Origin: Eledone cirrhosa
Lineage: Eukaryota
Assembly: GCA_964016885.1 (NCBI GenBank)
Contig: OZ024745.1
Location: 96,100,001-96,164,000 of the forward strand
Reading direction: 5' to 3'
Length of the DNA stretch: 64,000 nt
Part shown: in pieces, positions 1 to 64,000 of the stretch
Layout of the letters: the number at the start of each line of letters is the position of its first letter
Numbering within the stretch: the first letter of the stretch is position 1
The notes under the pieces: model-generated
What the model was told of the DNA's origin: nothing
Seen by the model: only the letters and a program-made list of their open reading frames with translations
Databases searched by the model: none
Translations under genes and position numbers: made by a program

Positions 1-110
1 CTACTTTAGGCACAAGGCCAACAATTACCCAGTGCATTACTGGTACTTTATTTTATCGACCCCGTAAGGATGAAAGGCAAAGTCAACCTCGGCGGGATTT
101 GAACTCTGAT
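1..110 (-). mobile_element. tRNA-derived SINE family A, partial
   Basis: Same sequence as the copies at 3900-4082, 25086-25272, 39901-40082 and 45859-46050. Confidence 0.8.
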
Positions 111-273
111 ATAATAATAAAATTAAAAACTTATTATGTCTGTTTTAAAAGCTACATCAGTTTAGTATCAATAGATTCTCTCAGGTGAAATAATTTGCTG
201 AACGAGTTCTACTGAAATATATATATACATCTCAATAAATGTAATGAAAATCTAAAACCCTCATCCATTTTAT

Positions 274-278
<5 letters not shown>

Positions 279-311
<33 letters not shown>

Positions 312-490
312 GTGTGTGTGTGTGTGTGTGTGCATGTGTACGTGTGTGCATGTGTGTGTGTGTTTGTGTGTGGATATGTGTGAATGTGCATGTTTGTGTG
401 TGTTTGCGTACGTGTGACTATGTGTATGTATGTGTGCATGCATGTGTGTGTGTATATGTCCATATGTTTGTGTGTGTGTGTGTGTGCATG
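279..490. repeat. (GT)n-rich microsatellite
   Basis: Degenerate GT/GTAT repeats. Confidence 0.95.
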
Positions 491-849
491 CTGGTTATGG
501 GGTTATGGAGCAGGAGAGAGTTGGAAGCTGGGAGGAAAAGATAGTGATTCGGTATCTTTTGCTGTGCCATTGGACACCATCTATCAACATCCCCCTCTTG
601 GACAAGACTACAATCTCCAGTGAATGTATGTAAGGTGTCTTCTTTAAACCAAAGAGCCATGCATCTTCATACATACAGGCAACAGATAGATTTATAAAAT
701 AAAGAAAAGTCCTTCAAACAGTAGTATTATTAATAAATTAAGAAAAAGTTCCTTTAAAAACAAAACATAATGTAAAAATCTGTATTTAAAAATATTAAAT
801 TAAAAGGATAATAAATAAAAAAAACTGTCTTCGTTGTCGTCATCGTCGT

Positions 850-1465
850 TTTCTTCTTCTTCTTCGCCCACTTATTCCTGAGAGGGTCATGGGGGCAGAG
901 TACTCAAACACTTCTTTCAGCAGATCCTGTCAGAAGCAACTGTCTCCAACTGATCTGGATGGATCCCCAAGGGAAACCAGCCAAGATCATGGATGTTATC
1001 CAACCAACTTACTCAGGGTCTACCCCTGGATCTCCTGTCATTTGGTTTTTCCTGTAAAATCTGTCCAATGATTCTTTCTTGAAACATTCTAACCATATGC
1101 TCATAGTATCAGAGCTGTGATCTCTCAATTCAGAGAAGTAGCTACTCTACCTAGAGTGACTTTCTGATCTCCAAGCTACTGAATTGAATATAGCAAGTTT
1201 GGCTTTTACACCTTTCCCCCTTCTTCTGATTACTGGATGCTGAAGCTGGCATATTACTGCACCAGTTCCTTTAATTCTTGTACTTAATTCAGCCACCTAC
1301 ATTCCATCATTCGTGAACATGGCCCCAAGATACTTGAAATTCTCTACCTGCTTCAGTGGAACTCCATTTCCATGTAGATTGCACTGCGTAGGCTTCCTTA
1401 AGAAGACGAGTGTCTCAGTTTTTGCAACACTAATTTTCATTATAGCCATGCAGCACTTGGCATCA
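850..1465 (-). mobile_element. RTE-like LINE 3' fragment with (GAA)n tail, decayed
   Basis: Homologous to 41815-42150 (-) and about 56990-57470 (+); remnant FKYLG-type RT motif near 1330. Confidence 0.6.
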
Positions 1466-2287
1466 AATAAAAAAGAAATGTAAAATATAAATTTTAATAT
1501 TCCTTTAAATTTATTTTAAACAGATTAATGGTCCTGTAAGCACTTTTAGCTGTCATACTAACTGTTCAGACAGTAAAACTAAATTGAGTGACAAATTAAT
1601 ATAGAAAATATTATGAAAGAGCCAGAGGTGGCTGATTCCATTTAGTATGAGGTAGATGAATGATTTGCTCTCACAACTTGATGACAAAACATTCATGAAC
1701 AAATATTCTATAGCAGTCACTAAGCTTATGAATTGAAATTCTATAGTAACTGTATTGCTAACATGCATTTTCAGTTCAGTTTTGGATTAAAAAAATCTTT
1801 ATGAAATATTCTTCTTTTCCTTTTTATAGATTTTCTTCTTCTACCTTCATTTGAAAAAGGGGGACATTTTGAATCAACAATTTGTACACGTGTCACTTCA
1901 TGGTGTATTCCTTACAGTTGGGTCCTTGATCTGCTGTTTATGTACTCTGCCTGACTCAGTGCACTAACTCCATTCCTGCTTGATTGATATCATTGTCGGT
2001 TCATTATAGACATGTAATACAATCATTTTTTTATTTTTTTTTATTTACAATCATATTTGCATTAACTTAAACACCTTCCCATTTTTTAATTTTGTCATTT
2101 CACTCTGTTCAATAAAATTGTATTCTGCAACAAGAGTCTTCACTTTTTTCATCCTCACAGCCAATGTAAATCCTCCTCCAATGTAAATCTAACCTTCGTC
2201 AAGGGTTTTTAAGATTTCATTCATTAAAATGAATATATTGAAAAATAGAATTATACCCAAATTCTAACTTATTTATTAAGAATCTTT

Positions 2288-2310
2288 CATCATCATCGTC
2301 ATCATCGTCG

Positions 2311-2380
<70 letters not shown>

Positions 2381-2386
2381 CATCAT
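2288..2386. repeat. (CAT)n microsatellite
   Basis: Seen directly. Confidence 0.95.
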
Positions 2387-2974
2387 CTAATATTTGGTTT
2401 TTCTGCTAGAAATGGTTAGTTCATTATGTTTGACATGGAACAGTAGCATTCATACATCCATACATACATTAATGTTTAGAGATCTTCACAGCCTGATTTT
2501 CAGGATAAGAAAGATTGTAAAAGTAGGATTCCACTTAAAATCATAGGATTATCAACTAATACTTTTTTCTATTTGATTTTGTTGCCACTAACTAACAGGT
2601 AACTGAATGTATTTCAGATTACTAATGTTGTATACTAATTTTCATATAAACATCAAAATTATTCATTTCATGACTCAAACTGCTACATGAGACACACTAG
2701 TGCAACACTTTCTCATAAGGTGAGCATTCATTTACAACAAGAAGCCATTACAAAACATCATTCACTAGATGCAACAAAATTCTATTGAAAAACATTAGTT
2801 GACAATACTACAATTCTATGTATAATAGAATCACACAAAAAAAAAACTATTGAAGCTTTAATAATATCAAGCATATGTGAAATCATCTATCAAAGTCTGC
2901 TAAGCTTTAACAGTTCATCATCATCATCATCGTCATCATCATCATCATCATCATTATTAAACATCTCTTCATCA

Positions 2975-3113
2975 GCATAATTACGTCCCTTTACGATCTG
3001 AGTTCAAATCCCGCCGAGGTTGACTGTCTTTCATCCTTACGGGGTCGATAAAATAAAGTACCAGTAATGCACTGGGTAATTGCTGGCCTTGTGCCTAAAG
3101 TAGAAACAATTAT
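2975..3113 (+). mobile_element. SINE family A, 5'-truncated
   Basis: B box GAGTTCAAATC, core, and the ccttgtgcctaaagtagaaacaattatt end. Confidence 0.8.
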
Positions 3114-3114
3114 T

Positions 3115-3550
3115 AAACATCTCTTTTCCATGCTAGCATGGGTTAGATGGGTTGTCCTATTTGAAGCAAGTTAGGTCAGGTGACCATTTCTTGCTTATAC
3201 AGAATTGTTTCTGGTTAGGTTTCTATGGCTGGATGCCATTCCTAACACCAGCCATATTTGCTGTATGTGCTGGGTGCTTTTTGTCGTGGCACCTGCATGA
3301 CCACTTTACAGTGTGGGGTGGGTGCTTTTTGTCATGAGACTTACACAACCCCTTTACAGTGTAGGATGGGTGCTTTTTATCATGGCACCTACACTAGCAC
3401 TTTACATTGTGTGTTTGGTGCTTTTTGTTATGACACCTTCCCAACCACTTTACAGTGTGCGCCGGATGCTTTTTGTCATGGCACCAAAATGACCACATTA
3501 CAATGTTGGCTGGGTGCTTTTTGTCATGGCACCAAAACGACCACTTATAA
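3115..3550 (-). mobile_element. RTE-3'UTR-derived repeat with six 48-bp tandem units
   Basis: Unit tgggtgctttttgtcatggcacctacatgaccactttacagtgtgggc at about 3271-3546; ggatgccattcctaacacc motif shared with many other copies. Confidence 0.7.
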
Positions 3551-3726
3551 ATGTTTAATCCAGCATTGATAATTTCACTATTCCTCCTATAATACCTGGT
3601 AAATACTGTAAAGCATGCAAATAATACTCCACTATTACAATAATTTTTATTCTGAAGATAGGACTGTGAAAGCATTGCAACACTTATATATTTAGGAGTA
3701 CTATTGTTCCAAAACCAAATATAATA

Positions 3727-4082
3727 ATTGTTTCTACTTTTGGCACAAGGCCAAATATAATAATAATAATTGTTTCTACTTTAGGCACAAGGCCAGCAAT
3801 TACCCAGTGCATTGCTGGTACTTTATTTTATCGACCCCGTAAGGATAAAAGGCAAAATCAACCTCAGCAGGATTTGAACTCAGATCGTAAATATAATAAT
3901 TGTTTCTACTTTAGGCACAAGGCCAGCAATTACCCAGTGCATTACTGGTACTTTATTTTATCGACCCCGTAAGGATGAAAGGCAAAGTCAACCTCGGCGG
4001 GATTTGAACTCAGATCGTAAAGGGACGTAACTATGCTGGAAAGCATGGCGTCCGACCCTCTACCGATACTGCCAATCCACCG
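3727..4082 (-). mobile_element. Head-to-tail stack of SINE family A (two truncated copies and one full copy) separated by (AAT)n
   Basis: A box TGGCAGTATCGG and B box GAGTTCAAATC on the minus strand; 3' ends repeated at about 3727, 3768 and 3900. Confidence 0.8.
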
Positions 4083-4104
4083 TAAATATAATAATAATAA
4101 TGAA

Positions 4105-4445
4105 AATTATTGTGTTCAGTGCTCAGGTGCACTACAACTCATAAAAGGTACATGTGTAGTGCAAAGAATAATATACAAATCTCAGGAAAGTAAACAGTGT
4201 ATGAGTCATGATATACACACAGATACATGCATATGTGCATATGGAGCGGGAATATCAGGTATAGTGTTGGTGAATTTTGGGAAGCATGAACATTTTGAAA
4301 GATGCAGTGTCCTGAAAGCTAACAACTGATGCATGTAGTTTCTTCCATGATTCAGGTACTCAAAAGATGTTTCCAAAAGTCATGGGAGCTGTGCTGTTTT
4401 CTGATTTTGTAAGCATGACCACGGGTGTTAGACACATGGAATTCA
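4105..4445 (-). mobile_element. CR1/L2-like LINE 3' end, decayed
   Basis: Minus-strand translation VPESWKKLHASVVSFQDTASFK resembles the WNxLPxxVV...FK C-terminal motif. Confidence 0.4.
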
Positions 4446-4643
4446 AAAGAATTAATAAGGAAATATGTATGAAAAATCCTTAATGAAAAAGATCAAACTT
4501 GAGCACAGTTGTACTTTTAATATAATGTTTTAAATAAAAGCTGTTTCCTAATCATACAAATATATACCTATATAACATATATATATATAAATATATATGT
4601 AAATATATATATAATTTTTAAAAAATGTACGTATATAATCATA

Positions 4644-4722
4644 TTGGGTCGTCAAGTATGAAATTTGTAGAAAAAACTGTTGACCATATGCCTCACTACA
4701 AATTTCATACTTGACGACCCAA
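4644..4722. mobile_element. 79-bp mariner-type MITE
   Basis: Perfect 27-bp TIRs TTGGGTCGTCAAGTATGAAATTTGTAG, TA on both sides, 25-bp spacer. Confidence 0.8.
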
Positions 4723-4750
4723 TATATCATTAGAGAAACATATAGAATTT

Positions 4751-4799
<49 letters not shown>

Positions 4800-5239
4800 A
4801 TAGTATTTAGGAAACAGCATACGCTTTAAGGTGGAAAACTAATATTCCTGATGGCGCCATTTCATTGTTCCTAGAACTGGATTGAAAATTGATCTAAGTA
4901 ATCAATAATCGATTAGGTCATGCTGCCAATAAATACAAAAATGAAATTGGTGTGGAATCTAATATATCAGTGTATGTGCATAAATTTAATATATAAGCAT
5001 GTTTCCTCATCCACTTAACTTTAGTTTCTCCCAAATCTCTCTGATGATATGCAGTGTTTAACAAAGCAATGCAAGATAGAGGATTACATAATAATTCAGA
5101 TTTCATAAGCAATTACATAAGTGTATTGAAACATGTGTTAAAGACTCTAGTGTATAATAAATGTTTCTTTGAAATATAAGAAATGTTGTCTAGTTGTTTT
5201 TTTATATCATGATTATATTATATATATATGTATATATTC

Positions 5240-5580
5240 ATTTCATTTCATTTCATTTTACATCCGCTTTTCCCTGCTTGCAAGGGTGGGACGGGAACTG
5301 ATTCTGGCTTGATTTCTACAGCTGGATGCCCTTCCTAACACCAACCTCATTTACAGTGAGTGCTGGGTGCTTTTTTGCCGTGGCACCTCCACGACCACTT
5401 TACAGTGGAATGATAGGGACCCCAGTCCTTATCATCTCATTTCTACAGCTGAGTAAACTGGAGCAATGTGAAATAAAGTGCCTTGCTCAAGGAAACAACA
5501 CATCACCCGGTCTGAGAATTGAACTCACAACCTTTCGATTGCAAGGCCAATGCTCTAACCACTAAGCCATGTGCCTCCAT
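5240..5580 (-). mobile_element. tRNA-derived SINE family B with RTE-type tail
   Basis: A box TGGCTTAGTGG and B box GAGTTCAATTC; tail GTTAGGAAGGGCATCCAG followed by (ATGAA)n; near-identical partial copy at 49676-49900 (+). Confidence 0.8.
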
Positions 5581-6132
5581 TAATATATATTTACATATGT
5601 GTGTGCGTGCATCTGTGTGCGCGTGTGTGTGTATCCTTGTTTTTAAAATCAATACACTATATTCCTGTGTGCTGTAGGAGAAAAGAAAACAGAGTTGACA
5701 TCAGGAAGTGTATCTAACTGTGCCTCAAAAAGTCCCATCTAGCTCATATTAGCATGGAAAAGTTATAATCAATAAAAGTATGACAATATATATACATATA
5801 CAAACACACATATATATATACACACACAGATTTATAAAGGGAGATATCCACAGAGTCTTAACTAAACAGGATGCTGGGAAGCTCAATATATTATGATTAT
5901 TAGTCATGCAGATCAAATAAATTCAAGATAAGGTATCTGGGAGGTAAGATCCAAAAGATTGGAAAATTACTGGCATCACATGTGCATTAATATGTATTTA
6001 AGTGTATTTAAGGGAGAACCAAAGGCTTTTAGGGATTTAAATCATATATATATATATGTATGATTATATACAACACACAAAAACAAGATGGTATAGGACA
6101 GAGCAAAGGAGAGACACACAAAATAAAAACCT

Positions 6133-6177
6133 AGTAACTGAGGAGGTCACAGAATGTGTGACGAACGAGCTTTGACA
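6133..6177 (+). ncRNA. Degenerate type-I hammerhead ribozyme in a solo Penelope pLTR fragment (about 6070-6180)
   Basis: CTGAGGA-g-GTCACA-gaatg-TGTGAC-GAAC-gagc-TT; upstream flank is homologous to the flank of the 7111-7155 motif. Confidence 0.55.
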
Positions 6178-6855
6178 ATATATAAATTGTCAATATATAT
6201 ATTGTCAAAGTGCCTCCATCATGGATCAACTTCTCTAAGCGCTCCTGCCATAATAACACTTTTTGAACTGCTTTTCCTCAAGAACAATGCCTGTAAATAA
6301 TATTCTTTCTTTCCCATTACCTTATCATGTTCCACATCACCCCTTTTTTTTACTTCAAAAACGTTGTTTGTATATAATATTATTCTTTCTTTCCCATTTC
6401 AATAACATGTTCAACATCACCTTATCTTCTCTCCTACATTTTATACCAATACAAATTCCCCCTTTTTTTCTCTCCCACTCATATAATTTGATAATGAATA
6501 AAATGCTGAAACCGGTAATTGACAATTATTAAATAAATAAATCAATGCTATTGTTAATTAATAAATAAATTAACTAATACCTTAACAATTCACACAAAGT
6601 AAAATATTTTGTTTTAAATATTTTCTAACCCAGAAAAAAGAGAAAAAAATAAAGGAAAAAAAAAAATTGTTCTTCCTAATAATCGTTTTTTCTCCCTATT
6701 TACATATATATATATTCCAACTTGTGTGCTCCTTCTGCACATTTTATATATACATATACACATATATATACATATATATACACATATACATATATACATA
6801 TGTATACATATATATATACATATATATGAATTTATATACATATATATATATACAC

Positions 6856-6895
<40 letters not shown>

Positions 6896-6899
6896 TTCG

Positions 6900-8175
6900 T
6901 TTCTGAATTTGTTTAGCAAGATTCTTTATCTGAAATCGTGTGTTGAAACCGATATTGTTATACTTTGGGAGGGTCATGTTGCCAATAAGAAACACACGCA
7001 CCAGTTGCTTTCACTTCAATTTAATTTATTATATATTTATAAATTTACAAATTTATAAATTTCTGGTTGGTTGGTTGGTTCCACAACCAGATAGTTGTTT
7101 ATATATATATAGTCATAGTTCTTTCGTCACACACTCTGTGACCTCTTCAGTGACTGGGGATTTCTTTCTTCGTTTCTGTGCCTTTCCTTTCTTCTATCCT
7201 ACGCCATTTTGTTTGTGTGTGGGTTGCGTGCTCAGTTTGCGCATGCGCCACATCCGGGTGTCTGTGTGTGTTTGTGTTCATTTTTCTATTTTTCTATTTA
7301 TATTTTTCTATTTGTTTGTTTATTTATTTATTTATTGTTGGTTGGTTGTTTGTTCTATGTGTGTGTGTGTTTTCATTTTGTGTGTGTTTTCAATTGTAAG
7401 TTATTTGTTCTATGTGTGTGTGTGTTTTCATTTTGTCCTTAATTGTAAGTTGTGATGTTGCTGTTCCACTCATATTTTCTATTTAATTTTGGTTTTAATT
7501 CTTTTATGCTTACTGCCTCTGTAATTTGCCTAAACATTGCGTCTTTCTTGTGTGTGGATTCTATTTTTATTTCTATGCTCTCTAATTTACCCTGTGTTCT
7601 ATCTTAGCATGTTGGTAGAGCACAGATGATTCTTTATTATCTTGGAGGTCTCGCCAGTGTTCATTTATTCGTTCCCCTATACTACGAGCTGTCTCACCTA
7701 TGTACACTATATTTTTGTTTCTACATTGTCCTTCAGTACATCTTATGCTATATACTACATTTCTAGTTTTACAGTTAATATGGGGGCTTATTTTACAGGT
7801 TATACATTTCTTATCTATACATGAGGGTCTTTGGAACGGGTATGTCTTGCTAATAAGTGTTTTTACGGAGGTACCAGGTCTTTCTACTATCTTAATATTG
7901 AGATTATGTTTCTTTAGGGCCCTTCTAAATTTGTAGGCTAGTTCGCCTCTAGGGGTTGTATTGATGAACATTACACTCTGGTATTTATTGCTATCATACC
8001 ATGAGTTTATTCTATTGACCTTGTTCTTAGTTCTTTCTATTCTATTCCAAAATTTGCTCCTATACAAGGGGCAGGTCCCATTTATGTCATTATTTACCAT
8101 TTTTTCCCATTTGGTTCTGGCTCCTTTATACACTCTGATTCTATCTCTCTGATTGTAGCCAGAGAACTGGCAGAG
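6900..8175 (-). mobile_element. Penelope-like element, 5'-truncated (C-terminal GIY-YIG endonuclease plus pLTR)
   Basis: ORF 7582-8184 has CxxC...VVYSIRC...YIGETARSIGERINEH; continues after a 1-bp frameshift as RQITEAVSIKELKPKLNRKYEW to about 7460; hammerhead motif lies downstream. Confidence 0.85.
7111..7155 (-). ncRNA. Minimal type-I hammerhead ribozyme
   Basis: AGUCA CUGAAGA G GUCACA-GAGUG-UGUGAC GAAA GAAC UA UGACU: intact core, 5-bp stem I, 6-bp stem II, 1-bp stem III. Confidence 0.8.
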
Positions 8176-8237
8176 AAGTTGCAATATCGGAAGGAGACCT
8201 TACTCTTGGGATTGCCCTCGTACATACATACATATAT

Positions 8238-8302
<65 letters not shown>

Positions 8303-8320
8303 AATATATGTATGTATGTA

Positions 8321-8708
8321 CGAGGGCAATCCCAAAAGTAAGGTCTCCTTCCGATATTGCAACTTTTCTGTTAAAATCCTGTGGATGGTGCTTCGGGAAA
8401 CCTCAGGAACCAAAATGCAGAGAGCATCAAGAGTGATCCGCCGATCTTTATGCATGTTTTCCTTGGAAGGAGACCTTATTTTGGGGATTGCACTCTAATA
8501 ACTGCGCGAAATTCGCACTTGGTAACAGCGTTCAATGGGAGCTCCATTCTCAACGGCTGCCTAGCCAAGATTGAGCATCCCAGCAAAGCACGCGCATGCT
8601 TGTTTGGGAGTGAAGGAAGCACCATTCACAACAGTGTTGCCAACAGGCGTACAAACAGTTTTCTGCGTCCCCATCGCTTTGGAGACCTTACTTTTGGGAT
8701 TACCCTCG
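8321..8708 (-). mobile_element. Internally deleted mariner element
   Basis: About 28-bp TIRs CGAGGGYAATCCCAAAAGTAAGGTCTCC with TA flanks; transposase HTH remnant DRRITLDAL...VSRSTIHRILTEKLQYRK; a third TIR-like copy at about 8469-8497. Confidence 0.85.
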
Positions 8709-8726
8709 TATATATATATATATATA

Positions 8727-9076
8727 TGTGTCCAGCTAACCTCAGTCTCCTCTGTGTCACTTTTGAGCTGACTTTTGGGATGCTCCCATACAGCTCTGAA
8801 TTTTTCATCCTCAGTGTATACTGATTAATGTTCAGAGCCATCCTCAGCATTCTCGTGTAGCACCCATCCACCTATCCAGAGTTGACATTGCACTCAGTGC
8901 TCCTTTGGGAGCCCCTACATGGACACACTAGAAGAGGAAGACCAAGGTTAACGTATGTTGATGCCCTAAGGACAGACACTGGTCTGTTGGAGACGCAGGA
9001 CATGGCAGCGATAATGAGGGACAGAAACCCCGCTGGAGAGAACTCGTCCATGGATCTCGGGAATTTTACCCACCTT

Positions 9077-9078
<2 letters not shown>
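8727..9078. mobile_element. RTE-clade LINE 3' fragment with inverted 5' part
   Basis: Minus 8727-8870 encodes DGCYTRMLR...RRLRLAGH; plus 8873 onward encodes [27 protein letters not shown]. Confidence 0.8.
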
Positions 9079-9147
<69 letters not shown>

Positions 9148-9204
9148 CATATATACATATATACATATGTATATAAACATATATACATATATTTTTTTTT
9201 TTTC

Positions 9205-9425
9205 TAGTCGATCGACTTTCGTCAAATCGGACCGAGGAAACTATGTTTCCGTTGGTCTTTCCAATTGCTAATACTATCTATCGGTCGCAACTCCAGGTAG
9301 AAGGAGCAACGTGAAATAAAGTGTCTTGCTCAAGGACATAACGCATCGCCTGGTTCAGGAATCGAATTCACAACCTCACGATTGTGAATCCAATACTCTA
9401 ACCACTCAGCCACACGCCTTCACTA
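9205..9425 (-). mobile_element. tRNA-derived SINE family C
   Basis: A/B-box head similar to family B but a different tail; second copy at 62040-62260. Confidence 0.75.
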
Positions 9426-9894
9426 TATATACATATATATACATATATATACATATATATATATATATATACATATATGGTGGCTGCCAACTCGTTTTCG
9501 AGTATGGCCACTACTTTATATCCATGTAGGAGAACCCCTACCGATGCACTGAACGAGTGTGACTTTTTAGTCCAGCCAGCGACTTGAAAACTCTGGTACA
9601 AACACTACACTTGTGACAATTATTGACACATAGTGCTGGGCCCATGTGACCATGTGACGACAAGTGCAGAGACATCTCCAGATATAAAGCAATGCCTGTG
9701 CCGTGAAGCTTTTATAGTGAGCAAAGTCACTGCACAAAGCCAGTCCCACTCTCTTAAACAAGATGATATTTACCAAAAAGAAGAACAAGTCAACATCATT
9801 GGATACCATCAGGATTGCAGGTGTTATATCAGAGTTTTCCTTCTCCTAGAATTCTGCCTTGACAAAGGCTAAGGGGTCATCTCTCCCGGAAGGG

Positions 9895-11890
<1,996 letters not shown>

Positions 11891-12019
11891 TTTAAATTCA
11901 TAATTACTTCTATACCTTTCGGCAATATCAATAGAGTGTTATGAGCAGGAAATACAATTTACATTGACTTTGTGTTATTTCGCTAATTATGTCTTTAATG
12001 AGTAAATAGTGAATTGCTG

Positions 12020-12399
12020 AAAGTGGAATAATAGGGGATATTGAAAGATAATATATACTATAACAACAGTAAGAAGAACAACAAGAAGTATCCAAATATA
12101 AAGATCTTGAAATAGAGATGACCAGAATTTGTGAATTGAAAACAAAAGCAACCCATATAATGATAGAGGCTTTGGGAATGATTAAACAACAAGCACAGAA
12201 ATACGTAGCCCAAACTTCAGGACATACACATATTTACAACACCAACAATAGCACTACTTAATATTCCACACATATTACATTGAGTATTATGTTTAATACA
12301 ATAGAGAGACGCAAAAGGCAAAATGACACTGTTCATATCGATGGCCCTTAGAGCTACACCAGTTTGTGTAGTGAGAGTACACAATATAAATACTACTGA

Positions 12400-12400
<1 letters not shown>
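12020..12400 (+). mobile_element. R4/Dong-like LINE 3' fragment, decayed, followed by (AAT)n
   Basis: Translation YKDLEIEMTRI...IEALGMIK resembles the RLE C-terminus of the element at 24600-24820. Confidence 0.6.
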
Positions 12401-12444
<44 letters not shown>

Positions 12445-12445
<1 letters not shown>

Positions 12446-15400
12446 TTTTCTTTATTAACCACAAGGGTTTACATAAAGTAGACATTAAGGACAGTACAGG
12501 ACAATACAGGACGGTACAAATGGGCATTTCTGCGTGTAAAAAAAACAGAGGATGAAATAAAATAACAAAGAAAAATTCCCCAATAGGGGGGAGACTTCCG
12601 AGGGACATTTGTGGAGAAAGCCCATTAAAAGACCACAGTGGCCCTGACCACTAGGGCAAGTGCCCTCTCCCAGTTTTCCACCTTTAATTTACAGACACAT
12701 ACTCAGAGAAGGCCCATTCATTCGGGCCATACTTGCTTCTCTCACCCATCTTTCAACAAAATGCTGGGAAGAGAGCACTTGCCTCTTTACCCTGATTTTC
12801 CTTTTCAGATGAAATTTGAAAAAGTTAATCAGGGCATCACCGAAGAGGTAAGTGCTCGTCTTCAGCCCTTTCAAACGTGTCCACCATACTATCTCTTTCG
12901 CCATGGCCACCAGACAGATAAAAACTGCCTGCCCTTCCCGGCTAAAGGAAGAGGGCGGGGCAATCCTCATGATGGACTCAGCTGATAGCTGGACCCGTCC
13001 TACACGTGACAGCAGGTGTTCAACATAAACCCACAAGTCAGCAATGCTCGGACACTGGACGAGTGCGTGCAGGACGGTTTCGTCGCCCTGTGCGCATCTC
13101 GGACATGCCCGGCTGACGGCACCTCCATGCCTGTAGAGTTTATCCCGAACTGGCAAGGCTCCTCGGTAGCACTGCCAGGCCAGGGATTTCTGGAAGTTGT
13201 CCATAGGCCCCGGCCCGAAACTCCTTCCGAAGAGATTGGCTAGTTGATTTTCGTCGACGCCTAGAGTTTCTCCAAGTATGTCGTCGCTCTTCCCCTCCAC
13301 TAACCCTCTATAGAACGACAAGGTGGAGTTTCCACCGATCACATTGCCCAATTGGTCGGGGGCTGTGAGCACCTGAAGACATTCCAGTCTCCAAGCGCTC
13401 CCTCTCGGTCTTCGCTTGACCCAGGACTGCAGCTCCGTCAGGGAGACGAGCTGGGGAAAAACGTGTCTAGCAAACGGCGACCACACCTGATCACCGTCGA
13501 GGAAGAGGTGGAGATGTCGTAGCCTGAGCGCGTGTCTGCGCATCATCAGTCACGGCATGCCCAGACCTCCACGCAGCGGGTGTTGATGCAGATGGACCAC
13601 CTGACCATCGGAGCGCGTCCCTTCCACAAAAAGCGAAAGAGCAAACGCTCCAGCGCAGTCAGGCGGGGCTTAGGACAAGGTACGACGGTCAGGCGGTAAT
13701 AGATGATGGACGCGATGTACGCGTTAGCCACCTCCGCTCGACCTTTCAGGGATAGCTTCCTCTCCGCCCATTTCTGGGTGAGAGAAGCCACCCTGCTCAT
13801 GACCTCGTCCCAGTCTTTGTCCGTCTGGATGTCCGGACCGAACCAGACCCCTAGCAATTTAACCGGTCCGTCCGTCCAGCACCCGACGACGCCATTGGAT
13901 GGCATGGACCTGCCTCTCCAGGTGCCGAGCTGCAGGCCCACTGACTTTTCCTGGTTGATCATTGCTTCTGTCACCGCTTCGTATTCTCTTAGTGTAGTGC
14001 CGATCGCCTCGATGTGTTTGGCGTTCGACACCACTACGCATCCTAGTTCGCGCGGGACCCCCTCAACGTCTCCAGTTTGTGCAGTAATGGCTCGAGAGTC
14101 AATACGTACAAGAGGGAAGAGAGGGGACATCCTTGGCGGACCAAGCGCATGATGTTGAACGGTTCCGAAAGGTGACAGTTCACTCTCACCACAGAGCAGA
14201 TGTCGCTGTGCATGGCAGCGATCCAGCCTCTGACGACGGGCCCAAAGCCAGCCGCCCTCAGGACTGACGCTAGGTAACGATAGTCGACCCTATCGAAAGC
14301 TTTCGACTGATTTAAATTGATCAAGGATCCACCCGTGCCAGGTTCCCTAGCTACCCTCTCTACGATGTATCACATGAGGTGGAGGTGTCGTGGATGGATC
14401 TGTCGGGAATGGCGCATGTCTGCGCCTCTCCCACCAGACCACCAACGACAAGCGCCAACCTCTTTGTTAGTACCTTGGCCAAAATCTTGAACTCTGTGTT
14501 TAGCAGAGTTATGGGCCTGATATTATCTATGTTATCCCCCTTGTTTGGATCCTTTCTGAGCAGCGCCAGAGCTCCTAAAGTCCATCCCTCGACCCGGCCC
14601 GTCGCTGCTCCCGAACAGCTGAGCGAAGTGTCGCTGAAAATCTTCACACATTTGCCCAGGATCGAGTAGCATGCGCCTGTCGTGGTCCACCAAAGACCGG
14701 ATCGTGGCTTTGTTGCCACGACACGCCTCCGCCACTTGGGCCCATTGAACGGCTTTCGTCCCCTCGTGTCTGAGAGCACGCACCCTAGCTCTGACAACGC
14801 AGCCTTCGTGCTTTGCATTGAAGAATTGGTCAGGGGCCAATTTCGCCGCAAGCACGTCGGTCTCGATGCCTTTGCTAAGCGCCTCGTCTAATTTTCTAAC
14901 TAGTTCTCTCTCTGCTCTATTTTTTTCTATTGCTAAAGCCTTACTAAACCTAATGGATTCTATTCTAATCGCTCTTTTCAGAGCAAACCACCACTTGTTG
15001 TTGACGACGGCCCCCGTCAACGCCCGCTTAACTAGTTCGCTAATCCGGTCTCTGTAGACCTTGCGCGCTGGTAAGGACGCGTTTAGCTTCCAGAAGCCGG
15101 GTCCTCGTCTATGAAGCCTATCTAAGTCAACCACACAGATCACGAATTTGTGGTCTGTGTAGCTGACTATCTTGAATTGTGGACAGCCTATGCTAGACCT
15201 ATCTATTTCCCTACAAAATACTCTATCTAGATATGATCTGGATGACCCTATACGATTTGTCCAAGTCCACATTGGCACATTCGGGAAATCCATCGGTACC
15301 TGTCAGACAGTTCCAAACGCCTGAGCAGGTTCGTGAGGCTCTTGCACCCTCCTCTCCTATCCGCTAATCCCACACAGTCCCAGCGTCCATCTAAGATCCC

Positions 15401-18015
15401 GTTCCAGTCGCCCACTAACACTAAAGAGCAGGACGTTCCAAGAAAGGTCTCCAGATGCCGGAAGAAATCAGGCCGCCCTGCTCCTGTCGAGGCATAGACG
15501 GCCACTAGCCTGAAAGCTTGCCCGTCTCCACTGGTCACGTCCAGCACCACCAACTTACCTTCTTGGTCCAGGAAGATGGCCCGTATGGCGAGATCCAAAC
15601 CTCTCCGAAAAAGCGCAGCAACTCCTCCCCCCGTTCCAGGACGGCTGGGAGATGCGTACACATTGTAGCTGCCGAAGATCGGTGCGAAAGCCCGTGCTTC
15701 GGAGATTCTGGTCTCGCTGATGGCCACTACATCTATGTTTAGTGACTTGAGGTCTTTGAGCAGGTGGCCCTGCTTCCATGACGACCCCAAGCCATGCGCA
15801 TTTATGCTGCCTATTCTGAGTGAGGTCATGTTGAAATGGAGTGGAAAAGATGGGAAAGACCACTTACCTTACTTCTCGTAGAGGAAGGATGGTTTGTCCA
15901 TCCTTTTCACTGCTTGTGGCCTCCTCCGGAAGGATGTCCTTATAAATCCTCCTGGAGAGTGCTTGTCGGAAGTCTCCGATGTCTTTGAGGAATTTTTGTT
16001 TTCGTGTCGTGTACATTTTCTGTGTGATGCGAGTGATTTGTATGTGTGGAGGTGGTGTGAACTTTTGGGTTGTTGTGTAGTCTTTTTCTGTGATGCTGCT
16101 CTTGTATTGGATGTAGTGTAATAATTGGTTGTTGTTCAAATTTAATGCTGTGTAGTGTGTATCGTTTTGGTTGTTTTGTTTTGTTTGCGTTTGTTGTGGG
16201 TTTGTTTCTGTTTCGCTTTTTGGTGACTTTTGTGGTGTTGGAGATGGTGGTGTTGGGGTTAATGATCGTGATGGTGTTGGTGTTTGTGGTGATGGGGTTG
16301 GTGATGCTGGTGTGGATGGTAGCATATCTGTCCTAACTTTTTTGTTTGATAGTTTATTTGTTTCCCTCTGTATTTTGTTTTTGAAGGGGGAGGGAAGAGA
16401 ATTTTTTCTTTTTTGGTTTCTTTTTTTCTTTTTTCCTGATACCGTTTCCCACTCCTCGTCGTCACAATCTGTCTCCAGTTGTGACAGGCCAGGGAATGGA
16501 ATATCCTCCACAGGCGTTGGTTTTGGCTGTGGCTTGGTGGATGGTGTAGGCGCTGGTGCTAGTTCTGGTGCATTGGGTGGTGGTGGTGTTGGTTGTGCTA
16601 CTGTTTCTGGGGTTGTTGCTGTTACAGTTGCTTCTGTTGTTGCTGCTACAGTTGTTGCTGCCATCTCTGCTGCTGGTGGTGTTGATGGTTGAGTCACTGG
16701 GGTGGGTAAGAGAAGTGGCCTCAACCTTTTAGCCTGGGGGCAGAAAGCCCTTAGGTGGGTTCCTTCACCACAAACGACACACCTAGGCCTTCTACCCTCG
16801 ACGATTACGGTGAGGTGGCTGCCGTCACTGAGGTCTATTACCTCTGGGATCTCCTCAATGCTTTTTTGGTCCGCTTGGATCAGGAGCTCCATCCCAGATC
16901 CGAACGAGTTCTCCTGCTTTTCTTTCGCTCGCTATTTCGATTATCTTGGTGTGGCTTTGATGCCAGCGAAGACGGCAGCTATTAGTCAGGGAATTTCGAT
17001 GGCCGGTGGAACGTGGGTCACCCTGATCTTCACGAGTCTCTGGCCACAATAGCTTGGGACGAGTATGAAGTAGTCACTTCTTAATGGGGCCATGGAGTGT
17101 TCTCTGGCCTCCTGTGGTGTTTCAAAGAACACGTCCACGGTTCCATATTTCTGCCCACGTCTGATGTGGGTTTTTTTTGCCCACACATGTCCCAAAGGTT
17201 TTGGGATTTGGGACTCGGATGCCCGTTCCACTCGGCGCGATTTTATGTTAATCGTCCGATAAGACACGGTGCATAGGCGCCGATGCTCATTTTATTAGGT
17301 GTGGGGGGGGGGGGGGGGGGGCTGACCCTGTACCCATCTTTCTTTACCATTTTTTTGGCTTCTTCTAATTCCTCCTGAGTTACCTGGAATGCTTCGCACT
17401 GTTTTGCTACTCTGGCAAAATTCAGGGTGGTTTTCTTAATTTCATTGTTGCTGTTGTTGTTATCGTTATTTTTGTTATTGTTAATTTTAGTTTCAGTTGT
17501 GGTGTTGGTGGCGTCAGTGGTGTTCGGTGTGGAAGAATTCATTTTGGTTGAATTCATTTCGATATTACGAGTTAATTTATTTTTTTCTTTTGTTTCTGTT
17601 GTCGCTGTGATGGTGGTTGGGGTGGCGGCTTTAATACCTGCAGTCATTGGTAATGGCGGGAAATGAATGTCTGCCTGAGACAAATTTAAAATATTGCTAC
17701 TGCTTATATTTTTAGTGTTGGCAAACGTAGTAATATTTACAATGGCGGTGTCGGTGTGAGGTGTTAGTTTGTGAGGAAGGTGTGACTCTGGGTCATCCAT
17801 GATTTTTTTCAAATAAATTTTTGTTTGATAATTATAAAAGTTTAAATTTTATAATTAAAAGTTTAAATCGTTTTGAGTGTCCTTTTCAGAAAACAATGTA
17901 TGTGCACTTATATACAGTTAACAATAAAATGTTTCCATAAATGGCAATTTTAAACAACTGAAAACTACAAACCTTTGCGGAGCTCACGATGATATGATTT
18001 ACTACGTAGGTCGCC
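12445..18015 (-). mobile_element. Tx1/L1-clade LINE copy 1, near full length and disabled
   Basis: ORF1 fragments 15864-17812 with zinc knuckle CVVCGEGTHLRAFC; ORF2 fragments show APE (GSINAHGL, VGDWN, SYLDR, YTDH), RT (RPITLLN, KAFDRV, VRQGCPLS) and CPRC..ETVLHALVQC; frameshifts present; (ATT)n tail. Confidence 0.92.
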
Positions 18016-18033
18016 AATAATAATAATAATAAT

Positions 18034-20484
18034 GCTTTCTTTATTAGCCACAAGGGTTTACACAAAGTAGACATTAAGTACAGTACAGGACAATACAGGA
18101 CGGTACAAAAGAGCATTTCTGCGTGTAAAAAACAAAAAAAACAGAGGATGTAATAATAGAACAATGAAAAAATTCCCCAATGGGGGGGGGGAGACTTCCG
18201 AGGGCCATCGTGGAGAAAGCCCACTAAAAAGCCACGGTGACCCTGACCACCAGGGCAAGTGCCCTCTCCCAGTTTTCCACCTTTAATTTACAGGCATATA
18301 CTCACAGTATGTCCACTCACGCGGGCCATTCTTGCCTCTCTCACCCATCTTTCAACAAAAAGCTGGGAAGAGAGCACCTCCCTCTCTACCCTGATTTTAA
18401 TACATGACGGACGCGATGTACGCGTTAGCCACCTCCGCTCGACCTTTCAGGGATAGCTTTCTCTCCGCCCATTTCTGAGTGAGAGAAGCCACCCTGCTCA
18501 TCACCTCTTCCCAATTTTTGTCCGTCAGGAAGTCCGGACCGAACCAGACCCCTAACAATTTAACTGGCCCGTCCATCCAGCGCCCGACGACGCCGTTGGA
18601 GGGCATGGACCTGCCTCTCCGGGTGCCGAGCTGCAGGCCCACCGACTTTTCCTGGTTGATCATTGCTCCTGTCACCGCTTCGTATTCTCTTAGTGTGGTG
18701 CCGATTGCCTCGATGTGTTTGGCGTTCGACACCACTACGGTGACATCTTCCGCATATGTTGACACGAATCTTCCGCATCCTAGTTCGCGCGGGACCCCCC
18801 TCAACGTCTCCAGTTTGTGCAGTAATGGCTCGAGAGGGACGAGAGGGGACATCCTTGGCGGACCGATGATGTTGAACGGTTCCGAAAGGTGACCGTTCAC
18901 TCTCACCACAGAGTAGATGTCGCTGTATATGGCAGCGATCCAGCCTCTGAAGACGGACCCAAAGCCAGCCGCCCTCAGGACTGCCGCCAGATAATGATGG
19001 TTGACCCTATCAAAAGCTTTCGAATGATCTAAATTGATCAAGGAGCCACCCGTGCAGGTTCCCTAGCAACCCTCTCCACGATGTATCGCATGAGGTGGAG
19101 GTTGTCGTGGATGCATCTGTCGGGAATGGCGCATGTCTGCGCTCTCCTACCAGACCACCAACGACAAGCGCCAACCTCTTTGCTAGCACCTTGGCCAAAA
19201 TCTTGAACTCTGTGTTTAGAAGAGTTATGGGGTGAAATTATCTATGTTATCCCCCTTGTTCGGATCCTTTTTCAGCAGCGCCACCGCTCCTCGGCTCACA
19301 GAGATGGGAATTCTCCAGTTCTGTTGCCAGTTGCAGTAGACGTCCGCCAAGAGGCCTCCGAACAAGTCTGGCATCTGTACGTAAAGTTCATAGGGCAAAC
19401 CATCCAAACCAGGCGATTTACCCCTTGTGCAGCCAGTCATTGCCTCCCATACTTCAGCTGCTGTTATCGGCTTTTCGCAACAACACCGCCTCAGTGGCCG
19501 AGAGCTGCGGCAGTCCGTCAAGGTAGACACTAAAGTCCATCCCTCGATCCGGCCCGTCGCTGCCTCCGAATAGCTGAGCGAAGTGTCGCTGAAAAGCTTC
19601 ACACATTTGCCTGGGATCGAGTAGCATGCGCCCGTCGTGGTCCACTAGAGACCGGATCGTGGTTTTGTTGCCACGACACGCCTCCGCCACTCGGGCCCAT
19701 TGAACGGCTTTCGTCCCCTCGTGTCTGAGAGCACGCACCTTAGCTCTGACAACGCAGCCTTCGTGCTTTGCATTAAAGAATTGGTCAAGGGCCAATTTCG
19801 CCGCAAGTACGTCGGTCGCGATGCCTTTGCTAAGCGCCTCGTCTAATTTTCTAACTAGTTCTCCCTCTGCTCTATTTTTCTCTATTGCTAAAGCCTTACT
19901 AAACCTAATGGACTCTGTTCTAATCGCTCTTTTCAGAGCAAACCACCACTTGTTGTTGACGACGGCCCCCGTCAATGCCCGCTTAACTAGTTCGCTAATC
20001 CGGTCTCTGTAGGCCTTGCGCGTTGGTAAGGACGCATTTAGCTTCCAGTAGCCGGGTCCTTGTCTATGAAGCCTATCTAAGTCAACCACACAGATCAGAG
20101 CGGGATACTAAAGAGCGGGACGTTCCAAGAAAGGTCTCCAGACGCCGGAAGAAATCAGGCCGCCCTGCTCCTGTCGGGGCATAGACGGCCACTAGCCTGA
20201 AAGCTTGCCCGTCTCCGCTGGTCACGTCCAGTACCACCAACTTACCTTCTGGGTCCAGGAAGATGGCCCGTATGGCGAGATCCAAATCTCTCCGAAAAAG
20301 TGCCGCAACTCCTCCCCCCGATCCAGGACGGCTGGGAGATGCGTACACATCGTAGCCACCGAAGATCGGTGCGAAGGCCCGTGCTTCGGAGATTCTGATT
20401 CTCGCTGATGGTCACCACATCTATGTTTAGCGACCTTAAATCTTTCAGCAGGTGCCCCTGCTTCCAAGACGACCCCAGGCCATG
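18034..20484 (-). mobile_element. Tx1/L1-clade LINE copy 2, 5'-truncated and internally deleted
   Basis: Colinear and highly similar to copy 1; deletions at about 18399 and 20100; YAED in place of YADD. Confidence 0.92.
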
Positions 20485-21399
20485 TAAATAATGACTAGAA
20501 AACAACAACCAAATAACCTCACCGCCAGCACCACCGCCGCCGCCGCCGCCGCCACCATCGCCATCACCACTACCAAAAAAATCTAGCCAAATACAGACCG
20601 GCACCATCCCGATAGTACTGCTGCCCCATCGCCACCGTCGCCACTGCATCATCGCTACCGCCACTATTCCCTCCCTACTGAAGAGAGGGGTGGTGATGCC
20701 GCTACACATGAAAAGAAGCGAGGAAGGTATCAAAAGATATAAATAGACTTGGTTAGTGACTCGGTCAAACAGCTAACAACAACAACACCAAAATAATTAT
20801 GTTATTATATCTCTAAACTCTCTCAAAATGTTTAGTTTAAACGATATCAAATCTAAACTATAATATAATAATAATCTAAACTATAATATAATAATAATCT
20901 AAACTATAATATAATAATAATAAGTGCTTCTGGTTTTGGCACGGGGCCAGCAATTGTCCCGGTGTGTTGCAGGTGCTTTGTGGTGTCGGCCACGTAGGGA
21001 TGAAAGAGAAAAAAATTATAGTCGAAAAATTATGGAACAGAACACAGAACGCAACAACGGACACGGGTTTCAAAAGTTTTGAACACAACAACCCCTACTT
21101 CCCTTAGCAGCAGCAGCAACAACAACACTAGTAACCGATGTTACTGGCCTTGTCAAATGAAAAACGCAAAGGAGAAAAACAAACAAAGAGGGGAGAAAAA
21201 AAGGAAAGAAAAACTAAGTCAGACAAACATTACAATGAAATTTGTGTTTGTTTTTGTTGTTTTTGTTTTTTTAGGTTTTTATCTATTTGTTTGTTTGTTT
21301 ATTTATGTTCGTCTACAGCGTGATGGTGCCACGCTAAAATCACCGGGAGTCATGAAATCACTGGGAGTGATGAAATCACTGGTAGTTATGTAACCATAC

Positions 21400-24300
21400 A
21401 TTCACCAATCCTCGATATGAGTGCTTAAATGTCGAACCTAAACAGTTCGAATAACGGTGAAGTGGAGACTGGAATGTCATGTGACAGACTCTCGCCCAGC
21501 AGGTGCTCCCTGGCCCAGCAGCAGGAACATGGCTGTCATCCAAATACTGCTGGTGTTAGAGGAAGAGGAAGAAGGAAAGGGACCAGAACCAACTGGACGA
21601 AAGAATTGAATAGAGCTGTTATGCAATGTTACCTGAAGAGTAACCCCAAGGAAAAAGGCTATAGGAAACGGATGCATAACATCTGGAACGAGATTGGTCA
21701 ATTTAAATTAGATGAAAAAAATTGGCCAGGCAGGCTCGGGTAATAAGAACTAATGGGTGGATAAGCGAGCTGGAACTGGAGGAACTGAGCAGAGAGATTA
21801 GGTTGGAAATGGAGAGTGGAGTATGCCAGGCAAATGAGCCAGTGGGAAATGAAGGTGAAGAGGTTGAGAGAACGGAGGAACCATCCGAAGCAGACAATGA
21901 TCTGAATGCTGAAATAAATAATACCTGGAACAAAGATACGGCCATTGAGGAAATGAATGCTGACGGGCTAGGACAAGATTTGGTTGATATCCTAAACTTA
22001 GTGGTAGATGAAATGAACCTAAGATTTGTAGACAGGAAAAAGTTAAAAGAAACAACAGCTAAGGTAAACAAAGTCATCCCATACCTTGAGGCGAGGAGCT
22101 TTCACCAGTACAACATATCCTCAAAGCAACAGCAAATGTGGTGAGGAAATTACTTGGCATAAAAGTGAGAGGAAACAACAAACAAGAAAGATCAGAACCT
22201 TGGTGGAAGAAACGACTGAATGGTCAAATCAGGGAAATGAGAAATGACATTGGAAAGCTTGAGTCCCTACTGAATGGGACACTAAAAAACATAGACACTA
22301 AAAATAGACTGGAAATAAAGTACAAAACTAGGAGGAAAAAGCTAAATATTATCATAGAGGAACTGAAGCAACGCATTGTAGCAAAGAGTGCAAAAATTAG
22401 GCGATACGAGAGCAGAGTCAGTCAGTATAGACAGAACCGCATATTTGACAACAACCAGATGTTGTTTGGACAGCTTGAAGGGAAAGAAAGAGGCAACGAC
22501 TTGATCCCTGAGGCGGAACAAACTAAGACATTCTGGAGAGGAATATGGGAGCAGGATGTTAAACATAATGACCAGGCAGTGTGGATTGAGACAGTACAAA
22601 AGGAGATTAGTGAACAGGCACACCAACAAACTGATTTGAGTATCACAGTTAAAACTCTTAAGGGGCAGGCCAAAAAACTAACCAACTGAAAATCACCAGG
22701 CCCAGATGGTGTGCAGGAGTATTGGATTAAAAATATAACATCCCTCCACCCAAAACTGACAACCATGTTCAATGACTGCTTGATGTCAGGTGAGGTACCA
22801 GAGTGGTTGACAAAAGGTACCACAGTTCTGGTAATGAAAGACTGAATCAAGGGTAATGATGTTACCAACTATAGACCTATCACATGTCTGTCCGTAATGT
22901 GGAAACTGTTAACAAGCATTGTGTCTGAGGAAATCTACCATCACCTCCACTCAAACAACTTGTTACCGGACGAACAGAAAGGATGCCGAAAGAAGTCCTG
23001 TGGTACAAAGGACCAGTTACTTATTGATAAGATGGTAATGAGGAATTGCAAAAGGAGACACACTGGTCTTGCCATGGGATGGATAGACTACAAAAAGGCA
23101 TTTGACATGGTGCCTCAATCTTGGATCACCAAAAGCCTAGAGATCTTCAAGGTGGCAGATAACATCAGACAGTTGTTGGGCAAAATTATGAAGTCCTGGA
23201 AAACAGAGTTAACATCAGGTAGAGAATCCTTGGGAGGAGTGAAGATCAAGAGAGGTATCTTCCAGGGAGATAGTTTGTCCCCTCTGCTGTTTGTCCTTGC
23301 CCTGATGCCCCTGACCATTATACTGCGAAAAGTGAAAGCAGGATACAAATTGGGAAAGGGAGAGCTTACCATCAATCACCTCCTCTTCATGGACGATCTT
23401 AAGCTCTTTGGGAAGAGTGAGAAGGAGTTGGATGTTCTTGTTGACGCTGTCCATATTTTCAGCAATGATATATGTATGGAATTTGGTATTAGTAAGTGTG
23501 GAGTCCTAGTGATGAAGAGGGGTAAATTGAGCAGAAGCAACGGAATCCAGGTACCAACAGGTGAGATGATAAAGGAAATTGACACTGAAGAAGGATACAA
23601 ATATTTAGGTGTTCTGGAGGCTGATGACATCAAGAACAAAAAAATGAAGGAATTAATAAGATCTGAATACATTCAGAGAGTAAGGAGCGTATTAAAATTA
23701 CATCTGAACAGTAGGAATGCCATAAGTGCAGTAAATTTCCGAGCTGTGTCTATTATTAGATACAGTGCGGGAATTCTGAGATGGAATGTTGCTGAACAAA
23801 AAGAAATGGATAGGAAGACTAGGAAGCTATTGACTATCTACAACATGTTCCACAAGAAGAGTGATGTCGATAGACTCTACTTAAGGAGATCTGAAGGTGG
23901 AAGAGGTCTTATCAGCATAGAGGACTGTGTTCAGATGGAGAAAAATAACCTAAACAAATACGTGAGTGATAGTAGGGAGCCAATGCTCAGAATTGTACTG
24001 AAGGAGAGGACAATAGATCAGGGGATGTCCAGGAGGAAATAACAACAAGGAGAAAGAGCAACCTTCATGAAAAATCCATTCATAGTACCTTCTTTGAGAA
24101 AACTGAATTCAGAGATCCACAGACATGGAACTGGTTGAAAAGAGGAGACCTTAAAAAGGCTACAGAAGGAATGCTAATGGCTGCACAAGAGCAGGCCCTC
24201 AAAACGAAGTGGCTGAAACACCATACTTACAAGGAGGAGGCTAGCCCACTGTGTAGGATCTGTGGAGAGAGAGAGGAGACTGTGGCTCACATTGTATCCG

Positions 24301-24900
24301 AGTGTAAACACCCAGCCCAGACTCACTATAAGGGCTGGAGACATGAAGTGATGGGCAGGGTGATCCACTGGCACCTATGCAAAGTAAACAACTTACCACA
24401 TTCTGAGAAGTAGTATGAGCATAAGCCAGAGTCGGTGATAGAAAACGATCAGGTGAAGGTGCTGTGGGATTTTAGGATACAGACGGACAAAAAACTGGAA
24501 CACAATAGACCTGACCTGGTGGTTTTGGACAAGGAAAAAAGATCATGCCTGATTGTGGATGTGGCCTGCCCATTCAACACGAGAGTGCAAGAGAAGGAGA
24601 GGGAGAAAATTAACCGATACCAGGACTTAAAGTGGGAGGTAAAAAGGATTTGGAACTGCCATGAAGTCAAAGTGGTCCCGATTGTCATAGGCGCACTAGG
24701 TACTATCTCAAAGAGTTTCCAAGGATGGTTAAAGAAAATTGGCCCCGCCCCGCTTTTTGAAACACTTCAAAAGGCATGCTTGCTGGGAACAGCAAGAACC
24801 CTCCGATACGTCCTGAATATCTGAGGCTGCAGGTAGTGGCTTTATATTCATTTCAACAAACTTTCCAGTTAACTAACATCAATGACTGAGACTCAAAATC
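21400..24900 (+). mobile_element. R4/Dong-clade RLE LINE, near full length and disabled
   Basis: RT motifs [36 protein letters not shown] and FMDDLK; CCHC motif CRIC..ETVAHIVSEC; endonuclease RPDLVV..DVACP..EK..RY; internal stops; (AAT)7 tail at 24901-24921. Confidence 0.92.
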
Positions 24901-24918
24901 AATAATAATAATAATAAT

Positions 24919-25704
24919 AATTACCCAGTGTATTATTGGTACTTTATTTTATCGACCCCATAAGGATGAAAGGCAAAGTTAACCTCAGCGGGATTTGAAC
25001 TCAGAATGGCAAGGGCCGTAACTCTATGCGTCAAAGCATGGCGTCTGACCCGCTACCGATACTGCCAATTCACCGCTAAATAATAATTGTTTCTACGTTA
25101 GGCACAAGGCCAGCAATTACCCAGTGCATTACTGGTACTTTATTTTATTGACCCCATAAGGATGAAAGGCAAAGTCAACCTGGGCGGGATTTGAACTCAG
25201 ATCGTAAAGGGACGTAACTATGCTGGAAAGCATGGCGTCCATCCCTCTACCAATACTGCCAATCCACCGCTCCTAATAATAATAATGGTTTCTTATATAG
25301 GCTCAAGTCCAGCAATTTTGGGAGAGGGGAAGTCAGTTAAATCGACCCCAGTGCGTGACTAGTACTTTATTTTATCGACCCCATTAGGATGAAAGACAAA
25401 GCTAACCTTGGCTAGATTTGAACTCAGAACAGAAAGGGCCATAACTCTATGCTGTAAAACATAGTGTCTGATGCTCTACTAATACTGCCAATCCACCACC
25501 TTAATAATAATATTAATTGTTTCTACTATTGGCACAAGGCCAGAAATTACCCAGTACATTACTGGTACTTTATTTTATCGACCCTGTAAGGATGAAAGGC
25601 AAAGTTAACCTCGGCGGGATTTGAACTCAGAATGGCAAGGTCCGTAACTCTATGCGTCAAAGCATGGCGTCCGACCCTCTACCGATACTGCCAATCCACC
25701 GCCC
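24919..25704 (-). mobile_element. Four head-to-tail SINE family A copies separated by (AAT)n
   Basis: Units at about 24919-25077, 25086-25272, 25286-25500 (variant) and 25517-25704. Confidence 0.85.
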
Positions 25705-25719
25705 AATAATAATATTAAT

Positions 25720-27170
25720 AATAGACAATTATGAAGGATGTTGATGACAATGAGTATAAGTACTTAAGCATCCTGGAAACAGACCAGATGAAAGAGAAGT
25801 AAATGAAAAAAACCGTTATCAAAGGAATATAAATGGAGACTGAAATTGGTGTTACAGATAAAGTTAAGTGGTAGGAATAAAATACTGGCTATTAACACAT
25901 GAGCTGTTACAGCTCTAAGGTGTATCACTGATGTGATATATTGGAGATGTGATAAACTTAAGGGACTTGATAGAAAAACGAGGAAATATATGGTTAATTC
26001 TTACCTGAAATACCAGAGACAGTTGACAAAGTTAAGTACTGGGAATAGACTAAGAAAATTGACTTGAAAGTTGAAATTGAAGCCCTTATTTTTGCATCCC
26101 AGGAACAGGCTCTGAGAATGAACTATATCAAAATTAAATATTAACAAGTCTGTGAATTCCCCACTTAAGGGTGAGAAAGGTGAAAAAATAAACTACAGTG
26201 AATGTAAGATGCCTACTCAGAAGGAGCGCAAGAGAATGCACAAGAACATTGTCAGATTGATTCACTGGAAGCTCTGTTGTAAGTATGACATGAGCAGAAG
26301 TGAGAAATGTGAGAAGTGAGAAGTGAGCATCAACTGGAAAGGGTGGCTGAAAATGAACAGTATAAGATCTTATGGGACATAACCATCCAGTGCAACCATT
26401 TTATTGTGGCTAGAAAGCCTGACATTGTTATCGTAGATTAGGAGAATAAGAAAACATGTATTGTGGATATTGCTTCACCGTGGGACGGCAGGGTGAATGA
26501 AAAGGAAAGTGAGAAATTTGAGAAATACCAGGAGTTGAAGAGGTAAATTAGGAAACTATGGAGAATTGCACATGTAGAAGTGGTACCGATTGCAGTTGGT
26601 GCACTTAAGAAGCTAGGAATTACCACCAGGATGGGATTATTGCTGAAAACAGCCTTGCTAGAAACAGCATGGACTCTAAGGAGGTTGTTAGAAAGTTGAA
26701 GGACAAATGCTACACGGAAATTAACCATCTCCTGTATTTGAAAGATCTAAAAGCTGTATGCTGCAGATGAAGACAACTAAAAACACTGCTACAGACAGTA
26801 CATAGATTCACAAACGAAATAGGCATGAAATTTGGATTAGAAAAACCCACAAAAAACAACTCTCAAGAGAAAAAAGACTAGTAAAAAACACTAATATCAT
26901 GCTAGATAAAGAAACTGAGATAAGAAGATTAGATCAAACACAGACATACAAATATTTAGGAATCAACAAACTAGACAGGATTCAACACACACAGATGGAA
27001 GAAAAGATAAGAAAGGAATATTACTGATGGATTAGATTGCTGCTTAAAACAGAACAAAATGCAAAGAATAATGTAATTGGTATCAATACTCTAGCGATCC
27101 CAGTGATAATATTCTAAGCTAGACATTAAAGGAAATAGACAGAAAAACAATAAAAGTAATGACCTGCATT
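25720..27170 (+). mobile_element. Two older R4/Dong-like LINE fragments
   Basis: Remnants YKYL, ASQEQALR, KILWD..Q, RKPDIV and EKYQELKR (to about 26700); then INHLLY, FGLEK and YKYLGI. Confidence 0.7.
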
Positions 27171-27199
27171 TAGAAAACACAACCACCATAATCATCATC

Positions 27200-27490
27200 A
27201 TTATTTGACATCTATTTTCTATGCTGGCATGTATTAGACAGGTTGATCCTTTTGATGCAAGTTGGGTCAAGTGACCATATTTTGCTCACACAGAACTGTT
27301 TCTGGTTTGGTTTCTATGGCTTGATTCTCTTCCTAACGCCAACCACATTTACAATGTGTGCTGGGTGCTTTTTGCCATGACACCTACATGACCACTTTAC
27401 AGTGTGGGCTGGGTGCTTTTAGTTGTGACACCTACATGACCAGTTTACAGTGTGAGCTGGGTGCTTTTAGTTGTGGCACCTACACAACCA
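27200..27490 (-). mobile_element. RTE-3'UTR-derived repeat with three 48-bp units
   Basis: Homologous to 3115-3550; an oppositely oriented partial copy lies at about 27600-27800. Confidence 0.65.
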
Positions 27491-27787
27491 CTTGCTCACT
27501 TACTCTCTCTGTCTCTAAGATCCTCCCCCATGACCAATCCTTGTTTTCCCAGCCTGGCTGAGCACACAATTGCTCTAGTTTTGGTACATCCAGCCAATAC
27601 TGTCAAGTGGTCATGTAGGTGTCACGACAAAAAGCATTCTACCCACCTTTTCAGGTAGTAGTGATGGTGTAAGGATAAAACACACCTGTTACATGTTGTA
27701 AAGTAGTTAATATTAGGAAGGGTATCCATTTATAGAAGCCATGCCAACCTGTCTAATCTATCCAAACATGGAAAATAGATGTGGTGG

Positions 27788-27818
<31 letters not shown>

Positions 27819-29039
27819 ACCATTTTAATAATGAGAAAGTTAGTTTTACTACTAAATCTCTCATAACCCTTGATTACTTTCAAAAGTATTTGAAATTCAC
27901 AGGCAGTGTCCTTTGTGAGAACTAGGATACTGAATAGGTTAATGTTATTTTAACATATGAAAGATCCTGTGTATCATAAACCTCTCCTTATTAAACTCTT
28001 TCTGTTTTGCTTTCCATACAAATTCCTTGTCTAAACTAATATAGATGTGATAGTCAGTAGTATCATCAAAGATCCAAGGATACATAGCAGTAGCCTTCAT
28101 CAATAAAACATGTAATATAAATTCTTTAAACTACTGCAAACGAGAAGAGAAGTGGTGTCACTCTAGTTTATTATGCATCAAAATACCTCCTTTTATATCT
28201 GTAGAAGCAAGCAATCATTGGTCAAGCAGTGACTAAAATGGAAACAACAAATTCATTTTGATTATGCACATCATTTTCTGCACATTATTTACAGCATGTG
28301 TAAGAAACGAGACCTTCCATGACATCCCTGATTTCACAAGGAAAGAAATATAATTGTTGTTGTTTTATCTTATTAATGACAAAAATGATGTGAAGTGGCA
28401 TTAAAAAGGAATTAAAATCATGCCAAGGACATGTCTGTTAGAAATTTACCTATTATTCTATAGCATTTGCTTAGCATAAGCTGATAAATATGAAGGCAGT
28501 TTAACACATGTCACAGATATTGAACCATAAATAAAAATATTTCTTCATTTATATTTAAAATAAACACATTGAATGCACTTATTTCAGAATCAATACATGA
28601 TAGAAATAATTTTAAAACAATCTGTAACTGATAACAATTCAATATCATATTGAAACTAGAGTTTTGGCAGTCAGCCTTATACTTTCATTGCCAATAAAAT
28701 TATTAAAAATTAATTTAACATACTTCAATAAAAAAAAAAAATTATACCTCATAGAAATAATTACTTAAATTAATAGAACAAATTAATATAGAATGTATTC
28801 ATTTATTTGTTTCAATATATTCTTGTATTTATGTAACATTTAAAGCTGTATTTGACAGGTTTAAATGTTTTCCATTTTTCAATGAAGACATATACAATTT
28901 TCCAAACTTATTCTACCTAGATGTAGAATGATTCAGTGCTGAGCCAATGAAAGAGCCTCTATGTGGTGATGGGACCTACTAGAAATGACAGCAAAATCGT
29001 CCTCAGCATGTATCTATTAATATTTAGATTTGGTATCTC

Positions 29040-29880
29040 AAGCCAACTTTGAAAGGTTTGGAGTTGACAGATGAACGTTCTGGTTCTTTTACAGGGAACA
29101 GTAACAGTCTAATAATTCCAAAATTGTTGCTGTTTAGCCCCCAAGTAAGCTCTGATCAAACTAGCCTATGATCAAAGGTATTCCAAGTATGGTGACCATC
29201 AATAGCCTTACCATACATCTGATAGTTACTGAGTCAGTTTCCAGTGTCCAGTGTCATGCAGGAGTCTATGTAGTCCACATGCTTCTTCATATGTTCAACA
29301 CATTCTCCCTGTATGGTACCTGAGTTTTCGTCTAGTAAATTTTAAATTTTGAAACAAACCAACAAACTCACAACACCGCCATAGGTGACAGTGTAGCTAA
29401 GGCACTGGAATAACTATGCACCCTCACAAGCATCTCCTAATACATCAGTAAGCCAAACCACCAACAATGACAAGAACTTTGTTGTCAGTGGCCCAGCTCC
29501 CCCCAAATATCTCAAATACCCAAATGAGACATCTAACTCTTACCCAGGAGCATAGAGTAAGACTATCTGGTCCATTCCCATCAACCTTAGACAATCCAGT
29601 TGGCTCCATAATTGAGGGTATATTGACTTAAGCCACATCCTGCATGATAATTAGGTTCAGCTCAGTATGGCAAGTGAAGTAACCTGCATTCAAATGGCAA
29701 GACAACTTATGAGGAGAAGTGCCAGGGAGTGAAGAGACCTGTGTCTCTTTAATTCCTTCACTGACTTAGGTTTCAGTTCTGAGTTCAATGGATATGTAAA
29801 GCTCATCCAGACCGAGTAGGCCACCAATGTTGCTCACCGGCAAAGTATCAACCCAGTAACCCTTGTCATGGTTTTGTTAA
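29040..29880 (-). mobile_element. CRE-clade RLE LINE fragment, decayed
   Basis: Minus-strand translation EPTGLSKVDGNGPDSLTLCSW...LIW parallels EPVGLDRGDGKRPDGMTIF...LVW at 63237-63794. Confidence 0.6.
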
Positions 29881-30571
29881 GTAGCTAAAAAAGTATTGGG
29901 ACAAAGCTTACCCCAACTTAAACCATTTCACAGTGGAATTTTTTCCCCCAAATTACTGTCACAAATAGTAATTGTTATTCAAATTCACAAAGCTGCCATA
30001 GGAGAGAGTGATCAAATGTAAATCACTTTCACATCACCATCACTCCCCTTCCCTCTTTCATTATCTATCATTATCTACATAACCACATTCCTTCCTCTCT
30101 CTCTATCTATGTATGTCTTTTACTTTTTAATATATTCCACTTCCTCTCAGATGTTTTTCTCTTGTGTTCAATTACATAGTATGTATCTCATTCAGTTTTT
30201 TTTATATGAATATGGAAATATAAAAAAAAAAAAAATGAATATAAAAAGATTGCTGCTTTGTATTTAAAAATAAATTCTATACAAACCTTCTCCTTGCAAT
30301 GATGAACATTGATATACATAGTTCTGTGGATATTCATTTTTCTGTTTCTAAGTATAACTCAGACACGTGCAGACAACTCACATTTATATATATATTTAGC
30401 AAATATAGTTGTGATTATAGATGCAGTATGTCCAAATGTTTGAACAGTTCAGTTTACAGTGATCAAGTCCTCGGTTCAATCCAACAAAGGGACACCTTGG
30501 ACAAGTGTCATTTACCATATCCTAGGTTTGGCCCATTTCAACTTTCTTACAATACCTGGTTTTTATATATG

Positions 30572-30660
<89 letters not shown>

Positions 30661-30661
<1 letters not shown>

Positions 30662-31764
30662 AAAAAATTAGAAATAAGAGGGATCAGATGTTGTTTACTC
30701 GAGAGAAGGCTACGTTGGTATGGTCACATGATGCGCATGAAAGACGACAGCTGTATAACAAAGTACAGGGCAATAAAGATAGACGGTAGCTACGGAGTAG
30801 GCAGACCCAGAAAAACCTGGGACGAGCTGATAAATTCCGACCTCACACACTTACACCTCTCCAAGACAATGTCACTGGACCGAGACCTTTGGCGGTACTC
30901 AGTAATAGAGAAGACCCGCCTTACCTAAATACAAAGTAAAACCTACTACAGTCAGTAGGCATCTCTAACAAAATACACCCCCGTCCCACCACCCCCACCC
31001 CATCCACACCGCCCCTTTCAATGTAAAGTTATGTTGGTGCCACAACATCCAGGCCGAAACAAATGAGATCATGTAGGTGTCACGACAAAAAAACACACAG
31101 TCCACGCTGTAATGTGGCTGTGTAGGCAACACGGTAAAAACCTCCCAGCCCCACACTGTAAATGTGGTTGGTGTTAGGAAGGGCATCCAGCTGTAGTAAA
31201 CCCGCCAGATAGTCCACGCTGTAATGTGGCCGTGTAGTCAACACGGCAAAAACCTCCCAGCCCCACACTGTAAATGTGGTTGGTGTTAGGAAGGGCATCG
31301 CATAGGACTGTCTGGCGGGTTTTCTACAGCTGGATGCCCTTCCTAACACAACCACATTTACAGTGTGGGGCTGGGAGGTTTTTACCGTGTTGCCTACACG
31401 GCCACATTACAGCGTGGACTGTGTGTTTTTTGTCGTGACACCTACACAATCTCATTTGTTTCGGCCTGGATGTTGTGGCACCAGCATAACTTTACATTGA
31501 AAGGGGCGGTGTGGATGGGTGGGGGTGGTGGGACGGGGGGTGTTTTGATAGAGATGCCTACTGACTGTAGTAGGTTTTACTTTGTATTTAGGTAAGGCAG
31601 GTCTTCTCTATTACTGAGTACCACTAAAGGTCTCGGTCCAGTGACATTGTCTTGGAGAGGTGTAAGCGTGTGAGGTCGGAATTTATCATGTCGTCCCAGG
31701 TTTTTCTGGGTCTGCCTACTCCGTGGCTACCATCTATCTTTATTGCCCTGCACTTTGTTATACA
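30661..31764. mobile_element. RTE LINE 3' end arranged as a tail-to-tail inverted repeat
   Basis: RRLRWYGHMMRM...GRPRKTW at 30661-30928; arms at 30752-31215 and 31305-31764. Confidence 0.85.
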
Positions 31765-31949
31765 ATATATATATATATCTCATCATCATCACCATTTAAT
31801 GTCCATTTTTCATGCTTGCATGGGTTAGATGGGTGGGTCAGACACACCATGAGATAAGTCTGGCCAGTTTCCCCACCATACATTGTTCAGATGGAACTGT
31901 AAATTTGGCTGGGATTTTTATAGCTGGATGCTATATATATATATAATAT

Positions 31950-34736
31950 AAGATCAAAAGATGGTTAAAAGAGTTCCAAGTATTTTATTATGCACATTTC
32001 AAAAACAAATATCATCATGGGATGATATCTGCGTTTTCATCAGATAAAATAGGGATACATGATATGAAGCTTATAAAACACTTGTGAATAGTGAAGTTTT
32101 AAATCAACATATGAAAAATAATTTAAGATTGATGTATGAGATTGGGAAAAAGTGAGGGGGTGTGTGGAAAAGGTAAGGAAGATGAGGAGATGAGAGTAAA
32201 GAATGGTGGGGGAGGAGTATAAGAAGGAAGGATGAGAGAGGAGGAGAGATAGGTGATAGAGAGAGAGAGATAGCCTTTACAACTGAGAAAAAAATATATA
32301 TTGTCTCACAGAGAGAAGTTAAAAAGCCGTTGGAAGATAATAGATAATTTAAAAGAATTTGAAATTAAAAGTTAATGAGGTTTATGCATGAAGAGAAAAA
32401 AGGGATTAAGAATAATATTAAATTAAGGTTTGTATATTGTGCGAGGAAAAGAAATTATTAATATGTATTATTAAAATAAAAATATTAATGTTATTAAGGA
32501 TATAATGTGAAAAGAAGTAAAAGAATGAATGAGTTATGAATTTAGAGGAATTAGTTAGTGTTTAAGTTTGTTTTTATGTAATGTAATATGTGTGCGTAAT
32601 ATATGTACGTAAATAGTTTGTTTAAAAATGAGCGCAGAAAGCAAAGAAGAAAAGAATGTTTAAGAAAGAAAATATCTAACATAAAAAAAATATATATGTT
32701 TACGAAATATTTTCTAATGGTAATAATATAATATATTAAAAGAAATTAGTTAGGGTTTAAGTTTGTTTTTATGTATTGTAATATGTAAAAGTCAAACGAG
32801 CATGAACGGAAGAAATAAGGAATTTAAGGAAGAAAAATCTAACGTAAAAAAAAATGTTTATGTTTACGAAGGACTATTAAAGGTAATACTGTAATGTATT
32901 TAAAAAATAATAATTTTTATGGTCAATGATATGAAGAAAGATGGAAGAATGGATAATGTTGTGGTGAGTAATAATAAGAATTGAAAAGTAGTTAGGAAGA
33001 AAAAGTACAGATTAGAGGTTAGAAATTAGAAAGAAGAGAGGAAGAAAGGAAAGTGATAAAGAGGAATGATATAGAATGAGTAACTTGTATTATATAATAT
33101 ATAATAAATAATATTGAAATAAGGTAGAAAGATGGGTATATTTTTAAAAGATATATAAGCCTTTGAGAAAAAGGATTTTAAACTAGTAAGGTATTAGATA
33201 TTAGCTGTATACTTTATGGAATGTTCTGTGGAATTTATGCAAGCAGAGAGAAAATAAATTAGTGCGTCTATTTATTATAGAATTGAAATTAGATATAATG
33301 GTAAATTTTTCAGATAGGCAAAGATTACATGTTCTGGCTAGGGAGGCATTCAAGTAGGGGGAGACAGAACAAACTTTTCTCCAAGAGATGTTATAGTTAA
33401 TATTTTTGTCTTTCAAGGACCATATGAGTTCTGAGAGTGCCGTGTTAGTTCTCTTAAGTTGGTATTTAAAAGACGAATTGTGATTATAAAATCTAGCTTT
33501 GAAGGAGGTGGAAGTGGAACCGAAATAGGTAAAGGAATTGGTATCAGTTATAACCTTACATTCATAGACTAAGCTAAGTTTTTATCAAGACAATGGTTAT
33601 TGAGAGGACATTTAGTTCTTAAAAGAACTAACACGGCACTCTCAGAACTCATATGGTCCTTGAAAGACAAAAATATTAACTATAACATCTCTTGGAGAAA
33701 AGTTTGTTCTGCCTCTCCCTACTTGAATGCCTCCCTAGCCAGAACATGTAATCTTTGCCTATCTGAAAAATTTACCATTATATCTAATTTCAATTCTATA
33801 ATAAATAGACACACTGATTTATTTTCTCTCTGCTTGCATAAATTCCACAGAACATTCCATAAAGTATACAGTTAATATCTAATACCTTACTAGTTTAAAA
33901 TCCTTTTTCTCAAAGGCTTATATATCTTTTAAAAATATACCCATCTTTCTACCTTATTTCAATATTATTTATTATATATTATATAATACAAGTTACTCAT
34001 TCTATATCATTCCTCTTTATCACTTTCCTTTCTTCCTCTCTTCTTTCTAATTTCTAACCTCTAATCTGTACTTTTTCTTCCTAACTACTTCTCAATTCTT
34101 ATTATTACTCACTACAACATTATCCATTCTTCCATCTTTCTTCATATCATTGGCCATAAAAATTATTTTTTTTATTTAATACATTATAGTATTACCTTTA
34201 ATAGTCCTTCGTAAACATAAACATTTTTTTTTACGTTAGATTTTTCTTCCTTAAGTTCCTTATTTCTTCTTGTCATGCTCGTTTGACTTTTACATATTAC
34301 AATACTTAAACCCTAACTAATTTCTTTTAATATATTATATTATTACCATTAGAAAATATTTCGTAAACATATATTTTTTATGTTAGATATTTTCTTCCTT
34401 AAACATTCTTTTCTTCTTTGCTTTCTGCGCTCATTTTTAAACAAACTATTTACGTACATATATTACGCACACATATTACATTACATAAAAACAAACTTAA
34501 ACACTAATTCCTCTAAATTCATAACTCATTCATTCTTTTACTTCTTTTCACATTATATGCTTAATAACATTAATATTTTTATTTTAATAATGCATATTAA
34601 TAATTTCTTTTCCTCGAACATATTATTAAACCCTTCAATATACAAACCTTAATTTAATATTATTCTTAATCCCTTTTTTCTAATGCATAAACCTCATTAA
34701 CTTTTAATTTCAAATTCTTTTAAATTATCTATTATC
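31950..34736. mobile_element. Penelope-like element (Neptune-like GIY-YIG) as a head-to-head palindrome
   Basis: Minus copy encodes CPLNNHCL...VYECKV...YFGSTSTSFKARFYNHNSSF...CNLCLSEK; arms at 32336-33458 and 33618-34736. Confidence 0.88.
31981..32051 (-). ncRNA. Type-I hammerhead ribozyme with CpG-decayed stem III
   Basis: UAUUUUAU CUGAUGA [16-position stem II with 15 paired, loop CCAU] GAAA UGUGCA UA AUAAAAUA. Confidence 0.75.
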
Positions 34737-36489
34737 AAGTGGTCATTTGTTATGTAGGTCACCAAGATTAGAGGGGTTGTCATGCTGTGACTCAACTGAA
34801 GGAACTTCTCAACCCTTTTTAATAATGTATCAAAGTTTTAGTACTAATGACTGATTTTTCTAACTTTGACACAAAAGTACACATTTTCTGAGAACAGTAT
34901 AGAGGATAGAACCCCCCCCCCCTCCACACACACACACACACCTCACAGCTCCAATGCTTTACTTATATCTATTTTATCAACCCTATAAAGAAAATGGTGA
35001 ATCTGACTCTAGTGGGATTTAAAATGATAATGTATTAAGACATAATTAAATACCACAAGTTATTCCTTCATTATCTGCTAACTCCACTATTCTCTCCTGG
35101 TACTACTACTACTAAATAAATGGTATGTAAAGATATTTTCCCACTATACCTTCAAATTGCAGTTTAATTACTGTTTAACTCTTTGACCACTGGGTTTATG
35201 GATATTTTGTGGCCAGTACACTGGGGCCTTGGCCCAAATTTAAAAAAGACATATTTTTCAAAAAATTGTTTTGTGCTTGTAAATCTTTGTTTCGTGATTT
35301 TGATCAGCAAAAGTTGGAAATATTTATACAAATATAGATGCACTTTCTGTCATCATCTGAGCTGCATGTCATATGAAACGAGATCACTGATTGACCAGGA
35401 GACTGCTCAGTAATTTGTTTATAAAGTTGGACTCTTGACAGCTCCTGGTATTGTGGATATTACAATGTCATACTATTTCAAAGAATTAATATTGAGTCAG
35501 TCAGGTTAAAAACATATTCAATATCATACAAAACAAGACTAATGATTTGATAAAAGTTAATAACCTAAAAGTTAATAAGCTGAAAGCCTTAAATACTCTT
35601 AAATTAAATATTGGATTCTTCTAGATTAAGCATGAGGGTACACCTCACTAAATATTGGTAAATGAAGATTTATACCTTATCGTTATATTTGTAAATAATA
35701 GAAAATGATGAATTAGGGAGCTGTGATGTTCATGAGGCTAGTATATACTCAAATATCCTTGACTATATCTAAAAAAAGGACATTCTGCTGTTTATAAGAC
35801 TTATACATTAGTATGTTACAACCACTGTCCCACAATCATACTATTTCTTTTCTTTACCTCTCCTATTGCAACTTCTGTGGCTTTTACTCCTTAAAACTAG
35901 CTAACTGTATACCAATTCCACCCAAGGCCAGATCCCACAATATTAGAACATCTACCACAACTATAAGACTAGCTTTGGAGGATGTATAAAGGTTTGCAAG
36001 TTTGTCCCTTTTCCTCCTCCTAACTTAAAAAACACAAGAAAACAAGTGTTAGCAATGTAAAGCAAAAAAAAAGGAAACTGTTTTACTAGGAATTGATATC
36101 AGATTGGAACCTTATCTTTTTATTACTTCATCGTTCCTCAATGGGAGGCTGCGTAGTCAACTGAATCAACAGATATATTAACTTATTTCATATCTCCTCA
36201 AAGCTAGACACATAAATGTATATGTTTTCATTTATTTTTCTGACTCAGTAGAGCAGTGGTCATTACACCAGTCTAATAATACTCTTAAAATAAATATTTA
36301 TGTATGATAAAAATGTTATTATTATTAGGTTCAATATACAATGTTCAAAGCAAATAGTTATAGTTATAACCAAAACCATAACTTGACTGAAACAAATCAA
36401 AATTTGTAGACTTGTTTTTAAAGAGTTGTATAGAGGGGAAAAATTGATATAAAATCTAAAAAAAAAAAAAGAGTTAATTATAAGATCAT

Positions 36490-37283
36490 TGTCACCAGCC
36501 TTATCACCATCACTATCCTCCTCTTTCACAATCATTATCATCATCATCACCAACAATATCCTCCTCTTTCACAATCATTATCATCATCATCACCAACAAT
36601 ATCCTCCTCTTTCCCAATCATCATCACCACCATCACCACCACTATCACAATCATTATCATCACCACCACCACCACTATCCTCCTCTTTCACAATCATCAT
36701 CATCATCATCACCATCACTATCCTCCTCTTTCACAATCATTATCATCATCATCACCATCACTATCCTCCTCTTTCACAATCATTATCATCATCATCACCA
36801 ACAATATCCTCCTGTTTCCCAATCATCATCACCACCATCACCACCACTATCACAATCATTATCATCATCACCACCACCACTATCCTCCTCTTTCACAATC
36901 ATCATCATCATCATCATCATCACTATCCTCCTCTATCACAGTCATCATCATCATCACCAACAATATCCTCCTCTTTCACAATCATTATCATCATCATCAC
37001 CAACAATATCCTCCTCTTTCACAATCATCATCATCATCATCACCAACAATATCCTCCTCTTTCACAATCATTATCATCATCATCACCAACAATATCCTCC
37101 TCTTTCACAATCATCATCATCATCATCACCAACAATATCCTCCTCTTTCACAATCATTATCATCATCATCACCAACAATATCCTCCTGTTTCCCAATCAT
37201 CATCACCACCATCACCACCACTATCACAATCATCATCATCATCACCACCACCACTATCCCCCTCTTTCACAATCATCATCATA
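36490..37283. repeat. CAT/CAC-based compound minisatellite (about 42-45-bp units)
   Basis: Recurring caatatcctcctctttcacaatcattatcatcatcatcaccaa. Confidence 0.9.
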
Positions 37284-39900
37284 TTTAGTTACATAGTAGA
37301 CTGTTGAATAAAAAAACCCTTCAATAAAAGTTTCTCTTATCAGCTATATATATATACAAATGTATGGCTGTCTCATGGTATAAGTAAACAGAAATATTCC
37401 ATTGTAATTATAAGAAATCATTTTAAAGATAACACTGAAATTATCAATTCAAGGGAAAAATAAGATGTAAGCTTTGTTTTGAAAAGAAGAGAACAGAAAA
37501 CATAACAAAATAAAAGGAAGTTGTTATAATGTATGTTGAATTTTGGATAAGATATATCTCTCTAAGTGGTTTGGTAAAATAGATACCATTTTCATTTCAT
37601 GGATGATGTGATGCTGATAATAAGACAAATTTAATCATTGCAACACTTTTATTTTACCTCCAGTGTCTTTATAGTTAAGACACATAGCTTGTAAATATCA
37701 ACTCATTTTGAATAAGTTTTGTTAGCGTATCAGAAGATTGTTACAAATTCCTAACTTTACCAATATTTCTAAAATTTATTTTTAAAAATGAAATGTCTTT
37801 AATCTTTTTAAACCAGGAAGATAGGCATAATTATGTTTCCCTTTTTCTAATGTTTATCAATAAAGGTGAAAACAAAAAAGTATGGCACTTTTGCTCTTTT
37901 ATTTTTTTCAGAGCCTTCAAAACTGGTGGGAAGAAGGCAAAAGAGAAGTTATTCTCAAACTGGAGAGTTAGCCTGAATTCTTGCAAGAGAATGATAGAAT
38001 CTTCTTTTGCTCTCATTCGTGGTCAATATACAATTCTCATTGGCATTCCAAGAATTGAAGACATCATGTCTGAACAACTGTTGACTTTGCTAAAAGTAAC
38101 CAAGAACCAAATGGTGGTGTTAAATTGAGTGAAAGATTCTGTCTACCACCTATATTCAATATACAAAGAACCAGAACAAATGCCCCAATGCTAACAATTT
38201 TGCCAACCAGCCACCATGGACTTGTATTTTATTTTACCAACCCTAGAAGAATGAAAATCCAAGCTGACCTCAGTGAAATTGCCTCAATTTATCTAACTGT
38301 CATGAATAGTGAGCAAATTTTATGATTCATACATCCCCTATCATGGAAGGCCAATAATCCTGTTCTGTAAATTAAGGTATATACATTGAGTTTATTACAA
38401 TTAGCATTCAATTTGAAATGTTCTAAGTTAAGTTGCAGAAGAGGAAATATGAGTTAGAAAGTAGATTTTAGTTGTAGGTAAGAATAATGCAACATGTCTA
38501 ATATAAAGGATGAAGTTCAAAGTTATATTCAAACTAAGATGAAATGACAACATGGAAATTATATTTTTCCTGATAATGTGTATTTGTTTACAAGAACAGG
38601 TCAATAGAGAGAATAAAAATATTTTGTTATTGGATGTGAACAAAAATAATTTTTTTTTAATGTGTTATTCACAGCTGGAAGAGCAACATCAATAAACCCC
38701 TTCAGAGCCTTCATGACAGGTGAAAGGAAAGAAGGAAGTTATCCTCAGACAGAAAACCAAGCCTAAATGCTTGTAATGAGGTGAACTCTTTTAAAGGCAT
38801 CCAAGTACCAGTTGGTGGTGTTAAACTGAGATATGGATTAAGTTTACCATCCAACAACAGGACACTTTCCATAGAGCAAATATCACAGGGCTATGTAAGA
38901 AGTCACATGCCAAAGTTACAAAGCAAACTTTTTCACTACCTATACAGTTTAACCTAAATCTACCCAATACAATTCCCTCCTTTTTTCTCACCATCACTAA
39001 GTCTTATATGGAAGATTCTTCACTAAACATTTTGTCAAATGTTTTTCCAAGTTGTATCTTTTTAAAATGTTCTTCATACTCTAATGTTTCCATTTAAGTA
39101 GCAAACTGCAGTCATTCAAAGAAAACAACATCTGCTTTAATTGCCTTTAAAAGATTTTAATCCTCCATCTTAAAAGAGACTAATTTATCCATTTATACTC
39201 TCCCTTCTCTACCTAAAAATTATATTTCTTACATTCTCTTCTCTGAATTCTGGCCTGCCATAACTGAATAACTTCATTTTTCTTTCCTACTTTTAGTCTT
39301 GTCTTTGGTGAATTGGCAGAAATGATAAAGTGTCTAATGAAAGGCACTGTGGTATTTATTCTGGATCCTTGTGTTCTAAGTTAAAATTCTACCAAAGTCA
39401 ACTTTGCTTGTCGTCTTGCAAAGCCCAATAGATAAAGTACTAATCTTAGGTTGGTAGATTGAAGTTATTAAATCATTTTGGGTACCTTTAGCAGAGTGCA
39501 CTCTATTGCAAGCTTTCCAGTTTGAGGATATTTTCCCCACTTTACCTCCAGTCACAGTAACCCAGAAAAGGGCCATAGACTAAGTGATAAAACAATTAAA
39601 CTAATACAATATTTTATCTAAAACAGACAAATACATAGTTTTAAAAAAACCCAATATATTTGTAGTCTCTGGGATTTATGATTCCATTCTTTTACTTTTC
39701 TTTTACTGGTTTCAATCATTGGACCATATTACAGTGTTGTGTTCAAGGACATTGTTATAGATCATATTGACCCATGGATCTAAATTTTTCAGATTTTTTC
39801 AAACCCACCCCATTTATTAAATTTTGCTAATTTACCTCCGGTAATAAAGTGGCAGCATTTCTGCGACAATTAATTTTCTTTATACATTAAAAAACCATTA

Positions 39901-40082
39901 TGGTGGATTGGCAGTATCGGTAGAGTCGGACGCCATCCTTTCCAGCATAGTTACGTCCCTTTATGGTCTGAGTTCAAATCCCGTCGATGTTAACTTTGCC
40001 TTTCATCCTTACGGGGTCGATAAAATAAAGTACCAGTAATGCACTGGGTATTTGCTGGCCTTGTGCCAAAAGTAGAAACAAT
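39901..40082 (+). mobile_element. SINE family A, full length
   Basis: A and B boxes plus the family 3' end. Confidence 0.85.
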
Positions 40083-41814
40083 TATATATATGATAAAAAA
40101 AAGTACATTACTAGAAATTCCATTTGTTATAAAATCAATAGGATGGGCTGGAGGTCTCAATATATAAACAAAATGACTAATTCTGGTTTTTAAAAATTCA
40201 AAGGAAACAACCTAGAAAAATTACTGATTTTCCAACTCCCTGCTTATTCCAACCCCCACTTGTTCCAAACCCTACGTATTCTAACCCCCTCCTATTATTT
40301 GGCATCCAAGAGTATTTTACCAATATTTATCAATTCCCTAATTTATTCTTTTTTAATACCAAAGATCAATAGATCTAATTATTTATTAATGCATATCTTT
40401 AACTTTGAAAGGTCAAGCAATTAATTTGGAGCTGTAATTACTATTCAATATAAACAATCTTCATTATGGAATGTAACAGTTCATTGCCCCCTAACTGAAT
40501 TCAGAAATCATAAAATGTCAAGAGATTGTATAATATTCATAGCTGGATCCTTCATAGTTGAAGAATATATTCACCTGGTGTATAAAATATTTAACATGGA
40601 ATGGGCTGTTGTAAACCTGTGAATACATACAATCCAAGGTCTGGATGTAATAGCAAGATCAACTATGGTGATTGTTGATCCTTGATCTGAAGCAAAATAC
40701 TCCTAATTGATCTGGCAACTAATCTCGACAGTTAGATAAACTACGATCAGAAGAATAAAGTGTTCTGTACAGAAACACAACAAAATTCCAGTAGAATAAC
40801 TAAACTTATGATCAATGAATTTCTGCAATTACCATACAAATGTAGTATCTCAAACATTTTTTCTTTGTGAATGGAATTGAAAGCCTGATACTAGATTGCA
40901 TCACTCTAATAAGTTCATCTATACACTGCCTGAGACTTTATCACCCACAAATAGATGAAAAGGAAAGTCAACCTCAATGGAATTTGAACTCACGATGCAA
41001 ATAGCTGTAATAAATCATCTAAAACATTTCATCTATATTTATTACAGATAATAATTTTTTTCCTTAATATATATTATTCAATAATTATTCTGTTCTAAAA
41101 TAATTACGTCTTTATAACTGTAAATTCCAGAAAAGAAGAATTCAAAAGTAAATAATATAATTTTTCAAGCTATTAATCCTGTTGACACCAACCAGCCCAA
41201 AGCCTAGCTCTGGCTCTACAAAATAAATCTGTCCATTTTAAAGTGTTCCTATTTAAATTAAAATCTTCCGACATAATTTTACATAAGAACCATATGCTAT
41301 GTTATGATTTTGATAATGAAATTACTAATAATCTTAGTAAATACCTCAACATTTTCATAAATCAACTGAATAAGAATGTAATTCATTAGAAATATGGCAA
41401 TGAAAGCATTAACCTTATCTTTAGAAGTGAAACAAGAATAATTAGAGTATCTGACAAAGTGACTTGCCATTTACAATTTTAGTTCAAATCTTACCAAGGA
41501 TATCTCTGCCTTTCATCCATCTGGGATTTAACTGACCAAATTCATAGACTTGAGCCAATGTTAAAGATGAATACTTTCATTTTGACTAAATTTTGAATGT
41601 TTTCATCTCTAATCATTACCAGGTATCTGATTTCTGGACCTAGAAACCTTTATTTATAAACTAAGTGTTATAACACTTATCTTCAAACCACAGGGACATA
41701 CAAATACTACTACTATATTTATCTTTTAACAATTAAGCTGATGTTGCCATGGAGCTCACTGATTTGGGTTATAAGCAAGTGTTGTTTTTCTTAATTTTCA
41801 CTGCAGTTCTCTAT

Positions 41815-42150
41815 TCTTCTTCTTCTTCTCCACCCACTTATTCCTAGGAGGGTTGTGGAGGCAGAGTCCTCAAACACTCCTTCCAGTGTGTTCTGTCAGA
41901 AGCAACTGTTTCTAATTGATCCAACTGGATCCCTAAGCAAGAACAGCTGGGCTCGTGGATGTTACCCAGCCATCTTGATCATGGTCTGCCTCTGGTTTCC
42001 TGCTGGTTGAGTTTGCCTGTAAAATCTGTCCAGTAATTCTTTTCTGGGATATTTTAACCACATGTCCATGATATCAGAGCTGTGATCTCTCAATTTGGAG
42101 AAGTTGTGGCTCTACCAGGAGTGACTCTCTGATCTCCAAGCTAAGCACTC
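41815..42150 (-). mobile_element. RTE-like LINE 3' fragment
   Basis: Homologous to 850-1180. Confidence 0.6.
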
Positions 42151-42628
42151 TATCAAGTAACATTACTTCCAAAGCAGTTCTCTATTATGGAAATTTCATT
42201 CCATGATGTTGTCCTCATACCACTGTAATTGATAAGAGAATTACAATGAAAACTTGTTCTTTATCAAGCTATTTCTCCTTTCATTAGGGCCTTCAAATGT
42301 TCCTCTATTCCAGTTTTTAATGACCTCTTAATTTCTCCTTTATAAGAATTTTATACACTTCTTATATTCCAGCAATTTTTAGGTAGGTTTAACCTTGGTG
42401 AGGAATCTAGAAATCATAGTGCTACTATAGAAGACAGTTTTGTTGTTATACATGTTGCAGATTTTCTGAAATTTATCAAACAAACCCTTGCAATAAAGTT
42501 TATTTTATCTTCTATTTTGGGAGTGAGTGGCTGTGAGTCATATGATGGGTTGAGTATTTCTTATTCATAAATGTTCAGTGGACTTATTTCTTCTGTATAA
42601 TCTGGTGGAGATTATTTTTACCAGTAGG

Positions 42629-42874
42629 CAGACACTCATTTAACACAGTTTGAACATTGAGGATTCCTAGTTTAACCATTTCATTATACTATTTCTAATG
42701 AAACACACTACCTATGTGTTTCAATTAACTTTGAAAATAACTAAAAATTTACCAGACACTCATTTAACACAGTTTGAACATTGAGGATTCCTAGTTTAAC
42801 CATTTCATTATACTATTTCTAATGAAACACACTACCTATGTGTTTCAATTAACTTTGAAAATAACTAAAAATTT
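42629..42874. repeat. Exact tandem duplication, 124-bp period
   Basis: 42629-42750 equals 42753-42874. Confidence 0.9.
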
Positions 42875-43703
42875 GGAATTCAATAAAATATCTAAGTTTT
42901 TCATTAGTAAGCTGGTATAGAGAACAACAATTTCTAAGATAAAATTGTGGAGGTTTTAATATAAGGATAAACATTTTAAAAGAAGTAACAGTTGGAATGA
43001 TATCAAAAGGGTTAAGTAAAGTCCAGTGACAGTTGGTCTTTAATAAACTAATGATCTGATATGTACTTGTCTTTTGCCTCATTATATGATGAAATATTTG
43101 GAACTTCCCATCTTAGTTCTTCATCTTCCAGGTTATTTGGTTGACACTTTAGTTAGGAATTTGATGTCTAAGTATGGAATTTATTTTATGTCTGTAGCAA
43201 ATAATAACGCTTTGTTCATTACCAATTCTTCGGTTTCATTAACTGTTTTGTTTTTTTTAACTAAAGATCTGTGAAAATGTTATTAGCTGGTGTTTTCTCT
43301 CCTGAGGATTCATTTTCTATTTGAGAACCTGTATTTTCTTGATGTAGACTGCCTTAGTCTTCTAAAATGCTGCATTGTGTGGCCGTTATTTGGCTTGGGA
43401 AGCATGATCAAGGTTACTTCAAGATTGATAATGGTAATTTACACTTTGACTAGAAGTGTTGGTTTATATACTCTCATAGAAGCCTGGCTTATTGTTTTTA
43501 ATTTTGATATTTTGACCTTTCATTGGCTGCTATTCTGCCATATGATTTAAAGTAAAAGTTATGACTATCCTGTCATCTTAAATATCAGGCATTACTTTGT
43601 CCTTTGTCTTCATTTGAGATTATGTTTATTGATCAGTAACTAATCAACACCATTACTTTCAATATATGATTGATTAGGTTTTTATGTATTCATAAATAGC
43701 AAG

Positions 43704-44190
43704 TTAGTCCAAGTATGACAAGGGAATATCAGATATATGTACAACGTGATTTATGGCTTTACAGAGCTCATGTTTGGTTTCAGCTGCCTGATTATGTGTC
43801 TTTTGCAAAGGTTTGGTGCTTTTGTTGAAGAGAGTCGCCCATAAAGACCTGATCTGAATAAGATTTTTCTGGAATTCTCTCTCAGTACTCATGACCTTCA
43901 GTGTTACTTCCAGGCTATCTTTGTAGCAATTTTTCTGTCTGCCAACTGTTCCCTTCTCTGTAGTAAGTTCTCCATTCAGGAGTTGCTTGGATATAAGTAT
44001 ATTGCTCATGCAGACAACATGACATGTCCAGTGAATTTAGTTATTTTCCAACAGGACTTCTATTGAAGGATATTTCACCATTTATAGCACTACTGTATCT
44101 GGAGCCTAGTCTTGCCATGTGAAAATTATTTGACTGTTTGACTGTTTTGACTGCTATAAACAGTTCATATCTTGCAGGCATAGAGGAGTA
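43704..44190 (-). mobile_element. RTE/BovB-like LINE fragment
   Basis: KQLLNGEL..G..GRQK..YKDSL motif. Confidence 0.65.
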
Positions 44191-45858
44191 CTGAAAGTAT
44201 TATAGTAGGGTGTGATTTGAGATTTGGCAGCTATTTCTAACAGGTCAAGTAACTGCATAAAGCCTCTCTTGTTAGCTTGTCTGCTTTTCATTGGTAAAAC
44301 AAGTTGCAAGCTGTTTGATTTAATTTATCTGTTGTGACACTGACAGGACAATAACTCATTTGATGTTTTTGTCATCTTTTTGTACTCTTTCTTACACTGC
44401 TAGTTTATTAAGTGTCTAAATACAGAAGGCTAGTAGATGTTCATTGAAAAATTACAATATCAGATGAAATATAAAAAAAAATGTTTACATCAACATTGTA
44501 TTTTAATTCATTTGATGTCCACTAAGGTGTTATATTCCTGAATATAAATATAAAAAAAAAAAAATGATAAAATGCATTTAGTTCATTCTGTAAAGTGTTT
44601 GGCAAATGAATGGAAACAATATAGAGTTAAGAAAAAACTAGTCTTATCAAGGGCTTGTCACCCTCTTTAGTGCTGTTAGTGCCATAATAAAATGCATCCA
44701 GTACACCATTATGTGGCTGATATTAGAAAATGCATCCAGCTGTAGAAATAATGCTAAAAATAGAATATATGAGCAAGACAGTCCCTTGAACCCTCAAGGA
44801 GGACAGCAACTCTTAATATGAACTAGCTTGGGCCATGATGACTCATTCAACCAAAGCCAGCATGAGAAACAGATGTAAAACATTGATGACTCATCCCTAA
44901 AGATGAGCTTAAAAATGTAATCTTATTAACAACTAATCTCAGACATTTAAAGACTTAAGAAATAAATATTAATCAAAACTTTCATAAATTGTTCAGTATA
45001 AATAGCTGAAGTTTGGAACCAACCAACCATGCATTAATGATATAGTTTATATCCAAAATCATATGAGAACAAATTATCAATCAGCTGTATATATTATGCA
45101 TGTGCAACACATAATAGAAAACAAAAATTGTAAGAAAATAAAATATTAGTTTATTAAAAAGAATTCAGATAATTATAAACAAATTAAATCAAACTGAATT
45201 ATAGCTTTGGTGTCATTACAAATAAAATGATTTGAGTATTTGTGTATTTGAACCACTTTTACTCATAGACAAATGTAGTGTAATGTAAATTAGAGCAAGT
45301 TCTTTTTAATGCTCCTTCAGATTTATTTTCTGTCTTATAAAATATGCATAACTTGCTAAATTAGGAAAATATTTTTTAAATCGATTTTGTTGAGAAAGAC
45401 AACTGAAATCATATATGATTAGGACGTTAGCATCTCTAATATCTGGCTGATATTTAAATTAGTTTACACCATATGTCTAACAATAATATCCAATAATTCC
45501 CAGTAAGCCTTCTTATAGGCCTCGTCAAATATTCAGAGTATATTTTCAGCTAGAACATGAAAAAGTCTATGAGGTTACATAGACGTTTTAAGCATATAAA
45601 TAATAGAGATAATGGAGTAATTTAAGTTACCAGATTATGAAAAAGCAATGATATTAATTTTATGAACTGAAGGTAAATTGTTCAGATGTGAAAATAAGAT
45701 ATTTTTTTGTTTAAAAAAAAATTATAATAATAAAATAAACAAAATTTTTTAGCTTAGATAAAATGAAAATAAAGTAAACCCAACCACAAATAGATAGGAA
45801 TGAAATTCAATTTGTAAACAAAACTAAAAATCTCAGCCAAATTTGTTCTATTATATGA

Positions 45859-46050
45859 GGGCGGTGGATTGGCAGTATCGGTAGAGGGTCTGACGCTATG
45901 CTTTGCAGCAAAGAGTTACGCCCCTTTATGGTTTGAGTTCAAATCCCGCCGAGGTTAACTTTGCCTTTCATCCTTACGGGGTCGATAAAATAAAGTACCA
46001 GTAATGCACTGGATAATTGCTGGCCTTGTGCCAAAAGTAGAAACAATTAT
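45859..46050 (+). mobile_element. SINE family A, full length
   Basis: A and B boxes plus the family 3' end; flanked by attatatgagg direct repeats. Confidence 0.85.
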
Positions 46051-47661
46051 ATGAGGATACCTGCTTGATACATTTTGGAACAATTATTTTGAAAATGTTT
46101 TTTGTCATGGATTCTCATAACATGTATGTAGATGTTTATTCAATCCACTTCATTCTGTTTTTGTTTCTGTGCTGTTGCTGGTGGAGTTGTTGATAAAATA
46201 AATAGCAGGCCAGTTGAGTACTAGAGTCAATATCTTCAAATGTTTCCTTCTCCAAAACCTGTAGCCTTGTGCCATATTATAAAATCATTATTATTAGGAT
46301 AGTAAATTGTCGGAACCTGTAAAATGCTGAACATTTAGTTTATTTCACCCCCGTTCTTTCTTCTTTTGAAATTAAAAAAAAGCTAATAAATAATAATAAT
46401 GTTTTGTAATTTAGGTACAAGGCCAACAATTCTGAGTGGAGGGGAAGTCAATAAAATAGACCCCAATACTTTACTGGTACTTTATTTTAATGGACCTTGG
46501 AAGGATGAAAGGCAAAGTTTGCCTTAGCAGAAATTGAATTTGAAATGTAAAGAATTCTAACTAAATACAACAAGGCATTTGGTCTGATGCTCTAATGAGT
46601 TTGCCAATCCATCATTGACACAAAGTCATCAATTTGTAGAGATGGGGTTTCAATGATTGAATTAATCTCAGTGCAGTTTTGTCTCTTGAAGCTTCAAAGG
46701 AAATTGTCAATACAAATATGAAATAATAAAGTTTTCATTTTATTCTGAAGTTCTTCAAATAATGTGTCACGAAAGAAAAGGAAAGGAATGAAAAAAAAAA
46801 ATCCAATTTTTTTTTTATACATAAAAATGCATAATAAGCGAAAAAAGTAAGTCAAAACTATATTTTCAGGGAAACAAATATAAAATCTGTGCACTGTAAT
46901 ATGATGGCATAATGGTGCTGACTCTCATTAGAACTCCAGAAAGATTTCAATTCAGAAGACAGAGGTATGATGCTAAATACAGTTTGGCATTTAGACTAAC
47001 ACACAAACAAGACAAACCATTGCAATTATCCTACCACAAGCTGCTGCTGATAACAATAGTAATAATATCTAACATAGACACAAAGGAGGAGGAGGAGAGG
47101 GAACAGTCAAACCAATCTATTTGAGTAGTAATTTATTTTATCGACCACATAAGGATGAAAGGTGAAGTTGGTCTTAGAATTTGTTGAAGTAATTGTGAAT
47201 ACCTACTTAAGTATGTCTTTATATATACATGTATGCGAGTGTGTGTATGTATATTCTGAGCCAAAGATTGTAAATAGTAAACAATTTAGATGTTCTTCAA
47301 TATTTTGATAACATTTCAGTGTAAAGCCTGGTGTTTATTTTCAGTTCCTCCACAATTCCACGTTGTCTCGTTTGTTTTAATTTTGTTTTGTTTTCTCAAT
47401 TTGCATAAGGCTACCTTGATATAAAATTATATCAAGCAAAATATACTACACATGATTATCAATTGAACCATTTTGAAAAGGTAAGAAGCAAGTTTATGGC
47501 AGACTCCATAGGAATCAAAGTCATAAATATCCCATTCATGCTGTAATGAATGTAACTAGACTGTCCATTTCAAAATATATGCAAATAACTGTCACCAGGA
47601 TGAAATTTCTGTTTTCTGTTTTGTTCAAAGTAGTAATAAATTTGCTGTAAAGTATTTTTTA

Positions 47662-47712
47662 TCATCTATTAGCAAATCTGGCAAGATCTTTTCGTGTTAC
47701 AATCCCACAAAC
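47662..47712 (-). CDS. CLCN7: ClC-7 terminal coding exon
   Basis: atatttcag acceptor; encodes VCGIVTRKDLARFANR*, matching the ClC-7 VxGxVTRKDLAR motif; in frame with the two upstream exons. Confidence 0.92.
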   Translation of the reverse strand, partial: VCGIVTRKDLARFANR

Positions 47713-47934
47713 CTGAAATATATTAAAAAGGAAAATAAAATTATTTGTAGAAACAGTTATGTTTCTTTAGTTTTTAAATTTCTTTGTCTACAACATCATG
47801 GTTAAAATATGTCTGATCTCCATGGATAGGATGTAAATCTTTTATAATCAGAATACAACAAACTACATCAGATTCACAGTTAGTTCCTCATCTCTATACC
47901 ATTTAGTGGAGTTTTTTTTTAAATTATATTTTAA

Positions 47935-48240
47935 AAAATGGGTAAAGACCCCCTTCGGTCATGAATGACCATGGGATTTGCACCTAGACAGTTTCCCTCT
48001 GAGGCACAATCCGGGCAAGGTTGTTTGTGGAAGACCAGCAATGACCATGAATACCAGCCTCCCCTCTCCCCGCCATTGATGATGTCCAAAAGAAAGGCTA
48101 TGGCCGAGACGTTGCAGCTCATTTTTACAACTGAGTAAACTGGAGTAACATGAAATAAAGGACACAACCCAGTCCAAGAATTGAAATCACAACCTTACAA
48201 TTGCAAGCCAAGTTCTCTAACCACTAAGCCATGCACCTTC
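47935..48240 (-). mobile_element. tRNA-derived SINE family D in the last CLCN7 intron
   Basis: Family B head and core with a distinct tail; flanked by about 52-bp direct repeats. Confidence 0.75.
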
Positions 48241-50061
48241 AGTTAGTTTCTCATCTCTACACTATTTAGTGGAATTTTTTTTTTTAATTATATAATGCTG
48301 TTATAAATAATAGGTTTATCAGATAAACAAAACTTTGTCAATTGCACCCTGAAACCACACTAAATAGTGCAGCTTTACACATGATCTGATCTGATTTTGA
48401 AGGCACCAGAAAGAGTCTTAACAGATTATTTAGTTAAAGGATTGAGTAATCAGTATAGTTGGAAAAATGTATATCTACTCTACTAGCTTACTTAGTCACT
48501 CATTCCAGAGTAATCAATAAAGTAAATCAGGATTCTAGTACAGTTTTGTAATACTAAGATTTGCTTCTGAGAAATATAACTTTTCGTATTCTTATTTCTA
48601 AAGAATTACAGACAAATGAGATTTTGCTTTTGTATTACTAATGCAAATAATTTTAATTTAGTTTGTAAGGTCAAGAAAAACCAGTGTCAGACTGAATTTT
48701 GATGCTTTATTTTGTCTTGGGATCATGAAGACCAATTTGATATTAGACAATGTCCAAGTGGACAGATTATTAATGAAATGTCCACATGAATAGATGACAC
48801 CGGTCAACAATGAATTTTTATATGGGATTATATGATTTTGGGTGGACAAATAACTATTTTTATGCTTATTTCAAATCTGTCTTTGGTTTTTCAGGAACAT
48901 CTATAGTTTTAAATATAATATCAATTATTTTTATTATAGTAATATTTCAAGTATTTTGTGTTTTTCTAAATATTTGTTCAGACCATTTCCATTTAATCAG
49001 CATGCATTGTCAAAATAAAAATAGTCCAGGATTTTTTGCTGGGTTTGTGGAACTTATATAATTAAGGTAATGATGAACTATTGCACAGATTTTATGAAAA
49101 TATACCAGATACACTTTGGCTGCCATATAGGTGACCAAGTCAAGCAGTGAGTACTACATTGTATCTGTGTTTCTTTAAGTGTGCTACATAATTGGTTCAA
49201 CAAAAAGATGATAAATGTCTTTTGTCATAACCATAATATGGACAGAACAAAGAGATTGTCATATAGATGGCTATTTTTGTAATGTTAATATAATTGGGTT
49301 TTCTGTAAAAAAAAAAAAAAAAAAAAAAATCAAACAAAACAAACACAAGACTGTCTATCAAAATCTATTTGGCACATAGATCAATGCACATTTCATTTTC
49401 CCCAAAGGATGGACTAGCTTTCATAGGTGGTGAAAAGAAATGATGTTCTACAAATCTTGAATATATATCCAAAGAATATTTGAAGCCAAGGTTATTTACT
49501 CAAGAGCATTTCAATAACCTTATGAGAGACTTGTGAGTTGTTGCTCCAATCAGTGCACAACTCTAGTAGATACTGAATACCTATCACTGTTAGCCTGGTT
49601 CCCCCAAACAATGTTTTTATGCCAAGAGGAAGCTGGTAATTGGTGGCAGAATTTGAACATAAAAATATTTGCTGACAGTTTACTCAGCTGTAGAAATGAG
49701 ATGATAGGGACGCTAGTCCCTATCATTCCACTGCAAAGTGGTCATGCAGGTGTCACGGCAAAAAAGCACCCAGCACTCACTGTAAATGAGGTTGGTGTTA
49801 GGAAGGGCATCCAGCTGTAGAAATCAAGCCAGAATCAGTTCCCGTCCCACCCTTGCTAGCAGGGAAAAGTGGACGTAAAATGAAATGATGAAATGATGAT
49901 GACACTAACAATTCAGCCAATTAAGTGTCAAAGACTGGTTCTTTATTTATTGCTGCCAAAAAGATGAAAGGCAAAGCTGACCTCATTGAAATTTGAATGC
50001 CGAGCTTAAGAGCCATGCAAGGCATGATATCCAACAATTCATCATCTTTATGGGACATTAA

Positions 50062-50263
50062 CCTTTTAGCATTTAAACCGGCTGTATCTGGCCAAAATTC
50101 TCTCACCTCTTTCTGTTCAAACGAGCCATAACTGATCACTCATACTGATGTTAAGATATTGTTCTCAAAATAAATAATATCAAAATTTCAGATTCGATAT
50201 TATGCGAGATAAAACCTTTACCAAAAAAATACAAAAATACAATGGAATGTAAATGCTAAAGGG
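50062..50263. mobile_element. piggyBac-type MITE
   Basis: TTAA on both sides; TIR CCYTTTAGCATTTA; other copies at 60011-60231 and, split, at 62945-63961. Confidence 0.75.
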
Positions 50264-50289
50264 TTAAATTTAATAATAAACAAGCTTAC

Positions 50290-50370
50290 CTGGTGATCAG
50301 CATTTATAACTGTAACATGCCGCAAACCCAAAGCACGAAACAACCGGAAGATGCGTGAATATGTTGCACA
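50290..50370 (-). CDS. CLCN7: ClC-7 penultimate coding exon (CBS2)
   Basis: tttcccttctag acceptor and CAG|gtaagc donor; 81 bp, phase 0; encodes CATYSRIFRLFRALGLRHVTVINADHQ. LFRALGLRH is the ClC-7 form, whereas ClC-6 has FRTMGLRH. Confidence 0.93.
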
Positions 50371-50562
50371 CTAGAAGGGAAACATCAAATAAATATCTAT
50401 TAGCCAATTGAGAAAACAAAATATAAAAATAGAAAAGGATGTTGTAAAAACTCTAGGTGTTGTTTTTTAGTTCAACACCAACCGAGATTGAGCAAACCTA
50501 TGACTAAAGTGTACAGTAACTATGGCCAAGTCATCCTTCTCTTAAACTTTGTATGTTTAGGA

Positions 50563-50881
50563 CAGTGATTCCCAACCTTTTGTGCACCAGGCCCCACCTC
50601 AACATCTCAAAAATTGTTATGTCCCACCTTTAATATGAAAACAGCAATGATCAACTGCAAAGTGTAAAGAAGTTGGCATATAGGTAGTGCCAGATGTATA
50701 ATAACATGTTTGGAGGACGTGAGATAATAGTTTCTGACAGTAAGGTGTACCAAAGATGCCTTGGTATAAAAGTAATAAGGTAAACCTGAAGTTTGTTCTC
50801 ATTAACATCATTTTTAAATTGCTCCTTTAAATATTCAAATTGGCCCCCTGTGGAGCGTGTGCCCCACGTTGAGAATCACTG
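50563..50881. mobile_element. hAT (Charlie-like) MITE
   Basis: TIRs CAGTGATTCCCAAC / GTTGAGAATCACTG; 8-bp TSD gtttagga / gtctagga. Confidence 0.8.
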
Positions 50882-51941
50882 GTCTAGGACTACATTATCC
50901 AATATGTTCCTTCATATTCAAGACAGTTCGGTGTAAATTGAGAAAGATTCTATTTATAACAGGTTGAGTGACTATACAGAGTCACTTATTGCCTAGGTGT
51001 ATCAAGGGGAGGGGATCACAAATGTATTGTAAAAACAAACAGCAACAAATAACTAACGCTTTGCGTCATATTTGTATTTTTCTGGAGCCTCCATGGCAGT
51101 TGCTGAGGATAAAAATATAACTCAACATTGAAGAGCTACAAACAATATATCTACCTACCACATGTGATGTATACTAGTCTAGAGGATGCAGGCATAACTG
51201 AATGACTAAAAGGTTCGCTTCATAATCACAAGGCCTCAGATTCTATCCCAGTGCACGGCTTCTTGGACAAGTTTATCATAGCATCAATAAAAGCATTGTG
51301 AATGAAATTGGTTAGACAGAAACTGTGTGGAAGCCTATGGAATGGATTATATCTGGAATTCAATGGTCCAGCCTTGTCACACTGTTTTATGCTGATTCTA
51401 CTATAGCCTCAAGATGACAGATGTCAGAAGACATTTGCCTAAGGAGTCATATGTATGTATCCATATGTGTGGTGGTTGGTTCTAAGAAAGGCATTCAGCC
51501 ATAGAAAACCATGCAAAAAATGAAGCATATGAGCAAGATGCCTGGCCTTATGTGACAGCCTATGTAACCCATGCAAGCATGGAAAATAAATGTATGATGA
51601 TGATGATAATGATACTGATGAATGTGGTCCTGAAGTTATGCTGCCTAAAAAATATGGCTTAAATATCTTTGGTCATTGGTCCCAATCAGACATGATTGAG
51701 TAGACCAAGCAAAATAACCACATTGTCTGGGAAATGTTGAAGCCTTGGTATCATATGTAAAATAAATGATCAGTCACAGTTGATGACAAGAAGCTGAGGA
51801 GAAAAGGCTAGAGTGAATGTTAATGGCAAAGGTGACATTACAAAAGTGATAGTAATAATGGTGGTAGTAGCAGTGATGTCATGTAGTAGTAGTAGTAGTA
51901 GTAGTAGTGGTGATGATGGTGGTGGTGGTAACTACTGTAGT

Positions 51942-52179
51942 TTAACCCTTTCGATATCAACCCGCCTGAAACAATCCCTAGTTTTATGATACAAGCTAAC
52001 TCATTTTAAAATATCTATACTTATATTAAAAACTTCCATCTTTATTTTATCTAAGAAATGTTTGTAAAATGTTCCCAACACTAACTTACAAATAAAAAAG
52101 TTATTTTATTAAATTCCTCCAAATTTTCAATAGTTTTCAAAATTAATTCACTCATAAGCAGTGGCAACGAAAGTGTTAA
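51942..52179. mobile_element. Second TTAA-flanked MITE family
   Basis: TTAA-CCCTTTCG...CGAAAGTG-TTAA; diverged copy at about 41173-41412. Confidence 0.55.
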
Positions 52180-54265
52180 CTCTATATCTGTCCTGAATGA
52201 TGTGACATTATTAACAGCAGTTCACCCACGATCATCTCTCTCTCTCTCTCTTGTTTTAGACGTATTATGCTAGGAAAACATGTATTCTTAATGTTTAAGA
52301 TAGCAGTGTGTGATGTGAAGGATATCTGACTGCTATTTCTAACAGTCAAATACCAGGCGTCTGTGTAGAGGCCTTTCTCTTTTATTTACAGTGGTGGTGA
52401 TGATGGTTGTAGTAGTAATAATATAGATAGTGTTGGTAGTGGTCATCATAGTCATGGTGAAGGTCACAGTTCAGGATAGCTGTGGGGATGGTGACAAAAA
52501 TGTTGATGATAGTAATAATAGTTGTAATAGTGATGTAAGTGGGAATGTTAGATGTGGCGGTAGTGGTAGTAGCTTTAATAATGTTGTTAGCAACAATGAC
52601 AGTAGTGATACTAATGGTAAGGTTAATTGTGTAAGTAGTAATAATTTCATAATTTGTGGTGGTGATGGGAAAACTGCAGCAACAAGGGCCCATAGTGGTG
52701 GTTATCAAAACCCCAAAATAGTGGTGATAATAGAGATTAGTGGTGATAATAGAGATAATGGTTAGTGAATGTGAAGATGGTGAGAGTAATGGTTGTTATG
52801 GTATGTAGTTGTGAAAATATCGACAGTAGTAGTAGTAGTAGTAGTGACAAAAAATGAAATGACAATGGGGTAAATACCCCTCACAATTACACTTCATTTA
52901 TGCCACTTTATCAAATATGTTTGAGTCTCACTCATCAAAGAAAATTTAAGAATATAAAAAATAAAAATAAAAATAAAACAAAAGGGGATATAATAATGAA
53001 AACTGCTTTCCAATACAAAAGAGTTACATAATGAAGAGACGTAGTCTGTTGTAAAAAAAAAAATCTTCACAATTCACTTAGCATACAACAGCAATCCAGT
53101 GCAGACATTCCATCGTAGGAGATGACAAGCATCTTACAACCTATTTTCAACTAACATTGATAATACAATTCAACATCAGTGCAAAGGTGCAGCTGTGTAT
53201 TGTGAGTCATCAAATCTGTTGGTGTTGCATCAAAGTTATTGATCTTTTACGCCTACACTGTGAAGATGTACTGTGGGAACATCTTTCAGACAGGCAGTGT
53301 ATATGAAAATACACACACACACACACACACTTATATTAAGCATATGCAAAGTGCAGGTGAATGTAAGTGTATTAATGTGTGTATGTGTATGTATAAGTTT
53401 AGACAATTTTTGTATGTAGGTATCAATGTGAGAGCATATATATATAAACAGACATCTAAGATAAGGCTATTTTCATACCTATATTTTGAATTAATTTCTC
53501 GGACATTATTTTCCCCCAGTTCTCTGTATTCTTCGATATTTTTAATCTGCTTATTTCAATGTTTTCAGGTGTCTTCTCGTCAACTAAACAGTGCCAAACT
53601 ACAAGGTTCTATTGTCTCCGCATAACACCCACCATGCCCCTATCCATCACCTTCTGGTTAGCTGTTTTGCAGACATTGCCTTGCACTGTCTCTTATTTCC
53701 ACAACCTTTTCACCCATTGCTTTCCACACTCACCCTCTTTCTAAAATAGGTCTCGCTATGCACACAGTTCAGCATGGCCAACTATCAACCCTCCTCATAT
53801 GGAGACTACACAGTCCCACACAGTAAAAATGTGGTTGCTGTAAGAAGGGGCATCCAGCAGCTGTAAAACCCAGCTAAAATGCAGTCCAGTATAAATAAGA
53901 TACGTTGTGGCCAACTGAACAGACTGTAAAAAAACCCAGCCAAAATGAAGTCCTGCTATGCACAAATATCAGTGTGACCAACTGGCCAGACCTTCCTTAT
54001 AACATGTTCACCCAGCTCCCAAGATATGGTTTTGCTATGAGCGTGGTACAATGTGGCAACTGGCCAGACCTTCCTCATACTGTAAATTGGTTGGTGTTAG
54101 GAAGGGCATTCAGCTGTAAAAGAACCCGACCAAAATACAATATCATTTGAGAAACTAGCCAGACTTGCCTCATAACATGGAAGCTCCACCTGACCCATGG
54201 AAGCATGTATAATAAAATGTTAAATGGAGATGATGAATAAATAAATATTTATATACATATATATA

Positions 54266-54296
<31 letters not shown>

Positions 54297-54395
54297 CAGA
54301 AAGGGTGTGGTAAACTACCAGGTGGACCATAACCCACCAGAGTACTTAATACTTGGGGTAGTATATTCGGAGTCCTGAATCTTTTCATATGTGTG

Positions 54396-54429
<34 letters not shown>

Positions 54430-55144
54430 GACAAAAGTATCATATATTTACATTCAGTTATGCAAGTAATGAAATAGTACTGTAGTTATATATTTGTATC
54501 TTTTGGCTAGTTTATATGCTGCAAGTAGCGTAATATGTCCTGTACAAAATTATGTATTGAACAATGTTTTGAATAGCAAAAACAAAAAAAAAAATGTTTC
54601 AATTTCTGTAAACCAGGGAAAATGGCCTTAACATGCCTGTTTGTGTTATTTGTTTGTATCAGGGAGATAATAGAAAAATTGAAGTAGCTCCAACTGCATA
54701 TCCAAACCGAGTCACAACTGCAATTCATGGTATGGATCATGAGATCTCTTAGATGGGAAATTATCCTTATATGGGCATAAAATTCAAGATTTTTTAAAAG
54801 TGAAATGGTTGGAAATTAGAGAATGCAGTGAACCAATGATATTTAATGACATTGAAATGAGATTTTATCTAACTGTGAAATGAAATTTTGTTATAGATTT
54901 ATATGGTTGAAAGTTTCCAATTATATTACAAAACACATTCTTTGAGAACTTATAATAATGATTTTTTATTATTTAGTTTCAGGTATAATCAAAGACATTC
55001 CAGTCATGATAATTAAATTTTATTCCTATATCCAAGACTATATTGTCCAATGTGTTCTATTCATTAATATGGTAGGTCTAATTTTAGAGTGATTTGGCTG
55101 CTATTTTTAGCAGGTCAACCAATTGCATAATTATCTTTCCATAA

Positions 55145-55640
55145 TTCATCATCATCACCGTTTTACGTCCATTCTTCCACGCTAGCATGGATTAGACGGG
55201 TTGTCCTGTTGTGGGCAGTGTCTGGTCGGCTAACCATGCCTTGCTCATACAGGAACTGATTTGGCTTGATTTCTACAGCTGGATGCCCTTCCTAACACCA
55301 ACCTCATTTACAGTGAGTGCTGGGTGCTTTTTCGTGGCGCCTACACGTCCACTTTACAGTGTGGGCTGGGTGCTTTTTTGCCGTGGCACCTCCACGACCA
55401 CCTTGCAGTGGGTGTGGGGGCATATTGTCTATATGCTTCAGCTTGTACTCATGGGAGGTCGGGTACTCTGAATTACTGCGTGACGTCAGAGGTCACGGTC
55501 GTGTGTCATCACCTTTGAGAGGTGTAATTGGGTAAGGTCGGCTTTTATCACCTCATCCCAGGTCATCTTGGGTCTCTCCACTCCGCGGTTTCCATCGACT
55601 TCTAGTGCTCTGCACCTTTTTATGCAGCTGTCATCCTTGC
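55145..55640 (-). mobile_element. RTE LINE 3' end: ORF C-terminus, 3'UTR and (ATG)n tail
   Basis: KDDSCIKRCRALEVDG..RPKMTWDEVIKADL is homologous to 30740-30900; followed by the GGAAGGGCATCCAG tail. Confidence 0.75.
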
Positions 55641-57771
55641 ATAATAATGGTTTTTGATTTAGGCACAAGGCCAACAATTTTAGGGAAGGCGGGAAGTCGA
55701 TTAAATTGACCCCAGTACATTATTGGTACTTTATTTTATCGACCCCATAAGGATGAAAGGCAAATCAGACCATAAAGGGCCATAACTCTTTGCGACAAAG
55801 CATGGTGTGAAATTTGTTCAGGTACAAAGTCAATTTTTGAAAGGGAGAAGTTATATTTGATTAAATCAAACAAATCATTATATATTTATTGTTGGTAGCC
55901 ATTTTATTAGATGCTTTTCACACAAAATCCTTGACATCAGGTGGGATGACGTCATCACCAACACAACAAAGAAGTTCATCAATGAACCTACCAACAACAT
56001 CATGTGCAAGTGTCGACTTGGCTGGTTAGGACATCACACAACTCCTAAGTAAGAGACATGCTAATCAGGTCATGTATTGGTACCCCAACAGATCAATCTG
56101 GCAAAATGGGGATATTTAAAGGATGAGGACATTGTGTGTGACGGCGGCATCAAACCACAGACTACACACACCTCCTGATATGCCCCTTACTGGAACACCA
56201 CTGCACAGCATTGGACTTGGCAGAGTTTAATGAAAAAGGACAGCAATGTGTTCAGCTGTGGCCAAGCTTTGTAGCTGACACTCTTGTGGACACGATAAGA
56301 AGAACCCCCATGGAGATCCCAAGATGAATTGGCAGCAGACAATTGACTGGGACCTGAAACTCGTCAACAAAAGTTGGTTCAATGTTTTGGTAGATGCAAC
56401 TGACCATGGTCATTGGAGCACTTTGGCTGCCTCATACATCTCAAGACATGGGAGCTCCTAAATTTGAATAAGCAGGTTATTTTACCAACACTTAAAATTG
56501 AACACTGTTGATGTCTCACTGCTACCATGACTACCAACGTTATTTTTCCAAACTCAAGAAAGCATTTAATTATACGTTTGAAAATAGAGGCAACGGCAAG
56601 CAGTTCCAACTAGATCCAGTCAACAAAATCTCCATACGGCTTAAATACACAAGGCCCCGATATCCAAGGAGCTAAATATCAACAGATGCAGATGGTCTCC
56701 TTAGAATGTAAGAAGTTAAGGGCCGAAACATTTACATGAGGGGGTTTCTTCTTGGAAGACCCACTGCTGTCCAGCTCTCCTGAAAATATTTTACCATTAA
56801 AGTTGAGCCCCTTGGTGATATTTTAGCTCAGAACATGGAGGAAGTGACTTACAACTATAAATCATTTAATTTGGTACATAACCAAGCTACTAATTATATG
56901 AATATTTTGTCATTCATTAAATATTGTACATAACAGTGTTCTTCTCACTAACATAATATATTAGACAGATGATAATGTGATGCAGTAATGCACCAGCTTC
57001 AGTACTCTGGCATTAAAAAGAGGGAGGTAGGTGTAAAAGCTGAACTCCCAATCTTGTTTGTGCCAACCCAAATATAGTCATGAATTTTGGGTAATGAAAG
57101 AATATGATAATGAATATAAGCAGCTGAAATGGGGTTCCTTTGAAGGGTCTTTGGAGTAATGTTATTTAATAGAGTGTAGTTTGGAGATCAGAGTAACTAC
57201 TTCTCTGAAGTATGAGATCCCAGCTCTGATAGTATGGATATGTGGTCAGAATGTCTCAGGAAAGAATTGCAAGGCAGATTTTATGGGTAAAACCCGAGCA
57301 AGATGATTGGATAACATCAACAATCATGGCTGGTCTCACTTGGGGATCTAGCCAGATCAATTGGAGATAGTTACTTCTGACAGGACCTGCTGGACGGTGT
57401 GACTGAGTACTTTGCTCCCACGACCCTCCAAGGAAGAAGGCGGAAAAGACAAAGATGAAGGAGAAGAATTAAAAATTGAGGAAACAAAAGTTTGCTTTGA
57501 TGCCTTAAATGTTATATTGAATTATTTCCCTTTATTTACACTTTTCTTTTAAGAGTATCAAAGCTTGGAGATCAACTAAGAGTGTAGGCTTTGTATGTGG
57601 CTGATGCACAGGAACATTAAGCAACAGGAGCTCACAGGAAAAAAGCCTATCAAATGCTCAGATGGCTCCCTAGAGGTAATTGACAGCTTCAATTACCTGG
57701 TGGGACGAACATGACTTTTTAGCCCTTCCAAGGACTTAGATTCCTTTCTGCATATGCTACAGTGATGAATA

Positions 57772-58098
57772 TTATTCCCACTTTGATCTCATTTTGTTTT
57801 GGTGAACTTTCAAATGATGTTGGAGTCCATCAATCAAGGCACAATATTGTCTACACTTCTGGCAGGAAGAAATGCCAAAGAGACCATAATTAGCAACATT
57901 TTGTACATGGCTTCTCTGGTGACTTCTAAGACCAGCTTTATTGAAGCAAAGCCTGCCATACTCACTGCACACAAATTTGATTTGAACATCCAAAAATCTA
58001 GGTAAAGCAGTATCATGCAGACCCTTATGCAGACCACTCTTCAATTTTTCATGCTCCACATGAGATTTTTCAAATTCTTGTTTTCCTTTAAACTCCAA
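57772..58098 (-). mobile_element. LINE C-terminal fragment with degenerate C2H2 fingers
   Basis: FVCSEYGRLCFNKAGLRSHQRSH, typical of RTE-like ORF ends. Confidence 0.5.
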
Positions 58099-58519
58099 GA
58101 TGATTGATACAAGGCAATATCTTCCAAGTTATCTTCTCTCAATTTATCAAAGCTCTTTTGATGCCGTTTTTATATGTATATATACATACATACACAGGGT
58201 CATTTATTATAATCATCATTTAATGCCTGGTTTCCCTGCTAGCAAGGGTGTGACTATGAATGAAATCCTCTTTACAATGTCTAGATACAATGTTCATATA
58301 AAGCTAATTGAATGAATAAGAGAGAGACACCATATTATTAGTGTAGATAAGATCTTACAACTAAATCAAGGTTATTTGAATTTATTGTGAAGTAAACCTT
58401 CTGATTGCTATAATAAAAGTGGATTATATATTCTAAGAAGAAATATACAATCTATTCACAGATCATGATGTCATTATGAAGATATTGTGATTTATGCAGT
58501 ATTTAGCAGATATTACATA

Positions 58520-58606
58520 TAGTCAGCAAAGACACACAGCACACATTACACCTGGCAAAGATACACACACACACACACTACATTATATCTGGCATAGGTA
58601 CAGACA

Positions 58607-58659
<53 letters not shown>

Positions 58660-58799
58660 CATCTAGCAAAGACACACATACACATTACATTAAATCTGGC
58701 AAAGACACACACTATATTATATTTGGCAAAGACACACATACATACATTACATTACATCTGGCAAAGACAGCACACATACATTATATTTGGCAAAGACAG

Positions 58800-58830
<31 letters not shown>

Positions 58831-58910
58831 GCACATTACATTTGGTATAGACACACACCCACATACACATTACATTAAATCTGGCAAAGACAGATACACA
58901 CACACACACA
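58520..58910. repeat. Minisatellite of acattacatctggcaaagac(ac)n units
   Basis: About 9 degenerate units; flanked by diverged direct repeats at 58438-58505 and 58918-58985. Confidence 0.8.
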
Positions 58911-60010
58911 TTCTAACAAGAAATATATAATCTGCTCACAGACCATGATATCCTTATGATAATATTATGATCTGTGCAGTATTTAATAAATACTATATTA
59001 TATTTAGTAAAGACACAAACACATCACAACTGGCTGACACACACATAACAAATACACATATATACCTTCATGTTTAGATATACAAAAGTGTGCACTATAT
59101 ATATGGTTGGGTTTATTTGTGTAAAGTCAATGATTCACTCCATATCTACAAGAGGGTCTATGCATGTGTGTGGTTGATCAAGGTTTTCACACACACACAC
59201 ACATATATAGCAATTATAAACTACAACTACCTTTGATATATAACTCAAACTTTTTACACAACAAAGGCCTGTGCATTTCCCTTAAATAATTTTAAATATT
59301 TATTTGACTATCCATCCCTGAAGCTATGTAAGTACACACACAAACACGTGTGTGTGTGTGTGTGCGTGCGCGTGCGTGTGTGTTTCTATCTAGTTTATTT
59401 TAACATATGCTAATCCAGAAATAAACAGCTGAGCATGGAAGACTAAATATACCCTTTTAAATAAGAAATAAGCCTCGATATTTTGAAGATTAGTAATTGA
59501 TGCAGTTATAACGTTGGAACTATAAAAAGCATCCAGTTTAAGCTATAAAGTGGTTGATGAGAGTGGCATCCAGCTGTAAAAACAATGCCAAAATAGTAGC
59601 ATACATAGTCACAGAGTTGACAGATAAAGGACATGTGGAAGTAGGTTCCATCTACTAAATTCATCTACAAGGCCTTGGATGACTTAAAACAATAGTAGAA
59701 GACATTTACCAAAGGTATTACACAGTAGGACAGAACCTGAAACTGTGTGGTTCAAAAAAGTGAACTTCTCAACCACACAGCTATGCCTGCACATACATAA
59801 TCATATTAAAACATAAACACATATACAACTATACCAATACCAACACACAGATACATTGTTCAATCAATGGAACCACCTAGATATCAAATTAGTATCTAAA
59901 GCAACTGAGTATTCCACAAATGTGTATGTTTATCATAATTCTCCAGTTTCATTAACAAATCTTCAGTATTTTCATTCTATGGAAAAATATATCATGTAAA
60001 TACAATTTAA

Positions 60011-60231
60011 CACTTTAACCATTTAAACCTGCCATATCCGGCCAGAATTCTTTCACCTCTTTTTGTTCAAACTGGCTGTAACTGGCCACTCATACTGATG
60101 TTAAGGTATTGTTCTCAAAATAAATAATATCAAAATCTCATAGATTCGATATTATGTGACATAATTATGAGGTAAAGCCTTTACTATGAAAATATAACAG
60201 TATATATAAGAGTAATGTAAATGCTAAAGGG
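60011..60231. mobile_element. piggyBac-type MITE
   Basis: Homologous to 50062-50263; TTAA flanks. Confidence 0.7.
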
Positions 60232-61169
60232 TTAATAAAAAAACAAACAAATTAGATTGAGAAGCAAGAATGAAATGTAAAATAAGAAAATACTTAAAAA
60301 ATGGAAAAGGAAGGGAAAGGCAAGGGCTCTAGTGTCACAGAAGAATGGTGAGGGGGGGTGATTGGGCTCTAGGTCTAGGGTGTGGCAGTTGATCTCAGAT
60401 GATAAAAGTCAAACAAGCTAAGCACTTGGATCAAGCCAAGGACTTTATGGAGGCAGAGCAAATTTCTTAAAAAATCGTCTATGCCTGTTTTAAGAGAAGT
60501 GAATGAAGTGTCAGTTTAAAATGAAACCATTGAAAAATTTCTTAACTACAGATTTCAAACTATTTAATTAATAATAAAATATTTCAGCCAAAAAACTGTG
60601 ACCAATAATTCGTAAATATGATAGAGTATGCCTAAAAATGATGACACTGAAAATGATATCTTGCAATGGTACACAAATTGACATTTGGGCTGTCAAAACT
60701 GACAGAATTTTTCTAACATATTTTATCGGTCCACTGAATGTTTTAATGATAATTTTAAAAATTTCATATAAAATGATGACAGTATATTTACATTTTTTTT
60801 TTTTTTACAAAACATTGAGAGATTGGCAATGACAACATGGCAGAGTCATTTTTGCACTTCAAAAACACACAAGATCCGTTAACTTTACTTTATATTTATC
60901 AGTTATTTCGTGGTGTCAACATTTTTGTCAAACTATTTGCAATCTGGTTACAGATGAAGTTCTACTGCAACAAATCTGATACAGTTATTTGACAGTTTTT
61001 ATGGGCCTCAGGAACTGTGAGTTATATATTTGTACACACATACAAACACATATTAGTACACACATATGTATAAGCACACATGCACACACATCTCTCTCTC
61101 GTTTTAGATGTATTATGTTAGGGAAACATTATCCAATGTATTCTTAATGTTTTATATATATATTTAAAA

Positions 61170-61274
61170 AAGGAAAAGAATGACTTCACTTGTAGTTCTA
61201 AATTTAATTTAATTTAATATTATAATTTTACAATTTGGTTGTTTAGAACTACAAGTGAAGTCATTCTTTTCCTT
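61170..61274. repeat. Perfect 33-bp inverted repeat with 39-bp AT-rich spacer
   Basis: 61170-61202 is the reverse complement of 61242-61274. Confidence 0.85.
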
Positions 61275-62637
61275 GTTTTAAATATACTTAACTGTGTGTG
61301 TGTGTACACGTACACACACACACAGTGAAGGCACGTGGCTGAGTGGTTAGAGAATAACACCAACCACATTTACATGTGTGTGTGTGCATGCATACAGACA
61401 GACACAAATACATGCATATATATAAACTTGTTGGATCTTTGGTAGTTCCAACAATGAGTGTTCCAGTTGTTTGACCAATGGAGCAGCCTCCTCATGAAGT
61501 TAATAAGCAACTGGTTGAGTATTCCAAACACATGTGTACCTTTAATGGAATTCTCAGAGAGATTTAGTGTGACACAGAACAATAAAACTGGAAACCATAT
61601 TTAATTATTTGTCCTGTAGATGGTGAAAAAGTTGGAATGTAGCAAAGGGTAATCCTTGAGAGGGGGTAGGGCATAACAGGCTTCTCCAAATTGCTCTGTC
61701 CTCTACTTCAATCCCTCATCCACCCTCATCTCAATTTTAACCATGTATTTTTTGGTCTGTCTCCTCTTCTGCTGTCTTCTAAATTTCTTTTCATTACTCT
61801 TTTTACCCTATCACTTTCATCCTTCCTTAACACATGACCGAGCCATCTCATTCCATTTCACTTCACATCATTCACTACATGCTTTATTCCCATCATTCTC
61901 TGCAATTTATTATTTCTTTTTCTCTCTCCTTCAGTGATACTCTGTTCCTCAACAGAACCATTCATATTTCCATTCTTACAACAGTAACATTGTTGGGGAC
62001 TAAAATTGAATACTTCCTTATAATTAAAGGACTACTTATATATCGACAGTCGCTCAACTTTCGTCAAATCAGACCAAGGAAACAATGTTTCCGTTGGTCT
62101 TTCCAATTGCTAATACTATCTATCAGTCACAACTCTAGGAAGAAGGAGCAACATGAAATAAAGTGTTTTGCTCAAGGACATAGAATCCTGGTCCAGGAAT
62201 CGAACTCACAACCTCACGATTACGAATCCAATTCTCTAACCACTGAGCCACATACCTTCAAATACTTAAATTTATATATATGCACTCTTGTTTCTGTAAT
62301 TTATTAAAACCAAAGCAGGTGTTGAACAATTACAGCATTTTTCTATAGAAAGTTTTCGAGGAAGTGCAGACAATTTTTTACTTATCCTTGTATACATATA
62401 GATAAATAATAGTTTCTGAATTAGGCACAAGGCCAGCAATTTTAGGGGAGGAGAGAGTGCATTACTCGTGCATTATTTTATCGATCCCAAAAGAATGAAA
62501 GGCAAAGCAAACTTCGGTGGGATTTGAACTCAGAATGTAAAGACATGTAACTATGTCACAAAGCATATTGTCCGATGCTTTACTGATACTGCCAATCCAA
62601 CACCCTCAAATAGATGAATAATAAAAATATAACTTAC

Positions 62638-62721
62638 ATCTGATACAGTATATGCACCAGGATTCATAAAGCTGGTCAGATCAATGTGCATTTTTCGTTC
62701 ATTTGATGAAATATTGATTTT
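62638..62721 (-). CDS. CLCN7: ClC-7 H+/Cl- antiporter, third-from-last coding exon (start of CBS2)
   Basis: ttttcag acceptor and GAT|gtaagt donor; 84 bp, phase 0; encodes KINISSNERKMHIDLTSFMNPGAYTVSD, resembling the ClC-7 DLxxFMNPxPYTV motif. Confidence 0.88.
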
Positions 62722-63184
62722 CTGAAAATCAAAATATAATAGATAATTAAATATCAATGCTATAACTTTTATAGATTTGTTTTTATACAATTATAACAAG
62801 ATATCCTCTTCTGTATATTTACTCAAATCAATACAAGGAGCAATGAAAATTTAAACATAATATATGTCAAATGGAAAAGATGCTGGCTTTAAAACCCATA
62901 GTTTAAAAGTTTAAACCCTGTCAAAATCCCTGAGTAGTGTTTCACCCTTTAGCATTCAAACCAGTTGTATCTGGTCAGAATTCTCTCACCTCTTTCTGTT
63001 CAAACAGGCTGTAACTGGCTACTAGATAACTGAGGTGAAAGAAAGGGAGTAATAGGAGAGAGAGAGATGAGGTAGGAAGAGATTGAACGATGATGATAAT
63101 GATTTCATATCCCGCAGATATTAACTTTGCATTTCATCCTTTCGCGATCGGATAAAATAGAGCGCCAATCAAATACTTTTAATT

Positions 63185-63229
<45 letters not shown>

Positions 63230-63825
63230 CACATACTTAAATATGGAATGTTACACGATGGGACCCCGCCACAGCCCCGGCAGACAGGATGGAGAAGGCA
63301 TTTCCCCGGAGGATGGCAAGGGAGATGCGCTGAAAAAGCCACTCTATCTCGCGGGGTTCACACCTGCAGCTAGCCAGCTCAGCGCCTATGGTGGTGAGTA
63401 AGGAGGTAGCCCTAGGGCCGAGGACATCAGAAGTCTCCACTGCCAGAGGTACAACCGCAAACCTGTCGGAGAATGACTGGTATTTGAGGAGTTTGGCCAC
63501 CTCAGCTCGACATGCAGCAGAACCTGGGTTAGTCGCAGACTGCACCAGCTTGCAGCTGCAGAAAGTGTTGGTGCAAGTAGCACCCCAGACGAGGGGTTTG
63601 CCACCGCGGAACAGGAAGATGGTCATGCCATCTGGCCTTTTGCCGTCCCCTCGGTCCAGCCCCACCGGCTCGAGCTGGGAAGGGTAGCCCGCAGCATGCT
63701 GGGAAGGGCAGCATGGCATGGAAGGCAGCCAGTACTGTGGCGACAGGAAAGTGGGTGGAGGCCGAAAGAGTCCACGGTGGATCCACAGCGACATTGGTGT
63801 GGCTCGCAGATCCGGAGGCCGAGAT
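63230..63825 (-). mobile_element. CRE-clade RLE LINE 3' fragment
   Basis: ORF 63237-63794 contains DGKRPDG, AE..K..KY, VPLAVET and LFQRISLAILRGNA; GC-rich; ends next to (TA)n. Confidence 0.8.
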
Positions 63826-64000
63826 TGATCTTAATATATTGTTCTCAAAATAAATAATATCAAAATTTCATAGATTTGATATTATGTGAGATATTATGTG
63901 AGATAAAGCCTTTACTGCAAAAATACAATAGTAAATATAGAGTAATGTAAATGTTAAAGGGTTAAAATCCATTGTTTAAAAGTTTAAACCCTGTCAACAT

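What the first reader, a model, noticed from the sequence alone, without database searches (positions are those of the whole stretch)
18016..18055. The commonest SINE shares its 3' terminus with the Tx1-like LINE: candidate LINE-SINE partnership
Seen in sequence: on the plus strand the Tx1 end reads aataat-gc-TTTCT-tta-TTAG-c-CACAAGG (18028-18055), and the SINE-A end reads aataat-tg-TTTCT-act-TTAG-g-CACAAGG (3895-3922). That is 16/22 ungapped identities at the same distance from the same (ATT)n tail, in the same polarity. Established: SINEs borrow the 3' end of the LINE that mobilises them. Inference: this tRNA-SINE is driven by a Tx1-clade element, a rarely described pairing, and inherits its target preference.
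Basis: partly seen in the sequence, partly recalled or inferred. Interest (0 to 1): 0.75.

Follow-up and report, generated by a model that had tools for sequence, protein, structure and literature searches.

The report
SINE rides ATT-targeting Tx1-like LINEs
This genome's commonest short jumping element ends in the same 22-letter signal (a predicted small hairpin) as a group of long jumping genes that land in ATT repeats, and it lands on the same ATTATT motif, so it likely borrows their copying enzyme, a tail-sharing pairing I did not find described for this LINE group.

Summary
The match is real: 16/22 here, 15/22 against typical copies; no shuffle of 20,000 reached it, and RTE, Dong and CR1 ends score 5-9/22. 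It covers only the last 22-27 nt. The same terminus is kept in five sister Tx1-like families whose UTRs otherwise diverged (84-88% versus 48-62%). Its core is a predicted hairpin with loop CUUGU; SINE-LINE differences are a swapped base pair and loss of AATAAA. SINE copies have about 16-nt target duplications starting ATTATT, share polarity and age range with the ATT-type families, and sit directly behind them in 16 of 82 loci (random 8 of 300). A sister family with the same hairpin uses (TATC)n; the SINE does not. Intact ORF2 copies are plentiful. Against: the SINE target is looser than the LINE's (ATT)3+, the hairpin is weak in full-length SINE RNA, the driving family cannot be singled out, there is no assay, and Tx1 membership lacks a reference tree. 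Tx1-driven SINEs are published (crocodilian SINEU) but without a shared tail. This scan noted the pairing repeatedly elsewhere in this genome. Host likely an octopod.

The parts
18034..18059 (-). 3' terminal signal of the upstream Tx1-like copy: stem arm, loop CUUGU (18050-18054), stem arm, AATAAA, GAAA, last base 18034
   Evidence: family profile
18016..18033 (-). (ATT)6 tail/target tract joining two Tx1-like copies head to tail
18034..20482 (-). Internally deleted Tx1-like LINE copy (endonuclease, linker/RT and 3' UTR pieces; 94% to an intact copy in ORF2, 87% in the 3' piece)
12445..18015 (-). Near-full-length, frameshifted Tx1-like LINE (ORF1 remnants, APE endonuclease, RT, zf-RVT) with the same terminus (loop 12461-12465); 93-95% to intact copies in ORF2 but with a different 5'/ORF1 module
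12400..12444 (-). (ATT)15 tail/target tract
11701..11767 (-). Severely 5'-truncated Tx1-like 3' end (loop 11717-11721)
3901..4082 (-). Full-length SINE-A copy: tRNA-like head, body, terminal signal (loop 3917-3921)
3771..3888 (-). 5'-truncated SINE-A copy stacked at the same site
3729..3752 (-). 24-nt SINE fragment made only of the terminal signal
3717..4095 (-). Four copies of a 12-nt ATTATT-initial target duplication (3717-3728, 3753-3764, 3889-3900, 4084-4095) bracketing the three SINE pieces
24919..25718 (-). Stack of four more SINE copies (short and long forms) behind an oppositely oriented Dong/R4-like LINE end

Best explanation
The SINE is likely copied in trans by the ORF2 protein of the (ATT)n-targeting Tx1-like LINE families, which is predicted to recognise a short 3' signal that both RNAs carry. 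Shown: the shared terminal 22-27 nt; its conservation across diverged Tx1-like families; compensatory base changes around a CUUGU loop; ATTATT-initial target duplications of about 16 nt; same-orientation stacking; overlapping ages; intact ORF2 copies. Inferred mechanism: a pol III transcript from the tRNA-like head presents the hairpin 16 nt upstream of a short AUUAUU; ORF2p nicks the AAT-rich strand, the freed 3' end anneals to AUUAUU and primes reverse transcription at a fixed register; a second nick about 16 nt away makes the duplication. Each insertion re-creates an ATTATT site, which would explain the stacks. The LINE's long (AUU)n tail would favour long repeats, the SINE's 4-6-nt tail any ATTAT(T) site.
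For: Terminus 15-16/22 to Tx1a, c, d, e versus 5-9/22 to RTE, Dong and CR1-like ends; Tx1b is 10/22 ungapped because of a 1-nt insertion, local alignment p=0.002. Between four Tx1-like families the terminus is 84-88% identical, the 120 nt upstream 48-62% (shuffled 50-51%). On 17 hand-picked ends 3 of 4 stem pairs change on both sides, covariation 0.415 versus 0.160 (0 of 500 shuffles; slid controls at most 0.158); RNAalifold predicts the same stem; majority sequences of 7 of 7 families fold it. SINE duplications found for 105 of 182 copies (mismatched-pair control 12 of 182); median 16 nt in the 89 non-pure-ATT cases; logo A-T-Y^ATTATT; where the two copies differ in the first 6 nt the 3' copy has the ATTATT letter 17 times, the 5' copy 6 times. 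ATTATT within 30 nt upstream: SINE 22 of 65, random 124 of 5000, Tx1a full-length 20 of 20; AATAAT (opposite polarity) 1 of 65. SINE directly behind ATT-type LINE ends in the same orientation 16 of 82, opposite 1 of 82, random 8 of 300. Tx1e has (TATC)n upstream in 12 of 15 and ATTATT in 0 of 15; none of 186 displayed SINE tails (of 214) is TATC-type. 20 of 20 fetched full-length copies have a 1195-1204 aa open frame and are 98-99.9% alike over the 5' part compared; young SINE copies are 96-100% alike. In zebrafish L2 the stem can be swapped while the loop is specific (PMC4176376, passages).
Against: Homology is short (22-27 nt; known shared tails run to about 80-100 nt per PMC3747384). The hairpin has only 3-4 pairs: probability 0.92-0.96 when the last ~40 nt are folded alone but 0.05-0.10 in full-length SINE RNA, and 0.0 in the 250-nt Tx1e UTR; it is absent from the minimum-energy fold of both single SINE copies tried and altered in the finding's own LINE copy; z-scores -2.1 to +0.2. 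The covariation rests on two or three family-level events; the count of doubly changed pairs is not above shuffles (123 of 500). The SINE target is looser than Tx1a/b: (ATT)3 upstream in 5 of 65 SINEs versus 15 of 24 Tx1a and 6 of 8 Tx1b; Tx1c only 2 of 10. SINE adjacency does not differ significantly between ATT-type and Tx1e loci (16 of 82 versus 1 of 19, p=0.18). LINE families were surveyed in 644 kb plus targeted searches, not genome-wide. No assay, no expression data.
Confidence: 0.8

Rival explanations
1. The SINE took its tail from an older Tx1-like ancestor, and Tx1-like enzymes still move it, but by tail-target pairing and endonuclease choice alone (relaxed, L1-like); the hairpin is a relic or serves the LINE's own 3' processing.
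For: Weak fold in full-length SINE RNA; part of the LINE motif is AATAAA, which could be conserved as a polyadenylation signal; crocodilian SINEU is moved by Tx1-Mar with no shared 3' end (PMC4494074).
Against: The SINE lost AATAAA but kept loop, pairing and spacing; both SINE forms (short and long) keep it; 24-nt and 60-nt insertions start at the same register.
Confidence: 0.1
2. A LINE not sampled here (another clade, or an unseen Tx1-like lineage with a plain ATTAT target) is the true driver; clustering with Tx1a-d only reflects a shared landing pad, as for the Dong element.
For: SINE target looser than Tx1a/b; Dong-like ends also follow 15 of 82 ATT-type LINE ends; survey incomplete.
Against: Six other LINE ends score 5-9/22; the CR1-like family with a superficially similar GGCC motif ends in a 10-nt repeat and sits in (TA)n in the 19 ends printed of 20 loci; Dong has opposite polarity; among 2,823 anchored sites only SINE and Tx1 ends reach 14/22.
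Confidence: 0.07
3. Chance or convergent similarity of A-rich ends next to ATT repeats.
For: Only 22 nt, partly A-rich; window length chosen after seeing the match.
Against: 0 of 20,000 shuffles; genomic null; the conserved stretch among Tx1-like families is exactly the shared one; matching duplications and polarity.
Confidence: 0.03

Closest known systems
SINEU / Tx1-Mar of crocodilians (Kojima 2015, PMC4494074; parts 2-4 of 5 of the text read)
   Same: SINE inferred to be moved by Tx1 elements from shared target preference and overlapping age; tandem insertion around a duplication.
   Different: SINEU has U1/U2 heads, a poly(A) tail and, per the paper, no LINE sharing its 3' terminus; target is a Mariner element. 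Here: tRNA-like head, shared 3' signal, ATT target.
Stringent pairs with a 3' stem-loop: UnaSINE/UnaL2, zebrafish ZfL2-1 and ZfL2-2 (PMC4176376, passages; PMC3747384, passages and tables section part 1)
   Same: Short 3' hairpin before a short repeat; stem exchangeable, loop fixed.
   Different: Those are L2-clade and assayed; here the LINE is L1/Tx1-group, the stem is only 3-4 pairs and untested.
Stringent L1-clade pairs: maize LINE1-1_ZM with ZmSINE2/3, Chlamydomonas L1-1_CR with SINEX-3_CR (PMC3747384 Table 1)
   Same: L1-group LINE sharing a 3' end, with compensatory changes in the maize case, with a tRNA SINE.
   Different: Plants and algae, homopolymer tails; Table 1 lists no Tx1 and no animal L1-group pair.
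Microsatellite-targeting Tx1 families Kibi (TC)n, Koshi (TTC)n and crocodilian (TTCC)n/(TTTC)n families (as described in PMC4494074)
   Same: Two-ORF APE-type LINEs inserted in a simple repeat.
   Different: Targets here are (ATT)n and, in a sister family, (TATC)n; no SINE partner is given for those families in the passages read.
Octopus tRNA SINEs of Ohshima and Okada 1994 (OR1, OR2 cited in PMC4824008 and PMC4758252; original not seen)
   Same: tRNA-derived SINEs of an octopod-type genome.
   Different: OR1/OR2 are cited as CORE-SINEs; I could not compare sequences, so whether this SINE is one of the three published families is open.

Membership tests
L1/Tx1 group LINE | ORF2 with APE endonuclease, RT and C-terminal zinc domain | tested here: met
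   1139-aa ORF2: Exo_endo_phos, RVT_1, zf-RVT above cut-off; best solved relative human L1 ORF2p, E 6e-53, R2 far weaker
Tx1 clade | RT groups with reference Tx1 elements rather than L1 proper | tested here: inconclusive
   No reference tree could be built. A coral protein auto-named 'Transposon TX1' scores 267 bits on 501 aa against 183 bits for human L1 on the whole ORF2; the name is an automatic label
Tx1 clade | Target-specific insertion in a repeat | tested here: met
   (ATT)3 upstream of 19 of 20 full-length copies; sister family (TATC)n 12 of 15
Tx1 clade | ORF1 with CCHC zinc knuckle (feature recalled) | tested here: met
   CX2CX4HX4C visible in the 699-aa ORF1; no Pfam hit above cut-off
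tRNA-derived SINE | Short, non-coding, dispersed, with target duplications and 5' truncations | tested here: met
   185 nt; 105 loci in 580 kb; duplications in 105 of 182
tRNA-derived SINE | tRNA-related head with A and B boxes | tested here: inconclusive
   Head aligns with 12 of 16 tRNA-like genomic hits at z 3.3-5.1, at the D- and T-arm boxes with about 25 extra nt between; ARAGORN calls only at 80% threshold with mixed isotypes; none at default or by Rfam. Parent tRNA not identified
tRNA-derived SINE | Pol III transcription | not testable with these tools
   No RNA data available
Stringent SINE/LINE pair | Shared 3' terminal sequence | tested here: met
   15-17/22, limited to the last 22-27 nt
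Stringent SINE/LINE pair | Conserved 3' stem-loop with compensatory changes | tested here: inconclusive
   Covariation and local folds support it; full-length SINE folds do not
Stringent SINE/LINE pair | Same 3' repeat, insertion signature and overlapping age | tested here: met
   ATT unit and polarity shared, SINE looser; both have copies 98-100% alike and older ones
Stringent SINE/LINE pair | ORF2p needs the 3' signal and moves the SINE in trans | not testable with these tools
   Needs a retrotransposition or binding assay

The most novel reading that the evidence does not exclude
An animal Tx1-group lineage recognises its RNA stringently through a minimal CUUGU hairpin 16 nt from the tail, with RNA recognition (hairpin, shared by all sister families) uncoupled from target choice (ATT versus TATC); a roughly half-million-copy tRNA SINE uses the ATT branch by carrying only this ~25-nt signal plus AUUAUU, making it a natural minimal cargo tag for microsatellite-targeted insertion.
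Probability: 0.5. Interest if true: 0.68.

Novelty: new variant of a known kind. Interest (0 to 1): 0.5.

Why it matters
It would name the engine behind the most abundant SINE of a likely octopod genome (about 2.5% of sampled bases, roughly 540,000 copies by extrapolation from 580 kb). It bears on an open question raised in PMC3747384, whether L1-group LINEs were ancestrally stringent, by adding an animal Tx1-group case. Sister families with one hairpin and two targets, plus many intact ORF2 copies, make RNA recognition and target choice separately testable.

Tried and rejected
CR1-like family as partner: local score p=0.016 followed up; different tail and (TA)n context; rejected. Dong/R4-like LINE: shares the ATT tracts but in opposite orientation and 6-8/22; rejected. 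RTE families: 5-6/22, (GAT)n or (TA)n-type tails; a second short-repeat family resembles their 3' end instead. An apparent non-LINE element with the motif (L033) proved to be a remnant of an older Tx1b-like subfamily. First junction count for Tx1c (1 of 15) was unreliable because alignments broke at indels; redone by chaining (3 of 10). One of four Tx1e rows was a false pattern hit. Rfam and ARAGORN at default found no tRNA in the SINE. No RNA holder listed. Laying contigs of four public runs gave nothing usable at the hairpin positions, which lie near the stretch ends; low-depth traces in two other organisms were not interpreted. Seven paper searches found no description of a tRNA SINE sharing a 3' end with a Tx1 element; Repbase, Dfam, subscription papers and supplements (for example repeat libraries of PMC13282606) were not seen and could hold it.

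Full report
Observation. Both elements lie on the minus strand. The LINE end at 18034 belongs to an internally deleted copy (18034-20482) that sits head to tail in front of a second, near-full-length copy (12445-18015); a third 60-nt end lies at 11701. The SINE at 3901-4082 is the first of three stacked pieces, separated by four copies of one 12-nt duplication; the last piece is only the terminal 24 nt. The genome is 3.0 Gb and the best named protein relative is from Argonauta (73%), so the host is likely an octopod (inference).

Is it chance? In 30 genomic LINE copies the terminus is nearly invariant and 28 carry T at -14, giving 15/22 for typical copies. No shuffle of 20,000 reached 15-16; identity falls to 8/33 upstream; 3 RTE, 2 Dong and 1 CR1-like ends give 5-9/22. 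Of 2,823 ATTAT-anchored sites in 58 stretches of 10 kb taken at fixed coordinates, the 60 that reach 14/22 are 3 LINE copies and 57 SINE-type ends.

The LINE. A protein search scored 148 hits, most with open frames of 1,000-1,204 aa, several in tandem at about 6.05-kb spacing. Twenty fetched copies all had a 1195-1204 aa frame and were 98-99.9% alike over the 5' part compared. ORF2 has APE, RT and zf-RVT domains, its closest solved relative is human L1 ORF2p, ORF1 has a CCHC knuckle, and 19 of 20 copies have (ATT)3 upstream. It is an L1/Tx1-group, microsatellite-targeting LINE; Tx1 membership is likely but no reference tree was built. A 2026 octopus annotation lists 13 recently active L1-Tx1 families (PMC13282606, passages).

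What is shared. Sister families turned up (Tx1b, c, d, e), 57-83% identical to Tx1a in ORF2 pieces. Their termini are 84-88% alike while the 120 nt upstream are 48-62% alike, near the shuffled 50-51%. The conserved part is what the SINE shares. Anchored on the loop CUUGU, the flanks pair in every family: C-G, C-G, A-U, A-U in Tx1a; C-G, C-G, G-C in b-e; C-G, G-C, G-C in both SINE forms. So two of the SINE-LINE mismatches are base-pair swaps, and three fall in the LINE's AATAAA, which a pol III SINE would not need (inference). On 17 ends that I chose, covariation is 0.415 against 0.160 (0 of 500 shuffles) and at most 0.158 for slid controls, but the number of doubly changed pairs is not above shuffles (123 of 500), and only two or three independent events underlie it. 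The fold is robust locally (0.92-0.96 for 62 SINE copies, 0.78-0.97 for four LINE families) but not in full-length SINE RNA (0.05-0.10), where an upstream helix competes; neither of two single SINE copies shows it at minimum energy. The hairpin is therefore predicted, not established.

Insertion signature. Duplications were found for 105 of 182 SINE copies with a 3' end (all loci then held, including LINE-centred ones; control 12 of 182). In the 89 that are not pure ATT the median is 16 nt, the site reads A-T-Y, nick, ATTATT, and mismatches in the first six letters favour ATTATT in the 3' copy 17 to 6, as expected if a short AUUAUU in the RNA anneals to an imperfect target. In the unbiased sample ATTATT lies upstream of 22 of 65 SINEs (random 124 of 5000), the reverse motif of 1 of 65. 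Truncated Tx1a and Tx1b have ATTATT upstream in 19 of 24 and 7 of 8, (ATT)3 in 15 and 6; Tx1c in 3 and 2 of 10; Tx1e in 0 of 15 but (TATC)2 in 12, with duplications of 9-21 nt. The SINE follows the ATT branch: no TATC-type tail among 186 displayed of 214. It lies directly behind 16 of 82 ATT-type LINE ends in the same orientation, 1 in the opposite; random 8 of 300; Tx1e 1 of 19 (difference to ATT-type not significant, p=0.18). The SINE is clearly less demanding than Tx1a/b ((ATT)3 in 5 of 65); a short versus long RNA tail could explain this, but that is inference.

Age. 46 near-full-length SINE copies diverge 2-20% (median 6%) from their majority line, in visible subfamilies; a selected young set is 96-100% alike. 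Tx1-like pieces in the same sample range from 99.8% to below 80% to the nearest young reference. The ranges overlap; this is not a landscape.

SINE head. It aligns to 12 of 16 tRNA-like genomic hits at the two box regions (z 3.3-5.1); ARAGORN calls appear only at lowered threshold with mixed isotypes. tRNA origin is likely, parent unknown.

Comparison. Tx1-driven SINEs are published for crocodilians, from shared targets and without a shared 3' end (PMC4494074). The 2013 table of SINE/LINE pairs has no Tx1 pair and L1-group pairs only in maize and Chlamydomonas (PMC3747384). Loop-specific, stem-tolerant recognition is shown for zebrafish L2 (PMC4176376). Passages of PMC4824008, PMC4758252, PMC8967140, PMC5381603 and PMC3531059 named no partner for octopus SINEs. 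Repbase, Dfam and supplements were not seen. Eight earlier notes of this scan on other pieces of this genome reach the same reading; I had formed mine before and they are not independent support.

Verdict. Real feature; partnership with the ATT-type Tx1-like group likely (0.8); which family drives which SINE subfamily, and whether the hairpin is required, remain open. New variant of a known kind; interest 0.5.

Noticed in passing
window 15864-18015 versus L141:1656-3969: The window's LINE and the youngest intact copies share ORF2 (93-95%) and 3' end but have different 5' UTR/ORF1 modules, suggesting an ORF1/promoter swap within the family.
   Followed up: partly
L065:4086-4458, L179-L198: A young sister family (about 99% alike) keeps the same terminal hairpin but has a (TATC)n tail and target.
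   Followed up: yes
G000 C1:234594884-234620268 and similar: Head-to-tail arrays of up to five intact copies at about 6.05-6.3 kb spacing.
   Followed up: no
window 21429-24901 (+): Dong/R4-like LINE ending in (AAT)n; such ends follow 15 of 82 ATT-type Tx1-like ends in opposite orientation, so two unrelated LINEs share the tract.
   Followed up: partly
window 30245-31400, L063, L076, L124:8252-8547: RTE-like LINEs whose long 3' UTR carries a 48-nt repeat and ends in (GAT)n; the second commonest short repeat matches this 3' region and may be their SINE or truncated copies.
   Followed up: partly
L064:8568-9752, L227-L246: Young CR1-like family with a 10-nt terminal repeat, inserted in (TA)n.
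   Followed up: partly
L213, L215-L223: Ten near-identical tRNA-like genes with one body but different anticodons (Ala, Val, Thr, Asp); possibly an amplified tRNA pseudogene family, and the best match to the SINE head among the 16 hits.
   Followed up: no
window 25271-25512, 62405-62624: A longer, older SINE form with an extra ~25-30 nt segment before the terminus; its end matches Tx1-like families at up to 17/22.
   Followed up: partly
P0003-P0061: The closest non-cephalopod ORF2 relatives (about 50% identity) come from unnamed metagenome assemblies.
   Followed up: no
window 7582-8199, 33201-33875, 63237-63830: Penelope-like GIY-YIG fragments and a probable CRE-type LINE end (label recalled).
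   Followed up: no
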